Positions 1 to 61,040 of a stretch of 61,040 nt of DNA are shown in pieces. The DNA is from Desulfobacteraceae bacterium (lineage in GTDB: Bacteria > Desulfobacterota > Desulfobacteria > Desulfobacterales > Desulfococcaceae). The translations under genes and the position numbers were made by a program. The notes below the pieces were generated by a model that saw only the letters and a program-made list of their open reading frames with translations, had not been told where the DNA came from and did no database searches. The stretch covers positions 1 to 61,040 of the forward strand of contig JBEPWQ010000001.1 in assembly GCA_041642315.1 (NCBI GenBank), in the 5' to 3' direction. Numbering within the stretch: the first letter of the stretch is position 1; each line of letters opens with the position of its first letter.

Positions 1-138
1 CAGAACCAGGCCCCGGCCGAGATGCGGCAAGCATGGGGCAGAGGACAGGGTCCCTGCCCCATGGGGTATAACTGCCCGATGGGTGGCCCCCGCCATGGCC
101 GGCGCGGTCGCGGCCCCCATCACGGGTATGGCTGGTAA
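1..138 (+). CDS. 3' end of a gene entering from the left edge; Gly/Pro/His/Arg-rich tail (...GQGPCPMGYNCPMGGPRHGRRGRGPHHGYGW*), function unknown
   Basis: Frame 1 is open from base 1 to TAA at 136-138, with GC-rich third positions like neighbouring genes. It is absent from the ORF track because no start lies in the window. Confidence 0.3.
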   Translation, partial: QNQAPAEMRQAWGRGQGPCPMGYNCPMGGPRHGRRGRGPHHGYGW

Positions 139-376
139 TCGAATTCCTGTCCCCTCCCGAATTCGGAAGGGGACAAAATACCCTTCCTCTTCAAAAAAAC
201 CGATCCCTTCCGTAAGGCTGACCGCCTTCTCATCGCTCCTCTTTCAGGCATTCTTTCCAGCAAGCATTCTATTCGGAATACAGTCGATTCTTTTCTATAA
301 TACCCGCTTCTGCGTATTTCCCGGAAGCCGGGATTCGATTAGGGATGTTTTAGAATTAGCTGACCCATGTTGGCCA

Positions 377-515
377 TGATCACCGTTTCGGCCACCCCGT
401 GAATCTTTTTTCCGGACCGGCAAGAACTCGCATTCGCTCAGACAGCTTCCCGGCCCGGAAAAAAGATTCACGGGGTGGCCTGCCTATCATTCAAGCTTGG
501 CCGAAACGATGATCA
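377..515. repeat. Nested palindromic intergenic element, copy 1 (second copy at 37108-37240)
   Basis: Inner arms 390-415 (ggccaccccgtgaatcttttttccgg) and 455-480 are perfect reverse complements. They extend by ccgg/ccgg (417-420 with 450-453) around a 29-nt loop caagaactcgcattcgctcagacagcttc. Outer arms 377-393 and 499-515 pair with one mismatch. Confidence 0.8.
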
Positions 516-583
516 AGGCCCCCATGTATGGATGCACCGCGTTCGGGTGTTCCGGAAGAACCACTACACCAAAGGAGAACAGA

Positions 584-2047
584 ATGCACCCCTTTCTATT
601 CCGCGTCTTTCTCGTCATCCTGATCTGCACCCATCTTTTCGGCTGCTATGCCCTGCAGCCTTCTTCCGGCGGCGGCCAGACCGATTTCAATCCGCCGAGA
701 AAAGTCGATCCGGCCGATATCGCGCTGCCGGACGGGTATCAGGCCGAAGTGGTCGCCACCGGGTTCACTTTTCCGACCGGCGTCGGATTCGATGACGACG
801 GCGGTGTTTATGTAGTGGAGGCGGGGTACTCCTACGGCGAGGTCTGGACCACGCCGCGCCTGCTTCGAATCGATCCGGACGGGAACGGTTTTACCGTAAT
901 TGCTGCGGGGGAGGACAATGGCCCCTGGACCGGCGTCGATTTCGACGGAAGCGCCTTCTATATCGCCGAAGGCGGTGAACTGGAGGGCGGACGCATCGTC
1001 CGAATCACCAAAGAAGGGGAGGTAACCCGGCTGGTGGAAAATTTGCCGAGCAGAGGGGATCACCACACCAACGGTCCCGAGATCGGCCCCGACGGTTGGC
1101 TCTACTTCGGCGTCGGAACGGCCACCAATTCCGCGGTGGTGGGCATCGACAACTATAAATTCGGCTGGCTGCAGCGGTATCCCGATTTCCATGACACTCC
1201 ATGCCGGGACATCACCCTCACCGGCGAGAATTTCACGACCCAAAACCCCTTCGAGCCCGGCACTGACGAAAAGGTGGTCACCGGCGCTTTCGTACCCTTC
1301 GGAGAGAAGACCCAGAAGGGGCAGATCATCGAAGGTGCGGTGCCCTGCAACGGAGCGGTCTTTCGGATCAGACCCGAGGGCGGAAATCCGGAGCTGGTGG
1401 CCTGGGGGTTTCGAAACCCCTTCGCATTCGCCTTTTCGCCGGACGGCCGGCTGTTCAGTACAGAAAACCAGTACGACATCCGCGGCAGCCGACCGGTTTT
1501 TGGAGCCGGCGATCTGCTCTGGGAAGTGAAACCCGATACCTGGTACGGCTGGCCCGATTACCACGGCGATACCCTCCTGACCCACCACAGCCGCTATCAG
1601 CCGCCGGGCAAGCCGAAGCCGCCGGCTCTGATTCAGGACCATCCCGATACCCCGCCCAAACCGGTGGCGGTGCTCGGGGTCCATTCCTCTTCCAACGGAT
1701 TCGATTTTTCCCGCAATCCCGATTTCGGGTATGTGGGCGATGCCTTTATTGCCCAGTTCGGAGACCAGGCCCCCACCACCGGCAAGGTGCTGGCGCCGGT
1801 GGGCTTCAAGGTGATCCGGGTCCGGGTGGATGACGGAATGGTAAAAGATTTTGCCGTCAATAAAGGAGAGAGTGGCGGCCCCGCCTCATGGACCGGCGGA
1901 AACGGCCTGGAAAGGCCGATGGACGCCAAATTCGATCCGGAAGGCACGGCACTCTACATTGTCGATTTCGGGGTCATGATGCAGAGCAGGCAGGGCGCCT
2001 TTCCGATACCGGAAACCGGTGTGCTCTGGCGGGTGACGAAGCGCTGA
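584..2047 (+). CDS. Glucose/sorbosone dehydrogenase-like (PQQ-type beta-propeller) lipoprotein
   Basis: ORF 497-2047. I prefer ATG 584, preceded by AAAGGAG, giving MHPFLFRVFLVILICTHLFGC (lipoprotein signal with lipobox Cys). Propeller-like repeats and the WYGWPDYHG motif are typical of soluble sugar dehydrogenases. Confidence 0.7.
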   Translation: MHPFLFRVFLVILICTHLFGCYALQPSSGGGQTDFNPPRKVDPADIALPDGYQAEVVATGFTFPTGVGFDDDGGVYVVEAGYSYGEVWTTPRLLRIDPDGNGFTVIAAGEDNGPWTGVDFDGSAFYIAEGGELEGGRIVRITKEGEVTRLVENLPSRGDHHTNGPEIGPDGWLYFGVGTATNSAVVGIDNYKFGWLQRYPDFHDTPCRDITLTGENFTTQNPFEPGTDEKVVTGAFVPFGEKTQKGQIIEGAVPCNGAVFRIRPEGGNPELVAWGFRNPFAFAFSPDGRLFSTENQYDIRGSRPVFGAGDLLWEVKPDTWYGWPDYHGDTLLTHHSRYQPPGKPKPPALIQDHPDTPPKPVAVLGVHSSSNGFDFSRNPDFGYVGDAFIAQFGDQAPTTGKVLAPVGFKVIRVRVDDGMVKDFAVNKGESGGPASWTGGNGLERPMDAKFDPEGTALYIVDFGVMMQSRQGAFPIPETGVLWRVTKR

Positions 2048-2132
2048 AAAGGGACCAACCATCGCCTTGCTGCTTGCAATGAAAACCGGCGTGGGATGCG
2101 CAGGCACGGAAATGAAAGAAAGGAGAAGGGGA

Positions 2133-2486
2133 ATGAAATCGACTATATGGATCATAGCCGTACTGGCATGCGGTCTGGTCTGGCTGACGGGATGCGGGTC
2201 GCCCCGCAGGGGCGCCCCCACCGGGGAGCCGGTGGAAATCACCCGCGGATACGTGGAAAAGGGGCAGCAGGTGTTCATGGCCATGTGCCACCAGTGTCAT
2301 CCGCGGGGGAGGGCGGGGGTCGGACCGGCCCTCAACAACAAAGCGCTTCCCGGATTTTTGATCCGACTCCAGGTTCGGCAGGGGTTCGGGGCCATGCCGG
2401 CGTTTCCGGAGAAAATGATCAGTGATTCCGAACTGGAACGGCTGGTCGCCTATCTGTTTCGACTGCGGCGTGCGCCTCAAGACTGA
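2133..2486 (+). CDS. Monohaem c-type cytochrome lipoprotein
   Basis: ORF 2067-2486. ATG 2133 follows GGAGAAGGGG and gives MKSTIWIIAVLACGLVWLTGC (lipobox). There is a single CHQCH haem-binding motif. Its position next to the dehydrogenase suggests an electron-acceptor partner. Confidence 0.8.
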   Translation: MKSTIWIIAVLACGLVWLTGCGSPRRGAPTGEPVEITRGYVEKGQQVFMAMCHQCHPRGRAGVGPALNNKALPGFLIRLQVRQGFGAMPAFPEKMISDSELERLVAYLFRLRRAPQD

Positions 2487-2535
2487 TATCGAACCCATTC
2501 CTGTTCCGCACCCACACCGATCAAGGAGGAGATCC

Positions 2536-3339
2536 ATGCGCATCATCGAACCGCACATTCACAATGTCTCGAGAACGACGGACGACTACTACAACATGGC
2601 GGTGGCCGGGATCGTCGCTTGCGTGGAGCCCTCGTTCTGGGCCGGCACCGACCGGACTTCGGTGGCCGGGTTCGAGGATTACTGGGAACACATGATCCAA
2701 TTTGAGACTGCACGGGCCGAGAAATTCGGCATCAAGCATTATGTCATGCTCAGCCTCAATCCCAAAGAAGCCCGGAACGCCATCGCCCGGGATGTGGTCC
2801 AGGCCATGGAAAAATACCTGGACCGGGAATCGGTGGTCGGGATCGGAGAGATCGGTCTGGATCTGATTACCGAAGCGGAAGAAGAGCTGTTTCGAATTCA
2901 GCTGCGGATGGGAAACGACCGGAAAATGCCGATGATCATCCATTCCCCCCACCACAACAAGAAGCGGGGGATCGAGCGGATTATCGATATTCTGGAGGAG
3001 GAGGGGGTGGCCCAGGAACGGATCGTCATCGACCACAACACCGAGGAGACCATTGAACTCTCATTGGGAACCCGGTGCTGGGTCGGCATGACCGTCTACT
3101 ATGTCACCAAACTGAGCGCTGAACGGGCGGTCAACTTGATCACCCGCTACGGCACCGACCGGATGATCGTTAACGGATCGGCCGACTGGGGCTATTCCGA
3201 CCCGCTCGCGGTACCCAAAGTAGCGATGCGGATGCGAAAGAGCGGCCGTTTTTCGGAGAAGGAGGTTCAGAAGGTGGTGTTTCAAAATCCCTATGATTTT
3301 CTGAAGCATTCCTCCCGATTCAATTTAGATATTGTATGA
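2536..3339 (+). CDS. TatD-family metal-dependent hydrolase
   Basis: ORF 2422-3339. ATG 2536 follows AAGGAGGAG. N-terminal IEPHIHN, then GEIGLD, IIHSPHH and VIDHN motifs characteristic of the TatD/amidohydrolase fold. Confidence 0.75.
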   Translation: MRIIEPHIHNVSRTTDDYYNMAVAGIVACVEPSFWAGTDRTSVAGFEDYWEHMIQFETARAEKFGIKHYVMLSLNPKEARNAIARDVVQAMEKYLDRESVVGIGEIGLDLITEAEEELFRIQLRMGNDRKMPMIIHSPHHNKKRGIERIIDILEEEGVAQERIVIDHNTEETIELSLGTRCWVGMTVYYVTKLSAERAVNLITRYGTDRMIVNGSADWGYSDPLAVPKVAMRMRKSGRFSEKEVQKVVFQNPYDFLKHSSRFNLDIV

Positions 3340-3472
3340 ATCGAAAGCGGATCACCTCAGAGCGGTTTAAATGAGACGGAAGGCTGTGCCGACACTTTGG
3401 GGCGAAACCATCGCGGAAAAAAATGGTGCGATTGAGATCAAAGCGGGCGGCCATTAGGGGCTACACCTACGA

Positions 3473-4369
3473 ATGGAAAAAGCTGCCATAATCGAAAGAT
3501 CGCGGGTTATTCCGTATCTGCAACTGGCCCGGTTTCCCAATATCTTTACGGCTGTCGCCGATGTGCTTGCCGGATACCTGATTGTCGCCGGTTTCCAGGT
3601 TCGATGGACCGCTCTGTTGGGGCTCATGACCGCCTCGAGCGCCATTTACGCCGCCGGCTGTGTGCTCAACGACTACATGGATCGGGAAACCGACGCCCTG
3701 GAGCGCCCCTTTCGGCCCATCCCCTCCGGTCGGATTTCGCCGCGCCGGGCCTTTTCCATCGCGCTGATTCTGTTTTCCTTGGGTCTGTTCGGTGCGTCCC
3801 TGGCCGGCCCGGCCCCGTTCTGGACCGCCTTGCTGCTGGTCGGGTTCGTGGTCGGCTATGACGCCCGGGCCAAGAAGCGATCCGTGGAAGGGCCTCTGAC
3901 CATGGGTCTTTGCCGGTCGACCAACCTGGTCCTCGGCATGAGTCCGGCATTCGGGCAGGGCGGCATCCATTGGCTGTTTCCCGTGATCACCCTGGGCTAT
4001 GTATTCGGCCTGACCGCGCTGAGCCGGTATGAAGTCAGCGGGGGCCTCGGATTTCGAAAATGGCTGATCCTCGCCCTCTGGATACTGACCATCGGTGCGA
4101 TTATAGGGATGAATACGATCGGGGTGCTGCGGACGCCGAGTCTGATCTATCTCGGCATCTTGATTCTTTGGACCGGCCCGATGCTGGCATACGGGTTGTT
4201 CAAGGTCTCGCCGGCGCACATCGGCCGGGCCGTCAAATACCTGATTCTGGGAATTCCGGTGCTGGATGCGGTGTATGTATCCGGGATTCACGGATTTGCC
4301 ATGGGCCTGCTGGTGATGTTCTGCCTGGTGCCTGCCTGGCTGTTTTCAAGATTTTTGTATGTGACCTGA
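3473..4369 (+). CDS. UbiA-superfamily prenyltransferase (DGGGP-synthase-like subgroup), polytopic membrane protein
   Basis: NDYMDRETDALERPFRPIPSGRIS matches the first Asp-rich motif plus RPxPSG of UbiA enzymes. About 8 hydrophobic segments. Confidence 0.85.
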   Translation: MEKAAIIERSRVIPYLQLARFPNIFTAVADVLAGYLIVAGFQVRWTALLGLMTASSAIYAAGCVLNDYMDRETDALERPFRPIPSGRISPRRAFSIALILFSLGLFGASLAGPAPFWTALLLVGFVVGYDARAKKRSVEGPLTMGLCRSTNLVLGMSPAFGQGGIHWLFPVITLGYVFGLTALSRYEVSGGLGFRKWLILALWILTIGAIIGMNTIGVLRTPSLIYLGILILWTGPMLAYGLFKVSPAHIGRAVKYLILGIPVLDAVYVSGIHGFAMGLLVMFCLVPAWLFSRFLYVT

Positions 4370-4403
4370 ATCAACATCATTCTGCGCGGAAGGAGATTTC
4401 GAT

Positions 4404-5741
4404 ATGGAACGAAAACGAGTGGTGGTTCTGGATGTGGTGGGGCTGCGTCCGGACCATTTCGCAAGCCCGGAAAAGATTCCGAACCTGGCCGAACTGGCGG
4501 ACGGCGGCACCCTGATGACCATGAAGCCGGTCTTTCCGGCGGTGACCCTGCCGGTACAGGCCAGCCTCACCACCGGGGTCTATCCGGAGACCCACGGGGT
4601 GGTCTCCAATGGGTTCTATTTTTCCGAACACCACCATGTCTCCTTCTGGGAGCAGGCCACAGGACTGGTGCGCTCCGAAAAGATATGGGAGCGGCTTCAC
4701 CGAAAAGACCCGGCGTTGAAAACCGCCGTCCTCTTTTTTCAAAACTCTCTATACGCCGATTGCGAGGCGGTCATCACCCCCAAACCGCTGCACACCGACG
4801 ACGGGTTGGTTCAATGGTGCTACTCCAAACCGGTGGGGCTGTATGAATCGATCAGCGAAAAAATCGATCCGTTCAATCTGTATCACTTCTGGGGGCCCCT
4901 GGCGTCGATCGAGGGGAGCCGTTGGATCGCAAAATCGGCTGTGGAGGTGATGGACCGAATTCACCCCGATCTCATGTTCGTCTATCTGCCCCATCTCGAC
5001 TACAGCTCTCAGAAGGTGGGCCCGGACGACCCGAGCATGACCGAGGAACTGCGTCGGATCGATCGGGAGGTCGGAAGAATCGTCCAGGGAGTGGATGCGC
5101 TCGGATTGAAGGAGGAGACGATCTTTATCGTCTTGTCGGAGTATGCCTTTCATACCGTTCAGGGGGATGTGGCCCTCAATCGGGTGCTTCGGGAAAACGG
5201 TCTGCTGTCCGTGCGGACCATCGCGGGCCGGGAATACCTGGACATGGAACTGAGCCCGGCCTTCGCCATGGTCGATCATCAAACCGCCCATATTTACATC
5301 AAGCCGGGCCGGAAAGCGGAGGTCCGGCAGGTGCTCGAGCAGTTGGCGGGGATAGATTTTCTGCTGGATACCGATGAAAAACAGAACCTGCGCATCGATC
5401 ACCCGCGCAGCGGAGACCTGGTTGCCGTGAGCGGACGAGACCGGTGGTTCAGCTATTACTGGTGGCTGAATCCGGGCAAGGCTCCCGATTTTGCAAACCG
5501 GGTGGATATCCACCGAAAGCCCGGCTACGACCCACTGGAGATGTTCCTGGAGCCGTCCACCCTCCATATTTCCCGGGACACCCGGCTGATTCACGGATCG
5601 CACGGGTACCCGCCGGTGGACGAGCGGGATCGGATTCCGCTTCTCATCAGCGGGGAATGGCGGGAAACGGCCGGCATGTCGGAAGACTTGAGTGTGCCGG
5701 ATGTGTTTCACCTGATCGAGGGTATCTTCAACGGCGACTGA
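4404..5741 (+). CDS. Alkaline-phosphatase-superfamily enzyme (nucleotide pyrophosphatase/phosphodiesterase type)
   Basis: N-terminal VVVLDVVGLRPDH and PVFPAVTLPVQASLTTGVYPETHGVVSNGFY (catalytic Thr context) are typical of type I phosphodiesterase/NPP family proteins. Confidence 0.8.
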   Translation: MERKRVVVLDVVGLRPDHFASPEKIPNLAELADGGTLMTMKPVFPAVTLPVQASLTTGVYPETHGVVSNGFYFSEHHHVSFWEQATGLVRSEKIWERLHRKDPALKTAVLFFQNSLYADCEAVITPKPLHTDDGLVQWCYSKPVGLYESISEKIDPFNLYHFWGPLASIEGSRWIAKSAVEVMDRIHPDLMFVYLPHLDYSSQKVGPDDPSMTEELRRIDREVGRIVQGVDALGLKEETIFIVLSEYAFHTVQGDVALNRVLRENGLLSVRTIAGREYLDMELSPAFAMVDHQTAHIYIKPGRKAEVRQVLEQLAGIDFLLDTDEKQNLRIDHPRSGDLVAVSGRDRWFSYYWWLNPGKAPDFANRVDIHRKPGYDPLEMFLEPSTLHISRDTRLIHGSHGYPPVDERDRIPLLISGEWRETAGMSEDLSVPDVFHLIEGIFNGD

Positions 5742-5749
5742 GAGAATGT

Positions 5750-5983
5750 CTGAACCGGAGCGAAAAGAACCCCTACGATCAGCAGCAGCTGCCTCTGGAA
5801 AAAGAAGAGGCCAGGGATATTGTGGAAAATTATCTGGAAGGCAGCCGAAACCCCAATCTCAGGGTCGGGGATGTGGAAGACCAGGGAGACACCTTTCAGG
5901 CGGAGACCGTGACAAAGGACGGCTCCCTGGTGGATCAGCTCCTGATCAACAAGGATACCGGGTGGATGCGATCGGTGTATTAA
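5750..5983 (+). CDS. Possible small PepSY-like protein, start unresolved
   Basis: The C-terminal 70 aa of ORF 5444-5983 (EEARDIVENYLEG...GDTFQAETVTKDGSLVDQLLINKDTGWMRSVY) look like a PepSY domain. No ATG lies in this frame after the upstream gene's stop (5741). The nearest in-frame ATG is 5657, inside the upstream gene. The 5750 CTG start is only a placeholder. Confidence 0.25.
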   Translation: MNRSEKNPYDQQQLPLEKEEARDIVENYLEGSRNPNLRVGDVEDQGDTFQAETVTKDGSLVDQLLINKDTGWMRSVY

Positions 5984-6039
5984 AACCGGTTGACAGCGCC
6001 CATGTAAAAAACTAAGGTTCTTATCAAAAGGTAAAATCA

Positions 6040-6120
6040 AGTGTTGGGGGTGCTCTCTGAGGAGGGCTGAGACTTTACCCTTCGAACTTGACCTGGATAA
6101 TACCAGCGAAAGGAAACACT
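6040..6120 (+). promoter_or_regulatory. TPP (THI-box) riboswitch aptamer upstream of thiC
   Basis: ggggtgc...ctgagac...acccttcgaacttgacctggataataccagcgaaaggaa matches the conserved THI element (CUGAGA, ACCUGAUCUGGAUAAUGCCAGCG-like core). The P1 helix is agtgtt 6040-6045 with aacact 6115-6120. Confidence 0.85.
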
Positions 6121-6153
6121 GCAACGGGTCCAAAAAACCCGGCATGCTGATGA

Positions 6154-6188
6154 AGCAGGTGCAGTGAAAGGCTGTACCTGCTTTTTTT
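6154..6188 (+). terminator. Intrinsic terminator acting as the riboswitch expression platform
   Basis: 11-bp stem agcaggtgcag / ctgtacctgct (6154-6164 with 6072-style pairing to 6172-6182, one G-U) with a 7-nt loop, followed by seven T (6182-6188), about 90 nt before the thiC ATG. Confidence 0.7.
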
Positions 6189-6280
6189 ATTTAGAACCGG
6201 CTCATACGAAAGGCGTCTTTCGGCGCTGTTTCGAAAAACGGCATGTCGCATATCACCGATATGCCTGAGGAGAAAAGAAA

Positions 6281-7549
6281 ATGAGTACACTCATTGATGA
6301 ACTCAAAAACGGCGAACGACCGGGGTTTCTATCCCAAATCGCGATACACGAATCGATGGATGAAGAGATCCTGGTCGACCGGGTGCTGGCAGGCCGAATC
6401 GTCATCTGCCGGAACCGCCGGCACCGGTTCGATCCGATCGCCATCGGCGCCGGCACACGCATCAAAGTGAATGCGAATATAGGGACCTCTCCCACCCAAT
6501 GCGATTTCGAAGATGAAATCATCAAGGTGAAAGCGGCTGTGGATGCGGGGGCAGATACGGTGATGGATCTCTCCATCGCCGGAGATATCGGCGGGTTCCG
6601 TCGGCGGGTGACGGAAGCATGCAATGTCACCCTGGGAACGGTTCCCATTTACGAGGCCATGATCGGTCTGACCCATCCATCCGAGCTGACCCTGGATCGA
6701 TTTATGAAGGTGATGCAAAAACAGGCGGAGGAGGGGGTCGATTTCATGACGATCCATTCCGGACTGCTGTGGGAGCATTTGCCGTCCGCGCAAAAGCGGG
6801 TACTGGGCGTGGTCAGCCGGGGCGGTTCCATCATGGTTGCCTGGATGAGGCACCATCGGCGGGAGAGTTTTCTGTACACCCATTTCGACCGGATTCTGGA
6901 AATCGCCCGGGAATATGACATCACCATGTCTTTGGGCGACGGCCTGCGGCCCGGATGTACGGCGGATGCCAACGACGCGGCCCAGTTCGGTGAACTGGAG
7001 GTGCTCGGCGAACTGGTGCAGCGCTGCCGGGATGCCAACGTGCAGGTGATGGTGGAAGGTCCCGGCCATGTGCCGTATCATCTTATCGAGGAAAACGTGC
7101 GGCGGCAAAAAGCGACCTGTCAGGGGGCTCCCTTCTATGTGCTCGGTCCCCTGGTGATGGATTATGCCGCGGGATACGACCACATCGCCGGTGCGATCGG
7201 CGGAGCCCTGGCCGCCTGGTTCGGCGCCGATTTTCTCTGTTATGTGACCCCGGCGGAGCATTTGCGCCTGCCCACGCTTGAAGATGTGCGGGAAGGGGTG
7301 ATCGCCTCGAAAATCGCCGCCGCGGCCGTGGATCTGGCCCGAAACCACCCCCGGGAGATCGAGCGGAATCTGGCCATGTCCAGAGCCCGGGAACGATTCG
7401 ACTGGGAGGGTCAGCAAAACCTGGCCATTGACCCCGCCAAATTCTGCGACTATCTGGAAAAGGTTGATCCGGACGCCGAAGGCGATCCGAACCACGCCTG
7501 TTCCATGTGCGGCGAATGGTGCGCGATCAAGCGGACGAAAAATCGGTGA
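6281..7549 (+). CDS. thiC: Phosphomethylpyrimidine synthase ThiC (short, anaerobe-type form)
   Basis: 422 aa, strongly ThiC-like throughout (VNANIGTS, MDLS, TIHSG, VEGPGHVP, YVLGPLVMD, C-terminal CSMCGEWCAIK cluster motif). It lies directly downstream of the TPP riboswitch. Confidence 0.95.
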   Translation: MSTLIDELKNGERPGFLSQIAIHESMDEEILVDRVLAGRIVICRNRRHRFDPIAIGAGTRIKVNANIGTSPTQCDFEDEIIKVKAAVDAGADTVMDLSIAGDIGGFRRRVTEACNVTLGTVPIYEAMIGLTHPSELTLDRFMKVMQKQAEEGVDFMTIHSGLLWEHLPSAQKRVLGVVSRGGSIMVAWMRHHRRESFLYTHFDRILEIAREYDITMSLGDGLRPGCTADANDAAQFGELEVLGELVQRCRDANVQVMVEGPGHVPYHLIEENVRRQKATCQGAPFYVLGPLVMDYAAGYDHIAGAIGGALAAWFGADFLCYVTPAEHLRLPTLEDVREGVIASKIAAAAVDLARNHPREIERNLAMSRARERFDWEGQQNLAIDPAKFCDYLEKVDPDAEGDPNHACSMCGEWCAIKRTKNR

Positions 7550-7587
7550 CGCCCGGCGACTTCAAGGGTGTCGAGGCCGGTTAGGGA

Positions 7588-8646
7588 TCAGGGGGAGGGG
7601 GACGCCTTTTCTTCGGTCTCCTTCAGAATGGTTTCCTCCATCGGATGGGAGACATTCTCCCGGGGTGCCAGAATCGTAAAGGTGGTTCCCTTTCCCCAGG
7701 TGCTGGCGACCTGGATATCCCCGCCCATTTCCCGAAGCGCCTTTCTGGCGCTGGCCAGAGAGAGACCGGTGCCCGATTCCCGGGTCGTGAAAAACGGGAC
7801 GAACATTTTGGGCAGGTGCTCCGGTTTGATGCCCTGTCCCTCATCCTCCACCTCCACGGAGCAATGGCTGCCGTGCCGTCGAGACCGAACCCGGACCGTC
7901 TGGCCGGGAGAGGAGACCTCCAGCGCATTGGTGATGAGCTTGTCCAGGATCCATCCGATTTTTGCCACATTGACCTGAGAGGGACACCCTTTCTCGTCCG
8001 GATCGGCCGTCAGGTGGATGCCGGCGGCTCGCGCCGCCTCCTGATGATGGCCCACCCGGTCCTGAATAATGGCGTTGAGGTCTTTCGAAATCGTCTGAAT
8101 CTCTTCCCTGGGAACGAACATCGAGAGTGTCTCCACCAGCCGCTCCAGACGGTTCATTTCCTGATTGAAATCGAGGTCGAGTTCGGTGCACTGAAGGGCT
8201 TCTTTTTCGCGGCACAGTCCCTTGAGGGCGCCGAGGATATCCCGCATTTCATTGCCCACGGCGGTGGCGGCCCGGCCGAGCACCGCCAGCTTCTCCGAAC
8301 CGATCATCTTTTCCTGGTGCTGTCGTTGCCGGTCCACCAGCCATCCCAGGACCACGGCCACCAGGTTGAAAATGAGAATCTGACTGAACACCGTGACGGC
8401 GTTGCTGTGTGCATCGTCATAAATGAAGACATGGGGTGCATAGATCAGGCTGATGATGATCGATGTCGCCAGACCGATTCGAAGCCCGAACCAGAAGCCG
8501 GCCAGAATAATCGGGATGAAATAGAACTCCCGGTGGAGAATGTGCAGCCCCATCTGCTCCCCGGCGGTGCCGTAATGGATGATCGAAATCACCGCCGTTA
8601 GACCGATGATGGTCAGCAGTTTGGTGTTTTTGGATTTAAGTTCCAT
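7588..8646 (-). CDS. Membrane histidine-kinase-like protein with intact HATPase domain but Asn in place of the phospho-acceptor His
   Basis: Four N-terminal hydrophobic segments. The dimerisation/H-box-like region is LAVLGRAATAVGNEMRDIL (Asn codon 8251-8253). The N box (ITNALEV), DEGQGI, FFTTR and GTGLSL ATP-lid motifs are present. Confidence 0.85.
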   Translation of the reverse strand: MELKSKNTKLLTIIGLTAVISIIHYGTAGEQMGLHILHREFYFIPIILAGFWFGLRIGLATSIIISLIYAPHVFIYDDAHSNAVTVFSQILIFNLVAVVLGWLVDRQRQHQEKMIGSEKLAVLGRAATAVGNEMRDILGALKGLCREKEALQCTELDLDFNQEMNRLERLVETLSMFVPREEIQTISKDLNAIIQDRVGHHQEAARAAGIHLTADPDEKGCPSQVNVAKIGWILDKLITNALEVSSPGQTVRVRSRRHGSHCSVEVEDEGQGIKPEHLPKMFVPFFTTRESGTGLSLASARKALREMGGDIQVASTWGKGTTFTILAPRENVSHPMEETILKETEEKASPSP

Positions 8647-8883
8647 GTGACCTCCTTTTTATATCTACTTTGAATAAAAATAATGGCGGATCGGGCAAAT
8701 GTCATGGCTGAAATATTCTCCCAAAAATGGCGGAAACCGGCGAATCGGTCGTGCCACCAGAGAGAAGATGGGATTATACTTTCTTTCATCAGGAATTTGG
8801 AAATCGGTATGAAAATAATTTGCACCCGGTCATAGGGGATGCTATTTTTTGAAAACCACCTTCAATTTAATAGAAATGATTGA

Positions 8884-10638
8884 ATGAAGCTACCGCGGCC
8901 CAAAAGCTTATACCTTCCCGCCCTCGCCATCGTCGCATTGGTGCTGATTCTGCTGGTGTTTATCGGTTTTTCCACCTATCAGAACCTGGATCGGGCTCGG
9001 ACCCATGCCCTTCGGTTCGTTCACCGGGAAGGGGTCGCCCTGCTGCAGGCGATCGAAGCCGGTACCCGGGCCTGGATGATGACCCCCATGTGGCATGGGG
9101 ATTCCGTCGAACGGCTGATTGTGGAAACCGGCCGAAGCGAAGACATCGCCTATATCTATTTACTCGATCCTGCAGGGCGGGTGATTCATCATTCCGGCGC
9201 CCGGATCGAATCGGCGAATCCCGATTGGCTGCCGGATTTTTCTGAGGCGGATCGGGTGGTGAGCCGATTCCGACGGCTGCCGAACGGCACCCCGGTGTAT
9301 GAGCTGGCCAAACCGTTCGAACCGGTGCCGGCGGGCATGAACGACATGGCTTTCCGCCAGGCCCTGACCTTGCGGCGCCGTTCCACCGAGTCTCATCTGG
9401 ACGAAGACGCCGTTCTGGTGATCGGGCTCAAGATGACGACTTTCGAGGAGGCCCGCCGCGAAGATCTCCATCATGCATTTGTCATGGCCGCCATTCTGGT
9501 GGCTCTGGCCGCGGGTGCTTTCTTTTTCATTTTCGTAATCCACAGCTACCATCGAATGAATCGGACCCTGAAGCAGACCCGGGACTACACCCAGCAGGTG
9601 GTGGACAGCATGGCCAACGGATTGCTGAGCATCGATGCCGAAGGCCGGGTGCTCACTTTCAACCATCTCTCCCTGATCCTGATGGGGTTGGATCGGGATG
9701 TGCTCGAGGGGATGGACCTTCGAACCCTGTTCGATTTTCAATTGACCGGCATTGCCGAGACCCTCACCCGGTGCCGGTCGGTTTTAGACCGAGAGGTGCT
9801 TCACCGAACCCCCGGCGGAGAAACCATCCCTCTGGCCCTGAGTGTCACCCCGATTCCGGATAGATCCGGTAACTGCGACGGTGCGGTGATTATTCTGCGG
9901 GATCTGCGGGAAATCAAGCGCCTCCAGGAGCAGGTCCGGCGGACGGAGAGGCTGGCGGCCGTCGGTAAAATGTCTGCCGCCGTGGCCCATGAAATACGAA
10001 ATCCCCTGAGTTCCATTCGAGGGTTTGCGCAATTTCTGGAAAAAGCCCTGAAAGACCGCCCCAAACAAGGAGAGTATGCCGCCATTATGGTCAAGGAGGT
10101 CGACCGGATCAACCGGGTGGTCACTGACCTGCTCACCTTTGCCCGCCCCATGGAGACCGAACCGACACCATCGAATGCGGACGAACTGATCGACCACACC
10201 TTTCGCCTGGTGGCGGCAGATGCCGAGTCCCGGGAAGTCAGTCTGAACAAGCGGGTCTCTCCTGAACTCGACACTGTCTATTTGGATTCGGGCCAGATGA
10301 CCCAGGTCCTACTGAACCTGATTCTCAACGCCATGCAGGAGGCAAAAGCGGGGGACACGATTGAAATCGGGGCGGCGCCCGATGAGACGGGCGAGGGTCT
10401 GCGGATCTGGGTGGCGGATGAAGGACCCGGTATTTCCACCGAAAATATCGAACGGATCTTCGATCCTTTTTTTACCACCCGGGAAAAGGGAACCGGCCTG
10501 GGATTGGCCATTGTTCAGAAAATAGTGGAAAACCACCGGGGAATGATTCAGGTGGAAAGCCCCGCCCCGGGCAAAGAGCGCGGAAGCCGGTTTTCCATTC
10601 GCATTCCCCAGGACCCCCGGCAAGAAAGGAATCCATGA
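8884..10638 (+). CDS. Sensor histidine kinase (TM-sensor, PAS, HisKA, HATPase; ZraS/AtoS-like)
   Basis: Two TM segments flank a ~170-aa loop. PAS-like region, canonical H-box AAVAHEIRNPLSSI, N box LNLILNAMQ, DEGPGI, FFTTREKGTGLGL. Confidence 0.9.
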   Translation: MKLPRPKSLYLPALAIVALVLILLVFIGFSTYQNLDRARTHALRFVHREGVALLQAIEAGTRAWMMTPMWHGDSVERLIVETGRSEDIAYIYLLDPAGRVIHHSGARIESANPDWLPDFSEADRVVSRFRRLPNGTPVYELAKPFEPVPAGMNDMAFRQALTLRRRSTESHLDEDAVLVIGLKMTTFEEARREDLHHAFVMAAILVALAAGAFFFIFVIHSYHRMNRTLKQTRDYTQQVVDSMANGLLSIDAEGRVLTFNHLSLILMGLDRDVLEGMDLRTLFDFQLTGIAETLTRCRSVLDREVLHRTPGGETIPLALSVTPIPDRSGNCDGAVIILRDLREIKRLQEQVRRTERLAAVGKMSAAVAHEIRNPLSSIRGFAQFLEKALKDRPKQGEYAAIMVKEVDRINRVVTDLLTFARPMETEPTPSNADELIDHTFRLVAADAESREVSLNKRVSPELDTVYLDSGQMTQVLLNLILNAMQEAKAGDTIEIGAAPDETGEGLRIWVADEGPGISTENIERIFDPFFTTREKGTGLGLAIVQKIVENHRGMIQVESPAPGKERGSRFSIRIPQDPRQERNP

Positions 10639-11996
10639 ACCCGAAGGTGTTGATCGTTGACGATGACGCATCCCATCGCCGAATGCTGGAGGCGGTGCTC
10701 ACGGCGGAAGGATATTCGGTGACCCACGCCGAGGACGGGCGTCAGGCGGTCTCCGCCGTGGAAGACCGGTTTTACGATCTGATTCTGATGGATGTCCGCA
10801 TGAGCCGGATGAGCGGTATCGAGGCCCTGAAGGAAATCAAGGAAATCAGTCCGGGGATTCCCATCATTATCATGACCGCCTATGCTTCGGTAGGCAGTGC
10901 GGTGGATGCGCTCAAAGCAGGGGCTTATGACTATTTGACCAAACCCCTGGATATCGATGAGTTGAAAATCCTGATCGAAAAGGCTTTCCAGTTTCGTCGT
11001 CTGGAGCAGGAAAACCGATACCTGAAGGAGCGGATCGGGGATCGGTTCGATTTTTCCAACATCATCGGCCGCAGCGACCCCATGAAGAGACTTTTCGAAA
11101 CGGTCTCGCTGGTGGCGCCCACCGAAGCCACCGTCTTGATCGTGGGCGAAAGCGGTACCGGCAAAGAACTGATCGCCAATGCGATTCATCAGAACAGCCC
11201 CCGTCGAGACAAGCCGTTTGTCACCGTCAACTGCGCGGCCCTGCCCGAAACCCTTTTGGAGAGTGAACTTTTCGGCCATGAAAAGGGCGCCTTTACCGGC
11301 GCGACCCGGCGCAAACAGGGCCGTTTTCGCCAGGCCCACACCGGTTCCATTTTTCTCGATGAAATCGCGGAGACATCCGCCGCCACACAGCCCAAGCTGC
11401 TTCGGGTGCTTCAGGAACAGACCTTCGAACCGCTGGGCGGATCTCAGACCGTGAAGGTGGATATTCGGGTGATTGCGGCCACCAACCGGAATCTTGAGAC
11501 GGAAATCGAAGCGGGCCGCTTTCGGGAAGACCTCTTTTACCGGGTGAACGTGGTGACCCTTCCGATTCCGCCCCTTCGGAACCGGCGGGAAGACATCCTT
11601 TTGCTGTCCGACCATTTCCTCAAAATATACGCCGAAAAAAATCGGCGGCTCATCAAAGGTTTCGCCCCAAGGGCCACCGATCTTCTCATGCGCTATTCCT
11701 GGCCGGGCAATGTCCGGGAGTTGGAAAACGCGGTGGAGCGGGCCGCCATTCTGGCTCGGGGGGACGTGATCACCCCCGAAGACCTGCCCGAAGCCCTCAA
11801 AGATCCGGATGAAGATGCCCGATCATTCCAATCCCCCATCTTCAGACCGGGCACCTCCCTCAAGGAGATGGAAAAAGAGATGATCCTGCAAACCCTTCAA
11901 GATACCCACGGCAACCGCACCCGAACCGCTGAGATCCTTGGGATCAGCCGCCGGACGCTTCAGATGAAGTTGAAGGCGTATGGAGTGAATCCGTGA
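10635..11996 (+). CDS. Sigma54-dependent response regulator (NtrC/ZraR family)
   Basis: ATGA overlap with the kinase gene. Canonical receiver (VDDD, MDVRM, MTA, LTKP), AAA+ domain with GESGTGKE and GAFTGA, C-terminal Fis-type HTH. Confidence 0.95.
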   Translation: MNPKVLIVDDDASHRRMLEAVLTAEGYSVTHAEDGRQAVSAVEDRFYDLILMDVRMSRMSGIEALKEIKEISPGIPIIIMTAYASVGSAVDALKAGAYDYLTKPLDIDELKILIEKAFQFRRLEQENRYLKERIGDRFDFSNIIGRSDPMKRLFETVSLVAPTEATVLIVGESGTGKELIANAIHQNSPRRDKPFVTVNCAALPETLLESELFGHEKGAFTGATRRKQGRFRQAHTGSIFLDEIAETSAATQPKLLRVLQEQTFEPLGGSQTVKVDIRVIAATNRNLETEIEAGRFREDLFYRVNVVTLPIPPLRNRREDILLLSDHFLKIYAEKNRRLIKGFAPRATDLLMRYSWPGNVRELENAVERAAILARGDVITPEDLPEALKDPDEDARSFQSPIFRPGTSLKEMEKEMILQTLQDTHGNRTRTAEILGISRRTLQMKLKAYGVNP

Positions 11997-12003
11997 ATTG
12001 TAA

Positions 12004-12171
12004 TTACATCCGAAACCGCGTCCCCGGCGGAAAAGGGAGCCCGAAAATCCGATCCAGCACCCGAAGGCGTTCTTCGTCATCCGCCAGGGTGCGGCTGGTG
12101 ACCGTCTGACCCTCATCCGTGATCAGTTCGTAATTCCGCAGAAAGCGCCTTGCCTCGGGGAAATATTTCAT
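12004..12171 (-). pseudogene. Probable remnant of the C-terminus of an arylamine N-acetyltransferase-like gene
   Basis: 55 codons (MKYFPEARRFLRNYELITDEGQTVTSRTLADDEERLRVLDRIFGLPFPPGTRFRM*) resemble the last strand/helix of NAT-family proteins. No room for the catalytic domain, because DUF1622 ends at 12195. Confidence 0.3.
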
Positions 12172-12194
12172 AAGTTCTGATGTTTCCGGTGCGG

Positions 12195-12545
12195 TTATTG
12201 CTGCCAGGGCCATTTGCCGGTCATTTCCACCTCCAGGGTAAAGCTGAGGAAGGTTCGGATGAGCACGATGATGGCCAGCACCGCCACGCTGTGCAGGGAT
12301 AATTCCACCGCCACCGTGTTGATGATGTCTGCTGCCACCAGAAATTCGAGGCCCAGCAGAACTCCGCGAATGAGGCGATTGCGGGTTTCCTGAAAAATGG
12401 TGCCGGCATCGGTTCCTTGAATGAGCCTGAAGAGGGCGTAACCGAGGGCGTACAGGGCCAGGGCGGTAATGAGGGCCAGCCCGAGAATCTCCAATATGGC
12501 CGCACACCATTCGGCAAAGGGTTTGACGAATTCAGTCATGGTCAT
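12195..12545 (-). CDS. DUF1622-family small membrane protein
   Basis: 116 aa with 3-4 hydrophobic helices. The RGVLLGLEFLVAADIINTV motif is typical of DUF1622. Confidence 0.75.
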   Translation of the reverse strand: MTMTEFVKPFAEWCAAILEILGLALITALALYALGYALFRLIQGTDAGTIFQETRNRLIRGVLLGLEFLVAADIINTVAVELSLHSVAVLAIIVLIRTFLSFTLEVEMTGKWPWQQ

Positions 12546-12929
12546 TTATCAGGGTCAACATGCCGATGAATAGCCTTCCAGCTTGCCAAAAAGCGGTATT
12601 TCAGAGAGGGCGGTATCTCCATCTTTATTTCCATTCTCCATCATTCGGAGAGTCTGCAAAGCCTTCCAGGAGAAGTCGATATCGATGCGGATCAGGGCGG
12701 CATGGTTATGCCGCAGCGGCTGAAACATCTTCAACCTTTCAGCTTATGCTGCTGATTTCAATGAGGGTTTTTCCGGATTTTGGCGGGGCGGGGGATGATT
12801 TATTTCAATCCGATACATCATTCTTTGTATCAGAATACAGGCTTTCCCGTATGTTTCTTTCGAATATAATGAAATATACGTAGTAATATTCAACGACTAT
12901 ACCTTTTCTTGAATCGGAGTTGCTTGAAA

Positions 12930-14018
12930 ATGCGCTTGCTGTGGGCGGACATCTTGAAAATAATCGCAATCTTCGGGGTCATTCTCCTGCACGTCTCCGC
13001 GACCTTCCTGGTGCCCTTCGAGAGGTCCCGGGACTGGTGGATCGGGAATATCTATGATTCCCTTTCCCGGTGGTGTGTCCCGCTGTTCGTCATGGTCAGC
13101 GGGTCTCTCATCCTTCCGGGTGCCGGAAAACAGCCCCTTCGGCGATTTCTCCTGACCCGGGTCCGGAGAATTCTGATTCCGTTCCTGGTCTGGAGCGGGA
13201 TCTATTTTTTCTATCGCATTCACATCAAGGGCGACGATCTCGCCCTTTCCGAATTTTTTCCGATGCTGCTCACCGAACCGGTTTACTACCACCTCTGGTT
13301 CATCTATATGCTGATCGTCCTCTATCTCTTTGCACCGGCTGCCTCCACTTTTCTGACGACAGCACCCGCCAGGCACATCTGGTATCTTATCGGGCTCTGG
13401 TTCTTATGGGCCTCCCTTCTGCCTATTCTCGATCAGCCGCTCGATTTTGAAACGTACTACAATCCGGATATGGACGACTATTCACCCCTGAAACTTTCAG
13501 GCTATTTTCTTCTCGGCTTTATTCTCAAAGACCGGTACGCCCGATCGGGAGGATCATTTTCTATGGTCCTGCTCATCTTTATGTTCGGTGGGGCCGCCAC
13601 CATACTCGGCACCTATATGATGAGCCTGAACCGGGGTGAATTTCACCCCTTTTTTTACAAATATTTCAGCTTCACCGTCGTCGCCATGACCGTTTCGCTT
13701 TTTCTGTTGGTGAAAAGCATCTTTCACACCCGCAGAGAAACCACGGAAGAAGGTGATGAACGGATACGAATGAACTCCCCGAAATTTATTCAGAAGATCG
13801 GCATGAGCGTCTTCGGGGTCTATCTGGCCCATGCCCTGGTTCTCGAACTGCTTCGTGACGGGCGTTTCGGGTTCACCATCGATCACACCAGCGCCTTCGG
13901 CGCGGCGCTTTCCCCGGCGATTGGAATACCGGTTTTCGCAGTCACTGTTTTCACCCTTTCGCTGGTCCCGGTTTTGATCATTCGTTTCATACCTATTTTG
14001 AGAGATCTGATTGCATGA
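12930..14018 (+). CDS. Acyltransferase-3 family membrane O-acyltransferase
   Basis: ORF 12909 (TTG)-14018; first ATG at 12930. WADILKIIAIFGVILLHVSA and about 10 TM segments are typical of the acyltransferase 3 family. Confidence 0.8.
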   Translation: MRLLWADILKIIAIFGVILLHVSATFLVPFERSRDWWIGNIYDSLSRWCVPLFVMVSGSLILPGAGKQPLRRFLLTRVRRILIPFLVWSGIYFFYRIHIKGDDLALSEFFPMLLTEPVYYHLWFIYMLIVLYLFAPAASTFLTTAPARHIWYLIGLWFLWASLLPILDQPLDFETYYNPDMDDYSPLKLSGYFLLGFILKDRYARSGGSFSMVLLIFMFGGAATILGTYMMSLNRGEFHPFFYKYFSFTVVAMTVSLFLLVKSIFHTRRETTEEGDERIRMNSPKFIQKIGMSVFGVYLAHALVLELLRDGRFGFTIDHTSAFGAALSPAIGIPVFAVTVFTLSLVPVLIIRFIPILRDLIA

Positions 14019-15112
14019 AACTTTCAAAACCGATCCGCACCGGCTTTATCTCTTTTTTCGGTCTGCTCTTTCTGTTCGGCTTTTGGGGAAAAGAGAACGC
14101 CGACATTCAGTTTGTTCCGGAGTACACCTCGTTCACGCAGGTGGCAAAGCTTGCCCTGCGCGAGCTGCCCAAACGGGAGGCATGGCAGGAGGCCGCGCCC
14201 GATGTTGTCGAGATAGAAATCCCTCGGGAAAACGGAGAACCTGATCAGCCCGCGCTCTGGTATCATTCGGGAACCGAAAAGAAGAAGCCGCTCCTTCTGG
14301 TCCTTCACAGCTGGAGTGCCGACTACCTGCAGCACTATGGGATTCCCTACGCGGTATTCACCGCAAAAAATGACTGGATATTCATCCATCCCAATTATCG
14401 CGGCAAGTTCGATGATGCGGACGCCACCGGATCCGAAAAAGCGGTTCGGGATGTGCTCGCCGCCCTCGAATACGCCAAATCCCATGCGCCGGTGAACGAA
14501 GATCGCATCTATCTGGCCGGATTTTCCGGCGGGGCCATGATGTCGCTCATCATGGCGGGGCGTTATCCCGAAAAATTCACCGCCGCCCTGGTCTGGGTGC
14601 CGGTGTACGATATGAACGACTGGTACGGTACCGTGATTCAGTCCCGGTACGAGTATACCGAACACTATAAACACGATATTGAAGCCTCCTGCGGCGGAAA
14701 CCCGCATTCGAATGAAAAAGCAAAGGAGGAATGCCGGATACGAAGTCCCTCTTCTTATCTGGCCAATGCACGGGACAAAGGGGTGAAGATTCTCATCAGC
14801 GGAGGGATTCAGGACCACTTCGTTCCGCCCTCGCATGCCGTCCGCGCTTTCAACGATCTTGCGGAGGAGGATGACAAAATCACGGAAGCGGACTACCGCT
14901 TCATGGACGACACCGAAACGCTTCCCGACGGGCTGACAGGGCAGGGGAAAGAAAACCGGTTTTTTAAAGAGGCGGAACTGCCGGTGGTGTTTGTACGGAA
15001 ATCCGGGAATGTTACCCTCGTTCTCTTTGACGGCGGCCACAATATCGTTTACAATGCGGGATTTTTATGGCTTTCGAAACAACACCGCGGATTCGGAAAA
15101 GATGACCTATGA
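14015..15112 (+). CDS. Secreted alpha/beta-hydrolase (S9/esterase-like)
   Basis: ATGA overlap with the upstream gene. N-terminal signal-like segment, nucleophile elbow GFSGGAM, later D and GGH residues consistent with a Ser-Asp-His triad. Confidence 0.75.
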   Translation: MKLSKPIRTGFISFFGLLFLFGFWGKENADIQFVPEYTSFTQVAKLALRELPKREAWQEAAPDVVEIEIPRENGEPDQPALWYHSGTEKKKPLLLVLHSWSADYLQHYGIPYAVFTAKNDWIFIHPNYRGKFDDADATGSEKAVRDVLAALEYAKSHAPVNEDRIYLAGFSGGAMMSLIMAGRYPEKFTAALVWVPVYDMNDWYGTVIQSRYEYTEHYKHDIEASCGGNPHSNEKAKEECRIRSPSSYLANARDKGVKILISGGIQDHFVPPSHAVRAFNDLAEEDDKITEADYRFMDDTETLPDGLTGQGKENRFFKEAELPVVFVRKSGNVTLVLFDGGHNIVYNAGFLWLSKQHRGFGKDDL

Positions 15113-15893
15113 GAAAATGATTTGTAATCTCGATCCCAAAATATTGTTTCGCGGCATATCCCTTGCCGCTGCAGCGCTGATGACCGTCGCTTTGAGTTTT
15201 TGCCAAACCGCAATCGCCCAGACGAATCCCATGGGTGATTCGCCCGGCCGCCCGGAAACGGAACCGCAAGAGGAATTGATCGGGTTTTCTTTGCTCGAAC
15301 AGCGCCTCCTTCAGCAGGGGCTGATCGATGTCCGTTTGATCGACCCGTCGATCGTGGTGGATCTCAAATACGCCAAAGCGGACAACTTTATGGGCACCGA
15401 CATCTACGGCGATTACACCCGCGCCTATCTTCGGCCTGAAGCTGCCTGGAAGCTGGTGAGGGCCAATGAAATTCTTCAGGAGCGCCACCCGAACCTGCGT
15501 ATCCTGGTGGGCGACGCTCTCCGGCCCCGTTCCGTCCAGCGAAAGATGTGGCAGCTGGTCGCCGGCACCCCCATGCAGCCCTACGTCGCAAACCCGAAAT
15601 GGGGCTCGATGCACAATTACGGCGCGGCGGTGGATGTCACTCTCTACGATGTCGAGACGGAGGAGAGACTCGATATGGGCACCCCGCTCGACCACTTCGG
15701 CCCCTTGGCACAGCCGAAGCTGGAAGACCGGTTTTTAAAAGAGGGAAAATTGAGCCGGGATCAGGTCGAAAACCGACGGATTCTGAGAAGCGCCATGAAA
15801 GGGGCCGGATGGCATCCGCTCAATATTGAATGGTGGCATTTCAACGCATTTTCCAAGGATTACATCCGCCGGAATTATTCGATTATCGAATAA
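15102..15893 (+). CDS. D-alanyl-D-alanine dipeptidase (VanX/DdpX-like M15 peptidase), exported
   Basis: ORF 14991-15893; I prefer ATG 15102 (or 15117) near the upstream stop. Signal peptide ...ALSFCQTAIAQ. VanX-family motifs RPRSVQRKMW, SMHNYGAAVDVTL, EWWHF. Confidence 0.8.
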   Translation: MTYEKMICNLDPKILFRGISLAAAALMTVALSFCQTAIAQTNPMGDSPGRPETEPQEELIGFSLLEQRLLQQGLIDVRLIDPSIVVDLKYAKADNFMGTDIYGDYTRAYLRPEAAWKLVRANEILQERHPNLRILVGDALRPRSVQRKMWQLVAGTPMQPYVANPKWGSMHNYGAAVDVTLYDVETEERLDMGTPLDHFGPLAQPKLEDRFLKEGKLSRDQVENRRILRSAMKGAGWHPLNIEWWHFNAFSKDYIRRNYSIIE

Positions 15894-15902
15894 TTCCGGC
15901 CC

Positions 15903-16301
15903 TCAGCCGATCAACCACTGCACCGCCAGACCGCCGAGTATGCCATATTTGAGGCGGTAGTGAACCGTGTCGATCATTTCCGTGCCCTCAGCAGCCGGGC
16001 GAAACAGATGGTGATGGTGCCAGAACCGATAAGGCCCGAAACGCTGCTCGTCCACGAAACTGTGCGGCGGGTCGACATGGGTGATTTCCGTAATCCATGA
16101 AATCGGGATTCCTAAAATCGGCGTCAACCGATAGCGGATGAGCATTCCCGGGAACATTCTGTCCGGTACTTCTCCGGTGTTCCTAAACTTCATCCAGGGC
16201 GGGGTAATCGTCGGCAGATTGAGCGGAGATGAGAAGAACCGCCAGGCATCCTCCATTGGGATCGATAATTTTTGAACCCGGCGGAGACGGTACAGTTTCA
16301 T
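15903..16301 (-). CDS. SRPBCC-superfamily protein
   Basis: 132 aa. The pattern AWRFFSSPLNL...W...FVDEQRFGPYRFWHHHH resembles the SRPBCC ligand-binding fold proteins often fused to SDR-like domains. Confidence 0.65.
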   Translation of the reverse strand: MKLYRLRRVQKLSIPMEDAWRFFSSPLNLPTITPPWMKFRNTGEVPDRMFPGMLIRYRLTPILGIPISWITEITHVDPPHSFVDEQRFGPYRFWHHHHLFRPAAEGTEMIDTVHYRLKYGILGGLAVQWLIG

Positions 16302-16756
16302 CGGTTTTGATCCTTCTCCCGCATCTCCTGCCGCCGCATCGGCATGCTGTCGATCCGGTCGAATATTTCCTGAAGATCCGCATGCCGTTCGCGAGTCATT
16401 TTTACACCGCCATCTTTTCCGATGAGAATCACCGTTAACCGGCCGGGTTCCGCCTTGAACCGTCGGCGCAGTTCGTCGGCCTCAGCCGCAGGCAGCGGCC
16501 GATCCTCCAAACGGGATTCTCCCGCCTCGAACACCCGAAACACCACCAGATCCCGGTCCCTGACCCCGGCGGCATTTTCCGTCAACTGCCGCTCGAAAGC
16601 CGTGAACTCGGCATGGAACGGCGCAGGGGAGAAGACCATAAGAATACGATTTTCCCACTGGTAATTCGCAAGATCAATTCCCCAGGCCGGGGAAAATGCC
16701 GTCAATATGCCGGCCCCGAGAGAGAAGAACGCTTTTTTAGAATAAGATGTTTTCAT
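16298..16756 (-). CDS. DUF4174-family exported protein
   Basis: Signal peptide, NRILMVFSP and TVILIGKDGGVKM motifs typical of DUF4174. 4-nt overlap with the downstream gene. Confidence 0.7.
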   Translation of the reverse strand: MKTSYSKKAFFSLGAGILTAFSPAWGIDLANYQWENRILMVFSPAPFHAEFTAFERQLTENAAGVRDRDLVVFRVFEAGESRLEDRPLPAAEADELRRRFKAEPGRLTVILIGKDGGVKMTRERHADLQEIFDRIDSMPMRRQEMREKDQNR

Positions 16757-16921
16757 GGTTCAAATTCTCTGTTTGTGTGAAAGATTCATCTCTTCAATAT
16801 ATGTCCTCATTCCGGGACGGCAAATCTGCATTACGCTCTCCTGGAAAAACCTTGACCCATTCGGGACCGGCGTTATGTTTGGTAATCGGTCGCAAAACAG
16901 AGCGGAAACGGAACGGGAATC

Positions 16922-17404
16922 ATGAAGGCCATCAACCAAAATCTGGAACTCACCCCGATGGGGCTGTATTGCAGTGCCGGAGATTTTTACATCGACCCCC
17001 GGCGGCCGGTGAAGCGCGCTATTATTACACATGGCCATGCGGACCACGCCCGGTGGGGATCTGAATCCTACCTGTGCACGCAAGAGAGCAAAGGCCTTCT
17101 TCAGGTCCGACTGGGAAGCGACGCCAAGATCAAGGCTATGGCCTGCGGCGAGGTCCGAACGATCAACGGGCTTCGGCTTTCGCTGCATTCGGCCGGCCAC
17201 ATCCTCGGTTCGGCCCAGGTCCGGATCGAACGGTCGGTGCGGCCGGTCCTGGCCTTCGAAATCGCTTTTGAGGGGATTCAGCCCTCCACCCGCCACAAAT
17301 CGGGGGTGGCGGTGCGGTTTCCGCGCATTCACCGGTGGCGCCATGACAAAACCGTGGCGGAAATCGATACCATGGATGGGCTCAAGGCGCTGCTGCCGGG
17401 CTGA
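16922..17404 (+). pseudogene. Chimeric remnant: N-terminus of the ligase-associated DNA-damage-response MBL exonuclease fused in frame to the C-terminus of an ATP-dependent DNA ligase
   Basis: Residues 1-~103 (GLYCSAGDFYIDPRRPV..AIITHGHADHARWG..LHSAGHILGSAQVRIE) match the metallo-beta-lactamase exonuclease. Residues ~105-160 (PVLAFEIAFEGIQPSTRHKSGVAVRFPRIHRWRHDKTVAEIDTMDGLKALL) match the OB-domain end of ATP-dependent ligases. The junction is near 17230-17245. Confidence 0.6.
17303..17404 (+). repeat. Direct repeat A (ligase 3'-end segment), 102 bp
   Basis: Aligns base for base with 18814-18915 with 7 mismatches (hand alignment). Both copies end in the same ...CTGCTGCCGGGCTGA stop. Confidence 0.85.
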
Positions 17405-17573
17405 GGACGAGGTGCACCGGTGTGGGACCGCCCTGTTCTCCGGTTTCGCCGGCACGCAATTGTGCCGGTCACCGGATCGGTTTGAATTGAAACTTCTGCC
17501 CGCCGATGGATTAGCTAGTGTCGTCTTGCGGAAATCCGTTTCATAATGCCTTCTCCTGGGTTTGGTATGTCCA

Positions 17574-18365
17574 TTAATTCAAACCGGCATCCCATTCATA
17601 GTTATCACTGAGGCCGTCTCCATCGGCATCCACGAAATTTTTCATTCCAAGATCATGATACATTTGCCACGTCTGAAATGGATCATGGATCGTATCATTG
17701 TTTTCATCCATAAACGGGCCGAAATCGAATGAATGAAACAGCGGCGTGTTCTGCACCACATCCACAATTCCGTCACCGTTTTCATCCACAAACGCCATGC
17801 CGCCGGTCACCTCTGAGAACCGGCCCGGGTGGATGAATACATCCTCGTCCAGATCAACATCGAAATTTTCGTAGAGGTGAAAACCATATCCCATAAAACC
17901 GAGGCCCGGTACATAATTGTCACAGATTCCGTCACCATCGATATCGACAAAGTTCTTCATCCCGAGAGCCATGTACATCTCCCGGGTTTGAAAGGGATCA
18001 TGGATCGAGTCGCCGTTTTGATCGATAAATGGACCGAAACCGGAGGAATGGAATCGTGGCGTATTTTGAACGATATCCTCGATTTTGTCTCCATTTTCAT
18101 CCACAAAGGGCATGCCTCCCGTCACCTCCGAAAAGCGGCCCGGGTGGACAAAAGGATCTTCCCAGGTCGGTACATACAATCGGTCATAATGGCGCATCCG
18201 AGCCTGAACAGGGCCGCCCATTCGGAACGCCTCATGTTCCGGATCGGTAAACCCCCCGTCGTCCATGTGCCTGCCGAAGTCCCCGGGAGTGCCGTGCTGC
18301 GCCCCGACCTGAAGCGGAACCATCATGAATACGACCAGAGAAAAAAATATCCATCTAAATTTCAT
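17574..18365 (-). CDS. Secreted protein with two ~82-aa internal repeats carrying DxDGD/DENGD acidic motifs, function unknown
   Basis: Signal peptide MKFRWIFFSLVVFMMVPLQVGAQ. Repeats HPGRFSEVTGGM.FVDENGD.I.D.VQNTP.FHS..FGPF.D.N.D.IHDPFQT..MY..LGMKNFVD.DGDG..DNY occur twice. GC is visibly lower than the flanks (about 42 percent in a 96-nt hand count at the 3' end). Confidence 0.8.
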   Translation of the reverse strand: MKFRWIFFSLVVFMMVPLQVGAQHGTPGDFGRHMDDGGFTDPEHEAFRMGGPVQARMRHYDRLYVPTWEDPFVHPGRFSEVTGGMPFVDENGDKIEDIVQNTPRFHSSGFGPFIDQNGDSIHDPFQTREMYMALGMKNFVDIDGDGICDNYVPGLGFMGYGFHLYENFDVDLDEDVFIHPGRFSEVTGGMAFVDENGDGIVDVVQNTPLFHSFDFGPFMDENNDTIHDPFQTWQMYHDLGMKNFVDADGDGLSDNYEWDAGLN

Positions 18366-18559
18366 GCCGTTTACCTCCTTATTTTAATTAATTGATACTC
18401 TTCTGCCTTTCATACTAGGGTAAGATCCGTTACTTTAAATTGCAAATGGATGCGGTATTTTGAAAACCGGTCCCTTTTCCCACCATCCTCGAACATACCG
18501 TCGGCTATTTCAGGGGTCCCGATGCGGTCTGGGTGCAGACGCCCCAGGAAAGCACCTTT

Positions 18560-18810
18560 TTAAACACCAGGAATCAAACCCAGCTGCTTCATAAACCCAT
18601 GGGCGCCATAACACCAGACGCGCTCATTCACTTGGCCGTCTGATATGCCGTAAAAGAAGTTCCCTTCATGCTCGTCTAATTTTGGATCTTTGGAATGCAC
18701 ATGAAATAAAGGGTATGGGTGGATTGGGCCGACCACTGGGTGACCACCTGGTCCCCTTCTGCTACTTGGTTTTCAATGGTGATCCTTTCATCCGGAAAGG
18801 CGGTGTGCAA
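18560..18810 (-). pseudogene. Truncated and frameshifted SnoaL-like (ester cyclase family) gene fragment
   Basis: Hand translation of the minus strand gives LHTAFPDERITIENQVAEGDQVVTQWSAQSTHTLYFMCIPKIQN*, with TAG at 18676-18678. It continues in another frame as ...DPKLDEHEGNFFYGISDGQVNERVWCYGAHGFMKQLGLIPGV*, with TAA at 18560-18562. No N-terminal half; it abuts repeat B. Confidence 0.5.
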
Positions 18811-18813
18811 ATT

Positions 18814-18915
18814 GGGGTGGCGTTTCGGTTTCCGCGCATTCACCGGTGGCCCCATGACAAAACCGTAGCGGAAATCGATACCATGGACGGACTCAAGACG
18901 CTGCTGCCGGGCTGA
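18814..18915 (+). repeat. Direct repeat B (second copy of the ligase 3'-end segment)
   Basis: See 17303-17404. It encodes ...GVAFRFPRIHRWPHDKTVAEIDTMDGLKTLLPG* at the end of ORF 18682-18915, whose N-terminal part is antisense to the cyclase fragment and not gene-like. Confidence 0.85.
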
Positions 18916-19000
18916 TGAGGCGCAGATGACCCTGGATATGTCTTCATTATGGAACGCATCGAAAACCGGCGGTCAGAGAGAAAACCGGAACGATGGCCTC

Positions 19001-19630
19001 TCACCGGAGTCCCAAAGCGGCAATCGCTCCATTGAGGATCACCGATAAAACGATGGAGGCGATACAGAGCGGGACCAGCGCAATGACAGAAGCCGCCCCT
19101 TTTCGTCGGTAGCGCCAGTGGCGGTAACGCACCATTGGAATCCATGCCAGCGGCGCCAGAAACATGAGCACGAACCAACCCACAAAGTTGAGCAGGGGGA
19201 TTTCATAATAGACCGTTCCGGTAACGAACCAGACCCAGTACCCGGCTGCAACCGCCACCGGATCGATAAACAGATCCAGCACCACTGCGACGAACCCGGT
19301 AAGCAGCGGCACCTGCCACCACAGACGCCGCTGCGTGACCATATCCTGATCGGGGCGGGCCAGAATGCCTTCGGCCAGAAACAGGCAGCTTCCGCACATG
19401 CCGATCCAGCCGAAGAAGATGAAGGTGAAGACCCACAGGGGTGATTGCCCCGGGTATTCATAATTGTGGACTGCGAAAGAGGAGATAAAATCCATGATTG
19501 CCGTGAACCCGCCGGACAGAATCATAAAGGAGAGCGCGTCCGGTCCGCCGAATCGCCAGCGGATGTATGCAAGCACCAGGAATGCAAAGAGAATGCTGCC
19601 GATGAGCATTACCGAAAAATTGGCGTTCAT
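19001..19630 (-). CDS. Polytopic membrane protein, DUF422/carotenoid-biosynthesis-protein-like
   Basis: ORF 19001-19831. I prefer ATG 19630 (MNANFSVMLIG...) because the upstream part overlaps a better small ORF. The motif DPVAVAAGYWVW...YYEIPLLNFVGW resembles DUF422. Confidence 0.65.
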   Translation of the reverse strand: MNANFSVMLIGSILFAFLVLAYIRWRFGGPDALSFMILSGGFTAIMDFISSFAVHNYEYPGQSPLWVFTFIFFGWIGMCGSCLFLAEGILARPDQDMVTQRRLWWQVPLLTGFVAVVLDLFIDPVAVAAGYWVWFVTGTVYYEIPLLNFVGWFVLMFLAPLAWIPMVRYRHWRYRRKGAASVIALVPLCIASIVLSVILNGAIAALGLR

Positions 19631-19821
19631 GGCCTGTTCCGCCGCGTCCGAAGCAGATAGATCGCCAGCGCAGGCACCGGAAGAACGGCCAAATACAGCA
19701 GATGCCAGGCACCTGCGGTGACGGCCGTTAGTATCCAGAGCCCCCAATTGACCAGATAAAAACCGGCCGGAATCCAGCGGCCTGCCTTCGTCTGTTTTAA
19801 ATATACATGCGCTTTTTCCAT
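19627..19821 (-). CDS. Small two-helix membrane protein, translationally coupled (ATGA) to the downstream DUF422-like gene
   Basis: 64 aa with two clear hydrophobic helices and a basic tail. GGAGGTG sits 7 nt before the ATG at 19821. Its stop overlaps the 19630 start. Confidence 0.55.
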   Translation of the reverse strand: MEKAHVYLKQTKAGRWIPAGFYLVNWGLWILTAVTAGAWHLLYLAVLPVPALAIYLLRTRRNRP

Positions 19822-19936
19822 GGTAGTGCACCTCCGTTCGGGGGGGTTGCGGAAAGCCCTGGGTTCGGTAGAGCTAGAAGTACTTCAGAATCATAAGAAT
19901 CATCTGGGAGAAGGGTAGGGGGTGGGCGATTTTTCG

Positions 19937-19965
19937 TTGACAAAAAGCCATTTCTCATATAAAGT
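19937..19965 (+). promoter_or_regulatory. Candidate sigma70-type promoter for the dynamin-like/mrp transcription unit
   Basis: TTGACA (19937-19942) followed by TATAAA (15-nt spacer) or TAAAGT (17-nt spacer), about 100 nt upstream of ATG 20064. Confidence 0.35.
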
Positions 19966-20063
19966 GCGCTTCAGAAATAATCGGAGGGCGGATGACCTGC
20001 CACCCGCAGGGTGCCACGCTCCGAAAAAAATACAAGCGGATACCGGCGATTCAGGGAGGAAGA

Positions 20064-21755
20064 ATGGAGCAGTCTGAGAGCAGTGCGCTCGCCGATAACA
20101 AGATGCAGGCTTATGGTAGGCTGGCAACAGAGCTTAACAAAGCGCTCGCGGAAATCCGCGATGCTCTGGCCGCCCATTCCGGATTGCTCCCGGAAGGGCG
20201 CCTGAAGGCCCTCGACACCCTGCTTGCGGAATTCGCCGACCGGCGCATTCGGGTGGCCTTTTACGGAGAGGTGAAGGCCGGAAAATCGACGCTCATCAAC
20301 GCTGTGGCCGGCCAGGAATTGTCTCCGGTCGCATTCGGTCCGCTCACCTCCATACCGGTCCGGATCACATGGGGGAAGCAAGACGGCTGGCGGGTGGGAG
20401 AGCACCGTTTCGACAATATATCGGCTCTATATGAGGTCATGAAAGAGGTGCCGAAGGATGTCCGAGAGGTGGTGGTCGAAACCTCGGCGGACCTGCTTCA
20501 GCTCGGCGGTCAGGTAGACCTGATCGACACCCCGGGCGTCGGCGGTCAGGACCGGTTTGATCTCATCAGCGCCGATACGCTGAAATCTCTCGACACCGTC
20601 GTTCTGGTGGTTCGATACCCGGGGCTTTTTACCAAATTCACCCGTCATCTCATGAACGAACTGCAAACCGATATCGGAAAGCTGTTCGTGGTCTGGAATC
20701 TCGATACAAGTTGCGCCGAACTGGCGGCCGATGAGCGGGAGCGCCATGCCGAAACCCTTCGGGAACAGGTCGCCGGTGCAAACGAACTGCATCTGGTCGA
20801 TGCCCGCGAGGGGTTGCGGGCCGCGCGGGCGGGAGATCAGAATAAAATCCGCTCCTCGGGCCTGGCCGATTTCAGTGCCGCGCTCGGGGCGTTCGCATCT
20901 TCGGAGAAACGAGAAGTCGCGGCCCTGCGGGAAGCGGCCAAGCGGGGAAATTTCTGGCTGTCGGAGGCGCTCCAGGCCCTCAGCAGACGCCGGGCAGGGC
21001 TGGAAGAATCCCTGAAAACCACGCGGGAATTGCTGGCGGACGTCAAGAGACGTTCGGATGCGGAAACCGAGACCGCCCGGAGCAGCTTTTCGGCTTTTCA
21101 GAGCGAGGTCGCCGCTGCTGAAAGAGAACGGAAGTCGGCCGCCGAGAAATTTGCCGACCGGTTGCGCAAACAGATCCGCTCGGCCCGTCGTTCCTGGATT
21201 TTTTCGGCGGATCAGCAGGAGCTTGAACAATCGGTGCGGACCGCAGTCGATGCCTATGCGGATGATGTCGAGGCGGCCTGCCGGGATTATGTCAGAACCT
21301 TGCAGAGTTCCGGGGAACGCTTCGGAGCGTCGGTGCCGGCCACCCCTCGACCGCGCACGGTACCGCTTCCCGAACCGCTCATCGCGGAAGATCGAATCGG
21401 CCTGGCCACGCGGGGCCGGGGACAAATGTTCAAACGCATGCTGCTCTTCAGCTGGTGTCTGCCCGGCATTTCGGAGCTGAAAGGCCCCAAGATATCGGAA
21501 GATCTCGCATCCCAGGCCGGATGGGCGAAGGAAATGGCCGATACCGCCGAAAAAGCGGTCCGAGCCGTGCTCGAGAAACGGCTGGCGGATATCGCCGGTC
21601 GAAGCCAAAAGGAAATCGAGGAGATCAAGAGCCGCACCCTATATGAGGCCGAGGAGGCCGAACTGGAAGCGCTCCGAAAGCACGTGCCGATGGTGGATGA
21701 AGCGCGCGCTCAAGTGATCCGGATCACCCGGGAGGCTCGATCGCTTTTCGGGTAG
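20064..21755 (+). CDS. Bacterial dynamin-like GTPase
   Basis: ORF 19992-21755; ATG 20064 follows GGGAGGA. P-loop GEVKAGKSTLINAV, DTPGVGG (G3), WNLD-type G4 context, long coiled-coil-like Ala/Arg/Glu-rich stalk and a hydrophobic paddle-like segment (MLLFSWCLPGI). Confidence 0.75.
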   Translation: MEQSESSALADNKMQAYGRLATELNKALAEIRDALAAHSGLLPEGRLKALDTLLAEFADRRIRVAFYGEVKAGKSTLINAVAGQELSPVAFGPLTSIPVRITWGKQDGWRVGEHRFDNISALYEVMKEVPKDVREVVVETSADLLQLGGQVDLIDTPGVGGQDRFDLISADTLKSLDTVVLVVRYPGLFTKFTRHLMNELQTDIGKLFVVWNLDTSCAELAADERERHAETLREQVAGANELHLVDAREGLRAARAGDQNKIRSSGLADFSAALGAFASSEKREVAALREAAKRGNFWLSEALQALSRRRAGLEESLKTTRELLADVKRRSDAETETARSSFSAFQSEVAAAERERKSAAEKFADRLRKQIRSARRSWIFSADQQELEQSVRTAVDAYADDVEAACRDYVRTLQSSGERFGASVPATPRPRTVPLPEPLIAEDRIGLATRGRGQMFKRMLLFSWCLPGISELKGPKISEDLASQAGWAKEMADTAEKAVRAVLEKRLADIAGRSQKEIEEIKSRTLYEAEEAELEALRKHVPMVDEARAQVIRITREARSLFG

Positions 21756-21896
21756 TCGAATCCTGCCGGTTCGCTGGGTCGCCGACTGCTTCGGGATGCC
21801 GGACCGGTGGGGGGGAGCCGGAGAGGGAGAAAGCGCCTATATGCTGAAATCATCATGTCTGCGGGCAGCCATTCGAATGGTGGAAGAATTTAGAAC

Positions 21897-22625
21897 ATGA
21901 CCACAAATCCCATTCAGGCCAAAGAGGACAGGGCCAATGAGAACAAAAAGGGTCGTGAATCCCAGGCAGCAGAATATCCGTTCCTTGCAGATGCCGCGGA
22001 AATGGGCGGCGACATGCATCCCGAGCAGCAGGACCGAGGCACACAAGCCCGTCGGCTCCGAACGTTTTATTTCCGGTATCGCGGTCTCTTTTTGCAGGCC
22101 GTTATACTCATGGCCGTCTGGCTTGTCTTGAGCGGGCATTACGATCTTCAGCATATTCTTTTCGGAGTCGCCTCCGTGGTCCTAGTCGTCTCGCTCAATT
22201 ACCGAATGCATCTGGTCCCTCTGGCTCCGGGGGAACAACCCGGGAGGCATCACATCATCATTCACCGTCTGATCATCTATCTCTTCTGGCTGTTGTGGCA
22301 GATCATCCAGTCCGGGCTGTATGTGGCCTACATTGTTTTGCACCCCCAGATGCCGGTCAATCCCATGCTGGTGCGTTTCAAATCGAGACAACCCAATGTT
22401 CTCGCCCGGGTCATTCTCGGCAATTCCATCACCCTGACCCCGGGGACCATCACCCTCGAGATCGACGGGGACGAATTTACGGTCCACGCCCTGAACGAAG
22501 ATACCGAAAAGGCGCTGATCTCGGGCGACATGGAGGCCCGTGTGGGACGGCTCTATCTTTCCGAGTGCCGTTCCAAGGACATGTGCACCGACGTAGAACT
22601 AATCACCTCCGGACGAGGACGCTGA
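21897..22625 (+). CDS. mrpE: Mrp/Mnh antiporter subunit E (MbhA-like); start uncertain (alternatives 22002, 22014)
   Basis: The core AVILMAVWLVLSGHYDLQHILFGVASVVLV...ARVILGNSITLTPGTITLE is typical of MnhE. Confidence 0.75.
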   Translation: MTTNPIQAKEDRANENKKGRESQAAEYPFLADAAEMGGDMHPEQQDRGTQARRLRTFYFRYRGLFLQAVILMAVWLVLSGHYDLQHILFGVASVVLVVSLNYRMHLVPLAPGEQPGRHHIIIHRLIIYLFWLLWQIIQSGLYVAYIVLHPQMPVNPMLVRFKSRQPNVLARVILGNSITLTPGTITLEIDGDEFTVHALNEDTEKALISGDMEARVGRLYLSECRSKDMCTDVELITSGRGR

Positions 22626-22900
22626 TGGATATCTTTTTCATTATTATCGCCCAGGTTCTGTGCATCATCCTGCTTATCCCTTTTTACCGCGTCATTGTGG
22701 GGCCGACCGTTTTTGACCGACTGCTCGGAGCAACCGCGATCGGCAGTAAAATCATCACCATTGTCCTGCTCATCGGGTTCATGTTCGACCGAATCGACAT
22801 GTTTATCGACATCTCCCTCGGTTATGCCATTCTCAATTTCGTCGGGGTCATCGCCATGGCCAAGTATTTCAAGACATCTGCCAGGTTCTGCCGACTATGA
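22625..22900 (+). CDS. mrpF: Mrp antiporter subunit F (MbhB-like)
   Basis: ATG 22625 overlaps the mrpE stop. A 91-aa three-helix protein (IVGPTVFDRLLGATAIGSKI) typical of MnhF. It is embedded in ORF 22295-22900. Confidence 0.8.
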   Translation: MDIFFIIIAQVLCIILLIPFYRVIVGPTVFDRLLGATAIGSKIITIVLLIGFMFDRIDMFIDISLGYAILNFVGVIAMAKYFKTSARFCRL

Positions 22901-23241
22901 TGACCCTGCTCTTTCATATTCTCGCTGTTCTGCTCATGCTCGGCGGGGTCTTTTTCATGCTCGTGGGCAGTATCGGCCTCAACCGCATGCCCGATTTCTA
23001 TACCCGGTCCCATGCGGCGGGAAAAGTCGACACCCTGGGGATCATGATGTTTCTGGCTGGAATGATGGTATTCGAAGGTTGGACGATCAACAGCGCCAAA
23101 CTGCTTCTCATCATCGCCTTCGTGGCTCTGACCAGTCCGGTGGCCACCCACGCTCTAACCAGACGGGCGCTGCTCATCGGGCTCAAACCCTGGTACCGGC
23201 CTAAAAAAGACAGGGGCGATTCCCATGCAATGGCAGATTGA
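22897..23241 (+). CDS. mrpG: Mrp antiporter subunit G (MbhC-like)
   Basis: The GSIGLNRMPDFYTRSHAAGKVDTLG motif is typical of MnhG. ATGA overlap with mrpF. Confidence 0.85.
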   Translation: MMTLLFHILAVLLMLGGVFFMLVGSIGLNRMPDFYTRSHAAGKVDTLGIMMFLAGMMVFEGWTINSAKLLLIIAFVALTSPVATHALTRRALLIGLKPWYRPKKDRGDSHAMAD

Positions 23242-23470
23242 AATCCTTCTTTATGTTGTTCTCATCGTCGCCGCCCTGAGCGCCCTGGGCATTCGGAACC
23301 TCCTGGCGGCCGTGGTCATTCTGAACATTTTCAGCTTCATGAGCGCCTCCATCATGGTCTCCATGGGAGCCATCGATGTCGCTTTCACCGAGGCCGTGGT
23401 AGGTGCCGGCGCCGTGGGTGTGTTCAATATCCTGGCAATCCTCAGGACATCCAGAAAGAGCCTAGATTGA
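23225..23470 (+). CDS. DUF4040 protein (MrpA C-terminal domain / MbhD-like)
   Basis: 81 aa with three helices. The FTEAVVGAGAVGV motif is as in MbhD/MnhB N-terminal domain proteins. Confidence 0.75.
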   Translation: MQWQIEILLYVVLIVAALSALGIRNLLAAVVILNIFSFMSASIMVSMGAIDVAFTEAVVGAGAVGVFNILAILRTSRKSLD

Positions 23471-23763
23471 AAGCACTCCATATCATCCTCCTGGCATTCT
23501 TCGGGTGCTTGCTCATGGCCGCGGCCGCAGGGCTTCCCCCCCGGGGAGATATTCATGCCCCGGCCCAGCTTCTGGTCAACCCCGCGGGCACCCCGGTGGC
23601 GGGGGCTTACTACATTCAGCATGCCTACAAGCATGCCGGGACCCCGAACATCGTCACCGTCGTTCTGGCGGACTATCGGGGATTCGACACCCTCGGGGAG
23701 ACCCTGGTGGTGTTTACCGGAGCGATCTCCGTTCTCTTCATTCTCCGTCGGAGGAAGGCATGA
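23467..23763 (+). CDS. MnhB-related small subunit (MbhE-like)
   Basis: TTG start overlaps the upstream stop. NIVTVVLADYRGFDTLGETLVVF is the conserved MnhB/MbhE motif. Confidence 0.7.
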   Translation: MKALHIILLAFFGCLLMAAAAGLPPRGDIHAPAQLLVNPAGTPVAGAYYIQHAYKHAGTPNIVTVVLADYRGFDTLGETLVVFTGAISVLFILRRRKA

Positions 23764-24188
23764 AAACCCCGTCGGGAAGCCCGATCATTCAGGTGGCCAC
23801 CCGGGGGCTGGTTCCGGTGATCCAGATCATCGGCCTCTATGTCTTCTTTCACGGCCATTACAGCCCCGGGGGAGGGTTTCAAGGGGGGGTGCTCCTTGCG
23901 GCCAGTATTATTCTGGCCCGCCTTTCTCTGGGAACCGAGATCAGCCAGCGCCTCTTTTCCTCCCGCAGGACCATTATCTTCAGCGCCGTGGGGGTACTGA
24001 TTTTTGCGGGGACCGGCCTGGCGGCCCTGCTCGCAGGAGGGCAATTTCTCAACTATGAATTTCTTCCATTGCCGGGGCTTGAGCCTGCCGACCTTCGGAA
24101 CTGGGGTATCCTGATCATCGAGTCGGGAGTGACTATTACGGTGATGACATCCCTGATCGCCATCTACGACGAAATTATCGGTTGCTGA
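23760..24188 (+). CDS. mrpB: Mrp antiporter subunit B (MbhF-like)
   Basis: ATG 23760 overlaps the upstream stop. HGHYSPGGGFQGGVLLAASIIL is the MnhB-domain signature. It is embedded in ORF 23505-24188. Confidence 0.8.
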   Translation: MKTPSGSPIIQVATRGLVPVIQIIGLYVFFHGHYSPGGGFQGGVLLAASIILARLSLGTEISQRLFSSRRTIIFSAVGVLIFAGTGLAALLAGGQFLNYEFLPLPGLEPADLRNWGILIIESGVTITVMTSLIAIYDEIIGC

Positions 24189-24209
24189 CCATGCTATCGG
24201 GTACTGACT

Positions 24210-24578
24210 ATGCTTGAGTTAATCGAAGGATATTACGCCTATTTTTTTCTCATTCTGCTGTTTCTGATCGGACTCTACGGCATGATGATCAAGCGGAACC
24301 TGATGAAGAAAATCTTCGGAATGTCCATTGTTCAGAGTTCGGTCATTCTCTTCTGGATCACCAGCGCCTTTAAAGAGAAAGCTACCGTAACCGTTTTGGA
24401 CCCGGGTATCGGTCTCGAGAACCCGGACCTGTACCTCAACCCGCTTCCCCACACCCTGATGCTGACCGCCATCGTCGTGGCCGTGGTCACCCTGGGGGTT
24501 TCTTTCGCCCTGATCATCGCCATCTATCGTAATTACGGCACACTGGATGAACCGCGTCTGCTGGAACGGACACGATGA
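24210..24578 (+). CDS. mrpC: Mrp antiporter subunit C (NuoK-like, MbhG-like)
   Basis: 122 aa with three helices; NLMKKIFGMSIVQSSVILFWI is typical of MnhC/NuoK. Confidence 0.85.
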   Translation: MLELIEGYYAYFFLILLFLIGLYGMMIKRNLMKKIFGMSIVQSSVILFWITSAFKEKATVTVLDPGIGLENPDLYLNPLPHTLMLTAIVVAVVTLGVSFALIIAIYRNYGTLDEPRLLERTR

Positions 24579-26059
24579 ATTCGATTCAAATCCCGCTTCT
24601 CATTCCGGTCACATTCCTTTTCGCATCCCTGCTGACCCCTCTGGCGGGGCTTCTGGGGCGCTCCTGGGCCCATCTGGTCTCTCTGGCCGGGGCGGTTTTC
24701 GTCTTTTTTCTTTCTCTGAAGGGGCTTGGGGCCGCACTGACCGAGGGTCCGCTCCGCTACCACGTGAGCGGCTGGCTGCCGCCGATGGGTATCGAATTCG
24801 TTCTCGATCCCCTGGCCGGGTTTTTAGAGGTCATCATCACCGGCATGACCGTTCTGGTTTTGATCTATGCCCGGAAAAGCGTGGAGATCGAAAACCCCGA
24901 CAAGGCCGTTCCCTTCTACACACTCACCATGCTCCTGATGACCGGCCTGAGCGGCATGGTCATTACCGGGGACCTTTTCAATCTCTATGTCTTCCTGGAG
25001 ATCAGCGCCCTGGCCGGATACGCCCTGCTGGCGATCGGGGGCAAGCGGGCCCCTTTTTCCGCATTCCGCTACCTGACCCTGGGCACCCTCGGAGCGGGGT
25101 TTTATCTGATGGGGCTGGTCTTTCTCTTCATGACGACCGGAACCTTGAACATGGCGGACATGTCGAGGATGCTGCCTCTGGTCAACGGCAGCTTTACCGT
25201 GACCACCGGTCTGATTCTGATCATTCTCGGAGCGGGGCTGAAAATGGGGCTCTTCCCGCTGCATACCTGGCTCCCCGAAGCCTACACCAACGCCTCCTCG
25301 GCGGCTACCAGCCTGATTGCCCCCGTGGGCACCAAGGTGGCCGCCTATATCCTGATTCGGATGCTGATCATTTCCGGCTTTCCACCCCTGATTGAACTTT
25401 TGACCTGGGTTGCGGCCGTGGGGATTATCGCCGCCTCGATTCTGGCCATCGCCCAGAGCGACATCAAGCGTATGCTGGCCTACTCCTCGGTGGCCAACAT
25501 CGGCTATATCGCCCTGGGCATTACACTGGCCAACCCCCTGGCCTTTATCGGTGCCATGCTGCACATTCTCAATCACGCCCTCATGAAGGCTGTGCTCTTC
25601 TTTGCCGCCGGCGGCATTTTCAACAAGATGGGCACCCGGGACATCTTTCAACTGCGCGGCCTGCCCAAAAAGATGCCGTTTACGGCCGGGGCCATGCTCA
25701 TCGCCGTGTTTTCCATGGTCGGCATTCCTCCCACCGGGGGGTTTTTTAGCAAGATTTATCTTATATTTGGCGCTATCGAGGCCGGGACATGGTTCTTTGT
25801 GGCTGTCATCCTGATCAGTACCCTGCTCAATTTCGTCTATTTCTTCCGGGTCATTCAGACCTCGTTTTTCAAACCTTATGAGACTGCGGGAACGCCTGAT
25901 GACGATGTAAAATACGAAAGCATGGAAATGGATGAGATGAGCCCCGGCATGCTTGTTCCCACCCTGATCATATCCGTGGTCATCATTCTGGTGGGTCTGT
26001 TCAACGGGGCCATCGTAGACAAGGTCATCATCCCCGGACATCCCTGGTTTTCAGGTTAA
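24575..26059 (+). CDS. mrpD: Mrp antiporter subunit D (NuoN/ND2-like antiporter subunit, MbhH-like)
   Basis: 494 aa, 14 TM. Proton_antipo_M-type motifs (FNLYVFLEISALAGYALL, WLPEAY, MLAYSSVANIGY, HILNHALMKAVLF). Confidence 0.9.
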   Translation: MNSIQIPLLIPVTFLFASLLTPLAGLLGRSWAHLVSLAGAVFVFFLSLKGLGAALTEGPLRYHVSGWLPPMGIEFVLDPLAGFLEVIITGMTVLVLIYARKSVEIENPDKAVPFYTLTMLLMTGLSGMVITGDLFNLYVFLEISALAGYALLAIGGKRAPFSAFRYLTLGTLGAGFYLMGLVFLFMTTGTLNMADMSRMLPLVNGSFTVTTGLILIILGAGLKMGLFPLHTWLPEAYTNASSAATSLIAPVGTKVAAYILIRMLIISGFPPLIELLTWVAAVGIIAASILAIAQSDIKRMLAYSSVANIGYIALGITLANPLAFIGAMLHILNHALMKAVLFFAAGGIFNKMGTRDIFQLRGLPKKMPFTAGAMLIAVFSMVGIPPTGGFFSKIYLIFGAIEAGTWFFVAVILISTLLNFVYFFRVIQTSFFKPYETAGTPDDDVKYESMEMDEMSPGMLVPTLIISVVIILVGLFNGAIVDKVIIPGHPWFSG

Positions 26060-26121
26060 CTGAAGGCCGCCCGCCAGATCAGGATACGATAGCATACGGC
26101 CGATAATGTAGGAGAAATGAT

Positions 26122-28173
26122 TTGGATACTCTGTTTGCATGGCTCTGCCTGATTTTTCCCCTGACCGGGGTCCTGTCGACCCCCTTCCTGGCCCGCATCG
26201 GCCCCGCTTTGCGGGATTACGGCTCGGTCTTCTTTTCTTTTCTGACAGCGGCCTCTGCGGGGATGCTTCTGCCGCTGCTGTTTACCCCCGAAATGCTTCC
26301 CCTGGAGACTTCGTATATCTGGCTCGACACCCCCATCCGGGTCAATTTCGGGGTGCTTATCGATCCCCTCAGTATCGTCCTGGCGAATGTCGTGGCCGTG
26401 ATCAGCTTTTTCATCATGGTCTATTGCCTCGGATACATGAGGGGGAACCCTTCAATTTTGCGCTTCTGGATGCTCATGAACGGGTTTATCGGCAGCATGC
26501 TCCTGCTCGTATTGGCCGACAATCTGCTGCTCATTTTTGTCGGCTGGAAACTTGTCGGGGTTTGCAGCTACGGACTCATCGGCTTCTATTACAGGGATGA
26601 AAAAAAATATTGGATCGGGGGGCCCGCACCCTTCAAATTCGACCCCCCATCCGCCTGCGGTCTGAAGGCCCTGCTGGTCACGGGGGTGGGGGATATGTTC
26701 ATGCTGGCCGGAATCCTGATCATGTACTATTATTCCGGAACCCTGGATGTCATGGGGCTGTACCGGACAGCCCCGGAATGGGTTCCGCAGATGGCCGCCG
26801 CCCCGGGCATGATGATCCTGGTCAGCGTACTCCTGATCGCCGGTCCGGTGGGTAAATCGGCCCAGTTTCCACTGATCGAATGGCTTCCCGAGGCGATGGC
26901 CGGTCCGGGTCCGGTATCGGCCCTCATCCATGCGGCGACCATGGTCAAGAGCGGGGTTTTTCTCGTGGCCCGACTCGTTCCCATCTTCTACTACGGCTAT
27001 TGGGTGGCCGGCTCCCCGGAGGCCATGCACTTTTTCGTCATCGTGGCCTGGATCGGGGCGGTCACGGCGTTTATCGCCGCCAGCAAGGGGCTTGTCGCCC
27101 TGGAGCTGAAAAAAATTCTGGCCTACTCCACCGTCAGTCAGATCGGATACATGATGCTCGCAATGGGCCTGTCCGGGTTTCGGCAGGATCTTCTCGTCAA
27201 CGGTTATACCGCGGGGGTGTTTCACCTGATGAGTCATGCCATGTTCAAGGCCTGCCTGTTTCTCTGCGCCGGAACCGTGATCCATTCGGCGCATTCGATC
27301 TACATTCATCAGATGGGCGCCTTGCGCCATTACCTGCCCTTTACCTGGGTTTTCATGACACTGGCTGCTCTGTCCCTGATGGGGGTTCCGCCGCTGCCCG
27401 GGTTCTGGAGCAAGGACGCCGTACTTCTGGTCTGTCTCGAGTCCCGGCACTATATGCTCTTTGCCGTGGCCGTCGCCGCCGTGATCTGTACCTCTTTTTA
27501 CACGGTGCGCCTGATCGGGATGGTCTTTTACGGCCGACCCAGCGATCATTTCAGGGCTCTGGAAGAAAAGTACAAGACCCTGGAAGAAAAACGCGCCCAC
27601 CTGGGGGAAGGCTATCTCAGCCAGACCTTTGCCTGCGCCGCTCTAACGATGGGCATCGTGGTGTTCAGCATCTATGGCCTGCGGGTTGAGCACATGCTCC
27701 ATGACCTGTTCGCAGATAATCTGGCCCATGGACTTTCCCTGCCCACCGTCGGCCATACCGCCGCTTTTCCCCACCTGCTGGTGCCGGTCCTGTCGGTTGT
27801 CTGCGTGGCCGCCGGTGCGGTTCCGGCCTTTCTTTTCTATTTCACCGGAACCTGGAGCGTACAGGCGGTCTTCCGACGGTCCAACCTGTTGAAACTCATC
27901 CATATCTTTCTCTGGGAGCGGTGGTTCATCGACAGATTCTACAGCTGGTTTATCGTCGGCGGTATCAGGCGCCTCTCCGTCTTTGTGGCTCGAATTTGCG
28001 AAGCTTTTCTCGACACCGTGATCCATAGCAAAATGCCCAGAGTGGTCACCCACGGCGGCAAGGCCCTGCTCGATTCCCTCCATGCCGATGCCAGGGATTT
28101 ATCGAACAACATCGCCTATGTCCTGGCCACCGCCATCTTTTTCATTGTCGGAACCGTATGGTGGATCCGATGA
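26122..28173 (+). CDS. NuoL/MrpA-N-like antiporter subunit (683 aa) without the MrpA C-terminal domains
   Basis: TTG start. GWKLVGVCSYGLIGFYY, WLPEAMAGPGPVSALIHAATMV, ILAYSTVSQIGYM, HLMSHAMFKACLF motifs; long C-terminal amphipathic/TM extension as in NuoL. Confidence 0.9.
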   Translation: MDTLFAWLCLIFPLTGVLSTPFLARIGPALRDYGSVFFSFLTAASAGMLLPLLFTPEMLPLETSYIWLDTPIRVNFGVLIDPLSIVLANVVAVISFFIMVYCLGYMRGNPSILRFWMLMNGFIGSMLLLVLADNLLLIFVGWKLVGVCSYGLIGFYYRDEKKYWIGGPAPFKFDPPSACGLKALLVTGVGDMFMLAGILIMYYYSGTLDVMGLYRTAPEWVPQMAAAPGMMILVSVLLIAGPVGKSAQFPLIEWLPEAMAGPGPVSALIHAATMVKSGVFLVARLVPIFYYGYWVAGSPEAMHFFVIVAWIGAVTAFIAASKGLVALELKKILAYSTVSQIGYMMLAMGLSGFRQDLLVNGYTAGVFHLMSHAMFKACLFLCAGTVIHSAHSIYIHQMGALRHYLPFTWVFMTLAALSLMGVPPLPGFWSKDAVLLVCLESRHYMLFAVAVAAVICTSFYTVRLIGMVFYGRPSDHFRALEEKYKTLEEKRAHLGEGYLSQTFACAALTMGIVVFSIYGLRVEHMLHDLFADNLAHGLSLPTVGHTAAFPHLLVPVLSVVCVAAGAVPAFLFYFTGTWSVQAVFRRSNLLKLIHIFLWERWFIDRFYSWFIVGGIRRLSVFVARICEAFLDTVIHSKMPRVVTHGGKALLDSLHADARDLSNNIAYVLATAIFFIVGTVWWIR

Positions 28174-29678
28174 CAACCGCCGTTCTTCTCCAGATCGTCT
28201 TCATCCCCGCCCTGACCTCTCTGTTTCTTTTTCTGTTCCGGCACGCACTCGGCAAAAAGGCCGGGTGGATCGCCACCCTCAGCCTGATCTACACCACCCT
28301 TCTGCTGACTCTTACCGGATTCCGCATTTATCAGGGTAGCCACCGGATTTATGAAGAATATCTGCTGATCTCACCCAACATTACACTGGGGCTCATGGCC
28401 GACGGGCTGAGCATCTCCGTGGCACTGATCTCCAATATCCTCTGCCTGGCCTTGTCCCTCTTTTCCATCAAGTACATCGATTATCGAATCGGGTCCATCT
28501 ATCAGAATGTCGAGGCAAAGAGAGAAATCAGTTATTATTCCCGATTCTACTATCTGTTTCTCTATTTTCCCATGGGCTTCATGGGGGTCTCCTTTTCCAC
28601 GAACCTGATCGGTATGTATTTTTTCCTGGAGGTTCTGACCATCACCCTGTTTTTCCTGATGGCCTATTTCGGCTATATCGAACGGGTCAAGATCGCCATG
28701 ATGTGTCTGCTCTGGGGAATTTTTTCGGCCTCTTTCTTTCTGGCCGGATCACTCATGGTCTATTCCCGGGTCGGAAGCTTCGAGATCGCCCGGATCAGCA
28801 CGCTGGCCGGGGATCCCCTGACGTTCTGGATCATTACCGTTTTTCTCCTCGGCCTCTTCGTCAAGATGGCGGTGTTCCCGTTCCATGTCTGGATGCCCTG
28901 GGTCCATTCCACCACCCCAACCTGCATTGCCGGGCTTCTTGCGGTTTACGCCAATATCGCCGTCTACATTATCGTCAGGGTGCTGATTCTGCCCTTGTAT
29001 GATGATTTCCAGATATTCGGTCCGATGATCATGGTCATGGCCCTGATCACCATGATCTATGGGTCTCTGCTGACCATGGCCCAGACCGACATCAAGCGGG
29101 TGGCCGCCTGTTCAACCATCAGTCAGATCGCGTATTCGATGCTGGGGGTCGGCGCCTTGACCGCAGTCAGCCTTGAGGGCGGCATGTTCTTTTTTTTAAG
29201 CCACATCATGGGAAAGACCGTTTTCTTTTCCACGGCCGGCATCGTCGTCTATACCACCCACATCCGCGATATCAACAGCCTGGGCGGGTTGGCCGCCAAA
29301 ATGCCAATTACCGCCCTGCTGTTTATCTCCGGGGCCATGATGCTTTCCGGTTTTCCCCCCTTCAGCAGTTTTCCCGCCGAATGGATTCTGTTCACCGGTA
29401 TTTTCGAACGGGGAGCCACGGACCAGCTGACTTTGGTGGTGGGTCTTACTGGCGTAATGGCCATCCTTCTGACCGTCGGCTACACATTCATGGCCGTCCG
29501 GAAGGTTTTTTTCGGTCCACTGGCGGCGGACTTCGACAATGAACACATCAAAGATCCTCCTTTGAGCATGTCGATTCCCATCATCTTTCTGGTCGTCCTG
29601 TCGGTCGCCATCGGGATGTATCCCAAGATTCTCATGGATCTTCTTCAACCGGTCATCAGCGGAGCGATCGCCTTTTAA
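28158..29678 (+). CDS. Second NuoM/MrpD-like antiporter subunit (alternative ATGA-coupled start at 28170)
   Basis: 506 aa. Motifs FPFHVWMPWVHS, VAACSTISQIAYSMLG, FFFLSHIMGKTVFF. Confidence 0.9.
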   Translation: MVDPMTTAVLLQIVFIPALTSLFLFLFRHALGKKAGWIATLSLIYTTLLLTLTGFRIYQGSHRIYEEYLLISPNITLGLMADGLSISVALISNILCLALSLFSIKYIDYRIGSIYQNVEAKREISYYSRFYYLFLYFPMGFMGVSFSTNLIGMYFFLEVLTITLFFLMAYFGYIERVKIAMMCLLWGIFSASFFLAGSLMVYSRVGSFEIARISTLAGDPLTFWIITVFLLGLFVKMAVFPFHVWMPWVHSTTPTCIAGLLAVYANIAVYIIVRVLILPLYDDFQIFGPMIMVMALITMIYGSLLTMAQTDIKRVAACSTISQIAYSMLGVGALTAVSLEGGMFFFLSHIMGKTVFFSTAGIVVYTTHIRDINSLGGLAAKMPITALLFISGAMMLSGFPPFSSFPAEWILFTGIFERGATDQLTLVVGLTGVMAILLTVGYTFMAVRKVFFGPLAADFDNEHIKDPPLSMSIPIIFLVVLSVAIGMYPKILMDLLQPVISGAIAF

Positions 29679-29781
29679 TGAAACCAACCATGACCAGTCC
29701 GATCTATTTCGCCTGAACCCCACCAAGCCCCCATGGTCCGGAAGGGATCTCCTCCTGGGGGCATTTACAAAGGAGCAAGGG

Positions 29782-31230
29782 GTGTTCCACTGGCATGAAA
29801 CCACCGACGTCGCCATAATAGGAAGCGGAGCCGCCGGTCTTTCCGCGTCGATCGAGGCCCGAAAGGCGGGTGCCTCGGTGATCGTCTTTGAGAAAATGAA
29901 GGTGACCGGCGGCAATACCCGCCTGGCCGATGGGGCCCTGGCCGGGGCCGGGAATTATCTTCAGATGGAACGCGGCATTGCGGATTCGCCGGATCTGTTT
30001 TGTGAAGACCTGCAAAAGGCGGGTCTGGGGCTCAACCATCCTCGGCTGACACGAATCCTCGCCGAGAATGCGGCGGATGCCATCTCATGGACCCGAACCC
30101 GTCTCGGAGTTCGATATATGGACCGGCTCGATCGGTTCGGGGGGCATTCCGTTCCCAGATCCGTCACCATCCGGAACTTTTCCGGTCTGGCGCTGGTCAG
30201 AGCCTTGACAGCCGCGGCAACGAAAGCGGGCGCAGAGATTCGAACATGCTGCATTTTGTCCGGGTTCCATATCGACTCGGAGGGCGGGGTGACCGGTATC
30301 CGGATTCGATCCGGTTATGGCTTTCCCGACAGCGGGAGCGGAGATCTTCGCAATATCCGGGTCCGCCGGGGAGTGGTCTTGGCCACCGGCGGATTCGGCA
30401 ATGATGTCGCTTTTCGCATACTCCAGAATCCGGTATTGGATCATCGGGTCTCATCCACCAACCACCAAGGCGCCACCGCTGAAGGGCTGGTTGCGGCTTT
30501 GAAAATTCATGCGGCCCCGGTGCACCTCTCCTGGATTCAGACCGGACCCTGGGGCTGTGCCGATGAGGTCGGCTATGGGCCGGCGTCACGGTTTGCCGCA
30601 TACGGAGTGTTTATCGCCGGTATTCTGGTAAATCCGGCCACAGGTCGCCGCATCGTGAACGAATGGGCCGATCGAAGAATCCGCTCAGAGGCCATCTTCA
30701 ATACCGGCCATCCCTGTGTGGGGATCACCGACGCCCGGGGAGCGGATCAGGAATCGGAAAGCCTCGTCCACTGTCTGGAAAATGGAAAGATCCGGCCGTT
30801 TGACACCCTACACGAATTGGGCAGAACTTATGAAATGCCGGTCGGTGAATTAGAAAAGGCGGTGGAAGTCTACAATCGGGGGATAGAAAGGGGAGGGCGG
30901 GATGAATTCGGCAAGGATCTGTCCCAAGGTGCCGAGCCGCTGGATCGGCCGCCGTTTTACGGAATCCGACTTTGGCCCAAGGTCCACTATACTCCCGGCG
31001 GAATCGCCATCGATGAAAAGGCCCGGGTAATCAACCTCGACGGAGGTATTATCCCCGGCCTCTTCGCCGCCGGGGAGGTCTGCGGCGGCATTCACGGCGC
31101 CGGCCGTTTGGGAAGCTGCGCCCTGCCCGAGTGCATCGTGTTCGGACGAATCGCCGGACGATCGGCGGCGAGTCAAGATTGTAGCAAAGCATCTTTCCGG
31201 CCCGTTCGTCCGCACCGGTTTTCCACTTGA
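29782..31230 (+). CDS. FAD-dependent oxidoreductase of the soluble fumarate reductase/flavocytochrome c flavoprotein family
   Basis: GTG start after AAAGGAGCAAGG. DVAIIGSGAAGLSA dinucleotide fold, GGHSVPR, HYTPGG, AAGEVCGGIHGAGRLG motifs. No haem-binding domain. Confidence 0.8.
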   Translation: MFHWHETTDVAIIGSGAAGLSASIEARKAGASVIVFEKMKVTGGNTRLADGALAGAGNYLQMERGIADSPDLFCEDLQKAGLGLNHPRLTRILAENAADAISWTRTRLGVRYMDRLDRFGGHSVPRSVTIRNFSGLALVRALTAAATKAGAEIRTCCILSGFHIDSEGGVTGIRIRSGYGFPDSGSGDLRNIRVRRGVVLATGGFGNDVAFRILQNPVLDHRVSSTNHQGATAEGLVAALKIHAAPVHLSWIQTGPWGCADEVGYGPASRFAAYGVFIAGILVNPATGRRIVNEWADRRIRSEAIFNTGHPCVGITDARGADQESESLVHCLENGKIRPFDTLHELGRTYEMPVGELEKAVEVYNRGIERGGRDEFGKDLSQGAEPLDRPPFYGIRLWPKVHYTPGGIAIDEKARVINLDGGIIPGLFAAGEVCGGIHGAGRLGSCALPECIVFGRIAGRSAASQDCSKASFRPVRPHRFST

Positions 31231-31320
31231 CAGAATCGGGAACAAGCATGAATTTGCCGATAGGGCTTTTTCATCGGTATCCGCTTTCCCGAAACCCTTT
31301 TCACCGGAGGCGCTTTTAAC

Positions 31321-32478
31321 ATGATTCTCCCCATATATCTCGACTATAACGCCACCACCCCCCATGATCCCGAGGTGATTGCGGCCATGCGGCCGTTTCT
31401 GGAGACCGAGTTCGGAAACCCATCCAGCGGCCACGGTTACGGTCAAAAACCGAGAGAAGCGCTGGCCCGGGCCCGGACCCGGGTAGCCCGTCTGCTCAAC
31501 TGCGCCCCGCATGAGGTGATATTCACCAGCGGCGGCACTGAATCCAACAACCATGCGATCAAAGGCATTGCCCATGCGTATCGGGATCATGGAAATCATA
31601 TCATCGCTTCCATGATCGAACATCCGGCGGTACTGGAGGTCTGTCGCCATCTGGAAACCGAAGGGTTCCAAACTACCTATTTGCCGGTGAACCATGAGGG
31701 AATGGTGAGTGTCACCGATCTGGAGGAGGCGATCCGGCCGGAGACCATCCTGATCACCCTGATGCACGCCAACAACGAGGTCGGTACCATTCTGCCGATT
31801 CCGGAGGCGGCCCGGCTGGCGCGATCCAAAGGGATCGTTTTCCACACCGATGCGGCCCAGTCGGTCGGGAAAATACCCACCCCTGTCAATGAACTCGGGG
31901 TGGACCTTTTGAGCATCGCGGGCCACAAACTCTATGCGCCCAAGGGGGTGGGCGCTCTCTATCTTCGAGAAACCATTTACCCGGAAAAATTTTGCCACGG
32001 GGCCGGTCAGGAGATGGCCAAAAGGGCCGGCACGGAAAATGTTTTGGAGATTGTGGGGCTGGGGAAAGCGTGTGAAATCGCTCGCAGGGATCTCCAGAAA
32101 CAGACGGATCACATGAAGCGAATGCGGGATCGGCTTCACCAGGGGCTGATTCGGGAATTGGGGGAGATTCGCCTCAACGGCCATCCCGACCGGCGGCTTC
32201 CCAATACCCTGAGCCTGTCTTTTCAAGGATTGCAGGCGAATCGAATTCTGGAGGCGATCGGGTCGGAAGTGGCGGTCTCCGCCGGGGCCGCCTGCCATTC
32301 GGATTCGATTGAAATTTCTCATGTGCTTCAGGCCATGGGATTGCCCCTTAGCTGGGCCGGCGGAACCCTCCGGTTCAGTGTGGGCCGGTTTACCACCGAA
32401 GCGGAAATAGACCGTACCATTGCGGTGGTGTCCGAAGCGGTCAAGACGCAGAAGGAAAAGGTGCTGCCGGTACCCTGA
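31321..32478 (+). CDS. Cysteine desulfurase (NifS/IscS-like class V aminotransferase)
   Basis: YLDYNATTP, SGGTESNN, SIAGHKLYAPKGVGALY (PLP Lys), SAGAACHS (catalytic Cys loop). Confidence 0.9.
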   Translation: MILPIYLDYNATTPHDPEVIAAMRPFLETEFGNPSSGHGYGQKPREALARARTRVARLLNCAPHEVIFTSGGTESNNHAIKGIAHAYRDHGNHIIASMIEHPAVLEVCRHLETEGFQTTYLPVNHEGMVSVTDLEEAIRPETILITLMHANNEVGTILPIPEAARLARSKGIVFHTDAAQSVGKIPTPVNELGVDLLSIAGHKLYAPKGVGALYLRETIYPEKFCHGAGQEMAKRAGTENVLEIVGLGKACEIARRDLQKQTDHMKRMRDRLHQGLIRELGEIRLNGHPDRRLPNTLSLSFQGLQANRILEAIGSEVAVSAGAACHSDSIEISHVLQAMGLPLSWAGGTLRFSVGRFTTEAEIDRTIAVVSEAVKTQKEKVLPVP

Positions 32479-32591
32479 TTTTTTAAGCCAGGGCGAACAA
32501 TTTCGGGAGGAGCTGAATCCCAAAATCGGAAAGGGGAGTTGACCGGCCGGACCGCTTTTCGGGCGTACGGTTGCCTCCCAGGAAATAGTAT

Positions 32592-33062
32592 TCACACCGG
32601 ATCGTCGGGGGTCATGACCGGATTCGATTTTTCCTCCGCTCCCAGCATATCCAGAAGCGTTTCGAGGGACCATAAAATGGTGGTGACCTTTTCCTTTTCC
32701 ATCTGATTCAGACGCTCCAGGAACCGCTGTTGAAGCGGTGTCGGGGCCTGATCAAGAAAGCGGCTTCCCGCTTCAGTGATCTCCACATGGACCTGCCGCC
32801 GGTCCTTGCTGATCCTTTTTCTTTCCACCAGTCCCCGGTTTTCCAATCGATCCACAATTCCGGTCACGGTGCTGTTGTTCAAATGAAGAATCCGGGTCAG
32901 TTCACCGATGGAGACCGGGCCGCTTTCCCCGGCCCGTTGCAGGCAGATGAGCTGAGGAACTGTAATATGATGGTATTCCTGTATGTATTTTGAATGTTTC
33001 GATAGTTCCCGGTTGATCTGCCGCAGCCGTGTGACAATTCGGGTGCTGATGTCTTCTGTCAT
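32592..33062 (-). CDS. MarR-family transcriptional regulator
   Basis: ORF 32592-33104 (TTG); first ATG at 33062. Winged-helix core ITVPQLICLQRAGESGPVSIGELTRILHLNNSTVTGIVDRLENRGLVERKRISKDRRQV. Confidence 0.85.
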   Translation of the reverse strand: MTEDISTRIVTRLRQINRELSKHSKYIQEYHHITVPQLICLQRAGESGPVSIGELTRILHLNNSTVTGIVDRLENRGLVERKRISKDRRQVHVEITEAGSRFLDQAPTPLQQRFLERLNQMEKEKVTTILWSLETLLDMLGAEEKSNPVMTPDDPV

Positions 33063-33227
33063 GATTTTCTTTTCGATAAAAGGAGTCCATGTAAAAAGCC
33101 CCAAACACTTTCTTGGTAAATTCTCACTATATCCTGCTTTTACATAAAAATCAACTCTCTGAATTCTTCGATTCTCCCGCCTTCGGGCTTTATTTGTTAT
33201 TTAGCGCGCATTTCTCTGAAATGGGTG

Positions 33228-33256
33228 TTGACAAAGCTTGATTATTCGATTATACA
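33228..33256 (+). promoter_or_regulatory. Near-consensus sigma70 promoter facing the MttB-family gene
   Basis: TTGACA (33228-33233), 17-nt spacer, TATACA (33251-33256). A tandem GATTAT(T/A)C motif spans the spacer and the -10. The leader to ATG 33627 would be about 365 nt. Confidence 0.4.
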
Positions 33257-33626
33257 CGCTTAGATATTTTCTATGCAAAATAGTCGCATGCTAAAATTAT
33301 TCACCGAAATAAATTATTCAACCAAATAATGATAGGCAAGGGATTGCTATTTAGGCATTGGATGGAACGGAAGAATACGATTTGCGGAGATTTATAAAAG
33401 AGACGAATTCCCCTCGCACATTGAATTAGGCGCAAAAAACACTGTGCCTAGTGATTTCCCGCCTGCGTCGGCATCAGACCGATATGTATTGCACAAGAAA
33501 AAATTTTTGAGAATTGCTTTCACATGATGAGGTAGGTGCAGCCGGTGATGCGGTTCACGGACGAAATCGACGGAATTTTTTGTCGGTTGCATTTTCCTGT
33601 AATTTAAAACCAAAGGAGAAAAACCA

Positions 33627-35087
33627 ATGGATCAGATCGCACCCACAACATTTAAACCCCGTCTTACAGTGCTCAACCGGGAACAGGCGCTGACCATTCA
33701 CACGGCGGCGCTGGAGATTCTCGAACGGACCGGTTTTGAAATTGAACACGAAGGGGTCCTCAACATGCTGCTGGAGGCCGGATGCACTCAGAATGGGGAC
33801 AGCAAGGTCCGGATGCCCGCGTATCTGGTGGAAGAGGCGCTGCGGACAGCGCCCCGCCAGATCACCATGTTCGACCAGCAGGGCGAGCGAACCATGGCCC
33901 TGGTGGACGACAACTTCTATTACGGCACCGGTTCGGATACCATCTTCACCCATGACCTGGAAACGGGTGAGCGCCGCAGAACGGTCCTGGCGGATTCCGG
34001 CAATTTCGCCAAGCTGGTAGACGGTCTCGACAATATGGATTTTTCCATGTCCATGGGCAACCCGGAAGATGTGCCCATCGACGATATCTATGTCCACGTG
34101 TTCGGTGAAATGGTCCGAAGCAGCAACAAGGCGATCTGCTTTATCGCAGACAGCGGCCGGGATATGGAAAAGATCTACCGTATCGCCTGTGCCGTGGCCG
34201 GTGGGGAGGATGAACTGGCGGAGCGGCCTTTTATTCTCAATTATTCCGAGGCTATCAGCCCGCTGCGGTATCCCCGCAATGTGATGGAGAAGCTGGTCTT
34301 CTGTGCCGAAAAGAAGATTCCGATCTGTCTGCCCTCCGGCTGTAACGCGGGCGGCGGCGGCCCGGTGACCCTGGCCGGGGCCATGGCTCTCGGAATTGCG
34401 GAAAACCTGGTGGGGCTGGTCATTCACCAACTGGCCGGCAAGGGCTCCCCCTTCCTCTTTGCGCCCAACGTCAGCATTCTCGATATGAAGTCCACCGTCA
34501 TCTCTTACGGATGCCCCGAATGGGCGCTGACCCAGGCCGCCCTGGCCGACATGCGTGACGAATTATACGGTCTGCCCATCTGGGCCTATGCCGGATCATC
34601 CGATTCCAAGGTCATCGATGCCCAGGCCGGGGCGGAAGCCGCCTTTTCCATTCTGACGGCCATGCAGTCCCGGTGCAACTTCATTCACGATGTAGGATAC
34701 ATCGAGCACGGCAACACCTCCTCTCTGGAGATGGTGACCCTGGCCGACGAGCTGGTGGCCATGAGCCGCCATTTCATGGAAGGCATTCCGGTCAATGAAG
34801 ACACCCTGGCCCTGGATGCCATCGACCGGATCGCCAACGGCACCGGGAATGACATTTTTCTTTCCGATCCCCATACCTTTAAACATTTCAAGGATGCCCA
34901 CTTTCACCCGAAACTGATCGACCGGTTCCGCTATGAAAACTGGGAGAAGAAGGGGTCCATGGACATGTATCAGCGCTGCAATGCAGAGGCAAAACGCATC
35001 TTGAGCGAGCATGAGGTGGTTCCCAAATCCGACGAGGTCATCCGAGAAATCGAAAATATCCTGAACGGAAAGAAAAAAGCCGCCTGA
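33627..35087 (+). CDS. MttB-superfamily methyltransferase, non-pyrrolysine type (quaternary-amine:corrinoid methyltransferase-like)
   Basis: 486 aa uninterrupted (no in-frame TAG). N-terminal LNREQALTIHTAALEILERTGFEI, plus the YGTGSD and SPLRY regions typical of the MttB family. Confidence 0.8.
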   Translation: MDQIAPTTFKPRLTVLNREQALTIHTAALEILERTGFEIEHEGVLNMLLEAGCTQNGDSKVRMPAYLVEEALRTAPRQITMFDQQGERTMALVDDNFYYGTGSDTIFTHDLETGERRRTVLADSGNFAKLVDGLDNMDFSMSMGNPEDVPIDDIYVHVFGEMVRSSNKAICFIADSGRDMEKIYRIACAVAGGEDELAERPFILNYSEAISPLRYPRNVMEKLVFCAEKKIPICLPSGCNAGGGGPVTLAGAMALGIAENLVGLVIHQLAGKGSPFLFAPNVSILDMKSTVISYGCPEWALTQAALADMRDELYGLPIWAYAGSSDSKVIDAQAGAEAAFSILTAMQSRCNFIHDVGYIEHGNTSSLEMVTLADELVAMSRHFMEGIPVNEDTLALDAIDRIANGTGNDIFLSDPHTFKHFKDAHFHPKLIDRFRYENWEKKGSMDMYQRCNAEAKRILSEHEVVPKSDEVIREIENILNGKKKAA

Positions 35088-35122
35088 TTCAGCGGCGGAT
35101 TGGAATAAAGTAGGATCCAGAG

Positions 35123-35166
35123 ATCGGCGGGTGAGAACAATGGGTTCTGCCTGCCGATTTTTATTT
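35123..35166 (+). terminator. Intrinsic terminator after the MttB-family gene
   Basis: Stem atcggcggg (35123-35131) pairs with cctgccgat (35150-35158, one G-U), with an inner gagaac/gttctg helix, followed by TTTTTATTT. Confidence 0.6.
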
Positions 35167-35194
35167 GGGATCAGGTTTCAAGGGAACCGGTTTC

Positions 35195-35998
35195 CTATCC
35201 GGCGGAAGACTCGATGGTTTCTCCGAAAACCGAGACGGCCGGCTCGGCGATTCTGGAATCGTCATATTCCACAAACTCCCCGTTCATCTCTCGGGGGGCG
35301 TGCAGGGCGAGCCATGCCACGGAACGGGCCGGCACGTATGGCGGTTCCAGCTTGTTTTCGGATTTGAGGGTTTGAAAATAATTTACCTTGTCTTCGGACA
35401 TGGCTCCGGGGCCCTCTTTCCGGATCATTTCCTGCATTCGGGTGTCCACCACTCCGGGACGAACGGCGACGGAAATAACCTCGGATTCTTCCTCGGCCAG
35501 AATTCGCGTGAAATGGGTCAGCCCGGCTTTGGCTACACAATAGGCGCTCCAGCCGCGAATGGATTTGACGGCGGCCCCGCTGGAGATATTGACGACGCGC
35601 CCCCTGGCGGCCCGCAGGTGGGGCAGCGCGGCATGGGTGAGGAAAAATGGACCCAGAAGATTCACTTCGATGTTGTAGCGCCAGGCATCCGGGTCGGCAT
35701 CGGCCACGGTGGCGATGGGGCCCAGAAGCCCGGCATTGTTGATCAGGGCGTCCAGACGGCCGAACCGGTCCATGGTTTTCCGAATCGCTTCGTTGCAGCC
35801 GGTCTGTTCGGCGATATCGGCGGAAAAGGGCAGGCCCTCACCCCCTATACGGTCTATCTTTTCCGCAATCTCTTCCAGGGGATCGGCCGAGCGGGCCACC
35901 AGGGTGATACGGGCGCCGGCCTTGGCCAGCCAGCGGGCGATCTCGGCGCCCATTCCGCGGGATGCGCCGGTCAGGAGTACAACGGGGCCATCAGCCAT
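35195..35998 (-). CDS. Short-chain dehydrogenase/reductase (classical SDR)
   Basis: LLTGASRGMGAEIA (TGxxxGxG), NNAG, ISSGA...YCVAKAG (Ser-Tyr-Lys triad). Confidence 0.9.
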   Translation of the reverse strand: MADGPVVLLTGASRGMGAEIARWLAKAGARITLVARSADPLEEIAEKIDRIGGEGLPFSADIAEQTGCNEAIRKTMDRFGRLDALINNAGLLGPIATVADADPDAWRYNIEVNLLGPFFLTHAALPHLRAARGRVVNISSGAAVKSIRGWSAYCVAKAGLTHFTRILAEEESEVISVAVRPGVVDTRMQEMIRKEGPGAMSEDKVNYFQTLKSENKLEPPYVPARSVAWLALHAPREMNGEFVEYDDSRIAEPAVSVFGETIESSAG

Positions 35999-36045
35999 AT
36001 ATCATCCTCTCCAGGTTCAGGTGTTCGGATATGTTCGGTCTGCCT

Positions 36046-36951
36046 TCAGCTCGGAAAGATCATTTTGCCGGTGGTGGAAAGATCGTACCCTGCCATGGCG
36101 GCGGCGGCGTTCAGAAATTCCGGCTCGTGCAGCATCCCGAAAAAGAGCTGCACCCCTTCATCGAAGAAGCGCTCCTTGGTGACCAGAAGGTCGAATCGCT
36201 CCCACCGCAGGGGAATGAAATCGAGGTTCAGAATTTGACCGATCGGCCGAATGGACGGGGCTGCGTCCGCTTTACCGGAGAGGATTTCCAGCCCCACATC
36301 CAGGTGCTTGGGGATTTCCCGGTCGTATCCGTCGAGGGTTTCTCCTGAAATGTCGGCTTTTTTGAGTTCCAAATCAAAAAGCAGCCGGGTTCCGGTTCCC
36401 ACCGGGCGGTTGACGATCTTGAGATCTTTTCGGGCGAGGTCCGTTATTCCGTGAATCGCCTTCGGATTGTCCTTTTGAACCAGAATGCCCTGTTCCCGCC
36501 GGCAGAAATTGACCACGGCCGGGGATCTTTCCAATTCCCGGGTGGCGAATTCGAAATTATACTCCTTTTCGTTTTCCTCAAGCAGGTGGCTCGAGGCGAC
36601 ATGGCAGAGATTTTGCCGCAAGGCCCGAATTCCGCCCATGGACCCCAGATTTCCGAAAACCGCTACATGTTCCGGATACAGCTGATTGAACACCGAGAGG
36701 GATTTGTCCAGAAGCGGATCATTGCTGCCGGCCAGGATGAGCAGTCCGTGATAGGGGGGAAGCTGCGTGGTGGGTTCGGGGTAGTTGAGGGTGTTGTTTT
36801 CGATCCACTGCTCCACCAGGTGCCGGGGAAAGAGCCATTTCCCCGTGATTTTGGTTGCCGGCAATCCCTTTTCGGAGATCAGGGAATAGACCATTTTTTC
36901 ATTGATATCCAGAAACTTCGCCACTTGCTTGGTTGAAAACATCTCCTTCAT
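36046..36951 (-). CDS. Transcriptional regulator: excisionase/MerR-type HTH fused to a periplasmic-binding-protein-like domain
   Basis: N-terminal FSTKQVAKFLDINEKMVYSLISEKGLPATKITGKWLFPRHLVEQWI (excisionase-family HTH), followed by a ~230-aa PBP-like ligand-binding domain. Confidence 0.75.
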   Translation of the reverse strand: MKEMFSTKQVAKFLDINEKMVYSLISEKGLPATKITGKWLFPRHLVEQWIENNTLNYPEPTTQLPPYHGLLILAGSNDPLLDKSLSVFNQLYPEHVAVFGNLGSMGGIRALRQNLCHVASSHLLEENEKEYNFEFATRELERSPAVVNFCRREQGILVQKDNPKAIHGITDLARKDLKIVNRPVGTGTRLLFDLELKKADISGETLDGYDREIPKHLDVGLEILSGKADAAPSIRPIGQILNLDFIPLRWERFDLLVTKERFFDEGVQLFFGMLHEPEFLNAAAAMAGYDLSTTGKMIFPS

Positions 36952-37107
36952 CAGATGCGCCTCTGGTCATTTCAATGGTTAGGGGCCCGGCTGCATAAAT
37001 TCGATTCTTTTCTTGATACTATATGGTTGGTGCGGACTGTGTCAACCGGAGATTTCCGCGGCCTCGCACCGGTGAATTCTGTGTTTTCAGTCTGTAAGGA
37101 CCAGGGA

Positions 37108-37240
37108 CCATTCACCGTTTCGGCCCGGGATATTTTCCCGGCACGGCAAGAACTCGCTGTCGCTCAAACAGCTTCCCGGCCCGGGAAAATATCCCGGGGT
37201 GGCCTTCCTAATTATTCAAATTTGGTCGAACCGGGCGATT
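37108..37240. repeat. Nested palindromic intergenic element, copy 2
   Basis: Shares the flank ttcaccgtttcggcc, the loop caagaactcgctgtcgctcaaacagcttc (26/29 identical to copy 1) and the right flank ggggtggcct.cct with copy 1. The arms cccgggatattttcccgg (37124-37141) and ccgggaaaatatcccggg (37181-37198) are perfectly complementary but differ in sequence from the copy 1 arms. Confidence 0.8.
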
Positions 37241-37256
37241 CGGGGAGGTTAAGATT

Positions 37257-37285
37257 TTGACATTTAATCCCTTCTCTGTTAAATC
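37257..37285 (+). promoter_or_regulatory. Candidate sigma70 promoter for the ABC transporter operon
   Basis: TTGACA (37257-37262), 17-nt spacer, TAAATC (37280-37285), about 80 nt upstream of ATG 37367. Confidence 0.35.
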
Positions 37286-37366
37286 TTTTACCAGTTAGAC
37301 CGGAGATGAGGAGGTAAAAATGTTTTTAGGATTTGATCAAACACTTTTGGAGAAAGGAAAATTCGT

Positions 37367-38980
37367 ATGCTCAAGAGAGTGACCATTCTGCTGTTTTCCA
37401 TTGTGTTTCTTTTTTCGGGGTACGCCCTTGCAGCCGAACCCCAACAGGGGGGAACCGTCGTATTCGGGCGGGGCGGCGACAGCGCCGGTCTGGACCCGGC
37501 TTTTGAAACCGACGGCAACTCCTTCATGATCTGCGACAATGTTTTTGATCAGCTGGTGCTCTACGCCGATGAATCGACGGAGACGGTGCCGGGTCTGGCG
37601 ACATCCTGGGATATTTCCTGGGATGGGCTCACTTACACCTTTCACCTTCGAGAAGGGGTCAAATTCCACGACGGCACCGAAATGAACGCCGATGCGGTGG
37701 TTTTTTCCATCGGCCGCATGATGAAAGAAAAGAGGGTCAAGTTCCACAAAGACGAGTGGGAATTCCCGGAGAAACAGCCGCCGGCCGAATACTGGCTCAG
37801 CATGGAGATGGACGACACCATCGGCAGCATCGAGGCGGTGGACAACCACACCGTGGTGTTTCGCCTGAAACGGCGGGAAGCCCCGTTCATCGCCAATATG
37901 GCCATGGATTTCGCCGCCATCGTGAGCCCTACGGCGGTGCTCAAGCTGAAGGATGATTTCCGGTCCAATCCGGTGGGCACCGGCCCCTTCAAGTTCGTGA
38001 AGTGGATCAAAGACGACCGGATTATTCTGGAAGCCAATCCGGATTACTGGAACGGCCGGCCCCACCTCGACCAGGTGATATTCCGGGTGATTCCCGACAA
38101 CTCGGTCCGGTTTCTGGAGCTCAAGACCGGCAATATCGACATCTGCCAGTTCCCCAACCCTGAAGACATCGACCTGGCCAAACAGGACAAGAACCTGAAG
38201 CTGGTCTCCCAGCCGGGCATGAACATCGGGTATGTCAGCTTTAACCATACCAAACCGCTGTGGCAGGACAAACAGATCCGCAGGGCCTTGGCCTACGCCA
38301 TCAATAAAAAGTCCATCGTCGACAACATCTACTACGGCCTTGGGCAGGTGGCCAAGAACACCATTCCGCCCACCCTCTGGGGATACAACGACGAGATCGA
38401 GGATTATCCCTATGATCCCAAGATGGCCAAATCCCTGCTGGAAGAGGCCGGATTCTTTCAGAAACTCAAGGATGCCGGACAGGAGAAGATCACCCTCTGG
38501 TCCATGCCGGTGCCCCGGCCCTACAACCCCAACGGGATGAAGGTGGGCGAGGCGATTCAGGCCAACCTCAAGGACGTCGGCATCGACGTGGAACTGGTGA
38601 CCTTTGAATGGGGTACTTATCTGAAGAAGCAGCGGAACCAGCCGCCGGAGATGGACCTGTTTCAGCTGGGATGGACCGGCGACAACGGAGATCCGGACAA
38701 CTTCCTGGCGGTCCTTCTGGACGGCCTGGCCGATCCCAACGTGCGGACCCAGTGGAAAAACGAGGAATATCACGACACCATTCTCAAGGCCAAACAGGCG
38801 ACCTCCCGGGAAGAGCGGGTTGAGCTGTATCGCCACGCACAGGTGCTGATCCATGAGGAGGTGCCGATGATCAACATCGCCCATTCCCTGGTGGTATGGC
38901 CCATGAAGCAGCGGGTCATGAACTTCAAGCTGCACCCCACCGCCAGTGTGCGCATGCACCAGGTCTGGGTGAAAAAGTAA
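37367..38980 (+). CDS. ABC transporter substrate-binding protein, family 5 (peptide/nickel, DppA/OppA-like)
   Basis: Signal peptide ...GYALAAEP, GGTVVFG, LVLYADESTETVPGLATSW, FKFVKW, and RRALAYAINK motifs of SBP_bac_5. Confidence 0.9.
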   Translation: MLKRVTILLFSIVFLFSGYALAAEPQQGGTVVFGRGGDSAGLDPAFETDGNSFMICDNVFDQLVLYADESTETVPGLATSWDISWDGLTYTFHLREGVKFHDGTEMNADAVVFSIGRMMKEKRVKFHKDEWEFPEKQPPAEYWLSMEMDDTIGSIEAVDNHTVVFRLKRREAPFIANMAMDFAAIVSPTAVLKLKDDFRSNPVGTGPFKFVKWIKDDRIILEANPDYWNGRPHLDQVIFRVIPDNSVRFLELKTGNIDICQFPNPEDIDLAKQDKNLKLVSQPGMNIGYVSFNHTKPLWQDKQIRRALAYAINKKSIVDNIYYGLGQVAKNTIPPTLWGYNDEIEDYPYDPKMAKSLLEEAGFFQKLKDAGQEKITLWSMPVPRPYNPNGMKVGEAIQANLKDVGIDVELVTFEWGTYLKKQRNQPPEMDLFQLGWTGDNGDPDNFLAVLLDGLADPNVRTQWKNEEYHDTILKAKQATSREERVELYRHAQVLIHEEVPMINIAHSLVVWPMKQRVMNFKLHPTASVRMHQVWVKK

Positions 38981-38988
38981 GTCAACAC

Positions 38989-39022
38989 CCGGGGCCGGTC
39001 GGGCACACCTCGACGGCCCCGG
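38989..39022 (+). promoter_or_regulatory. Intercistronic stem-loop after the binding-protein gene
   Basis: 9-bp GC stem ccggggccg / cggccccgg with a 16-nt loop and no U tract. The position is typical of mRNA-stabilising or partial-terminator hairpins after SBP genes. Confidence 0.4.
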
Positions 39023-39087
39023 ATTCTCCGGGATCGCCGAGTCGTACTCGACACAATATCCCGGAACGCGGGCTGTAAGGAGATCTA

Positions 39088-40092
39088 TTGTCCCGGTTCA
39101 TTCTGCGCCGATTCCTGTCCCTGATTCCGACCGTATTGGGGATTTCCATTCTGGTTTTTTTTATGATTCATCTCATACCCGGAGACCCGGCCGAGATGAT
39201 GCTGGGGGAGCGGGCTTCGGAGGAATCCCTCAAACAGCTGCGGGAACAGCTGGGATTGAATGAACCGCTTTATGTCCAATACGGGCTGTTCATGTCCCGC
39301 CTGGTGCGGGGGGACCTGGGAAGGGCCCTTCGCACCAATGAAAAGATCACCACCGAAATCATGCAGCGGTTTCCGGCCACCATCGAACTCTCCCTGGCGG
39401 CCATCCTCATCGCCACCGTGTTCGGCATGCTGGCCGGGATCATTTCGGCCACCCGCCAGTACTCGTTCTTCGACTATATCAGCATGGTGGTCTCCCTGAT
39501 CGGGGTTTCCATGCCGATCTTCTGGCTGGGGCTGGTCCTGATGATCATCTTTTCCCTGCACCTCGGCTGGCTTCCGCTCTCCGGCCGCCTGAGCTACTTC
39601 ATCGAACTGGAAACCATCACCAATCTCTACGTCATCGACAGCATTCTCACCGGCAACTGGACCGCCTTCAAAGATGCGGTCTGGCACCTGATCATGCCGG
39701 CCTTCACCCTCAGCACCATTCCCATGGCGATCATCGCCCGCATTACCCGGTCGTCTATGCTGGAGGTGCTTCGGCAGGACTACATCCGCACCGCCAAGGC
39801 CAAGGGGCTGTCGCCGGTGACGGTCTACCTCAAACACGGGCTCAAAAACGCCATGATTCCGGTCATCACCGTGATCGGGCTTCAGTTCGGGATTCTGATG
39901 GGCGGGGCCATTCTGACCGAGACCATCTTCGCCTGGCCGGGCATCGGCAACTGGATACTGAATGCGGTCTACGCCCGGGACTTCAACGCGGTTCAGGGCG
40001 GCACCATGCTGGTGGCCACGGTCTTTGTGCTGATCAACCTGGTGGTGGATATTCTCTATGCATGGGTCAACCCCCGAATCAAGGTGAGCTGA
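39088..40092 (+). CDS. ABC transporter permease (DppB/OppB-like)
   Basis: TTG start after AAGGAG. N-terminal FILRRFLSLIPTVLGISILVFFMIHLIPGDP and the EAA-loop region YIRTAKAKGLS. Confidence 0.9.
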   Translation: MSRFILRRFLSLIPTVLGISILVFFMIHLIPGDPAEMMLGERASEESLKQLREQLGLNEPLYVQYGLFMSRLVRGDLGRALRTNEKITTEIMQRFPATIELSLAAILIATVFGMLAGIISATRQYSFFDYISMVVSLIGVSMPIFWLGLVLMIIFSLHLGWLPLSGRLSYFIELETITNLYVIDSILTGNWTAFKDAVWHLIMPAFTLSTIPMAIIARITRSSMLEVLRQDYIRTAKAKGLSPVTVYLKHGLKNAMIPVITVIGLQFGILMGGAILTETIFAWPGIGNWILNAVYARDFNAVQGGTMLVATVFVLINLVVDILYAWVNPRIKVS

Positions 40093-41009
40093 TGACGACC
40101 ACGGCGGCGGAACAGCCCGGGCAGGCCCCCAGGGGGGCGGCTGAAAAGTCACGAAGCCCTTTGTGGGAGGCCCTGCTTCGGCTTCGCAAAAACAAGATCG
40201 CTATGGCCGGGCTGGTGATCATCTCCCTTTTCCTGATCATGGCCCTGTTTTCCCCCTGGATCGCTCCCCATGATCCCCTGGAACAATCCCTCTATGACAA
40301 ACTTCAACCCCCGGTTTGGGAAGAGACGGGGACCTGGACCTATCCCCTGGGTACCGACGATTTCGGCCGGGATCTTCTGAGCCGGATCATCTACGGATCA
40401 CGAATCTCCATGCTGGTGGGGGTGGTAGCGGTCACCATCTCTCTTTTTTTCGGAACCCTGGCCGGTGCCGTGGCCGGATTTTACGGGGGGATCATCGACA
40501 ACATCATCATGCGGCTGATGGACATTCTCCTGGCCTTTCCCTCGATTCTGCTGGCCATCGTCATCGTGGCCTTTCTGGGGCCCAGCCTGGAGAACGCCAT
40601 GATCGCCATCGGGGTGGTCTCCATTCCCCGGTATGCGCGCATCGTCCGCGGATCGGTGCTGGAGGAGTACTCCAAAGATTATGTCCAGTCGGCCCGGGCT
40701 CTGGGGGCCCGGGATACCCGGCTGATCTTCGTCCACATCCTGCCCAACTGTCTGGCGCCGCTCATCGTTCAGACCACACTGGGGTTCGCTTCGGCCATTC
40801 TGGAGGCGGCGGCCTTGAGTTTTCTCGGTCTGGGTGCCCAACCCCCGACACCGGAATGGGGCGCTATGCTGGCCAACGGCCGAGCCCTGATCCTTCGGGC
40901 CTGGTGGGCGGTCACCTTTCCCGGGGTGATGATCCTTTGCGCCGTGCTCGGGTTCAATCTCCTAGGCGACGGGCTGCGGGACGCCCTGGACCCCCGGCTG
41001 CGGGAATAG
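40092..41009 (+). CDS. ABC transporter permease (DppC/OppC-like)
   Basis: ATG 40092 overlaps the upstream stop (ORF track start 40062). PLGTDDFGRDLLSRIIYGSRISM and YVQSARALGA motifs. Confidence 0.9.
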   Translation: MTTTAAEQPGQAPRGAAEKSRSPLWEALLRLRKNKIAMAGLVIISLFLIMALFSPWIAPHDPLEQSLYDKLQPPVWEETGTWTYPLGTDDFGRDLLSRIIYGSRISMLVGVVAVTISLFFGTLAGAVAGFYGGIIDNIIMRLMDILLAFPSILLAIVIVAFLGPSLENAMIAIGVVSIPRYARIVRGSVLEEYSKDYVQSARALGARDTRLIFVHILPNCLAPLIVQTTLGFASAILEAAALSFLGLGAQPPTPEWGAMLANGRALILRAWWAVTFPGVMILCAVLGFNLLGDGLRDALDPRLRE

Positions 41010-41021
41010 GAGGTGGCCTCG

Positions 41022-42011
41022 GTGACCGAACCGTTGTTGGAAGTCAAAGGGCTCAAAACCTATTTTTTCACCGACCGGGGCATCGCCTGCGCGGTGGATG
41101 ACGTCAGCTTTTCCATCGAACCGGGCCGGACCCTGGCCATCGTGGGAGAATCCGGATGCGGCAAAAGCGTCACCTCTTTGTCTGTGATGCGGCTCATTCC
41201 AACCCCGCCGGGCCGGATCACCGCGGGAGAGATCCTCTTCAACGGAACCGATCTGCTCAAGGTATCCGAAAAGCGAATGCGGTCGATTCGGGGCAACCAG
41301 ATCTCCATGATCTTTCAGGAGCCGATGACCTCCCTCAATCCGGTATTTCGAGTGCGGGAGCAGATTTCGGAGGTGTTGAAACTGCACCAGAAAATGGGAA
41401 AGGCCGAGGCCCTGGACAAGGCCGTGGATCTGCTTCGGCAGGTGGGCATTCCATCCCCGGAATCCCGGGTTCACGACTATCCCCACCAGATGAGCGGGGG
41501 CATGCGGCAGCGGGTGATGATCGCTATGGCCCTGGCCTGCGACCCCCGGCTGATCATCGCCGATGAACCCACCACCGCCCTGGATGTCACCATTCAGGCC
41601 CAGATACTGGAGCTGATGGACAACCTGCGGGACAATACCGGCGCCGCCATTCTGCTGATCACCCATGATCTCGGGGTGGTGGCCGAAACCGCCGAGCACG
41701 TGGTGGTCATGTACGCCGGCCGGGTGGTGGAGGAGGCGGAAGTCAAGGACCTCTTCAATGATCCGCTGCATCCGTATACCCGGGGGTTGATGCGGTCCAT
41801 TCCCGGCACCTCGGCGGAAACCGACCGAAGCCGTCTGGAGGCTATCCCCGGGGTGGTGCCGAGCCTTCTGAACCTGCCCAGAGGGTGCAAGTTCAACGAA
41901 CGGTGCCGCCATGCCTTTGACCGGTGTTTGGAAGCGGAGCCCGGGCTGCTGGCGCCCAAAACCGGCCACTTGGTACGGTGCTGGCTGTTCGAAGACAAGG
42001 AGGGCGAATGA
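41022..42011 (+). CDS. ABC transporter ATP-binding protein (DppD/OppD-like)
   Basis: ORF from GTG 41013; GTG 41022 sits 8 nt after AGGAGG. Walker A GESGCGKS, signature MSGGMRQR, Walker [12 protein letters not shown], oligopeptide C-terminal domain. Confidence 0.9.
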
Positions 42012-43003
42012 CGCGCCGGGACAACCCCGACAAACTGGTGGTTCTGAAAGGGATTCGAAAGTATTATCCGGTCAAGGAGGGCGGCCTGATCGGAGAAAAG
42101 AGCGCCGTCAAGGCGGTGGACGGGGTCGACCTGGACATTCACCGGGGAGAGACGCTTGGGCTGGTGGGGGAATCCGGCTGCGGCAAGTCGACCCTCGGCC
42201 GGGTCATCCTGCGGCTGGAACCGCCCACTCAGGGAGAGATCTATTTCGACGGAGAGGATGTCCTGGCCATGTCATCCAATCAGATGCATGGACTGCGCCG
42301 CCGAATGCAGATCATTTTTCAAGACCCTTATTCCTCCCTCAATCCCCGCCAGACGGTGGGCGGGATCATCGGCGAAGGGCTGTTGATTCATAAGGTGGGG
42401 ACCAAATCCGAACGGACCGAGCGGGTCCGCCACATCATGGAGGTGGTGGGGCTTCGGCCGGAATACATCAACCGGTATCCCCACGAGTTTTCAGGTGGAC
42501 AGCGGCAGCGCATCGGGGTGGGCCGGGCCCTGGCCCTTCAGCCGGAGCTGATCATCTGCGACGAGCCGGTCTCGGCGCTGGACGTCTCCATTCAGGCCCA
42601 GGTGATCAACCTTCTGATGGATCTTCAGGAGGAGTTTCACCTTACCTATCTTTTCGTCTCCCACGATCTGTCGGTGGTTCGGCACATCAGCGACCGGGTG
42701 GCGGTGATGTATCTGGGTCGGCTGGTGGAGCTGGCCGATAAGCGGGAATTGTATGACAACCCGCTTCATCCCTACACCCGGGCCCTTCTGGAGGCGGCCC
42801 CGGTGCCGAACGCCAATGTGGTGAAAAACCGCAAGGGGCTCACCGGGGACATGCCCAGCCCGCTGTCGCCGCCCCCGGGGTGCCACTTTCACACCCGCTG
42901 CCCCCATGTGATGGACCGGTGCCGGGAGAAGGTTCCGGCCTTTCAGGAGCATAAACCGCGTCACTGGGTGCGGTGCTTTCTGTACAGTGACAAAACCGCG
43001 TAA
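42008..43003 (+). CDS. ABC transporter ATP-binding protein (DppF/OppF-like)
   Basis: ATG 42008 overlaps the upstream stop (ORF track start 41924). [28 protein letters not shown]. Confidence 0.9.
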
Positions 43004-43038
43004 TTTTTTAAATCGTTTAGCCTTGAAACTATGAATTC

Positions 43039-44460
43039 ATGAATCAAACACCCGATCATTTTCCCGAAGAAACGCCCGACCAGGAGCCTTTTTCCGAGGA
43101 TCCGGGCATCACCAAGATGTTTCAACCCTACCAGTGGTTTTTCAGCAGCGAGGTATTCAGCAGCGCCCTGCTTCTGTTTACCTCCCTCAGCGCCGTCTAC
43201 TGGGCCAATTCCGAACTGGCCGAGCTGTATCACCGCATACTGCACACCGAAATCTCTCTGTTTTTCGGAGAGGCGCATTTCGGACGCTCCCTTCTGCACT
43301 GGATCAACGACGGCCTGATGACCCTGTTTTTCTTTACGGTGGGTCTCGAGATCAAGCGGGAGATCCTGGTGGGGGAATTGGCCTCTCCCAAAAAAGCGCT
43401 CCTGCCGGTGATCGCGGCCCTGGGCGGGATGATCTTTCCGGGGGCCATTTATCTGTTTTTTAATTACGGAACTCCCAGTGCGGGCGGATGGGGGGTGCCC
43501 ATGGCCACCGACATCGCTTTTTCCCTGGGCGCCATCGCTCTGTTCGGAACCCGGCTTCCGCTGGGTCTGCGGGTATTTCTGGCTGCCTTCGCCATCGCCG
43601 ACGACCTGGGGGCGGTATTGATCATCGCCGTTTTCTATACCAAAACCATCTCCCTGGTCCACATCATTGTCGCGGGCCATTTCATTCTGGGGCTGGTTCT
43701 GGCGAATCTCCTCTTCATTCGATGGATACCGCTCTACGGCATTCTGGGGTTCGGCACCTGGGTCGCGGTCCTGGGGTCGGGGATTCACCCGACCATCGCC
43801 GGAGTCATTGTGGCCCTTCTGGTGCCGGCCCAGGGCAAATACAATACCCTCGGGTTTGTGGAACGGGTGCGGGGGGTGATGGCGGATTTCCGGTGCCATG
43901 AGCAGAGCTGCGACCATGTCCACGGCATTCTGCTCAACGAGGGGCACCTCAACGCGGTCCACACCCTGGAGATCGCCTGCCATGACGTGGAAACCCCGCT
44001 GCAGCGACTGGAGCATGCGCTCCATCCCTGGGTGGCTTATCTGATTCTGCCGCTGTTCGCTCTCGGAAACGCGGGTCTCTCCTTTCACGGCATGACGCTG
44101 GCCGACTCCATTGCGCATCCGGTCACCCTCGGCATCATCCTCGGTCTGTTCGTGGGCAAACCCTTGGGGATCGTGCTCTTCTCTTTTGCCGCCGTCAAGC
44201 TCGGGGTGGCCTCCCTGCCGGAAAGGGTGAACTGGGGCCATATTGCCGGTGCGGCCCTGCTGGGGGGCATCGGATTTACCATGTCGCTGTTTGTTTCCGG
44301 CCTTTTTTTCGCTTCCCCGGCCCTGCTCAATTATTCCAAACTGGGGATTTTATCCGGATCGATTCTCTCGGCACTCGGGGGGGTGATTTTTCTCGGCTTT
44401 TTCAGCGGCAGACCGGCGGAGGAGTTGGATGCGGAGGAGGCCTTCGAAGCATTGCCTTAG
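43039..44460 (+). CDS. nhaA: Na+/H+ antiporter NhaA with a ~30-aa acidic N-terminal extension
   Basis: WINDGLMTLFFFTVGLEIKRE, WGVPMATDIAF and AIADDLGAVLIIAVFY are NhaA signatures. Confidence 0.9.
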   Translation: MNQTPDHFPEETPDQEPFSEDPGITKMFQPYQWFFSSEVFSSALLLFTSLSAVYWANSELAELYHRILHTEISLFFGEAHFGRSLLHWINDGLMTLFFFTVGLEIKREILVGELASPKKALLPVIAALGGMIFPGAIYLFFNYGTPSAGGWGVPMATDIAFSLGAIALFGTRLPLGLRVFLAAFAIADDLGAVLIIAVFYTKTISLVHIIVAGHFILGLVLANLLFIRWIPLYGILGFGTWVAVLGSGIHPTIAGVIVALLVPAQGKYNTLGFVERVRGVMADFRCHEQSCDHVHGILLNEGHLNAVHTLEIACHDVETPLQRLEHALHPWVAYLILPLFALGNAGLSFHGMTLADSIAHPVTLGIILGLFVGKPLGIVLFSFAAVKLGVASLPERVNWGHIAGAALLGGIGFTMSLFVSGLFFASPALLNYSKLGILSGSILSALGGVIFLGFFSGRPAEELDAEEAFEALP

Positions 44461-44541
44461 GCGGATGAGGGGTTATGTTTAGGGTAATGTGGAATGCGGT
44501 CGCTTTACCAATCTTCAATCAAGACGAAGGAGGAATTGTTC

Positions 44542-44775
44542 ATGAAAGATAAGGAAGAGATTTTGAGGAATATCGAAGCCGCTTTGAACGAATTCGTATC
44601 TCAGGATGTTCAGGGGCCCATGAAAGAAGAGATGCGGATGGCTGTCTCCAAATTCTTCAAGGAAGAGGTCAGCAAATACGGGGATGAGGAGCTGAAAGAG
44701 AAATTCAAAAACCCCGACGCCGTGGTCAAACAGTTTTCCGAGTTTCTGGAGCGGACCAAATGCATAGTCTGTTGA
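44542..44775 (+). CDS. Small Lys/Glu-rich hypothetical protein ending in CIVC
   Basis: ATG 44542 follows GAAGGAGG (ORF track start 44494). 77 aa, predicted helical, AT-richer than its neighbours. Confidence 0.45.
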   Translation: MKDKEEILRNIEAALNEFVSQDVQGPMKEEMRMAVSKFFKEEVSKYGDEELKEKFKNPDAVVKQFSEFLERTKCIVC

Positions 44776-44925
44776 TCCCCGGGATAAACAGGTCCGAACC
44801 GTGAACCGGCTTCAGTCTGTCGGGTATTCGATGCCTATATGTATCCTCTCGCCCTGGCCCTGCTTGTCGGGCCGGGGCAGTCCGCCGTCGGCCCTGCATA
44901 TTTCTCCCTATTTCAGCGCCGCCAT

Positions 44926-44953
44926 CTTGCCCCGATCAAAAACATCCCTATAT
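44926..44953 (+). promoter_or_regulatory. Possible sigma32 (heat-shock)-type promoter upstream of htpX
   Basis: CTTGCCC (44926-44932), 13-nt spacer, CCCTATAT (44946-44953), compared with the consensus CTTGAAA-N13-15-CCCCATNT. About 80 nt upstream of the htpX ATG. Confidence 0.25.
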
Positions 44954-45033
44954 TTACTGCGCAAACTGACATAACTGTAATTCCGTTTTCGACGGCGTTC
45001 GAATCGATTTTTGAAATATAGGAGGACATAAAG

Positions 45034-45963
45034 ATGAACGGAAACCAGATCAAAACCACCCTGCTGCTGGCGGTTCTGACCGTCTTCATTATGCTGATCG
45101 GCCGGATGATCGGCGGCCAGGGCGGAATGGCATTCGCCCTGATATTCGCGGCGGGCATAAACTTCTTCAGCTACTGGTACTCGGACAAAATCGTGCTCAA
45201 GATGTACCGCGCCCGGGAGGTGGGCCGGAATGAGGCTCCGGACCTTTATGAAATCGTGAGCGGGTTGGCTCGAAGTGCGGATCTGCCGATGCCGCGGCTC
45301 TTTATCATTCCGCAGGACAGCCCCAATGCCTTCGCTACCGGGCGCAACCCCAAACATGCGGTGGTGGCGGTGACCGAGGGCCTGCTTCGGATCATGAACC
45401 GGAATGAGATTCGAGGGGTGCTGGCTCATGAGCTTTCGCATGTCAAGGATCGGGACATCCTGGTCAGCTCGATAGCGGCCACCATGGCCGGGGCCATCAT
45501 GTTCCTGGCGAATATGGCTCGCTGGTCCGCCATTTTCGGGGGAATCGGCGGCGGCGATGAGGAAGGCGGAATGGGTATGATCGGCCTGATCCTGACCTCC
45601 ATCCTGGCGCCTATCGCGGCCATGATCATCCAGATGGCCATTTCCCGGTCTCGCGAATACCTGGCCGATGAAGAGGGCGCCAAAATCGCCGGGGATCCGG
45701 AAGGACTGGCCAGCGCCCTGGAAAAGCTGGGGGCCTATTCCGGCAAGGTGCCGATGCATGCCAACCCCGCGACCTCCCATATGTTCATCGTCAACCCGCT
45801 CTCCGGTCGCAGCCTGGTGCATCTTTTTTCAACCCATCCCCCGCTGGAGGAGCGGATCGCCCGTCTGCGGGGCCGTCGGGCGCAGCCTGGCGGCGGGCAA
45901 CGCACCGGGAATTCATCCCGGCCCATGGCCGGCGGTGAAAATATGTGGGATCGGCTTCGTTGA
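45034..45963 (+). CDS. htpX: Zinc metalloprotease HtpX (M48 family)
   Basis: HELSHV zinc motif, [23 protein letters not shown]. Four TM segments. Confidence 0.95.
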
Positions 45964-45982
45964 AATGTTCGGATGATCGGGT

Positions 45983-46972
45983 TCAGAGCACCTCGGTCAT
46001 CCGCAGCACATCTTCCTGTTTTCCAAGCACCACGATGACATCCCCCGCCTCAAGGGTTTCCGTCGCCATCGGATTGAAGATCATGTTTCCCGAGGCCTGT
46101 TTGATTGCCACGATAATGACCCCGAAATCCCGGCGAAGATGGCTGTCGATGAGATTCTTTCCAATCAGGCCCGACCCCGGCCGGATTTTGGCTTCTTCCA
46201 TCAAAAGCCCCAGCTTGTTGGACATGGTGGCGATGTCGATAAAATCCACCACCGTGGGCCGCCTGAGGACCTGGGCCATGCGGCGCCCCCCCAGGTAATA
46301 GGGGGACACCACCCGGGTGGCCCCGGCCCGTTTCAGCTTTTCTTCGTTTTTGACATCCGATGTCCGGGACAGGACGAAAAGATCCGGTCGAATGCCCTTG
46401 GCCGTGAGAGTGATAAATACGTTGTTGGCATCCGAGCGCACCGCGGTCACCAGCCCCTTTGCTTTCATCACCCCTGCCTTGATCAGGGCCTCGTCGGTGG
46501 TGGCATCCATCTGAATGAACAGGTATCCCTGTTTTTCCAGGGTGGCCACAGCAGAATCCTCCTGCTCGATAACCACGAAATCGACCTGGTCAGCCAGCAG
46601 TTCCCTGCAGATGATGCGTCCGATGCGTCCGTACCCGCAGATAATGAAGTGATCGTTCAGGTTTTTTATCTGTTGTTCCACTCTTCGCCTTTCAAAACTT
46701 TTTCTTAGTTCCCCCTCGATAAACATGCGAACCAGGATACCGATGGAATAGGCCCCCACTGAAATGGAGGCGATGATGACCACCATGGTCAGGATGCGCC
46801 CCTGTAAGGTGAGAGGCTGGATCTCCGAAAATCCGACGGTGCTGATTGTGATGATGGTCATATAGAGGGCATCGAAAAAGGACATCTTTTCGACCATCGC
46901 ATAACCGAGCGTGCCGAAAGCGAGGATGCCGATCAGAATGACCAGCGAGGAATGTAACCGTTTGAATGCCAT
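45983..46972 (-). CDS. Two-TM pore cation channel with cytoplasmic RCK (TrkA-N + TrkA-C) domains; atypical filter TVGFSE
   Basis: M1, pore helix FFDALYMTIITISTVGFSE, M2. Rossmann motif IICGYGRIGRI, C-terminal TrkA-C-like domain. The start abuts the stop of the upstream kinase gene. Confidence 0.85.
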   Translation of the reverse strand: MAFKRLHSSLVILIGILAFGTLGYAMVEKMSFFDALYMTIITISTVGFSEIQPLTLQGRILTMVVIIASISVGAYSIGILVRMFIEGELRKSFERRRVEQQIKNLNDHFIICGYGRIGRIICRELLADQVDFVVIEQEDSAVATLEKQGYLFIQMDATTDEALIKAGVMKAKGLVTAVRSDANNVFITLTAKGIRPDLFVLSRTSDVKNEEKLKRAGATRVVSPYYLGGRRMAQVLRRPTVVDFIDIATMSNKLGLLMEEAKIRPGSGLIGKNLIDSHLRRDFGVIIVAIKQASGNMIFNPMATETLEAGDVIVVLGKQEDVLRMTEVL

Positions 46973-48631
46973 CTACTTATCGACCGGTTCAACCGTTTCC
47001 TTCAGAATCTCCGAGACTTTTGAATGAGGAAGCCCCAAATTTTCGGATATTTCTTCCACCAGTTCCTGAAAAGGGATCGGGTCGGGCTGATGGGCGGCGC
47101 GGGTTTTGAAAATCATTCCGCGCTGCTTGAGCACCACCGGTGTCGGATCCGAGGTCAGGTGAGGATGCACTATGGCATTGGCGGCTCGAAGCCGATCGGT
47201 TAAGGTGGAAACGATCTTTTCGATGTAAGGCGGGAGGTTCTTCAGGTTTTGTGCCAGTACCTCCTCCGTAACGACCGCCACTTCCGTGGATTCAACGGCC
47301 ATTACATGGGCGGATCGGGGCTCTCCGGTGATAAGCGACATTTCCCCTACAATATGGCCCGGTGTCAGGGTGCTCAAAAAAATTTTCTGTCCGTTGACCT
47401 GCCGGTAGACCAGTACCTTCCCCGCGAGTATCTGATAGGCTTCATGGCCGATTTCCCCTTCCCGCATGAGGACCTTGCCGGGGGGGAATCGTTTTTTTTG
47501 TCGAACAGCGCACTTCCCGGAGATGTGATCATCCAGGTCCTGAATCAATTCATCGATTTCAGGATACCGGTTTTCGGGTTTGGAGTTCATCGCCTTTTGA
47601 ATGATTCGGCACATTTCTTCGGGCAACCCCTTGCCGGAATGCCAGGGTTTGATGCCGGCCGCCTCCCCGGTTTTGGCTTTTGCGAGGATTTCATTAAAAT
47701 GGTTGCCGCTGTATGGCGGAGAGAGGGTGAAGATATGGAACAGTGTCGCACCCAGCAGAAATATGTCGGTGCGTTTATCCAGATGGCGAAGCGCCCCGGT
47801 GGCCTGCTCCGGAGACATATACGCGGGAGATCCGGTAATGCCGGCCCTCGGCCTCGCCTGTCGGGCGTGAAGATCGGTCAGGAAAAGACGAATGTCCGGA
47901 TTGTTGACCTGCGCGGGGTCTCCGATAAAGCGGGAAATTCCCCAGTCCATGAGAAACACCTCGCCGAATCGGCCGACCAGAATATTATGGGGTTTGATGT
48001 CCAGGTGGATGATATCTTTGGAGTGGGCGAATGCCACGGCATCGCATACTTTCCTGAAGATGTTCAGCAGATGAAAGAGGGTGTATTTTTCGACATAGGC
48101 GGGGTTTTTGTTTTTGATTTCAGCCAAAATGGTATTCAAATTATCCCCTTGGGCCAGTTTCATGGTGAAATAGGGTCCCCTGTCTTTCAGAGTCCCGAAT
48201 TCATGAACGGGAAGAATATTGGGATGTTCCAGATATCCGGTAATTCGAGCTTCGTTGATGAAATTCCGAAGGGCCTCGGGATCATTTTTGAGTTCGGGAA
48301 GAGCGATCTTCATGGCCGAAATCCGTTTCAGATCCCGGTCGAGGACGCGGTATATTTCACCCATTCCCCCTGAAAAACATTTTTCCCGGAATTGGTATTT
48401 GGGCCGATCGCCGAGACCGCCTGGAATCGGCTCCGAAGGCGAATCGGTTCTGTGATTCTTTCGATCATTTCCCGCCAAAGGCGAAAGGTATTCGGGTATC
48501 GTTACCGTATTTTCAAAAGTGGGAGAGTGATCAGCGGCGCGAGAGGACAGCGTCTGCGGGTTTTCCATTGTTTGAAGGGGATCGGCGGGTTTTCCCAGAG
48601 ATCGGATTCTGCGGTACAAAGCCCTGAACAT
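46973..48631 (-). CDS. Ser/Thr protein kinase fused to a C-terminal cyclic-nucleotide-binding domain
   Basis: GGMGEIYRV...AMK, HLDIKPHNILV, DWGISR, SPAYMSPE (Hanks motifs). The C-terminal FPPGKVLMREGEIGHEAYQILAGKVLVY...GEMSLITGEPRSAHV is a cNMP-binding fold. Confidence 0.9.
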   Translation of the reverse strand: MFRALYRRIRSLGKPADPLQTMENPQTLSSRAADHSPTFENTVTIPEYLSPLAGNDRKNHRTDSPSEPIPGGLGDRPKYQFREKCFSGGMGEIYRVLDRDLKRISAMKIALPELKNDPEALRNFINEARITGYLEHPNILPVHEFGTLKDRGPYFTMKLAQGDNLNTILAEIKNKNPAYVEKYTLFHLLNIFRKVCDAVAFAHSKDIIHLDIKPHNILVGRFGEVFLMDWGISRFIGDPAQVNNPDIRLFLTDLHARQARPRAGITGSPAYMSPEQATGALRHLDKRTDIFLLGATLFHIFTLSPPYSGNHFNEILAKAKTGEAAGIKPWHSGKGLPEEMCRIIQKAMNSKPENRYPEIDELIQDLDDHISGKCAVRQKKRFPPGKVLMREGEIGHEAYQILAGKVLVYRQVNGQKIFLSTLTPGHIVGEMSLITGEPRSAHVMAVESTEVAVVTEEVLAQNLKNLPPYIEKIVSTLTDRLRAANAIVHPHLTSDPTPVVLKQRGMIFKTRAAHQPDPIPFQELVEEISENLGLPHSKVSEILKETVEPVDK

Positions 48632-48712
48632 TTTGGTTCCTTGTTTTGATGGTTCGGCCTGAATCCGCCATAAGCCGAATTCTTGGAGAAAGCAAGGTAA
48701 AATTACATTCCG

Positions 48713-48738
48713 AAAAAAATCGGAACGGGAGATTCCGA
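48713..48738 (-). terminator. Intrinsic terminator after the sigma54 regulator gene
   Basis: Minus-strand mRNA: tcggaa-tctcccg-ttccga followed by seven U (plus-strand A run 48713-48719). Confidence 0.5.
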
Positions 48739-48770
48739 CTCTTCATGAAACGGGTTTCACGGGGCTCGGT

Positions 48771-50165
48771 CTATTTGAATGAATCCTTGTTGATGCGGTA
48801 TTTGGTGAGCAGTTTATGCATCTGGCGGGTGCTGATGCCGGCTTCCCCGGCCGATTCTTTTATCCTCCCGCGGTGTCGGGTCAGTACCTTTTCCAGGTAA
48901 CGGCGTTCGATGGATTCCACGCCTTTTTGACGGACCGCCGCCAGAGTCATGCCGGTATCAAACAGGAGTTGGGGCGGTGTGTCTTTTTGATCGAACAATT
49001 CCGCCGGAAAACTGTCCGGGGTGAGGATGCGGGTTGATTCCAGAATATAGGCCCTTTCAACGAGATTTTCCAGTTCCCGAATGTTGCCCGGCCAGTGGTA
49101 GCATTCAAAGGCTTCCATCACAGCGGGGTGAATACCGTGAACGGATTTGGCATAGTAGAGATTCAACCGCTTGAGGAAATATTCCACCAGGAGGGGAATG
49201 TCATTGAGCCGGTCCCGCAGGGGAGGGATTTCCACCGGGAACACATTGAGCCGGTAATACAAATCTTTTCGAAAGCTTCCGGCCTCGCTCGTGGTCTTTA
49301 GATCGGTATTGGATGCCGCAATGATTCGAACGTCGGCCTTGATAACTTCTTCTCCCCCCACCCGTTGAAATGTGCGGTCCTGAAGCACCTGAAGCAGTTT
49401 AATCTGGGCCGCCGGGGTGACCGTGCCGATTTCATCCAGGAATAGGGTGCCTTCCTGGGCGATTTCGAATTTTCCAAGTTTCCGTTTCACCGCCCCGGTG
49501 AAGGCGCCCTTTTCATGACCGAAGAGTTCGCTCTCCATAAGGGTATCCGGGATGGCTCCGCAATGAAGGCTGATGAAAGGCTGGTTTTTTCGGTTGCTGT
49601 GGCGATGAACCAGTCCGGCCATGATCCCTTTTCCCACGCCGGTTTCGCCGTAAAGCATCACCGTCGTCTTGGTCGGGGCTGCTGAACGGAGTTTGTCGAA
49701 GACCTGTTTCATCAGCGGGCTTCGGGTTCTCACGATTTCATGAGATTCGGTTTCCCAGAACTGGTCCCGAAGGTAATCGAGTTCGGAATCCTTTTTCCGG
49801 GCCCTATACAGGTGTTCGGTTACGAATTTGATTTCCGCGGAATTGAGCGGGTACGTCAGATAATCGCCGGCACCCGCCTTGACGGCCATTACCGCTTCTC
49901 GAATCAGGATCGGCTCCGTCATGATGATAATATCGGCGGAAGGGGAAAATCGCCAGAACGGCTGCAGAATATTCTGATAATTCTCTTTTGGAAATTCGCT
50001 GCGAAGAAGATCGAGATCTGCAAAAATCAGATCGATCCGCCTCTTTTGAAGCATTTTCAATCCATTTTCCCGGTCGGGGGACCGGTACATCGCATAGCCG
50101 GGCAGGCAGGAATCGATCTGCCGAAGTGCGTCTTCGGTTTTGGAAATCACCAGTGCGGGTTTCAT
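48771..50165 (-). CDS. Sigma54-dependent transcriptional activator with an atypical receiver domain
   Basis: AAA+ core GETGVGKG, GAFTGA, C-terminal Fis-type HTH. The receiver keeps the Asp (FADLDL) and Thr (IIMTE) but has LTYP instead of LTKP and ISKTED instead of the VDD acidic pocket. Confidence 0.9.
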   Translation of the reverse strand: MKPALVISKTEDALRQIDSCLPGYAMYRSPDRENGLKMLQKRRIDLIFADLDLLRSEFPKENYQNILQPFWRFSPSADIIIMTEPILIREAVMAVKAGAGDYLTYPLNSAEIKFVTEHLYRARKKDSELDYLRDQFWETESHEIVRTRSPLMKQVFDKLRSAAPTKTTVMLYGETGVGKGIMAGLVHRHSNRKNQPFISLHCGAIPDTLMESELFGHEKGAFTGAVKRKLGKFEIAQEGTLFLDEIGTVTPAAQIKLLQVLQDRTFQRVGGEEVIKADVRIIAASNTDLKTTSEAGSFRKDLYYRLNVFPVEIPPLRDRLNDIPLLVEYFLKRLNLYYAKSVHGIHPAVMEAFECYHWPGNIRELENLVERAYILESTRILTPDSFPAELFDQKDTPPQLLFDTGMTLAAVRQKGVESIERRYLEKVLTRHRGRIKESAGEAGISTRQMHKLLTKYRINKDSFK

Positions 50166-51637
50166 GAACCGTTTTCCTTGGGAGGAGTCAGGGCGGGCCC
50201 ATCCGGCTTTCTTTTCCGAACCTCATAGGTAACGGTCACTTTCTCTTTTGACCCCTGTGAAATTTTAAGACCGGCCGGTTCAAGCTCCAGCGGTACGGTG
50301 ACGACACCCGATTTGGTAATCCCATTCAGATCCACCCCTTCGGTGTAAATCGTGGTGATTCCGTCGATAAGGCGGTTTCCGGCCCGCACACGAATCGTTG
50401 CGGGATCGACCGAAGCTTTGGTAAGAATCAGGTCCGGGTCGAGCGTCCCGGTCCAGTTCACCTGAACCGGTAATTCCTTTCGGGCGATCTTGTCCAGAAA
50501 GAGTCGCACGGATGCGGGTTCCACCCGCCTCAACAGAATGCCCGGCGGTGTGGTGATGTTCTCAGGACCGATTGGAAGAATGTTTTCACCGATCTCAACC
50601 CGCTCCAGGTCCACCCGGGCCGTCAACTGCTCCGGACGCAGGGATTGTATCAGCTGCCCCGATCCGCTGAGATACAGCTGAACCCGATGTACCGAAGCGT
50701 CGATGATCTCCATGTCCGGGGCGCGGTTGTAAAATTCCACCGGCACCTCCAGCGAGATCAGGGTGTCGGCGCCGCGGGTGAGCTGAAACCAGACGGTGAA
50801 TACAAAAAAGAGAGAGAGCAGCGCCGCCAGGCCTGTTCTGGTTTTTTCCTTTTGAAAAAAACCGGTTCCTTTGGCGGTGGTTCCTGAATGGGTCCGTAAA
50901 AGGGAGATCAGGGTTTCCCGGTCCGGAACCGTTTGAATGGCATTGTTTTTAACGACGCTGGCCTCCCCCCGCTCCTCGGACACAATGACCACCAGGGCAT
51001 CGCTCATTTCACTCAACCCCAAGGCGGCGCGGTGCCGAGTGCCGTATCGAGAAGGGAGATCTTTTCGCCGGGAGAGGGGAAGGATGGTGCCCACACTCGA
51101 AATCCGGTCTCCCCGCACAATGGCGGCCCCGTCATGCACCGGGTTGTCTTGCCAGAAGATGCTGATCAGCATCTCCCGGGTGATGGTTCCGTTCCAGGGA
51201 ATGCCGTTTTCCACGATTTCCTTGAGATCGTCCTTGTTGGGAAACACCAGGAGGGCGCCTATGCGTTGCCTTCCCATCTCGAAGACGGTGTCCGCGATGA
51301 TTTCGTCGGGGGTGGCGTGCCGCCGTTTGGGCAGGCCCCAGAAGATGGATTTGAGGCTGTGGGTCGTGAATACCGAACGGATTTCGGTGCGGAAAACCAC
51401 CACGATGATCAGAGCCGTGACGGCGGTGACCCCCCGAATGGCCCAGCTGGTGACCACCAGGCCCAGAAACATGGCGATGACCTGAACGAGCTGTAAAAGG
51501 GCTAGTACCAGAAGAACCTGAACAATAGGGGTTCCCCGGAAAAGCACATAGAGGCGAAACAGGATATAGCTGTTGAGCAGGATGTCGATGACATCCTGCC
51601 ACTGGATGCTGTACAGCAATGTATTCAGAAAATTCAT
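50162..51637 (-). CDS. cdaA: Diadenylate cyclase CdaA fused to a YbbR(CdaR)-like repeat region
   Basis: Three N-terminal TM helices. The DAC domain has GALLVF, HDGAAIV, GTRHRAALGLSE, VVIVSEERGE. Then one TM helix and about 200 aa of YbbR-like beta repeats. ATGA overlap with the downstream regulator. Confidence 0.85.
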   Translation of the reverse strand: MNFLNTLLYSIQWQDVIDILLNSYILFRLYVLFRGTPIVQVLLVLALLQLVQVIAMFLGLVVTSWAIRGVTAVTALIIVVVFRTEIRSVFTTHSLKSIFWGLPKRRHATPDEIIADTVFEMGRQRIGALLVFPNKDDLKEIVENGIPWNGTITREMLISIFWQDNPVHDGAAIVRGDRISSVGTILPLSRRKDLPSRYGTRHRAALGLSEMSDALVVIVSEERGEASVVKNNAIQTVPDRETLISLLRTHSGTTAKGTGFFQKEKTRTGLAALLSLFFVFTVWFQLTRGADTLISLEVPVEFYNRAPDMEIIDASVHRVQLYLSGSGQLIQSLRPEQLTARVDLERVEIGENILPIGPENITTPPGILLRRVEPASVRLFLDKIARKELPVQVNWTGTLDPDLILTKASVDPATIRVRAGNRLIDGITTIYTEGVDLNGITKSGVVTVPLELEPAGLKISQGSKEKVTVTYEVRKRKPDGPALTPPKENGS

Positions 51638-51642
51638 AGGTA

Positions 51643-52092
51643 TTACCGAGTGACGCTGAACCGAAGTACCTCGAGGATCTTCTCATCGGGTCCTACAATC
51701 TCCACCCGCCAGGGGCCGATATCCGCGGCGCGAAGGTGGATGCTGCTGTATGCCGACCACTTGGGTGGATACAGAACCACCCGCCGAGTGGTGACCAGGT
51801 CGTCGCGCCGGTACCACTTGTAGTCGATCACGGTTTGCTCCGGTACGGGTGAAAAGGCGGTGAAACAGTAGACTTCTCCTATTGAAATCGAAAAAACGAC
51901 GGCGGGATGAACCGGTTGATACTCCTGGATGCCTTCGCACATCATCGCCCGAACCAGCTTCAGCCCGGGTTCGGCGGGCTTCGTCGGCTGAGATCCTTCC
52001 ATTTCGGTCTGGGCTTGAATCGGGGAGACGGAAAAAAAGGCCGTACACACCAAAAGGAGAATGATTTTTACATATGAATGCGACATGATCAT
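51643..52092 (-). CDS. DUF2914-family exported protein
   Basis: ORF track 51643-52443. I prefer ATG 52092 (MIMSHSYVKIILLLVCTAFFSVSPIQAQ signal peptide), which avoids overlap with the methyltransferase. The C-terminal W..R...W.VEI pattern is typical of DUF2914. Confidence 0.65.
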   Translation of the reverse strand: MIMSHSYVKIILLLVCTAFFSVSPIQAQTEMEGSQPTKPAEPGLKLVRAMMCEGIQEYQPVHPAVVFSISIGEVYCFTAFSPVPEQTVIDYKWYRRDDLVTTRRVVLYPPKWSAYSSIHLRAADIGPWRVEIVGPDEKILEVLRFSVTR

Positions 52093-52106
52093 ATCCCGTA
52101 TCGGAT

Positions 52107-52832
52107 TTACAGGGAGACAAAGCCGGCGGATTTGTTCAGGTACACCACCAGGCTTTTCCCCAGAACCGGATTGAGCAGATTTTCGAATACCCGGACCATT
52201 CGAGGCCGGTGCATCATATCCCAAACCAGAAGCCGGTGGTATAATTTTACCGGCAGGATCTCGTTTCGCTCGATTCCGATGAGGCATTTCAACCACCAGT
52301 AGGGGGTGTGAAGTCCGTGGGCCCAGTGGATATGCCAGGGGCGAACCCCGGCGCTTTCCAGAAGGGCGGTCAATTCTCTGCGGCGATAGATACGGATGTG
52401 GCCGCCCGCAGAATTCCAGTAAGGGGTGGAAAGGCGCCAGCATATCCGTTCCGGAAGATACCGGGGAACGCTCACCACCAGGTTTTTCAGGGGTTTCAGC
52501 ACTCGAACGATTTCAGAGACGGCGCCGTTCTGGTCCGGAACATGCTCCAGCACTTCAGAGCAGATCACCAGATCGAAGCTATTGTCGGGGAAGGGCAGAC
52601 GGGTAATATCGCTTACCCCCAGTGCCCAGCGTCCGCGGCATTCACCCAGTTCGTTCTGATAAATCATCCGATCCCTCGCCGACCGCAAATCCTCAAGGTT
52701 TCGGTCGAGGCCGATTACCTTCACACCGGCATATCGAAGGGCTTCACCCATGTGGCGGCCGGTTCCGCAACCGATATCGAGGATTCGGTCTCCCGGATAT
52801 ATCCGAAGCCTGGAAAAATCAACGGTGATCAT
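52107..52832 (-). CDS. Class I SAM-dependent methyltransferase
   Basis: ILDIGCGTGRH (motif I), FDLVICSEVLEHV (post-I/II). Confidence 0.85.
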   Translation of the reverse strand: MITVDFSRLRIYPGDRILDIGCGTGRHMGEALRYAGVKVIGLDRNLEDLRSARDRMIYQNELGECRGRWALGVSDITRLPFPDNSFDLVICSEVLEHVPDQNGAVSEIVRVLKPLKNLVVSVPRYLPERICWRLSTPYWNSAGGHIRIYRRRELTALLESAGVRPWHIHWAHGLHTPYWWLKCLIGIERNEILPVKLYHRLLVWDMMHRPRMVRVFENLLNPVLGKSLVVYLNKSAGFVSL

Positions 52833-54066
52833 GAATCGCCTCTCGGTAGGCCGCCACTGTTTTCTCCGCCGCCCGCCTCCAGGTAAAGTGCCTCAGGACC
52901 CTCCGGTAGCCCGCCCGGCCCAGCCGTTCGGCCAAATCAGGATCCCTCAGAAGGGCCTGTATGGCATCGGTTAATGCCTCCGGATCGGAGGGAGGGACCA
53001 GGATGCCGGCGTCTCCCACCACTTCCGGCAGGGCGCCGCCGGTGGTGCTGATGACCGGAAGCCCGCAGGCCATCGCCTCTCCGGCGGGAAGCCCGAATCC
53101 CTCATACACCGACGGCACCACCGCCATGGCGGCCTCGGCATACTGTCGAATGAATTCCTCGTCCCCGATTCTGCCGGTAAATCGGATTCGGTTTCCGATC
53201 CCCAGGCGGCGGATCAGTTTGACCACCCCGCCGTTCTCTTTGGGTCTTCCGATGACCACCAGTTGGATCGGGTATTCAGGAGGCAGTCTGGCGACGGCCT
53301 GAAGCAGATAATAGAGGCCTTTGAGCGGAATGTCCGCACTGTTGGTGACGATAATCCGCCCTTTTTTTCGGGAAATTCCCGGCAGAGGCCGAAAGAGATC
53401 GGTGTTGATACCGTTGGGAACCACCCGGAATCGACCTGCGGGGATTTTGAATTCCCGACTGATATCCCGTCGGGTGCATTCGGATACGGTAATGAGATGG
53501 GAAAATTTCCGGGAGATCCGCTTCTGCATTCCGATAAAAGAATACCATCGCCGGTGTTTGAATTTTTTCCAGGGGGATGTGACGGTCCTGACGGCGATAT
53601 CCCGATCCACGGTAATGGGGTGATGAATGGTGGCGATGGTGGGGACCCGCTGTTTGATGGCCCAAATACCGTACGAGAGGCTCTGATTGTCATGAACAAT
53701 ATCATACCGGTCAAATCGGTTTCGAAGATAGCGATAGGCCCGAAGCCCGAAAGTGAAGGGTTCGGGAAAACCCATGCTCGAGACCCCCATCCATTCCATC
53801 AGATTGATCGGATCGGACAGTTCCCGGGGCGACGGGGTCCGGAAGAGGGCGTCCGGGTTATAGAGATCCAGACCGGGAAGATAGGTGAGGTGAATTCCAT
53901 TGTGAAGAACCGGCGGGGGCGGTCCGGAAACGACCTCGACCTGATGACCCAGATGGGTCAGTCCCTGGCTCAGGTTTTTCACGTAGACCCCTTGCCCTCC
54001 GCAGTGGGGATTGCTTCGATAACTGAGTAGACAGATCTTCAGAGGTTCCGACTGATCCGGTGGCAT
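52819..54066 (-). CDS. Glycosyltransferase, GT4 family (GT-B fold)
   Basis: N-terminal CGGQGVYV, C-terminal EGFGLPAGEAMACGLPVIST (E-x7-E region). Confidence 0.85.
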   Translation of the reverse strand: MPPDQSEPLKICLLSYRSNPHCGGQGVYVKNLSQGLTHLGHQVEVVSGPPPPVLHNGIHLTYLPGLDLYNPDALFRTPSPRELSDPINLMEWMGVSSMGFPEPFTFGLRAYRYLRNRFDRYDIVHDNQSLSYGIWAIKQRVPTIATIHHPITVDRDIAVRTVTSPWKKFKHRRWYSFIGMQKRISRKFSHLITVSECTRRDISREFKIPAGRFRVVPNGINTDLFRPLPGISRKKGRIIVTNSADIPLKGLYYLLQAVARLPPEYPIQLVVIGRPKENGGVVKLIRRLGIGNRIRFTGRIGDEEFIRQYAEAAMAVVPSVYEGFGLPAGEAMACGLPVISTTGGALPEVVGDAGILVPPSDPEALTDAIQALLRDPDLAERLGRAGYRRVLRHFTWRRAAEKTVAAYREAIHDHR

Positions 54067-54278
54067 TCTCTTGATTCCGTTAATGATGATATTCTTTCGG
54101 TGATGTATCGGTGCGATTCAATTACCGCCACCCTTCACTTGCGTCAAGTCCTTTTTGGCTTGACCGGGCAATACGCTTGGGGGTACGATTCTTTTGAATT
54201 CAGAAGATTCCTGACTGAGGCGAAAGGCTGATCCGCACCGAGTGAAGCATTGCCGTAACGGCACCCGAAAAAACATAA

Positions 54279-55199
54279 ATGAAGCAGGAAACGGATTTTC
54301 CCGATAGCGTGAATCTGGTCGAGGTGGGACCCCGGGACGGGTTTCAGCTGGAGCGTCGAATCATTCCCCCGGATCTCAAGATCGAGATTATTCAGGGCCT
54401 GGTCGAATCCGGTTTGAAACAGATTCAGGTGGCCTCTTTCGTCGACCCGAAACGGGTTCCCCAGATGGCCGATGTCGAGGCGGTGATCCACAGACTCGAC
54501 CGCGCTGCGGGCTGTCTCTTCACCGGATTGGCCCTCAACCTCAGGGGGGTGGAGCGGGCCCATGCCGCCGGTCTGGATGCGGTGGAGATCTCCGTCTCCG
54601 CCAGCGACACCCACAGCCGGAAGAATGCGGGTCTATCGCTTTCAGAGGCGATCGAGGCCGGCGAAAAGATGATCCGGGCGGCCCGCGGCTTCGGAATGCG
54701 GATCATCGCCAGCATTCAATGCGCCTTCGGATGTGTCTACGAAGGGGCGGTTCCGGTAAACACCGTTTGGAATATGGCCCGTCGCCTTCAAGATACCGGT
54801 GTGGAGCGGATTTCTTTGGCGGATACCACCGGCATGGCCACACCCCGGTCGGTGGAAATCCTTCTTTCCGGTCTGCTGCCCGACCTCGGGGAAACGGCTG
54901 CCGGACTTCACCTTCATGACACCCGCGGGCTGGGTCTGGTCAATCTGATGATCGGATTGCGGCATGGGATTACCTGGTTCGATACCGCATTCGGAGGAAT
55001 GGGCGGTTGCCCTTTCGTGAACGGCGCCGCCGGAAATATTCCCACCGAGGATACCGATTTCCTTCTCACGTCGATCGGAATCCGTACCGGAATCGATCGA
55101 CGAAGGGTGTCCGCCTGTTCCCGAAAAATGGCGCATTTTTTAGAAAGATCCTTGCCCGGAAGGATATATCGGCTGGATGCCGACAATCAGAATCTATAA
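54279..55199 (+). CDS. Hydroxymethylglutaryl-CoA lyase
   Basis: VNLVEVGPRDGFQ, DAVEISVSASD, LADTTGMATP, LHLHDTRG and NIPTED motifs of the HMGL family. Confidence 0.85.
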   Translation: MKQETDFPDSVNLVEVGPRDGFQLERRIIPPDLKIEIIQGLVESGLKQIQVASFVDPKRVPQMADVEAVIHRLDRAAGCLFTGLALNLRGVERAHAAGLDAVEISVSASDTHSRKNAGLSLSEAIEAGEKMIRAARGFGMRIIASIQCAFGCVYEGAVPVNTVWNMARRLQDTGVERISLADTTGMATPRSVEILLSGLLPDLGETAAGLHLHDTRGLGLVNLMIGLRHGITWFDTAFGGMGGCPFVNGAAGNIPTEDTDFLLTSIGIRTGIDRRRVSACSRKMAHFLERSLPGRIYRLDADNQNL

Positions 55200-55730
55200 T
55201 TCTTCTTGGCTTTCTGAATCCTGAAAGAGAAACCCCTCTTCCCCGCGGAAGAGATTGATGAAGTTTCGGTGGGATTCAAAGGCGATTTCCGGCAGACGCG
55301 TCAATGCGAAAAAGGCGACCTCGGATGCGTCGTCTCCGGGGCGGGCGCGGCCCGAAACCGCCTTTGCCCGATAGCAGATCAGGGCCACCGTGCCGTAGAT
55401 GGCATTGGAATTGGAATCCGCCCCGATGATATTTTGGATCCTTCCGATCAGTCCGGTCTCCTCCCTCAGTTCGCGGAGAGCGGTATCCTCCGGAGATTCG
55501 CCCAGTTCCATGAATCCGCCGGGCAGACACCAGAATCCTTTTTTCGGGTTGACGCTTCGCTTTACCAGGAGCAGACGTCTGTGTTCATCGGTCAGAATGA
55601 CACAGGCGGCCGGCACCGGGTTTTCATACAGAGGGCCGTCGCAGGCGGTGCAGAACAGCCGACGACGTCCCTCCCACTCTCTTTGGACGAGCCGATTTCC
55701 GCAGAAATGGCAGAACTGTTTCTGTTGCAT
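55194..55730 (-). CDS. NUDIX hydrolase with N-terminal zinc ribbon
   Basis: CHFCGNRL...CTACDG ribbon. NUDIX box GGFMELGESPEDTALRELREETGL. Confidence 0.9.
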   Translation of the reverse strand: MQQKQFCHFCGNRLVQREWEGRRRLFCTACDGPLYENPVPAACVILTDEHRRLLLVKRSVNPKKGFWCLPGGFMELGESPEDTALRELREETGLIGRIQNIIGADSNSNAIYGTVALICYRAKAVSGRARPGDDASEVAFFALTRLPEIAFESHRNFINLFRGEEGFLFQDSESQEEL

Positions 55731-55733
55731 TCT

Positions 55734-57014
55734 TTAGTCGTCGAAATCCCCTTCCGGTCCTTCCTCCCGGTGAATGGAGACGGCGCGCTGGACGATCTTC
55801 TCCGGTGTCCACTCTGCGGGGTCTTCGATCCGTTTGCCTTTGGGCCCCGGATCATAGCCGCCTGTCTTCAGGATATTTTCGATGGCCAGGGGAGCGGTAT
55901 CTTCTGCGTTGAATACATCCACGATCATGGAATAGGCGAAATCTTCCACCCGTTTGGCCATACGGTCCCGAATCTCTTCGGGCTGGGCCAGGAGCTTGGA
56001 TTCAAAGGGAAGATTCAGTTTTTTGAAGTTGCCGCCGCTCCATCCTTTGGAGTCGGCATAGGCGGTCATCTCATCCCACATGGCCTCGGTGACCCCTTCT
56101 CCTTTGACTTTTCTGAAATTGCCGTCGGCGTCGGTGATAGCGTTGCCGTAGGCGTTGACTTCCACGCCCCAGGAGATCATCTGAAGGGCGGTGGCCACAT
56201 TGGCCTTGGTGGTCCGGGTTTTGCGTGCGATTTCCCGAAGCCGGTCGGAGTGGTTGCCCGAGGTGCCGTGCTGCGCACCGGAAACCTGGTAGGGTTTCAG
56301 GGCTTCATGGATTTCGGCGGTCAGCTCCACCTGAATGCCCTGGTCGCTGGCCTGAATGCCGTGGCTGGTGCCGTTGTTCAAGGCGATCCAGTTGGGATGA
56401 ATGTCATGGGCGTTGAGCCCCTGAATCAGGAACCGGGCCTCATCTACCGTCGAAAGCCCCTGGCTTCCCTTGATTTCGCCCACTTCGGTCTCCAGACCGG
56501 CCCACTCGGGAACCACCTTCTTGATGATGTCGATGCTGGCGAGAAGATTTTGATCGTCGGGCATGTGGGAGGCGTCGATGGCGATGGAGGTGATCCCGGC
56601 ATCGAATAGCGACGGGATTTCCACCTTGGCCGGCTCGATATCCGCCTCTTTTTTGATTCCGAAATGGTCGGCGTGAACCGCCACCGGAATGGTGATGCCG
56701 AGTTCGTTACAGACGGCATCCACCTGACGGGCGATGTTCCACAGGTTGACGGCGCAATACGCGTTGACGCCGCCCTCGGACCGGGCGATCTCCACGATGA
56801 GGGCGGCATTGGCCCGCTGGGCCGCTCTCAGCGCGCCTCGAATGACGAAATGGTTTCGGCCGTTTGCCGCCATGCAGATGGCATGGCCTTTTTCGAGCAT
56901 GGCCAGATCGATGTATTTTCCGCTGACCAGAAGCGCCCTGGAATTGGGAAAGAGTTTGGCGACATTCGGTGTGCGGCCGACCTGCAAGGCTTTTTCAAAA
57001 TCTGACATGGGCAA
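55734..57014 (-). CDS. Class II (metal-dependent) ketose-bisphosphate aldolase family protein, long form
   Basis: 426 aa; AANGRNHF, VAVHADH, and GAQHGTSG-type motifs of class II aldolases. Confidence 0.75.
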   Translation of the reverse strand: MPMSDFEKALQVGRTPNVAKLFPNSRALLVSGKYIDLAMLEKGHAICMAANGRNHFVIRGALRAAQRANAALIVEIARSEGGVNAYCAVNLWNIARQVDAVCNELGITIPVAVHADHFGIKKEADIEPAKVEIPSLFDAGITSIAIDASHMPDDQNLLASIDIIKKVVPEWAGLETEVGEIKGSQGLSTVDEARFLIQGLNAHDIHPNWIALNNGTSHGIQASDQGIQVELTAEIHEALKPYQVSGAQHGTSGNHSDRLREIARKTRTTKANVATALQMISWGVEVNAYGNAITDADGNFRKVKGEGVTEAMWDEMTAYADSKGWSGGNFKKLNLPFESKLLAQPEEIRDRMAKRVEDFAYSMIVDVFNAEDTAPLAIENILKTGGYDPGPKGKRIEDPAEWTPEKIVQRAVSIHREEGPEGDFDD

Positions 57015-57179
57015 CCTCCTTTTCCGTTTCGCGGATAAGAATTCCGTTGGGTTCCGGTGCGCCGGTTTCTTTTTGACAATTCTGCATTACCATATAGGTT
57101 ATGAATGGTGATTTCAAGGAGAGTTTACGGTGGATACGAGGTTTTTCCGAACAAAAGATCACAAAACGGAGGTGCATGG

Positions 57180-58232
57180 ATGACAGATAAAATTGCAGAA
57201 TTACTGGGAGATGAGGCGGATCGTTTGTTGAACCATGATTGCCGGACGATCCCAAAGAAGATGCTCTACCTGCCGGGTCCCGACTTCGTGGATCGGGTGG
57301 TTTCCCAGAGCGACCGAACGGTGCCGGTGCTGCGGTCCATTCAGACCCTGTTCGATCACGGCCGCCTGGCCGGAACCGGGTATGTTTCGATTTTGCCGGT
57401 GGATCAGGGGATCGAGCACTCCGCCGGGGCTTCTTTCGCGCCCAATCCGATCTATTTCGATCCCGAAAACATCATCAAATTGGCCATCGAGGGCGGCTGC
57501 AATGCGGCCGCCTCCACCCTGGGCGTGCTGGGTTCGGTGGCCCGAAAATATGCCCATAAGATCCCCTTCATTCTGAAGATGAACCACAATGAACTGCTGA
57601 GCTATCCCAACTCCTATGATCAGATCCTGTTCGCCGACGTGGATCAGGCGTTTGAACTGGGGGCGGTGGCGGTGGGTGCCACCATCTATTACGGTTCCGA
57701 GGAGAGCAACCGTCAGATACAGGAGATCACGGAAATCTTCCGATATGCCCACAGCCTGGGAATGGCCACCATTTTGTGGGCCTATCTGCGAAATTCCGCG
57801 TTCAAAGCGGATAAAGACTATGCGGTTTCCGCCGACCTGACCGGCCAGGCCAATCACCTGGCGGCCACCATTGAGGCGGATATCGTCAAGCAGAAACAGG
57901 CGGTCAACAACGGCGGCTACAAAGCCGTGGATTTCGGCAAGACCCACCCCAAGGTCTATGAGGACCTGACCAGCGATCATCCCATCGATCTTACCCGCTA
58001 TCAGGTAGTCAATTGCTACATGGGGCGGGCCGGGCTGATCAATTCCGGCGGATCTTTTGCCGGGGAGAACGACTTGGCCCAGGCGGTGCGGACCGCGGTG
58101 ATCAACAAGCGGGCCGGAGGAATGGGATTGATCTCCGGTCGAAAGGCGTTTCAGAGACCCATGGAAGAAGGGGTGCGGCTCCTCAACACCATTCAGGACG
58201 TCTATTTAGACGAGCGCATCACCGTCGCCTGA
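57180..58232 (+). CDS. fbaB: Class I fructose-bisphosphate aldolase FbaB (DhnA type)
   Basis: Collinear with my recollection of E. coli FbaB from MTD..ELLG..AD.LL.H.C.TIP through [52 protein letters not shown], to VQDVYLD..IT.A. Confidence 0.95.
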
Positions 58233-58508
58233 TCCTTCGCCGATCTCCTGGGATCTCAGATCGGTGAGGATGTCGATGATCCGGGCCCGGAAGCTTTCCG
58301 GAGCCCGGATCTCTCCCCATCCCTTTTGGGATTGAAACAGTCCGTCATAGGCGGTGTCGTGGTATGAGCGGATCAGATGCGGTACCGATTCCTCCTCCAG
58401 GACGGGGCCGACCAGTTGGGCTTCAAAGGGATCTTCCAGGACGGCGATTTTAATAAATTCCGTGGTTTCATGATCCTGATTCGGCGGATTTTCGGGTGGT
58501 TCACTCAT
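58206..58508 (-). CDS. DUF2007-like small protein (putative signal-transducing fold)
   Basis: 100 aa. The core [29 protein letters not shown] resembles DUF2007. Its 3' end overlaps the fbaB 3' end by 27 nt (convergent). Confidence 0.55.
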
Positions 58509-59262
58509 GGTTTTTTCTCTCCTCGTAATCTACCTGCATCAAATAAAGGCCGTGGGGCGGCGCGGTGGCACCGGCCCGCCCCCGGTCTCCGGAAGTCAGA
58601 ATGTTTTGGAACTCCAAAACAGTAGTTTTCCCGGACCCCACATCCACCAGGGTGCCCACGATATTCCGGACCATGTAGCGCAGAAAGCCGTCGGCGCTCA
58701 CCTGAAAGGTCACCAATCCTTCCGGGCCCCGAGCGATTTCCGATTGGAAAATTCGGCGCCGGGTGTGGGCGCGCGGGCTTCCGGCCCCCTCAAAGGCTTT
58801 GAAATCGTGTTCCCCTGAAAGACAAGCGGCAGCTTCCGCCATGGCCGCCAGATTCAATGGGAGGCGGATATGCCAGACATAGAGGCGTTCAAGGGCCGAG
58901 GGCAGAGGCCGGTTGCGGATCCGGTAATGATAGGTCTTTCTGTGTACATCGAATCGGGCATGAAAGGCCGGGTTCACTTCCCGGCAGTTTCGAATAACGA
59001 TATCCGCATCCAGAAGGCTGTTGAGACCTTTCTGGAAAACATCCGGAGAAAGACGGGTCTCGCATTTAAAATGGGCGGTCTGGCCATATGCATGCACCCC
59101 CGCATCCGTGCGGCCGGAGCCGTTCAGAACGATTTTTCGGCCGGTCATGGTCTCCAAAGCCCGTTCGATCTCTCCCTGCAGGGTTCGGTCTCCCTTTTGC
59201 CGCTGCCAGCCGTGATACCGGGTCCCGTCGTATTCGATGGTGAGTTTGAAGGTTCGAATCAT
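58501..59262 (-). CDS. truA: tRNA pseudouridine(38-40) synthase TruA
   Basis: IEYDGTRYHGWQRQ, SGRTDAGVHA (catalytic Asp), FLRYMVRNIVG. Confidence 0.95.
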   Translation of the reverse strand: MIRTFKLTIEYDGTRYHGWQRQKGDRTLQGEIERALETMTGRKIVLNGSGRTDAGVHAYGQTAHFKCETRLSPDVFQKGLNSLLDADIVIRNCREVNPAFHARFDVHRKTYHYRIRNRPLPSALERLYVWHIRLPLNLAAMAEAAACLSGEHDFKAFEGAGSPRAHTRRRIFQSEIARGPEGLVTFQVSADGFLRYMVRNIVGTLVDVGSGKTTVLEFQNILTSGDRGRAGATAPPHGLYLMQVDYEERKNHE

Positions 59263-59272
59263 GCAGAACGCC

Positions 59273-60187
59273 TTACATCAACAGGGCCACCGACAATGAC
59301 AGGAAAGAGAGCAGGGTCGAGAGCACAATCGCGGAGGATGCCAGGTCCGTATTGCTGTTCAATTGAGATGAGAGTACATAAATGGCGGTGGATGTCGGAA
59401 GGCAAAAGAAGATCAAGCCGACCTTGAAGGGGATTCCGGTGACATGGAACAGTTTCAAAAATCCGTAACCGACAAGCGGAAATACCAGCAACTTGAATGT
59501 AGCCGCAACCAAGGAGAGATTCATATAACCCTTCAGGTTGGTGAAAGTCAGAACCCCGCCGATGGAGAGCAGCGCCAGCGGCAGTGTCACCGAGGTGGTG
59601 AGTCGAAGGGTATTGTCGATAAAGCGGGGAAAGGTGTTGATCAGGCGGGCGTAGAAAATCCCCGACAGACAGGCGATGATCAGGGGATTTGAAACCAGGG
59701 CCTTGAGGGTCAGTCGGCTCCGCTCCCTGATGGAGAATCGCTTTCCGGAATACCAGATGAGGGTGGAAACGGCCAGGACATTGATGAGCGGAATCGCGAA
59801 CCCGACCATGATTCCGAACTGCCGGACTCCCTCTTCCCCCACCGCGTTGATGATAATGGCCATGCCGATGTATGTGTTGAAGCGATAACAGCTCTGGGAA
59901 AAAGATCCGGCTTCGTAATCCGACACGGCAAAACGGATATACAGGCTGCTCAGGAGATACAGGACAATAATTGCGCTGAGAGCGGCCAGGCAGAAGTTCC
60001 AGTCGATGCCGCCGTCGGATTCGGCGCCGCCGATCTTCCAGAAGAGCATGGCCGGAAAAAAGATGAAATAGACCAGCCGGTCGGAGGTCTTGAGAAAGCG
60101 GTCATTGGTCAGGTTGAAATGCTTGAGGCACCTGCCCAGGACGATGAGTGCGAATACCGGGAACAGCCCGTTGAGGACCATCATCAT
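59273..60187 (-). CDS. AEC (auxin efflux carrier) family transporter
   Basis: 304 aa, about 10 TM. The overall pattern of the Mem_trans family (N- and C-terminal 5-TM halves). Confidence 0.8.
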   Translation of the reverse strand: MMMVLNGLFPVFALIVLGRCLKHFNLTNDRFLKTSDRLVYFIFFPAMLFWKIGGAESDGGIDWNFCLAALSAIIVLYLLSSLYIRFAVSDYEAGSFSQSCYRFNTYIGMAIIINAVGEEGVRQFGIMVGFAIPLINVLAVSTLIWYSGKRFSIRERSRLTLKALVSNPLIIACLSGIFYARLINTFPRFIDNTLRLTTSVTLPLALLSIGGVLTFTNLKGYMNLSLVAATFKLLVFPLVGYGFLKLFHVTGIPFKVGLIFFCLPTSTAIYVLSSQLNSNTDLASSAIVLSTLLSFLSLSVALLM

Positions 60188-60193
60188 GGCGGA

Positions 60194-60400
60194 TTACAGC
60201 CGGTCGCACCGCACATCGGCCAGTTCCTCCTCCAGCTCATTATCCATGGCGTCTTTGAAGCGATTCATTGGAAATCGGGCGTTGCAGGACCTGCAACGGA
60301 GGTCTGTCCGCCGTCAGGATCGAAACAGGTTGAGAGGCCCGCCGCAGTCGGGGCATCGCCTTTGGTTCGCTCTGCCGAAATGGAACGGATGTAAAGCCAT
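60194..60400 (-). CDS. Candidate 68-aa zinc-ribbon protein with one in-frame TGA (possible selenocysteine at codon 29), or a disrupted small gene
   Basis: Checked codon by codon by hand: ATG 60400, TGA 60316-60314, TAA 60196-60194. Product MALHPFHFGRANQRRCPDCGGPLNLFRS-X-RRTDLRCRSCNARFPMNRFKDAMDNELEEELADVRCDRL. AGGGAGA precedes the ATG. It ends 6 nt before the AEC transporter start. Confidence 0.4.
60280..60298 (-). promoter_or_regulatory. SECIS-like hairpin 15 nt downstream of the in-frame UGA
   Basis: mRNA CGUUGCA-GGUCC-UGCAACG (7-bp stem). The upper stem and GGUC loop resemble the E. coli fdhF SECIS minihelix as I recall it. Confidence 0.35.
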
Positions 60401-60648
60401 GGTTCTCCCTTGAGGATTGACTCGTATTTTAATTCAAAGAAAAAGGCCGTCCATCGGTATCCACCTTCGGGATTCGAAAATTCTGCGATGATTTTCGTGA
60501 GATCGGCCGCCGAACCGATTGACAAGGACTCGGTATTCTGTCAAATGAGTCCCCCAAGGTGAATGATCGAAAAAATGGACATCGTTCATATGTTTTTATT
60601 ATATCGCCCTCACGGATACATGTCAAAAGATATACGGAAAAGAGTCAT

Positions 60649-61040
60649 ATGAAACCAATCACGTGCAAGGGATTTAAGGCCGCGGGCATCGCTTCGGGGC
60701 TGAAAAAAAACGGGGCCAAAGATCTGGGGTTGATCTATTCGGAAACCCCGGCGAACGCGGCCGGGGTATTTACTCGAAACCTGGTGCGGGCCGCGCCGGT
60801 TCTGCTGGACCAGGAACGGCTCAAGGGCGGAAAATGCCAGGCGGTGATCGCCAACAGCGGCAACGCCAATTGCTGCACCGGAGAAAAGGGCATGACCGAC
60901 GCCGTGGCCATGACCCATGCCGCGGGGGCCGCATTGCAGACATCCGAAGAACTGGTCTGTGTCGCCTCTACCGGGGTGATCGGCCAGCCTTTGAACATCC
61001 AGAAAGTGGAGGAGGCGGTGCCGGAACTGGTGAAGGCCCT
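60649..61040 (+). CDS. argJ: Bifunctional glutamate N-acetyltransferase/amino-acid acetyltransferase ArgJ, 5' part (runs off the right edge)
   Basis: Hand translation gives MKPITCKGFKAAGIASGLKKNGAKDLGLIYSETPANAAGVFTRNLVRAAPVLLDQERL...AVIANSGNANCCTGEKG...STGVIGQPL, the typical ArgJ N-terminus. It is not in the ORF track because no stop lies in the window. Confidence 0.85.
   Translation, partial: MKPITCKGFKAAGIASGLKKNGAKDLGLIYSETPANAAGVFTRNLVRAAPVLLDQERLKGGKCQAVIANSGNANCCTGEKGMTDAVAMTHAAGAALQTSEELVCVASTGVIGQPLNIQKVEEAVPELVKA

Follow-up and report, generated by a model that had tools for sequence, protein, structure and literature searches.

The closest described system is OS_HP3, which Zhang and Gladyshev predicted in 2007 as a new selenoprotein family (PMC1976440, with its SECIS element in Fig. 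5E) in two symbionts of Olavius algarvensis, delta-1 and delta-4. A 2026 review (PMC13188914) tabulates OS_HP3 as a selenoprotein with the motif RxU and cites Zhang and Gladyshev. Among the NCBIfam profiles, NF041197 is an equivalog model named 'CxxC_Se_CxxC, dual CXXC motif small (seleno)protein'; its cut-off is set at 40 bits. In those portions of the literature that were accessible, experimental selenium incorporation was found for no member of NF041197/OS_HP3.

For bacterial SECIS elements in general, PMC13188914 (Fig. 2 legend, as accessible) gives a loop of 3-9 nt, a stem of 4-16 bp and G at the first two loop positions, together with a UGA-to-loop distance of 16-37 nt and a folding energy of -7.5 kcal/mol or lower. 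The SECIS minihelix of Escherichia coli fdhF (GGUUGCAGGUCUGCACC) starts 11 nt past its UGA. The U below the upper stem of this minihelix is bulged.

A small reading frame with a single TGA

The window analysed here, 61,040 nt from a Desulfobacteraceae bacterium, carries on its minus strand a frame of 68 codons plus stop (60400-60194) with a single in-frame TGA at codon 29 (60316-60314). We consider it very probable that this is a genuine selenoprotein gene, an orthologue of NF041197 = OS_HP3 whose UGA is read as Sec, because of the Sec/Cys pair found at codon 29, the conservation of the TGA, the coding character of the downstream frame, a hairpin specific to Sec forms and the family membership. 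The parts of the gene are as follows.

60194..60400, minus strand: full CDS for the dual-CXXC small selenoprotein (68 aa), from ATG 60400-60398 to TAA 60196-60194, with UGA codon 29 taken as Sec
60404..60410, minus strand: Shine-Dalgarno-like AGGGAGA, read from the sequence, 3 nt 5' of the ATG
60344..60355, minus strand: first CXXC knuckle CPDC, codons 16-19, Cys in 42/42 sequences covering these columns
60314..60316, minus strand: predicted Sec codon TGA, codon 29, in the motif R27-S28-U29, based on the conserved TGA and the Sec/Cys pair
60284..60295, minus strand: second CXXC knuckle CRSC, codons 36-39, invariant in 55/55 sequences
60280..60298, minus strand: SECIS-like hairpin CGUUGCA-GGUCC-UGCAACG, overlapping the second CXXC, based on fold, SECIS model and conservation
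60598..60626, minus strand: candidate sigma-70 promoter of the small-ORF operon, TTGACA-17-TATAAT, from a consensus scan

An earlier reading of the same DNA, referred to below as the original prediction, had singled out this locus, and its physical description was accurate throughout: the ATG at 60400 with AGGGAGA upstream, the 69-codon frame to the TAA at 60194 with one TGA, the CPDC and CRSC knuckles on either side of that codon (codons 16-19 and 36-39), the hairpin CGUUGCA-GGUCC-UGCAACG 15 nt 3' of the UGA (60298-60280), and a gap of 6 nt between the TAA and the start of the AEC transporter gene, whose ATG is at 60187. The read-through translation is MALHPFHFGRANQRRCPDCGGPLNLFRS up to the TGA of codon 29 and RRTDLRCRSCNARFPMNRFKDAMDNELEEELADVRCDRL after it, and contains the two CXXC motifs as C16-x2-C19 and C36-x2-C39. 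In related loci (L001, L005-L008) the Shine-Dalgarno-like site is kept as AAGGGAGAACC-ATG or AAGAGGGAACC-ATG. The match to the sigma-70 consensus at 60598..60626 is perfect and lies about 200 nt 5' of the small-ORF ATG.

Family membership

With Cys written at codon 29, the read-through product scored 71.3 bits against NF041197, and the match spans the entire 53-position model (1-53). When 1.84 billion representatives were searched exhaustively with HMMER, 69 matches to the small-ORF product were obtained. This search was needed to reveal the family, as a word-indexed protein search gave one relative only, P0001 (82% identity), an orthologue with W at codon 29 that scores 66.5 bits on NF041197. 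The HMMER relatives form a family of 55-73 aa proteins (68 aa in the window) and have Cys at positions 16, 19, 36 and 39 wherever these are covered. R27 (40/43 sequences), D53, E57, D66 and R67 are nearly invariant, and the proteins end in (C)DR followed by L, I or V, which is (C)DRL in the window product.

OS_HP3 and the window protein are alike in size, in the two CXXC motifs, in the RxU motif, in a column occupied by Sec or Cys, in a SECIS right after the UGA and in a Desulfobacterota-type host; no essential difference separates them. By sequence comparison, then, the window gene is an orthologue of a known, curated selenoprotein family, NF041197 = OS_HP3, and one more copy of it. What the original prediction had called a 'candidate unannotated selenoprotein' was favoured as a selenoprotein by all tests run, but is not new, OS_HP3 having been predicted in 2007 (PMC1976440). 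The caveat raised at that time, that the putative Sec lies outside a CxxU motif, turns out to be no obstacle, as the motif tabulated for the family in the available part of PMC13188914 is RxU and the window has R27-S28-U29. Because earlier prediction and curation had covered the family along with its Sec position and SECIS element, little is gained biologically.

It had further been claimed that no ORF caller would report this gene. For ab initio callers this is borne out by public protein sets, where the family appears with W written for the TGA or as fragments of 35-37 aa. The NCBI annotation pipeline, in contrast, would probably report the gene, since NCBIfam models name proteins there. A genuine selenoprotein gene can thus be spotted by reading raw sequence even where ab initio callers break or mistranslate it.

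Codon 29 and the frame beyond it

Of the HMMER relatives, 31 have Cys and 10 have 'W' at residue 29; another 12 are fragments of 35-44 aa that start just past this residue. The underlying DNA has TGA in all 9 of the 9 'W' proteins fetched and in the one fragment checked. The four source contigs of P0001 (L001-L004, a JGI metagenome lineage) carry TGA where the protein has 'W', and a scan of species-representative genomes added four further loci (L005-L008) in MAGs of Desulfobacterales, Desulfobacteraceae and Desulfococcaceae, all of them with TGA. The codon is retained across L001-L017. Five close TGA lineages share 76-84% amino-acid identity with the window protein.

Metagenomes were scanned with a degenerate DNA pattern built on C36, C39, Y/F43, D53, D/E54, E57, D/N66, R67, residue 68 and the stop, which leaves the pattern blind to codon 29 and to the loop codons 37-38. 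At least 120 stretches were obtained, and all matches listed were family members; the uncharacterised NF041197 family is therefore abundant in metagenomes. At codon 29, the 120 matches listed have TGA in 89 cases and TGC or TGT in 30, one being cut by a contig end and none having another codon. Both the TGA and the Cys homologues that the original prediction had proposed to look for thus exist. After duplicate removal, 86 Sec and 22 Cys sequences remained among the matches listed.

The variable sites in codons 30-68 of six close lineages comprise 13 third, 1 second and 5 first codon positions, and pairwise comparison gives 75 synonymous against 43 nonsynonymous codon differences. This bias toward third positions indicates that the stretch past the TGA is translated and under purifying selection, in agreement with the coding character that had been noted beyond the TGA. 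Homologous loci neither stop nor diverge at this point: TGA, frame and hairpin are all conserved.

The TGA is one base from TGC, TGT and TGG, so that such a codon might recently have mutated to a stop or have been misread in sequencing or assembly; a pseudogene or an error of this kind had been raised as a real alternative. Genes for Sec decoding were not found in the 61-kb window either, there being no selA, selB or selD among its 36 largest annotated ORFs and no tRNA-Sec (the only tRNA found is a tRNA-Leu). Nevertheless, the same TGA recurs in at least five other close lineages, whose contigs were assembled independently, and in 89/120 metagenomic homologues among the matches listed, the frame downstream is under purifying selection, and a Sec-specific hairpin goes with the TGA. 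The conserved TGA, frame and hairpin effectively refute the pseudogene or error reading, which we regard as exceedingly improbable, and leave decoding as Sec as the preferred explanation.

The codon might also be decoded in another way, either by near-cognate Trp read-through at a leaky UGA-C or through genome-wide reassignment of TGA. In E. coli, termination at UGA-C is weak, and C follows the UGA in the window and in 54/86 Sec forms among the matches listed; moreover, W is written at residue 29 in public protein sets, where it comes from one JGI gene caller. On the other hand, TGG was found at codon 29 in 0/119 sequences among the matches listed, the sole alternative to TGA being Cys, and a conserved hairpin with a SelB-type G-rich loop would be needless for Trp read-through. 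TGA ends 34/62 long ORFs in the window, over half of them; it is a normal stop there, and the genome thus does not have a TGA-reassigned code. Decoding other than as Sec is therefore very unlikely.

No second gene split by a single TGA was seen in the window, where such a search gave off-frame noise and the small ORF only. That the host decodes Sec is inferred, on the strength of the conserved element and of PMC1976440 and PMC13188914, which describe Desulfobacterota as rich in selenoproteins.

The hairpin as a probable SECIS element

The hairpin starts 15 nt past the UGA and consists of a 5' arm CGUUGCA (60298-60292), a loop GGUCC (60291-60287) and a 3' arm UGCAACG (60286-60280). Its stem of 7-8 bp, its loop GGUCC (or GUC), its distance of 22-23 nt from the UGA and its energy of -9.8 kcal/mol all lie within the bacterial SECIS model outlined above. 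Folded in isolation it has a z of -4.05, and 0/200 shuffles fold as well. In contexts of 54-76 nt the overall fold is unexceptional (z = -0.5 to -1.3), and the minimum-energy structure of the 76-nt context is a competing pairing, not the hairpin. A search of 60100-60500 with the Rfam covariance models (4227 families, E <= 10) gave no match to SECIS or any other family. The sole gathering-level Rfam match in the whole window is a TPP riboswitch.

The fdhF minihelix cited in the original prediction is correct: TGA-CACGGCCCATC-GGTTGCAGGTCTGCACC matches fdhF in 5,413 genome records of E. coli with an identity of at least 99%. The likeness proposed between the two elements is also confirmed. At the DNA level they have in common GTTGCAGGTC followed by TGCA, and in the RNA the 10-mer GUUGCAGGUC followed by UGCA; they share the upper stem UGCA/UGCA and a loop that begins GGUC, and both lie in the coding region just 3' of the UGA. 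They differ in the spacing to the UGA, which at 15 nt is 4 nt longer in the window than the 11 nt of fdhF, and in the loop, GGUCC in the window (or, with a closing G-C pair, the triloop GUC) as against GGUC in fdhF; the U that is bulged in fdhF is paired with A in the window hairpin. Since the frame and the encoded amino acids are different, the likeness is one at the RNA level and not one of gene homology. By analogy, the window element would work like that of fdhF, yet is not its copy. Classification as an fdhF-type SECIS proper was considered and rejected on account of the 5-nt loop, the paired U-A and the 15-nt spacing.

In 12/12 diverse Sec forms the hairpin is present in the same register. 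Over eight tested pairs in these 12 sequences, 88.5% of cells are paired; with the partner moved out of register, the share is 22-57%. CG, UA and UG occur in 5, 5 and 2 sequences at pair 21-35, and in 8, 2 and 1 at pair 19-37. The larger set of Sec and Cys forms compares as follows.

Hairpin and second knuckle in 86 Sec and 22 Cys sequences, among the matches listed
Core pairs formed, of 7: Sec, 6-7 in 72/86; Cys, median 5
Mean local folding energy: Sec, -10.3 kcal/mol; Cys, -4.7 kcal/mol (Mann-Whitney p = 9e-10, a value that overstates independence, the sequences being phylogenetically related)
Strict perfect-stem SECIS model passed: Sec, 56/86, at 22-23 nt; Cys, 2/22, at 34-36 nt
G at first two loop positions: Sec, 86/86; Cys, 9/22
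Loop GGUCN: Sec, 47/86; Cys, 0/22
G as third base of codon 37: Sec, 86/86; Cys, 8/22
Codon 37: Sec, AGG 56 and CGG 4 (Arg37) of 86; Cys, mostly CCN
Second knuckle CRSC: Sec, 43/86; Cys, 0/22

The hairpin could in principle be a by-product of coding for C-x-x-C, in which case translation would stop at the UGA to give a 28-aa peptide and the downstream half would be separate or untranslated. The element TGC-A...TGC-A is self-complementary by construction, Cys forms retain a median of 5/7 pairs among the matches listed, and, as noted, the fold is unexceptional in longer contexts. However, the loop G's are universal in the Sec forms (86/86) and present in only 9/22 Cys forms, among the matches listed. 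Among the matches listed, the Cys forms are about 5.6 kcal/mol less stable and have CCN rather than AGG at codon 37. No Arg codon is rarer in the window than AGG (83/1587), which encodes Arg37 in the window copy and in 56/86 Sec forms. Furthermore, no start codon or ribosome-binding site lies directly past the TGA in the window, and both halves jointly fit one curated 53-position model.

The Cys lineages L032, L044, L051/L075/L092 and L105 each have Sec forms as their nearest outside relatives (52-63% identity), and in each of them the loop G's are lost while being kept in the Sec neighbours. These four lineages are nested among Sec forms and thus provide at least four independent Sec/Cys contrasts. 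Taken together, the Sec-specific loop G's, the folding energy and the sister contrasts indicate that two TGC codons do not suffice to explain the hairpin, and a hairpin arising from coding alone is highly improbable. The hairpin is instead an RNA signal tied to the TGA.

The codons of the second knuckle, TGC-AGG-TCC-TGC, double as the hairpin's upper stem and loop; the TGC...TGC part of the stem comes free from the two Cys codons. Placed on this zinc knuckle, the SECIS apparently fixes C-R-S-C (AGG-UCN) in Sec forms. Cys forms, unlike Sec forms, drift to C-P-x-C. The second knuckle offers a clean natural example of an RNA signal that constrains a metal-binding motif. A statement of this overlap was not found in the available parts of PMC1976440 or PMC13188914, and the overlap with its imprint on the protein, along with the abundance of the family in metagenomes, is modestly new.

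For the preferred reading as a selenoprotein gene, translation would start at AUG 60400 and run to the UGA at 60316-60314. The hairpin at 60298-60280, acting as a bacterial SECIS with the upper stem UGCA/UGCA and the G-rich loop GGUCC, would then recruit SelB-GTP-Sec-tRNA(Sec), as expected from bacterial Sec insertion (PMC13188914, in its accessible part). Sec would be inserted at residue 29 and translation would go on to the UAA at 60196-60194. The predicted product is a 68-residue zinc ribbon in which the knuckles C16/C19 and C36/C39 presumably hold the metal, and in which an acidic helix and then the C-terminal (C)DRL motif would come after the second knuckle.

Gene neighbourhood

Two genes downstream of the small ORF are given here as context only.

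59273..60187, minus strand: AEC (auxin efflux carrier / Mem_trans) transporter gene, 6 nt past the small-ORF stop, with no obvious Shine-Dalgarno
58501..59262, minus strand: truA (tRNA pseudouridine 38-40 synthase), TIGR00071 at 199 bits against a cut-off of 143

In the window, argJ is divergent (start 60649, plus strand), and the small ORF, the AEC gene, truA and a 100-aa ORF lie on the minus strand. The same order, ArgJ, small ORF, AEC, TruA, is found in the source contigs of P0001. Among the matches listed, TruA is the commonest neighbour downstream on the same strand (35/60 Sec-form loci with enough flank), and the Sec-form loci linked to it span 40-85% protein identity. ArgJ lies upstream and divergent in 34/52 Sec-form loci with enough flank, and AEC downstream on the same strand in 24/60, again among the matches listed; TruA, ArgJ and AEC were seen once each near Cys forms in this set. 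Other genes downstream of Sec forms encode an aminotransferase, YcaO-TPR, HGD-D and others, or there is none, and most Cys forms stand alone. From these comparisons, lineage synteny seems a better description of the neighbourhood than an operon that would define a function. At one locus a gene for an RsuA/RluB-type pseudouridine synthase overlaps the small gene by 4 nt, and one Cys form precedes an archease gene.

It is conceivable that Sec is encoded but that the gene serves mainly as a selenium-dependent translational gate for AEC and, by polarity, for truA. The 6-nt spacer is followed at AEC by three ATGs without an obvious Shine-Dalgarno, and AEC or TruA is directly downstream in about half of the Sec forms and almost never in Cys forms, among the matches listed. 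Selenium-dependent polarity at a Sec codon has a precedent in fdhF of Treponema primitia, as reported in the accessible part of PMC3892789. Yet the protein is conserved end to end, free-standing Cys forms included, which points to a functional protein and not a mere leader, and downstream of many Sec forms the genes are unrelated or missing. A gene that acts mainly as a gate is thus unlikely, and a selenoprotein with a function of its own is preferred. A related proposal combines both ideas, taking the Sec protein as a Trm112-like zinc-ribbon accessory or redox-sensing partner of TruA and the UGA as making AEC/truA expression selenium-dependent. The frequent TruA neighbour, the RsuA/RluB-type overlap, the archease gene and recurring weak Trm112 profile matches are compatible with it, but it is decidedly unlikely; that most Cys forms stand alone argues against an obligatory TruA partnership.

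Protein structure and possible role

An AlphaFold2 model calculated with 55 sequences is of low confidence (pLDDT 60.9). It has strands at residues 22-27, 32-36 and 42-44 and a helix at residues 49-60, and would place Sec29, after the almost invariant Arg27, where the chain turns from the first strand into the second. A Foldseek comparison of the model with the PDB gave generic zinc-ribbon matches, none with E < 0.4.

By profile, the best relative of solved structure is the YfgJ-type double zinc ribbon (PDB 2jrp, 2jne; E = 5.6e-5 for 2jrp). When YfgJ (2jrp) is aligned with the window protein, the CxxC, a Cys against Sec29 and C36 all match. YfgJ differs in having two ribbons and in being without the acidic helix, the CDRL tail and the partner of C39; in this type of ribbon, the presence of a Cys equivalent to Sec29 goes with loss of the knuckles' fourth Cys. 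For the window protein, every Pfam match stays under its threshold, the top one being PF07191 (Zn_ribbon_6) with 22.9 bits and E = 8.9e-5 against a gathering threshold of 25. We know of no Sec forms of the YfgJ-type ribbon. By analogy, our best guess is that Sec29 would be a redox-active or an extra metal-ligating residue on a zinc ribbon.

The zinc domain of HypA, a nickel metallochaperone for hydrogenase (PDB 3a43), gives a weak profile match (E = 2.5e-4) that runs from the second CXXC through the acidic helix, over about 34 residues. The window protein is without the nickel-binding N-terminal domain of HypA, and its family-level scores are far below the cut-offs. The likeness to HypA may serve as a lead on metal handling but is not evidence of membership. 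As minor observations, weak matches to NCBIfam HypA models recur among family members, and weak matches to Trm112 profiles recur as well.

Transcription and translation of the small selenoprotein gene

A consensus scan of the region between the divergently oriented argJ gene and the small gene, which encodes the 68-residue dual-CXXC selenoprotein, located a sigma-70-like site.

60598-60626, minus strand: promoter-like site, TTGACA and TATAAT separated by 17 nt, 12/12 agreement with the sigma-70 consensus
60185-60196, minus strand: start of the AEC transporter gene as read from the sequence, three consecutive ATG codons, 6 nt past the TAA of the small gene

A leader originating from this site would measure ~190 nt, and ~85 nt of the leader present in the window are missing from the orthologous metagenome loci L001-L004. 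No obvious Shine-Dalgarno sequence precedes the AEC gene in the 60185-60196 region of the minus strand. As judged from this arrangement, AEC translation may be coupled to that of the small gene, and may therefore depend on read-through of the UGA codon.

Representation of the family in public collections

Among the family relatives in public protein collections (P0001-P0063) and the loci that retain the TGA (L001-L017), the JGI calls mistranslate this codon as tryptophan. Other public entries of the NF041197 family are C-terminal fragments of 35-44 amino acids that begin just past the TGA. As a result, protein databases under-represent the selenocysteine forms. Cys forms, among the matches listed, occur in human-gut metagenome assemblies (L029, L036, L040 and others), where they are mostly solitary, with no co-directional gene downstream.

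Neighboring genes

The selenocysteine-form gene of locus L095 shares a 4 nt overlap with a gene for a pseudouridine synthase of the RsuA/RluB type (S4 and PseudoU_synth_2 domains), and an archease gene follows the Cys form of locus L019 (153-792). Together with the frequent truA neighbor, these are hints of a tie between the family and RNA modification. Further features lie beyond truA in the window.

58206-58508, minus strand: 100-residue ORF downstream of truA
55734-57014, minus strand, and 57105-58232, plus strand: class I fructose-bisphosphate aldolase gene, then an adjoining, divergent class II aldolase-like gene

The 100-residue ORF has no Pfam or NCBIfam match; ORFs of similar size (98-100 amino acids) occupy the equivalent place in L001, L002 and L009. 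The class I aldolase reaches 660 bits where the cut-off is 327, and the class II-like gene falls far under all class II cut-offs. The same aldolase pair lies close to the small gene of L009.

Other features of the window

33627-35087, plus strand: MttB-superfamily ORF, 486 residues (TIGR02369)
6036-6131, plus strand: TPP riboswitch, 67.1 bits
6281-7549, plus strand: thiC, downstream of the riboswitch

The host lineage is known to use both selenocysteine and pyrrolysine. The MttB-superfamily ORF scores 371.7 bits on the trimethylamine methyltransferase model TIGR02369, below the cut-off of 525, and contains no in-frame TAG, so that it looks like a pyrrolysine-free homologue. The arrangement of TPP riboswitch and thiC (6036-7549, plus strand) is ordinary.
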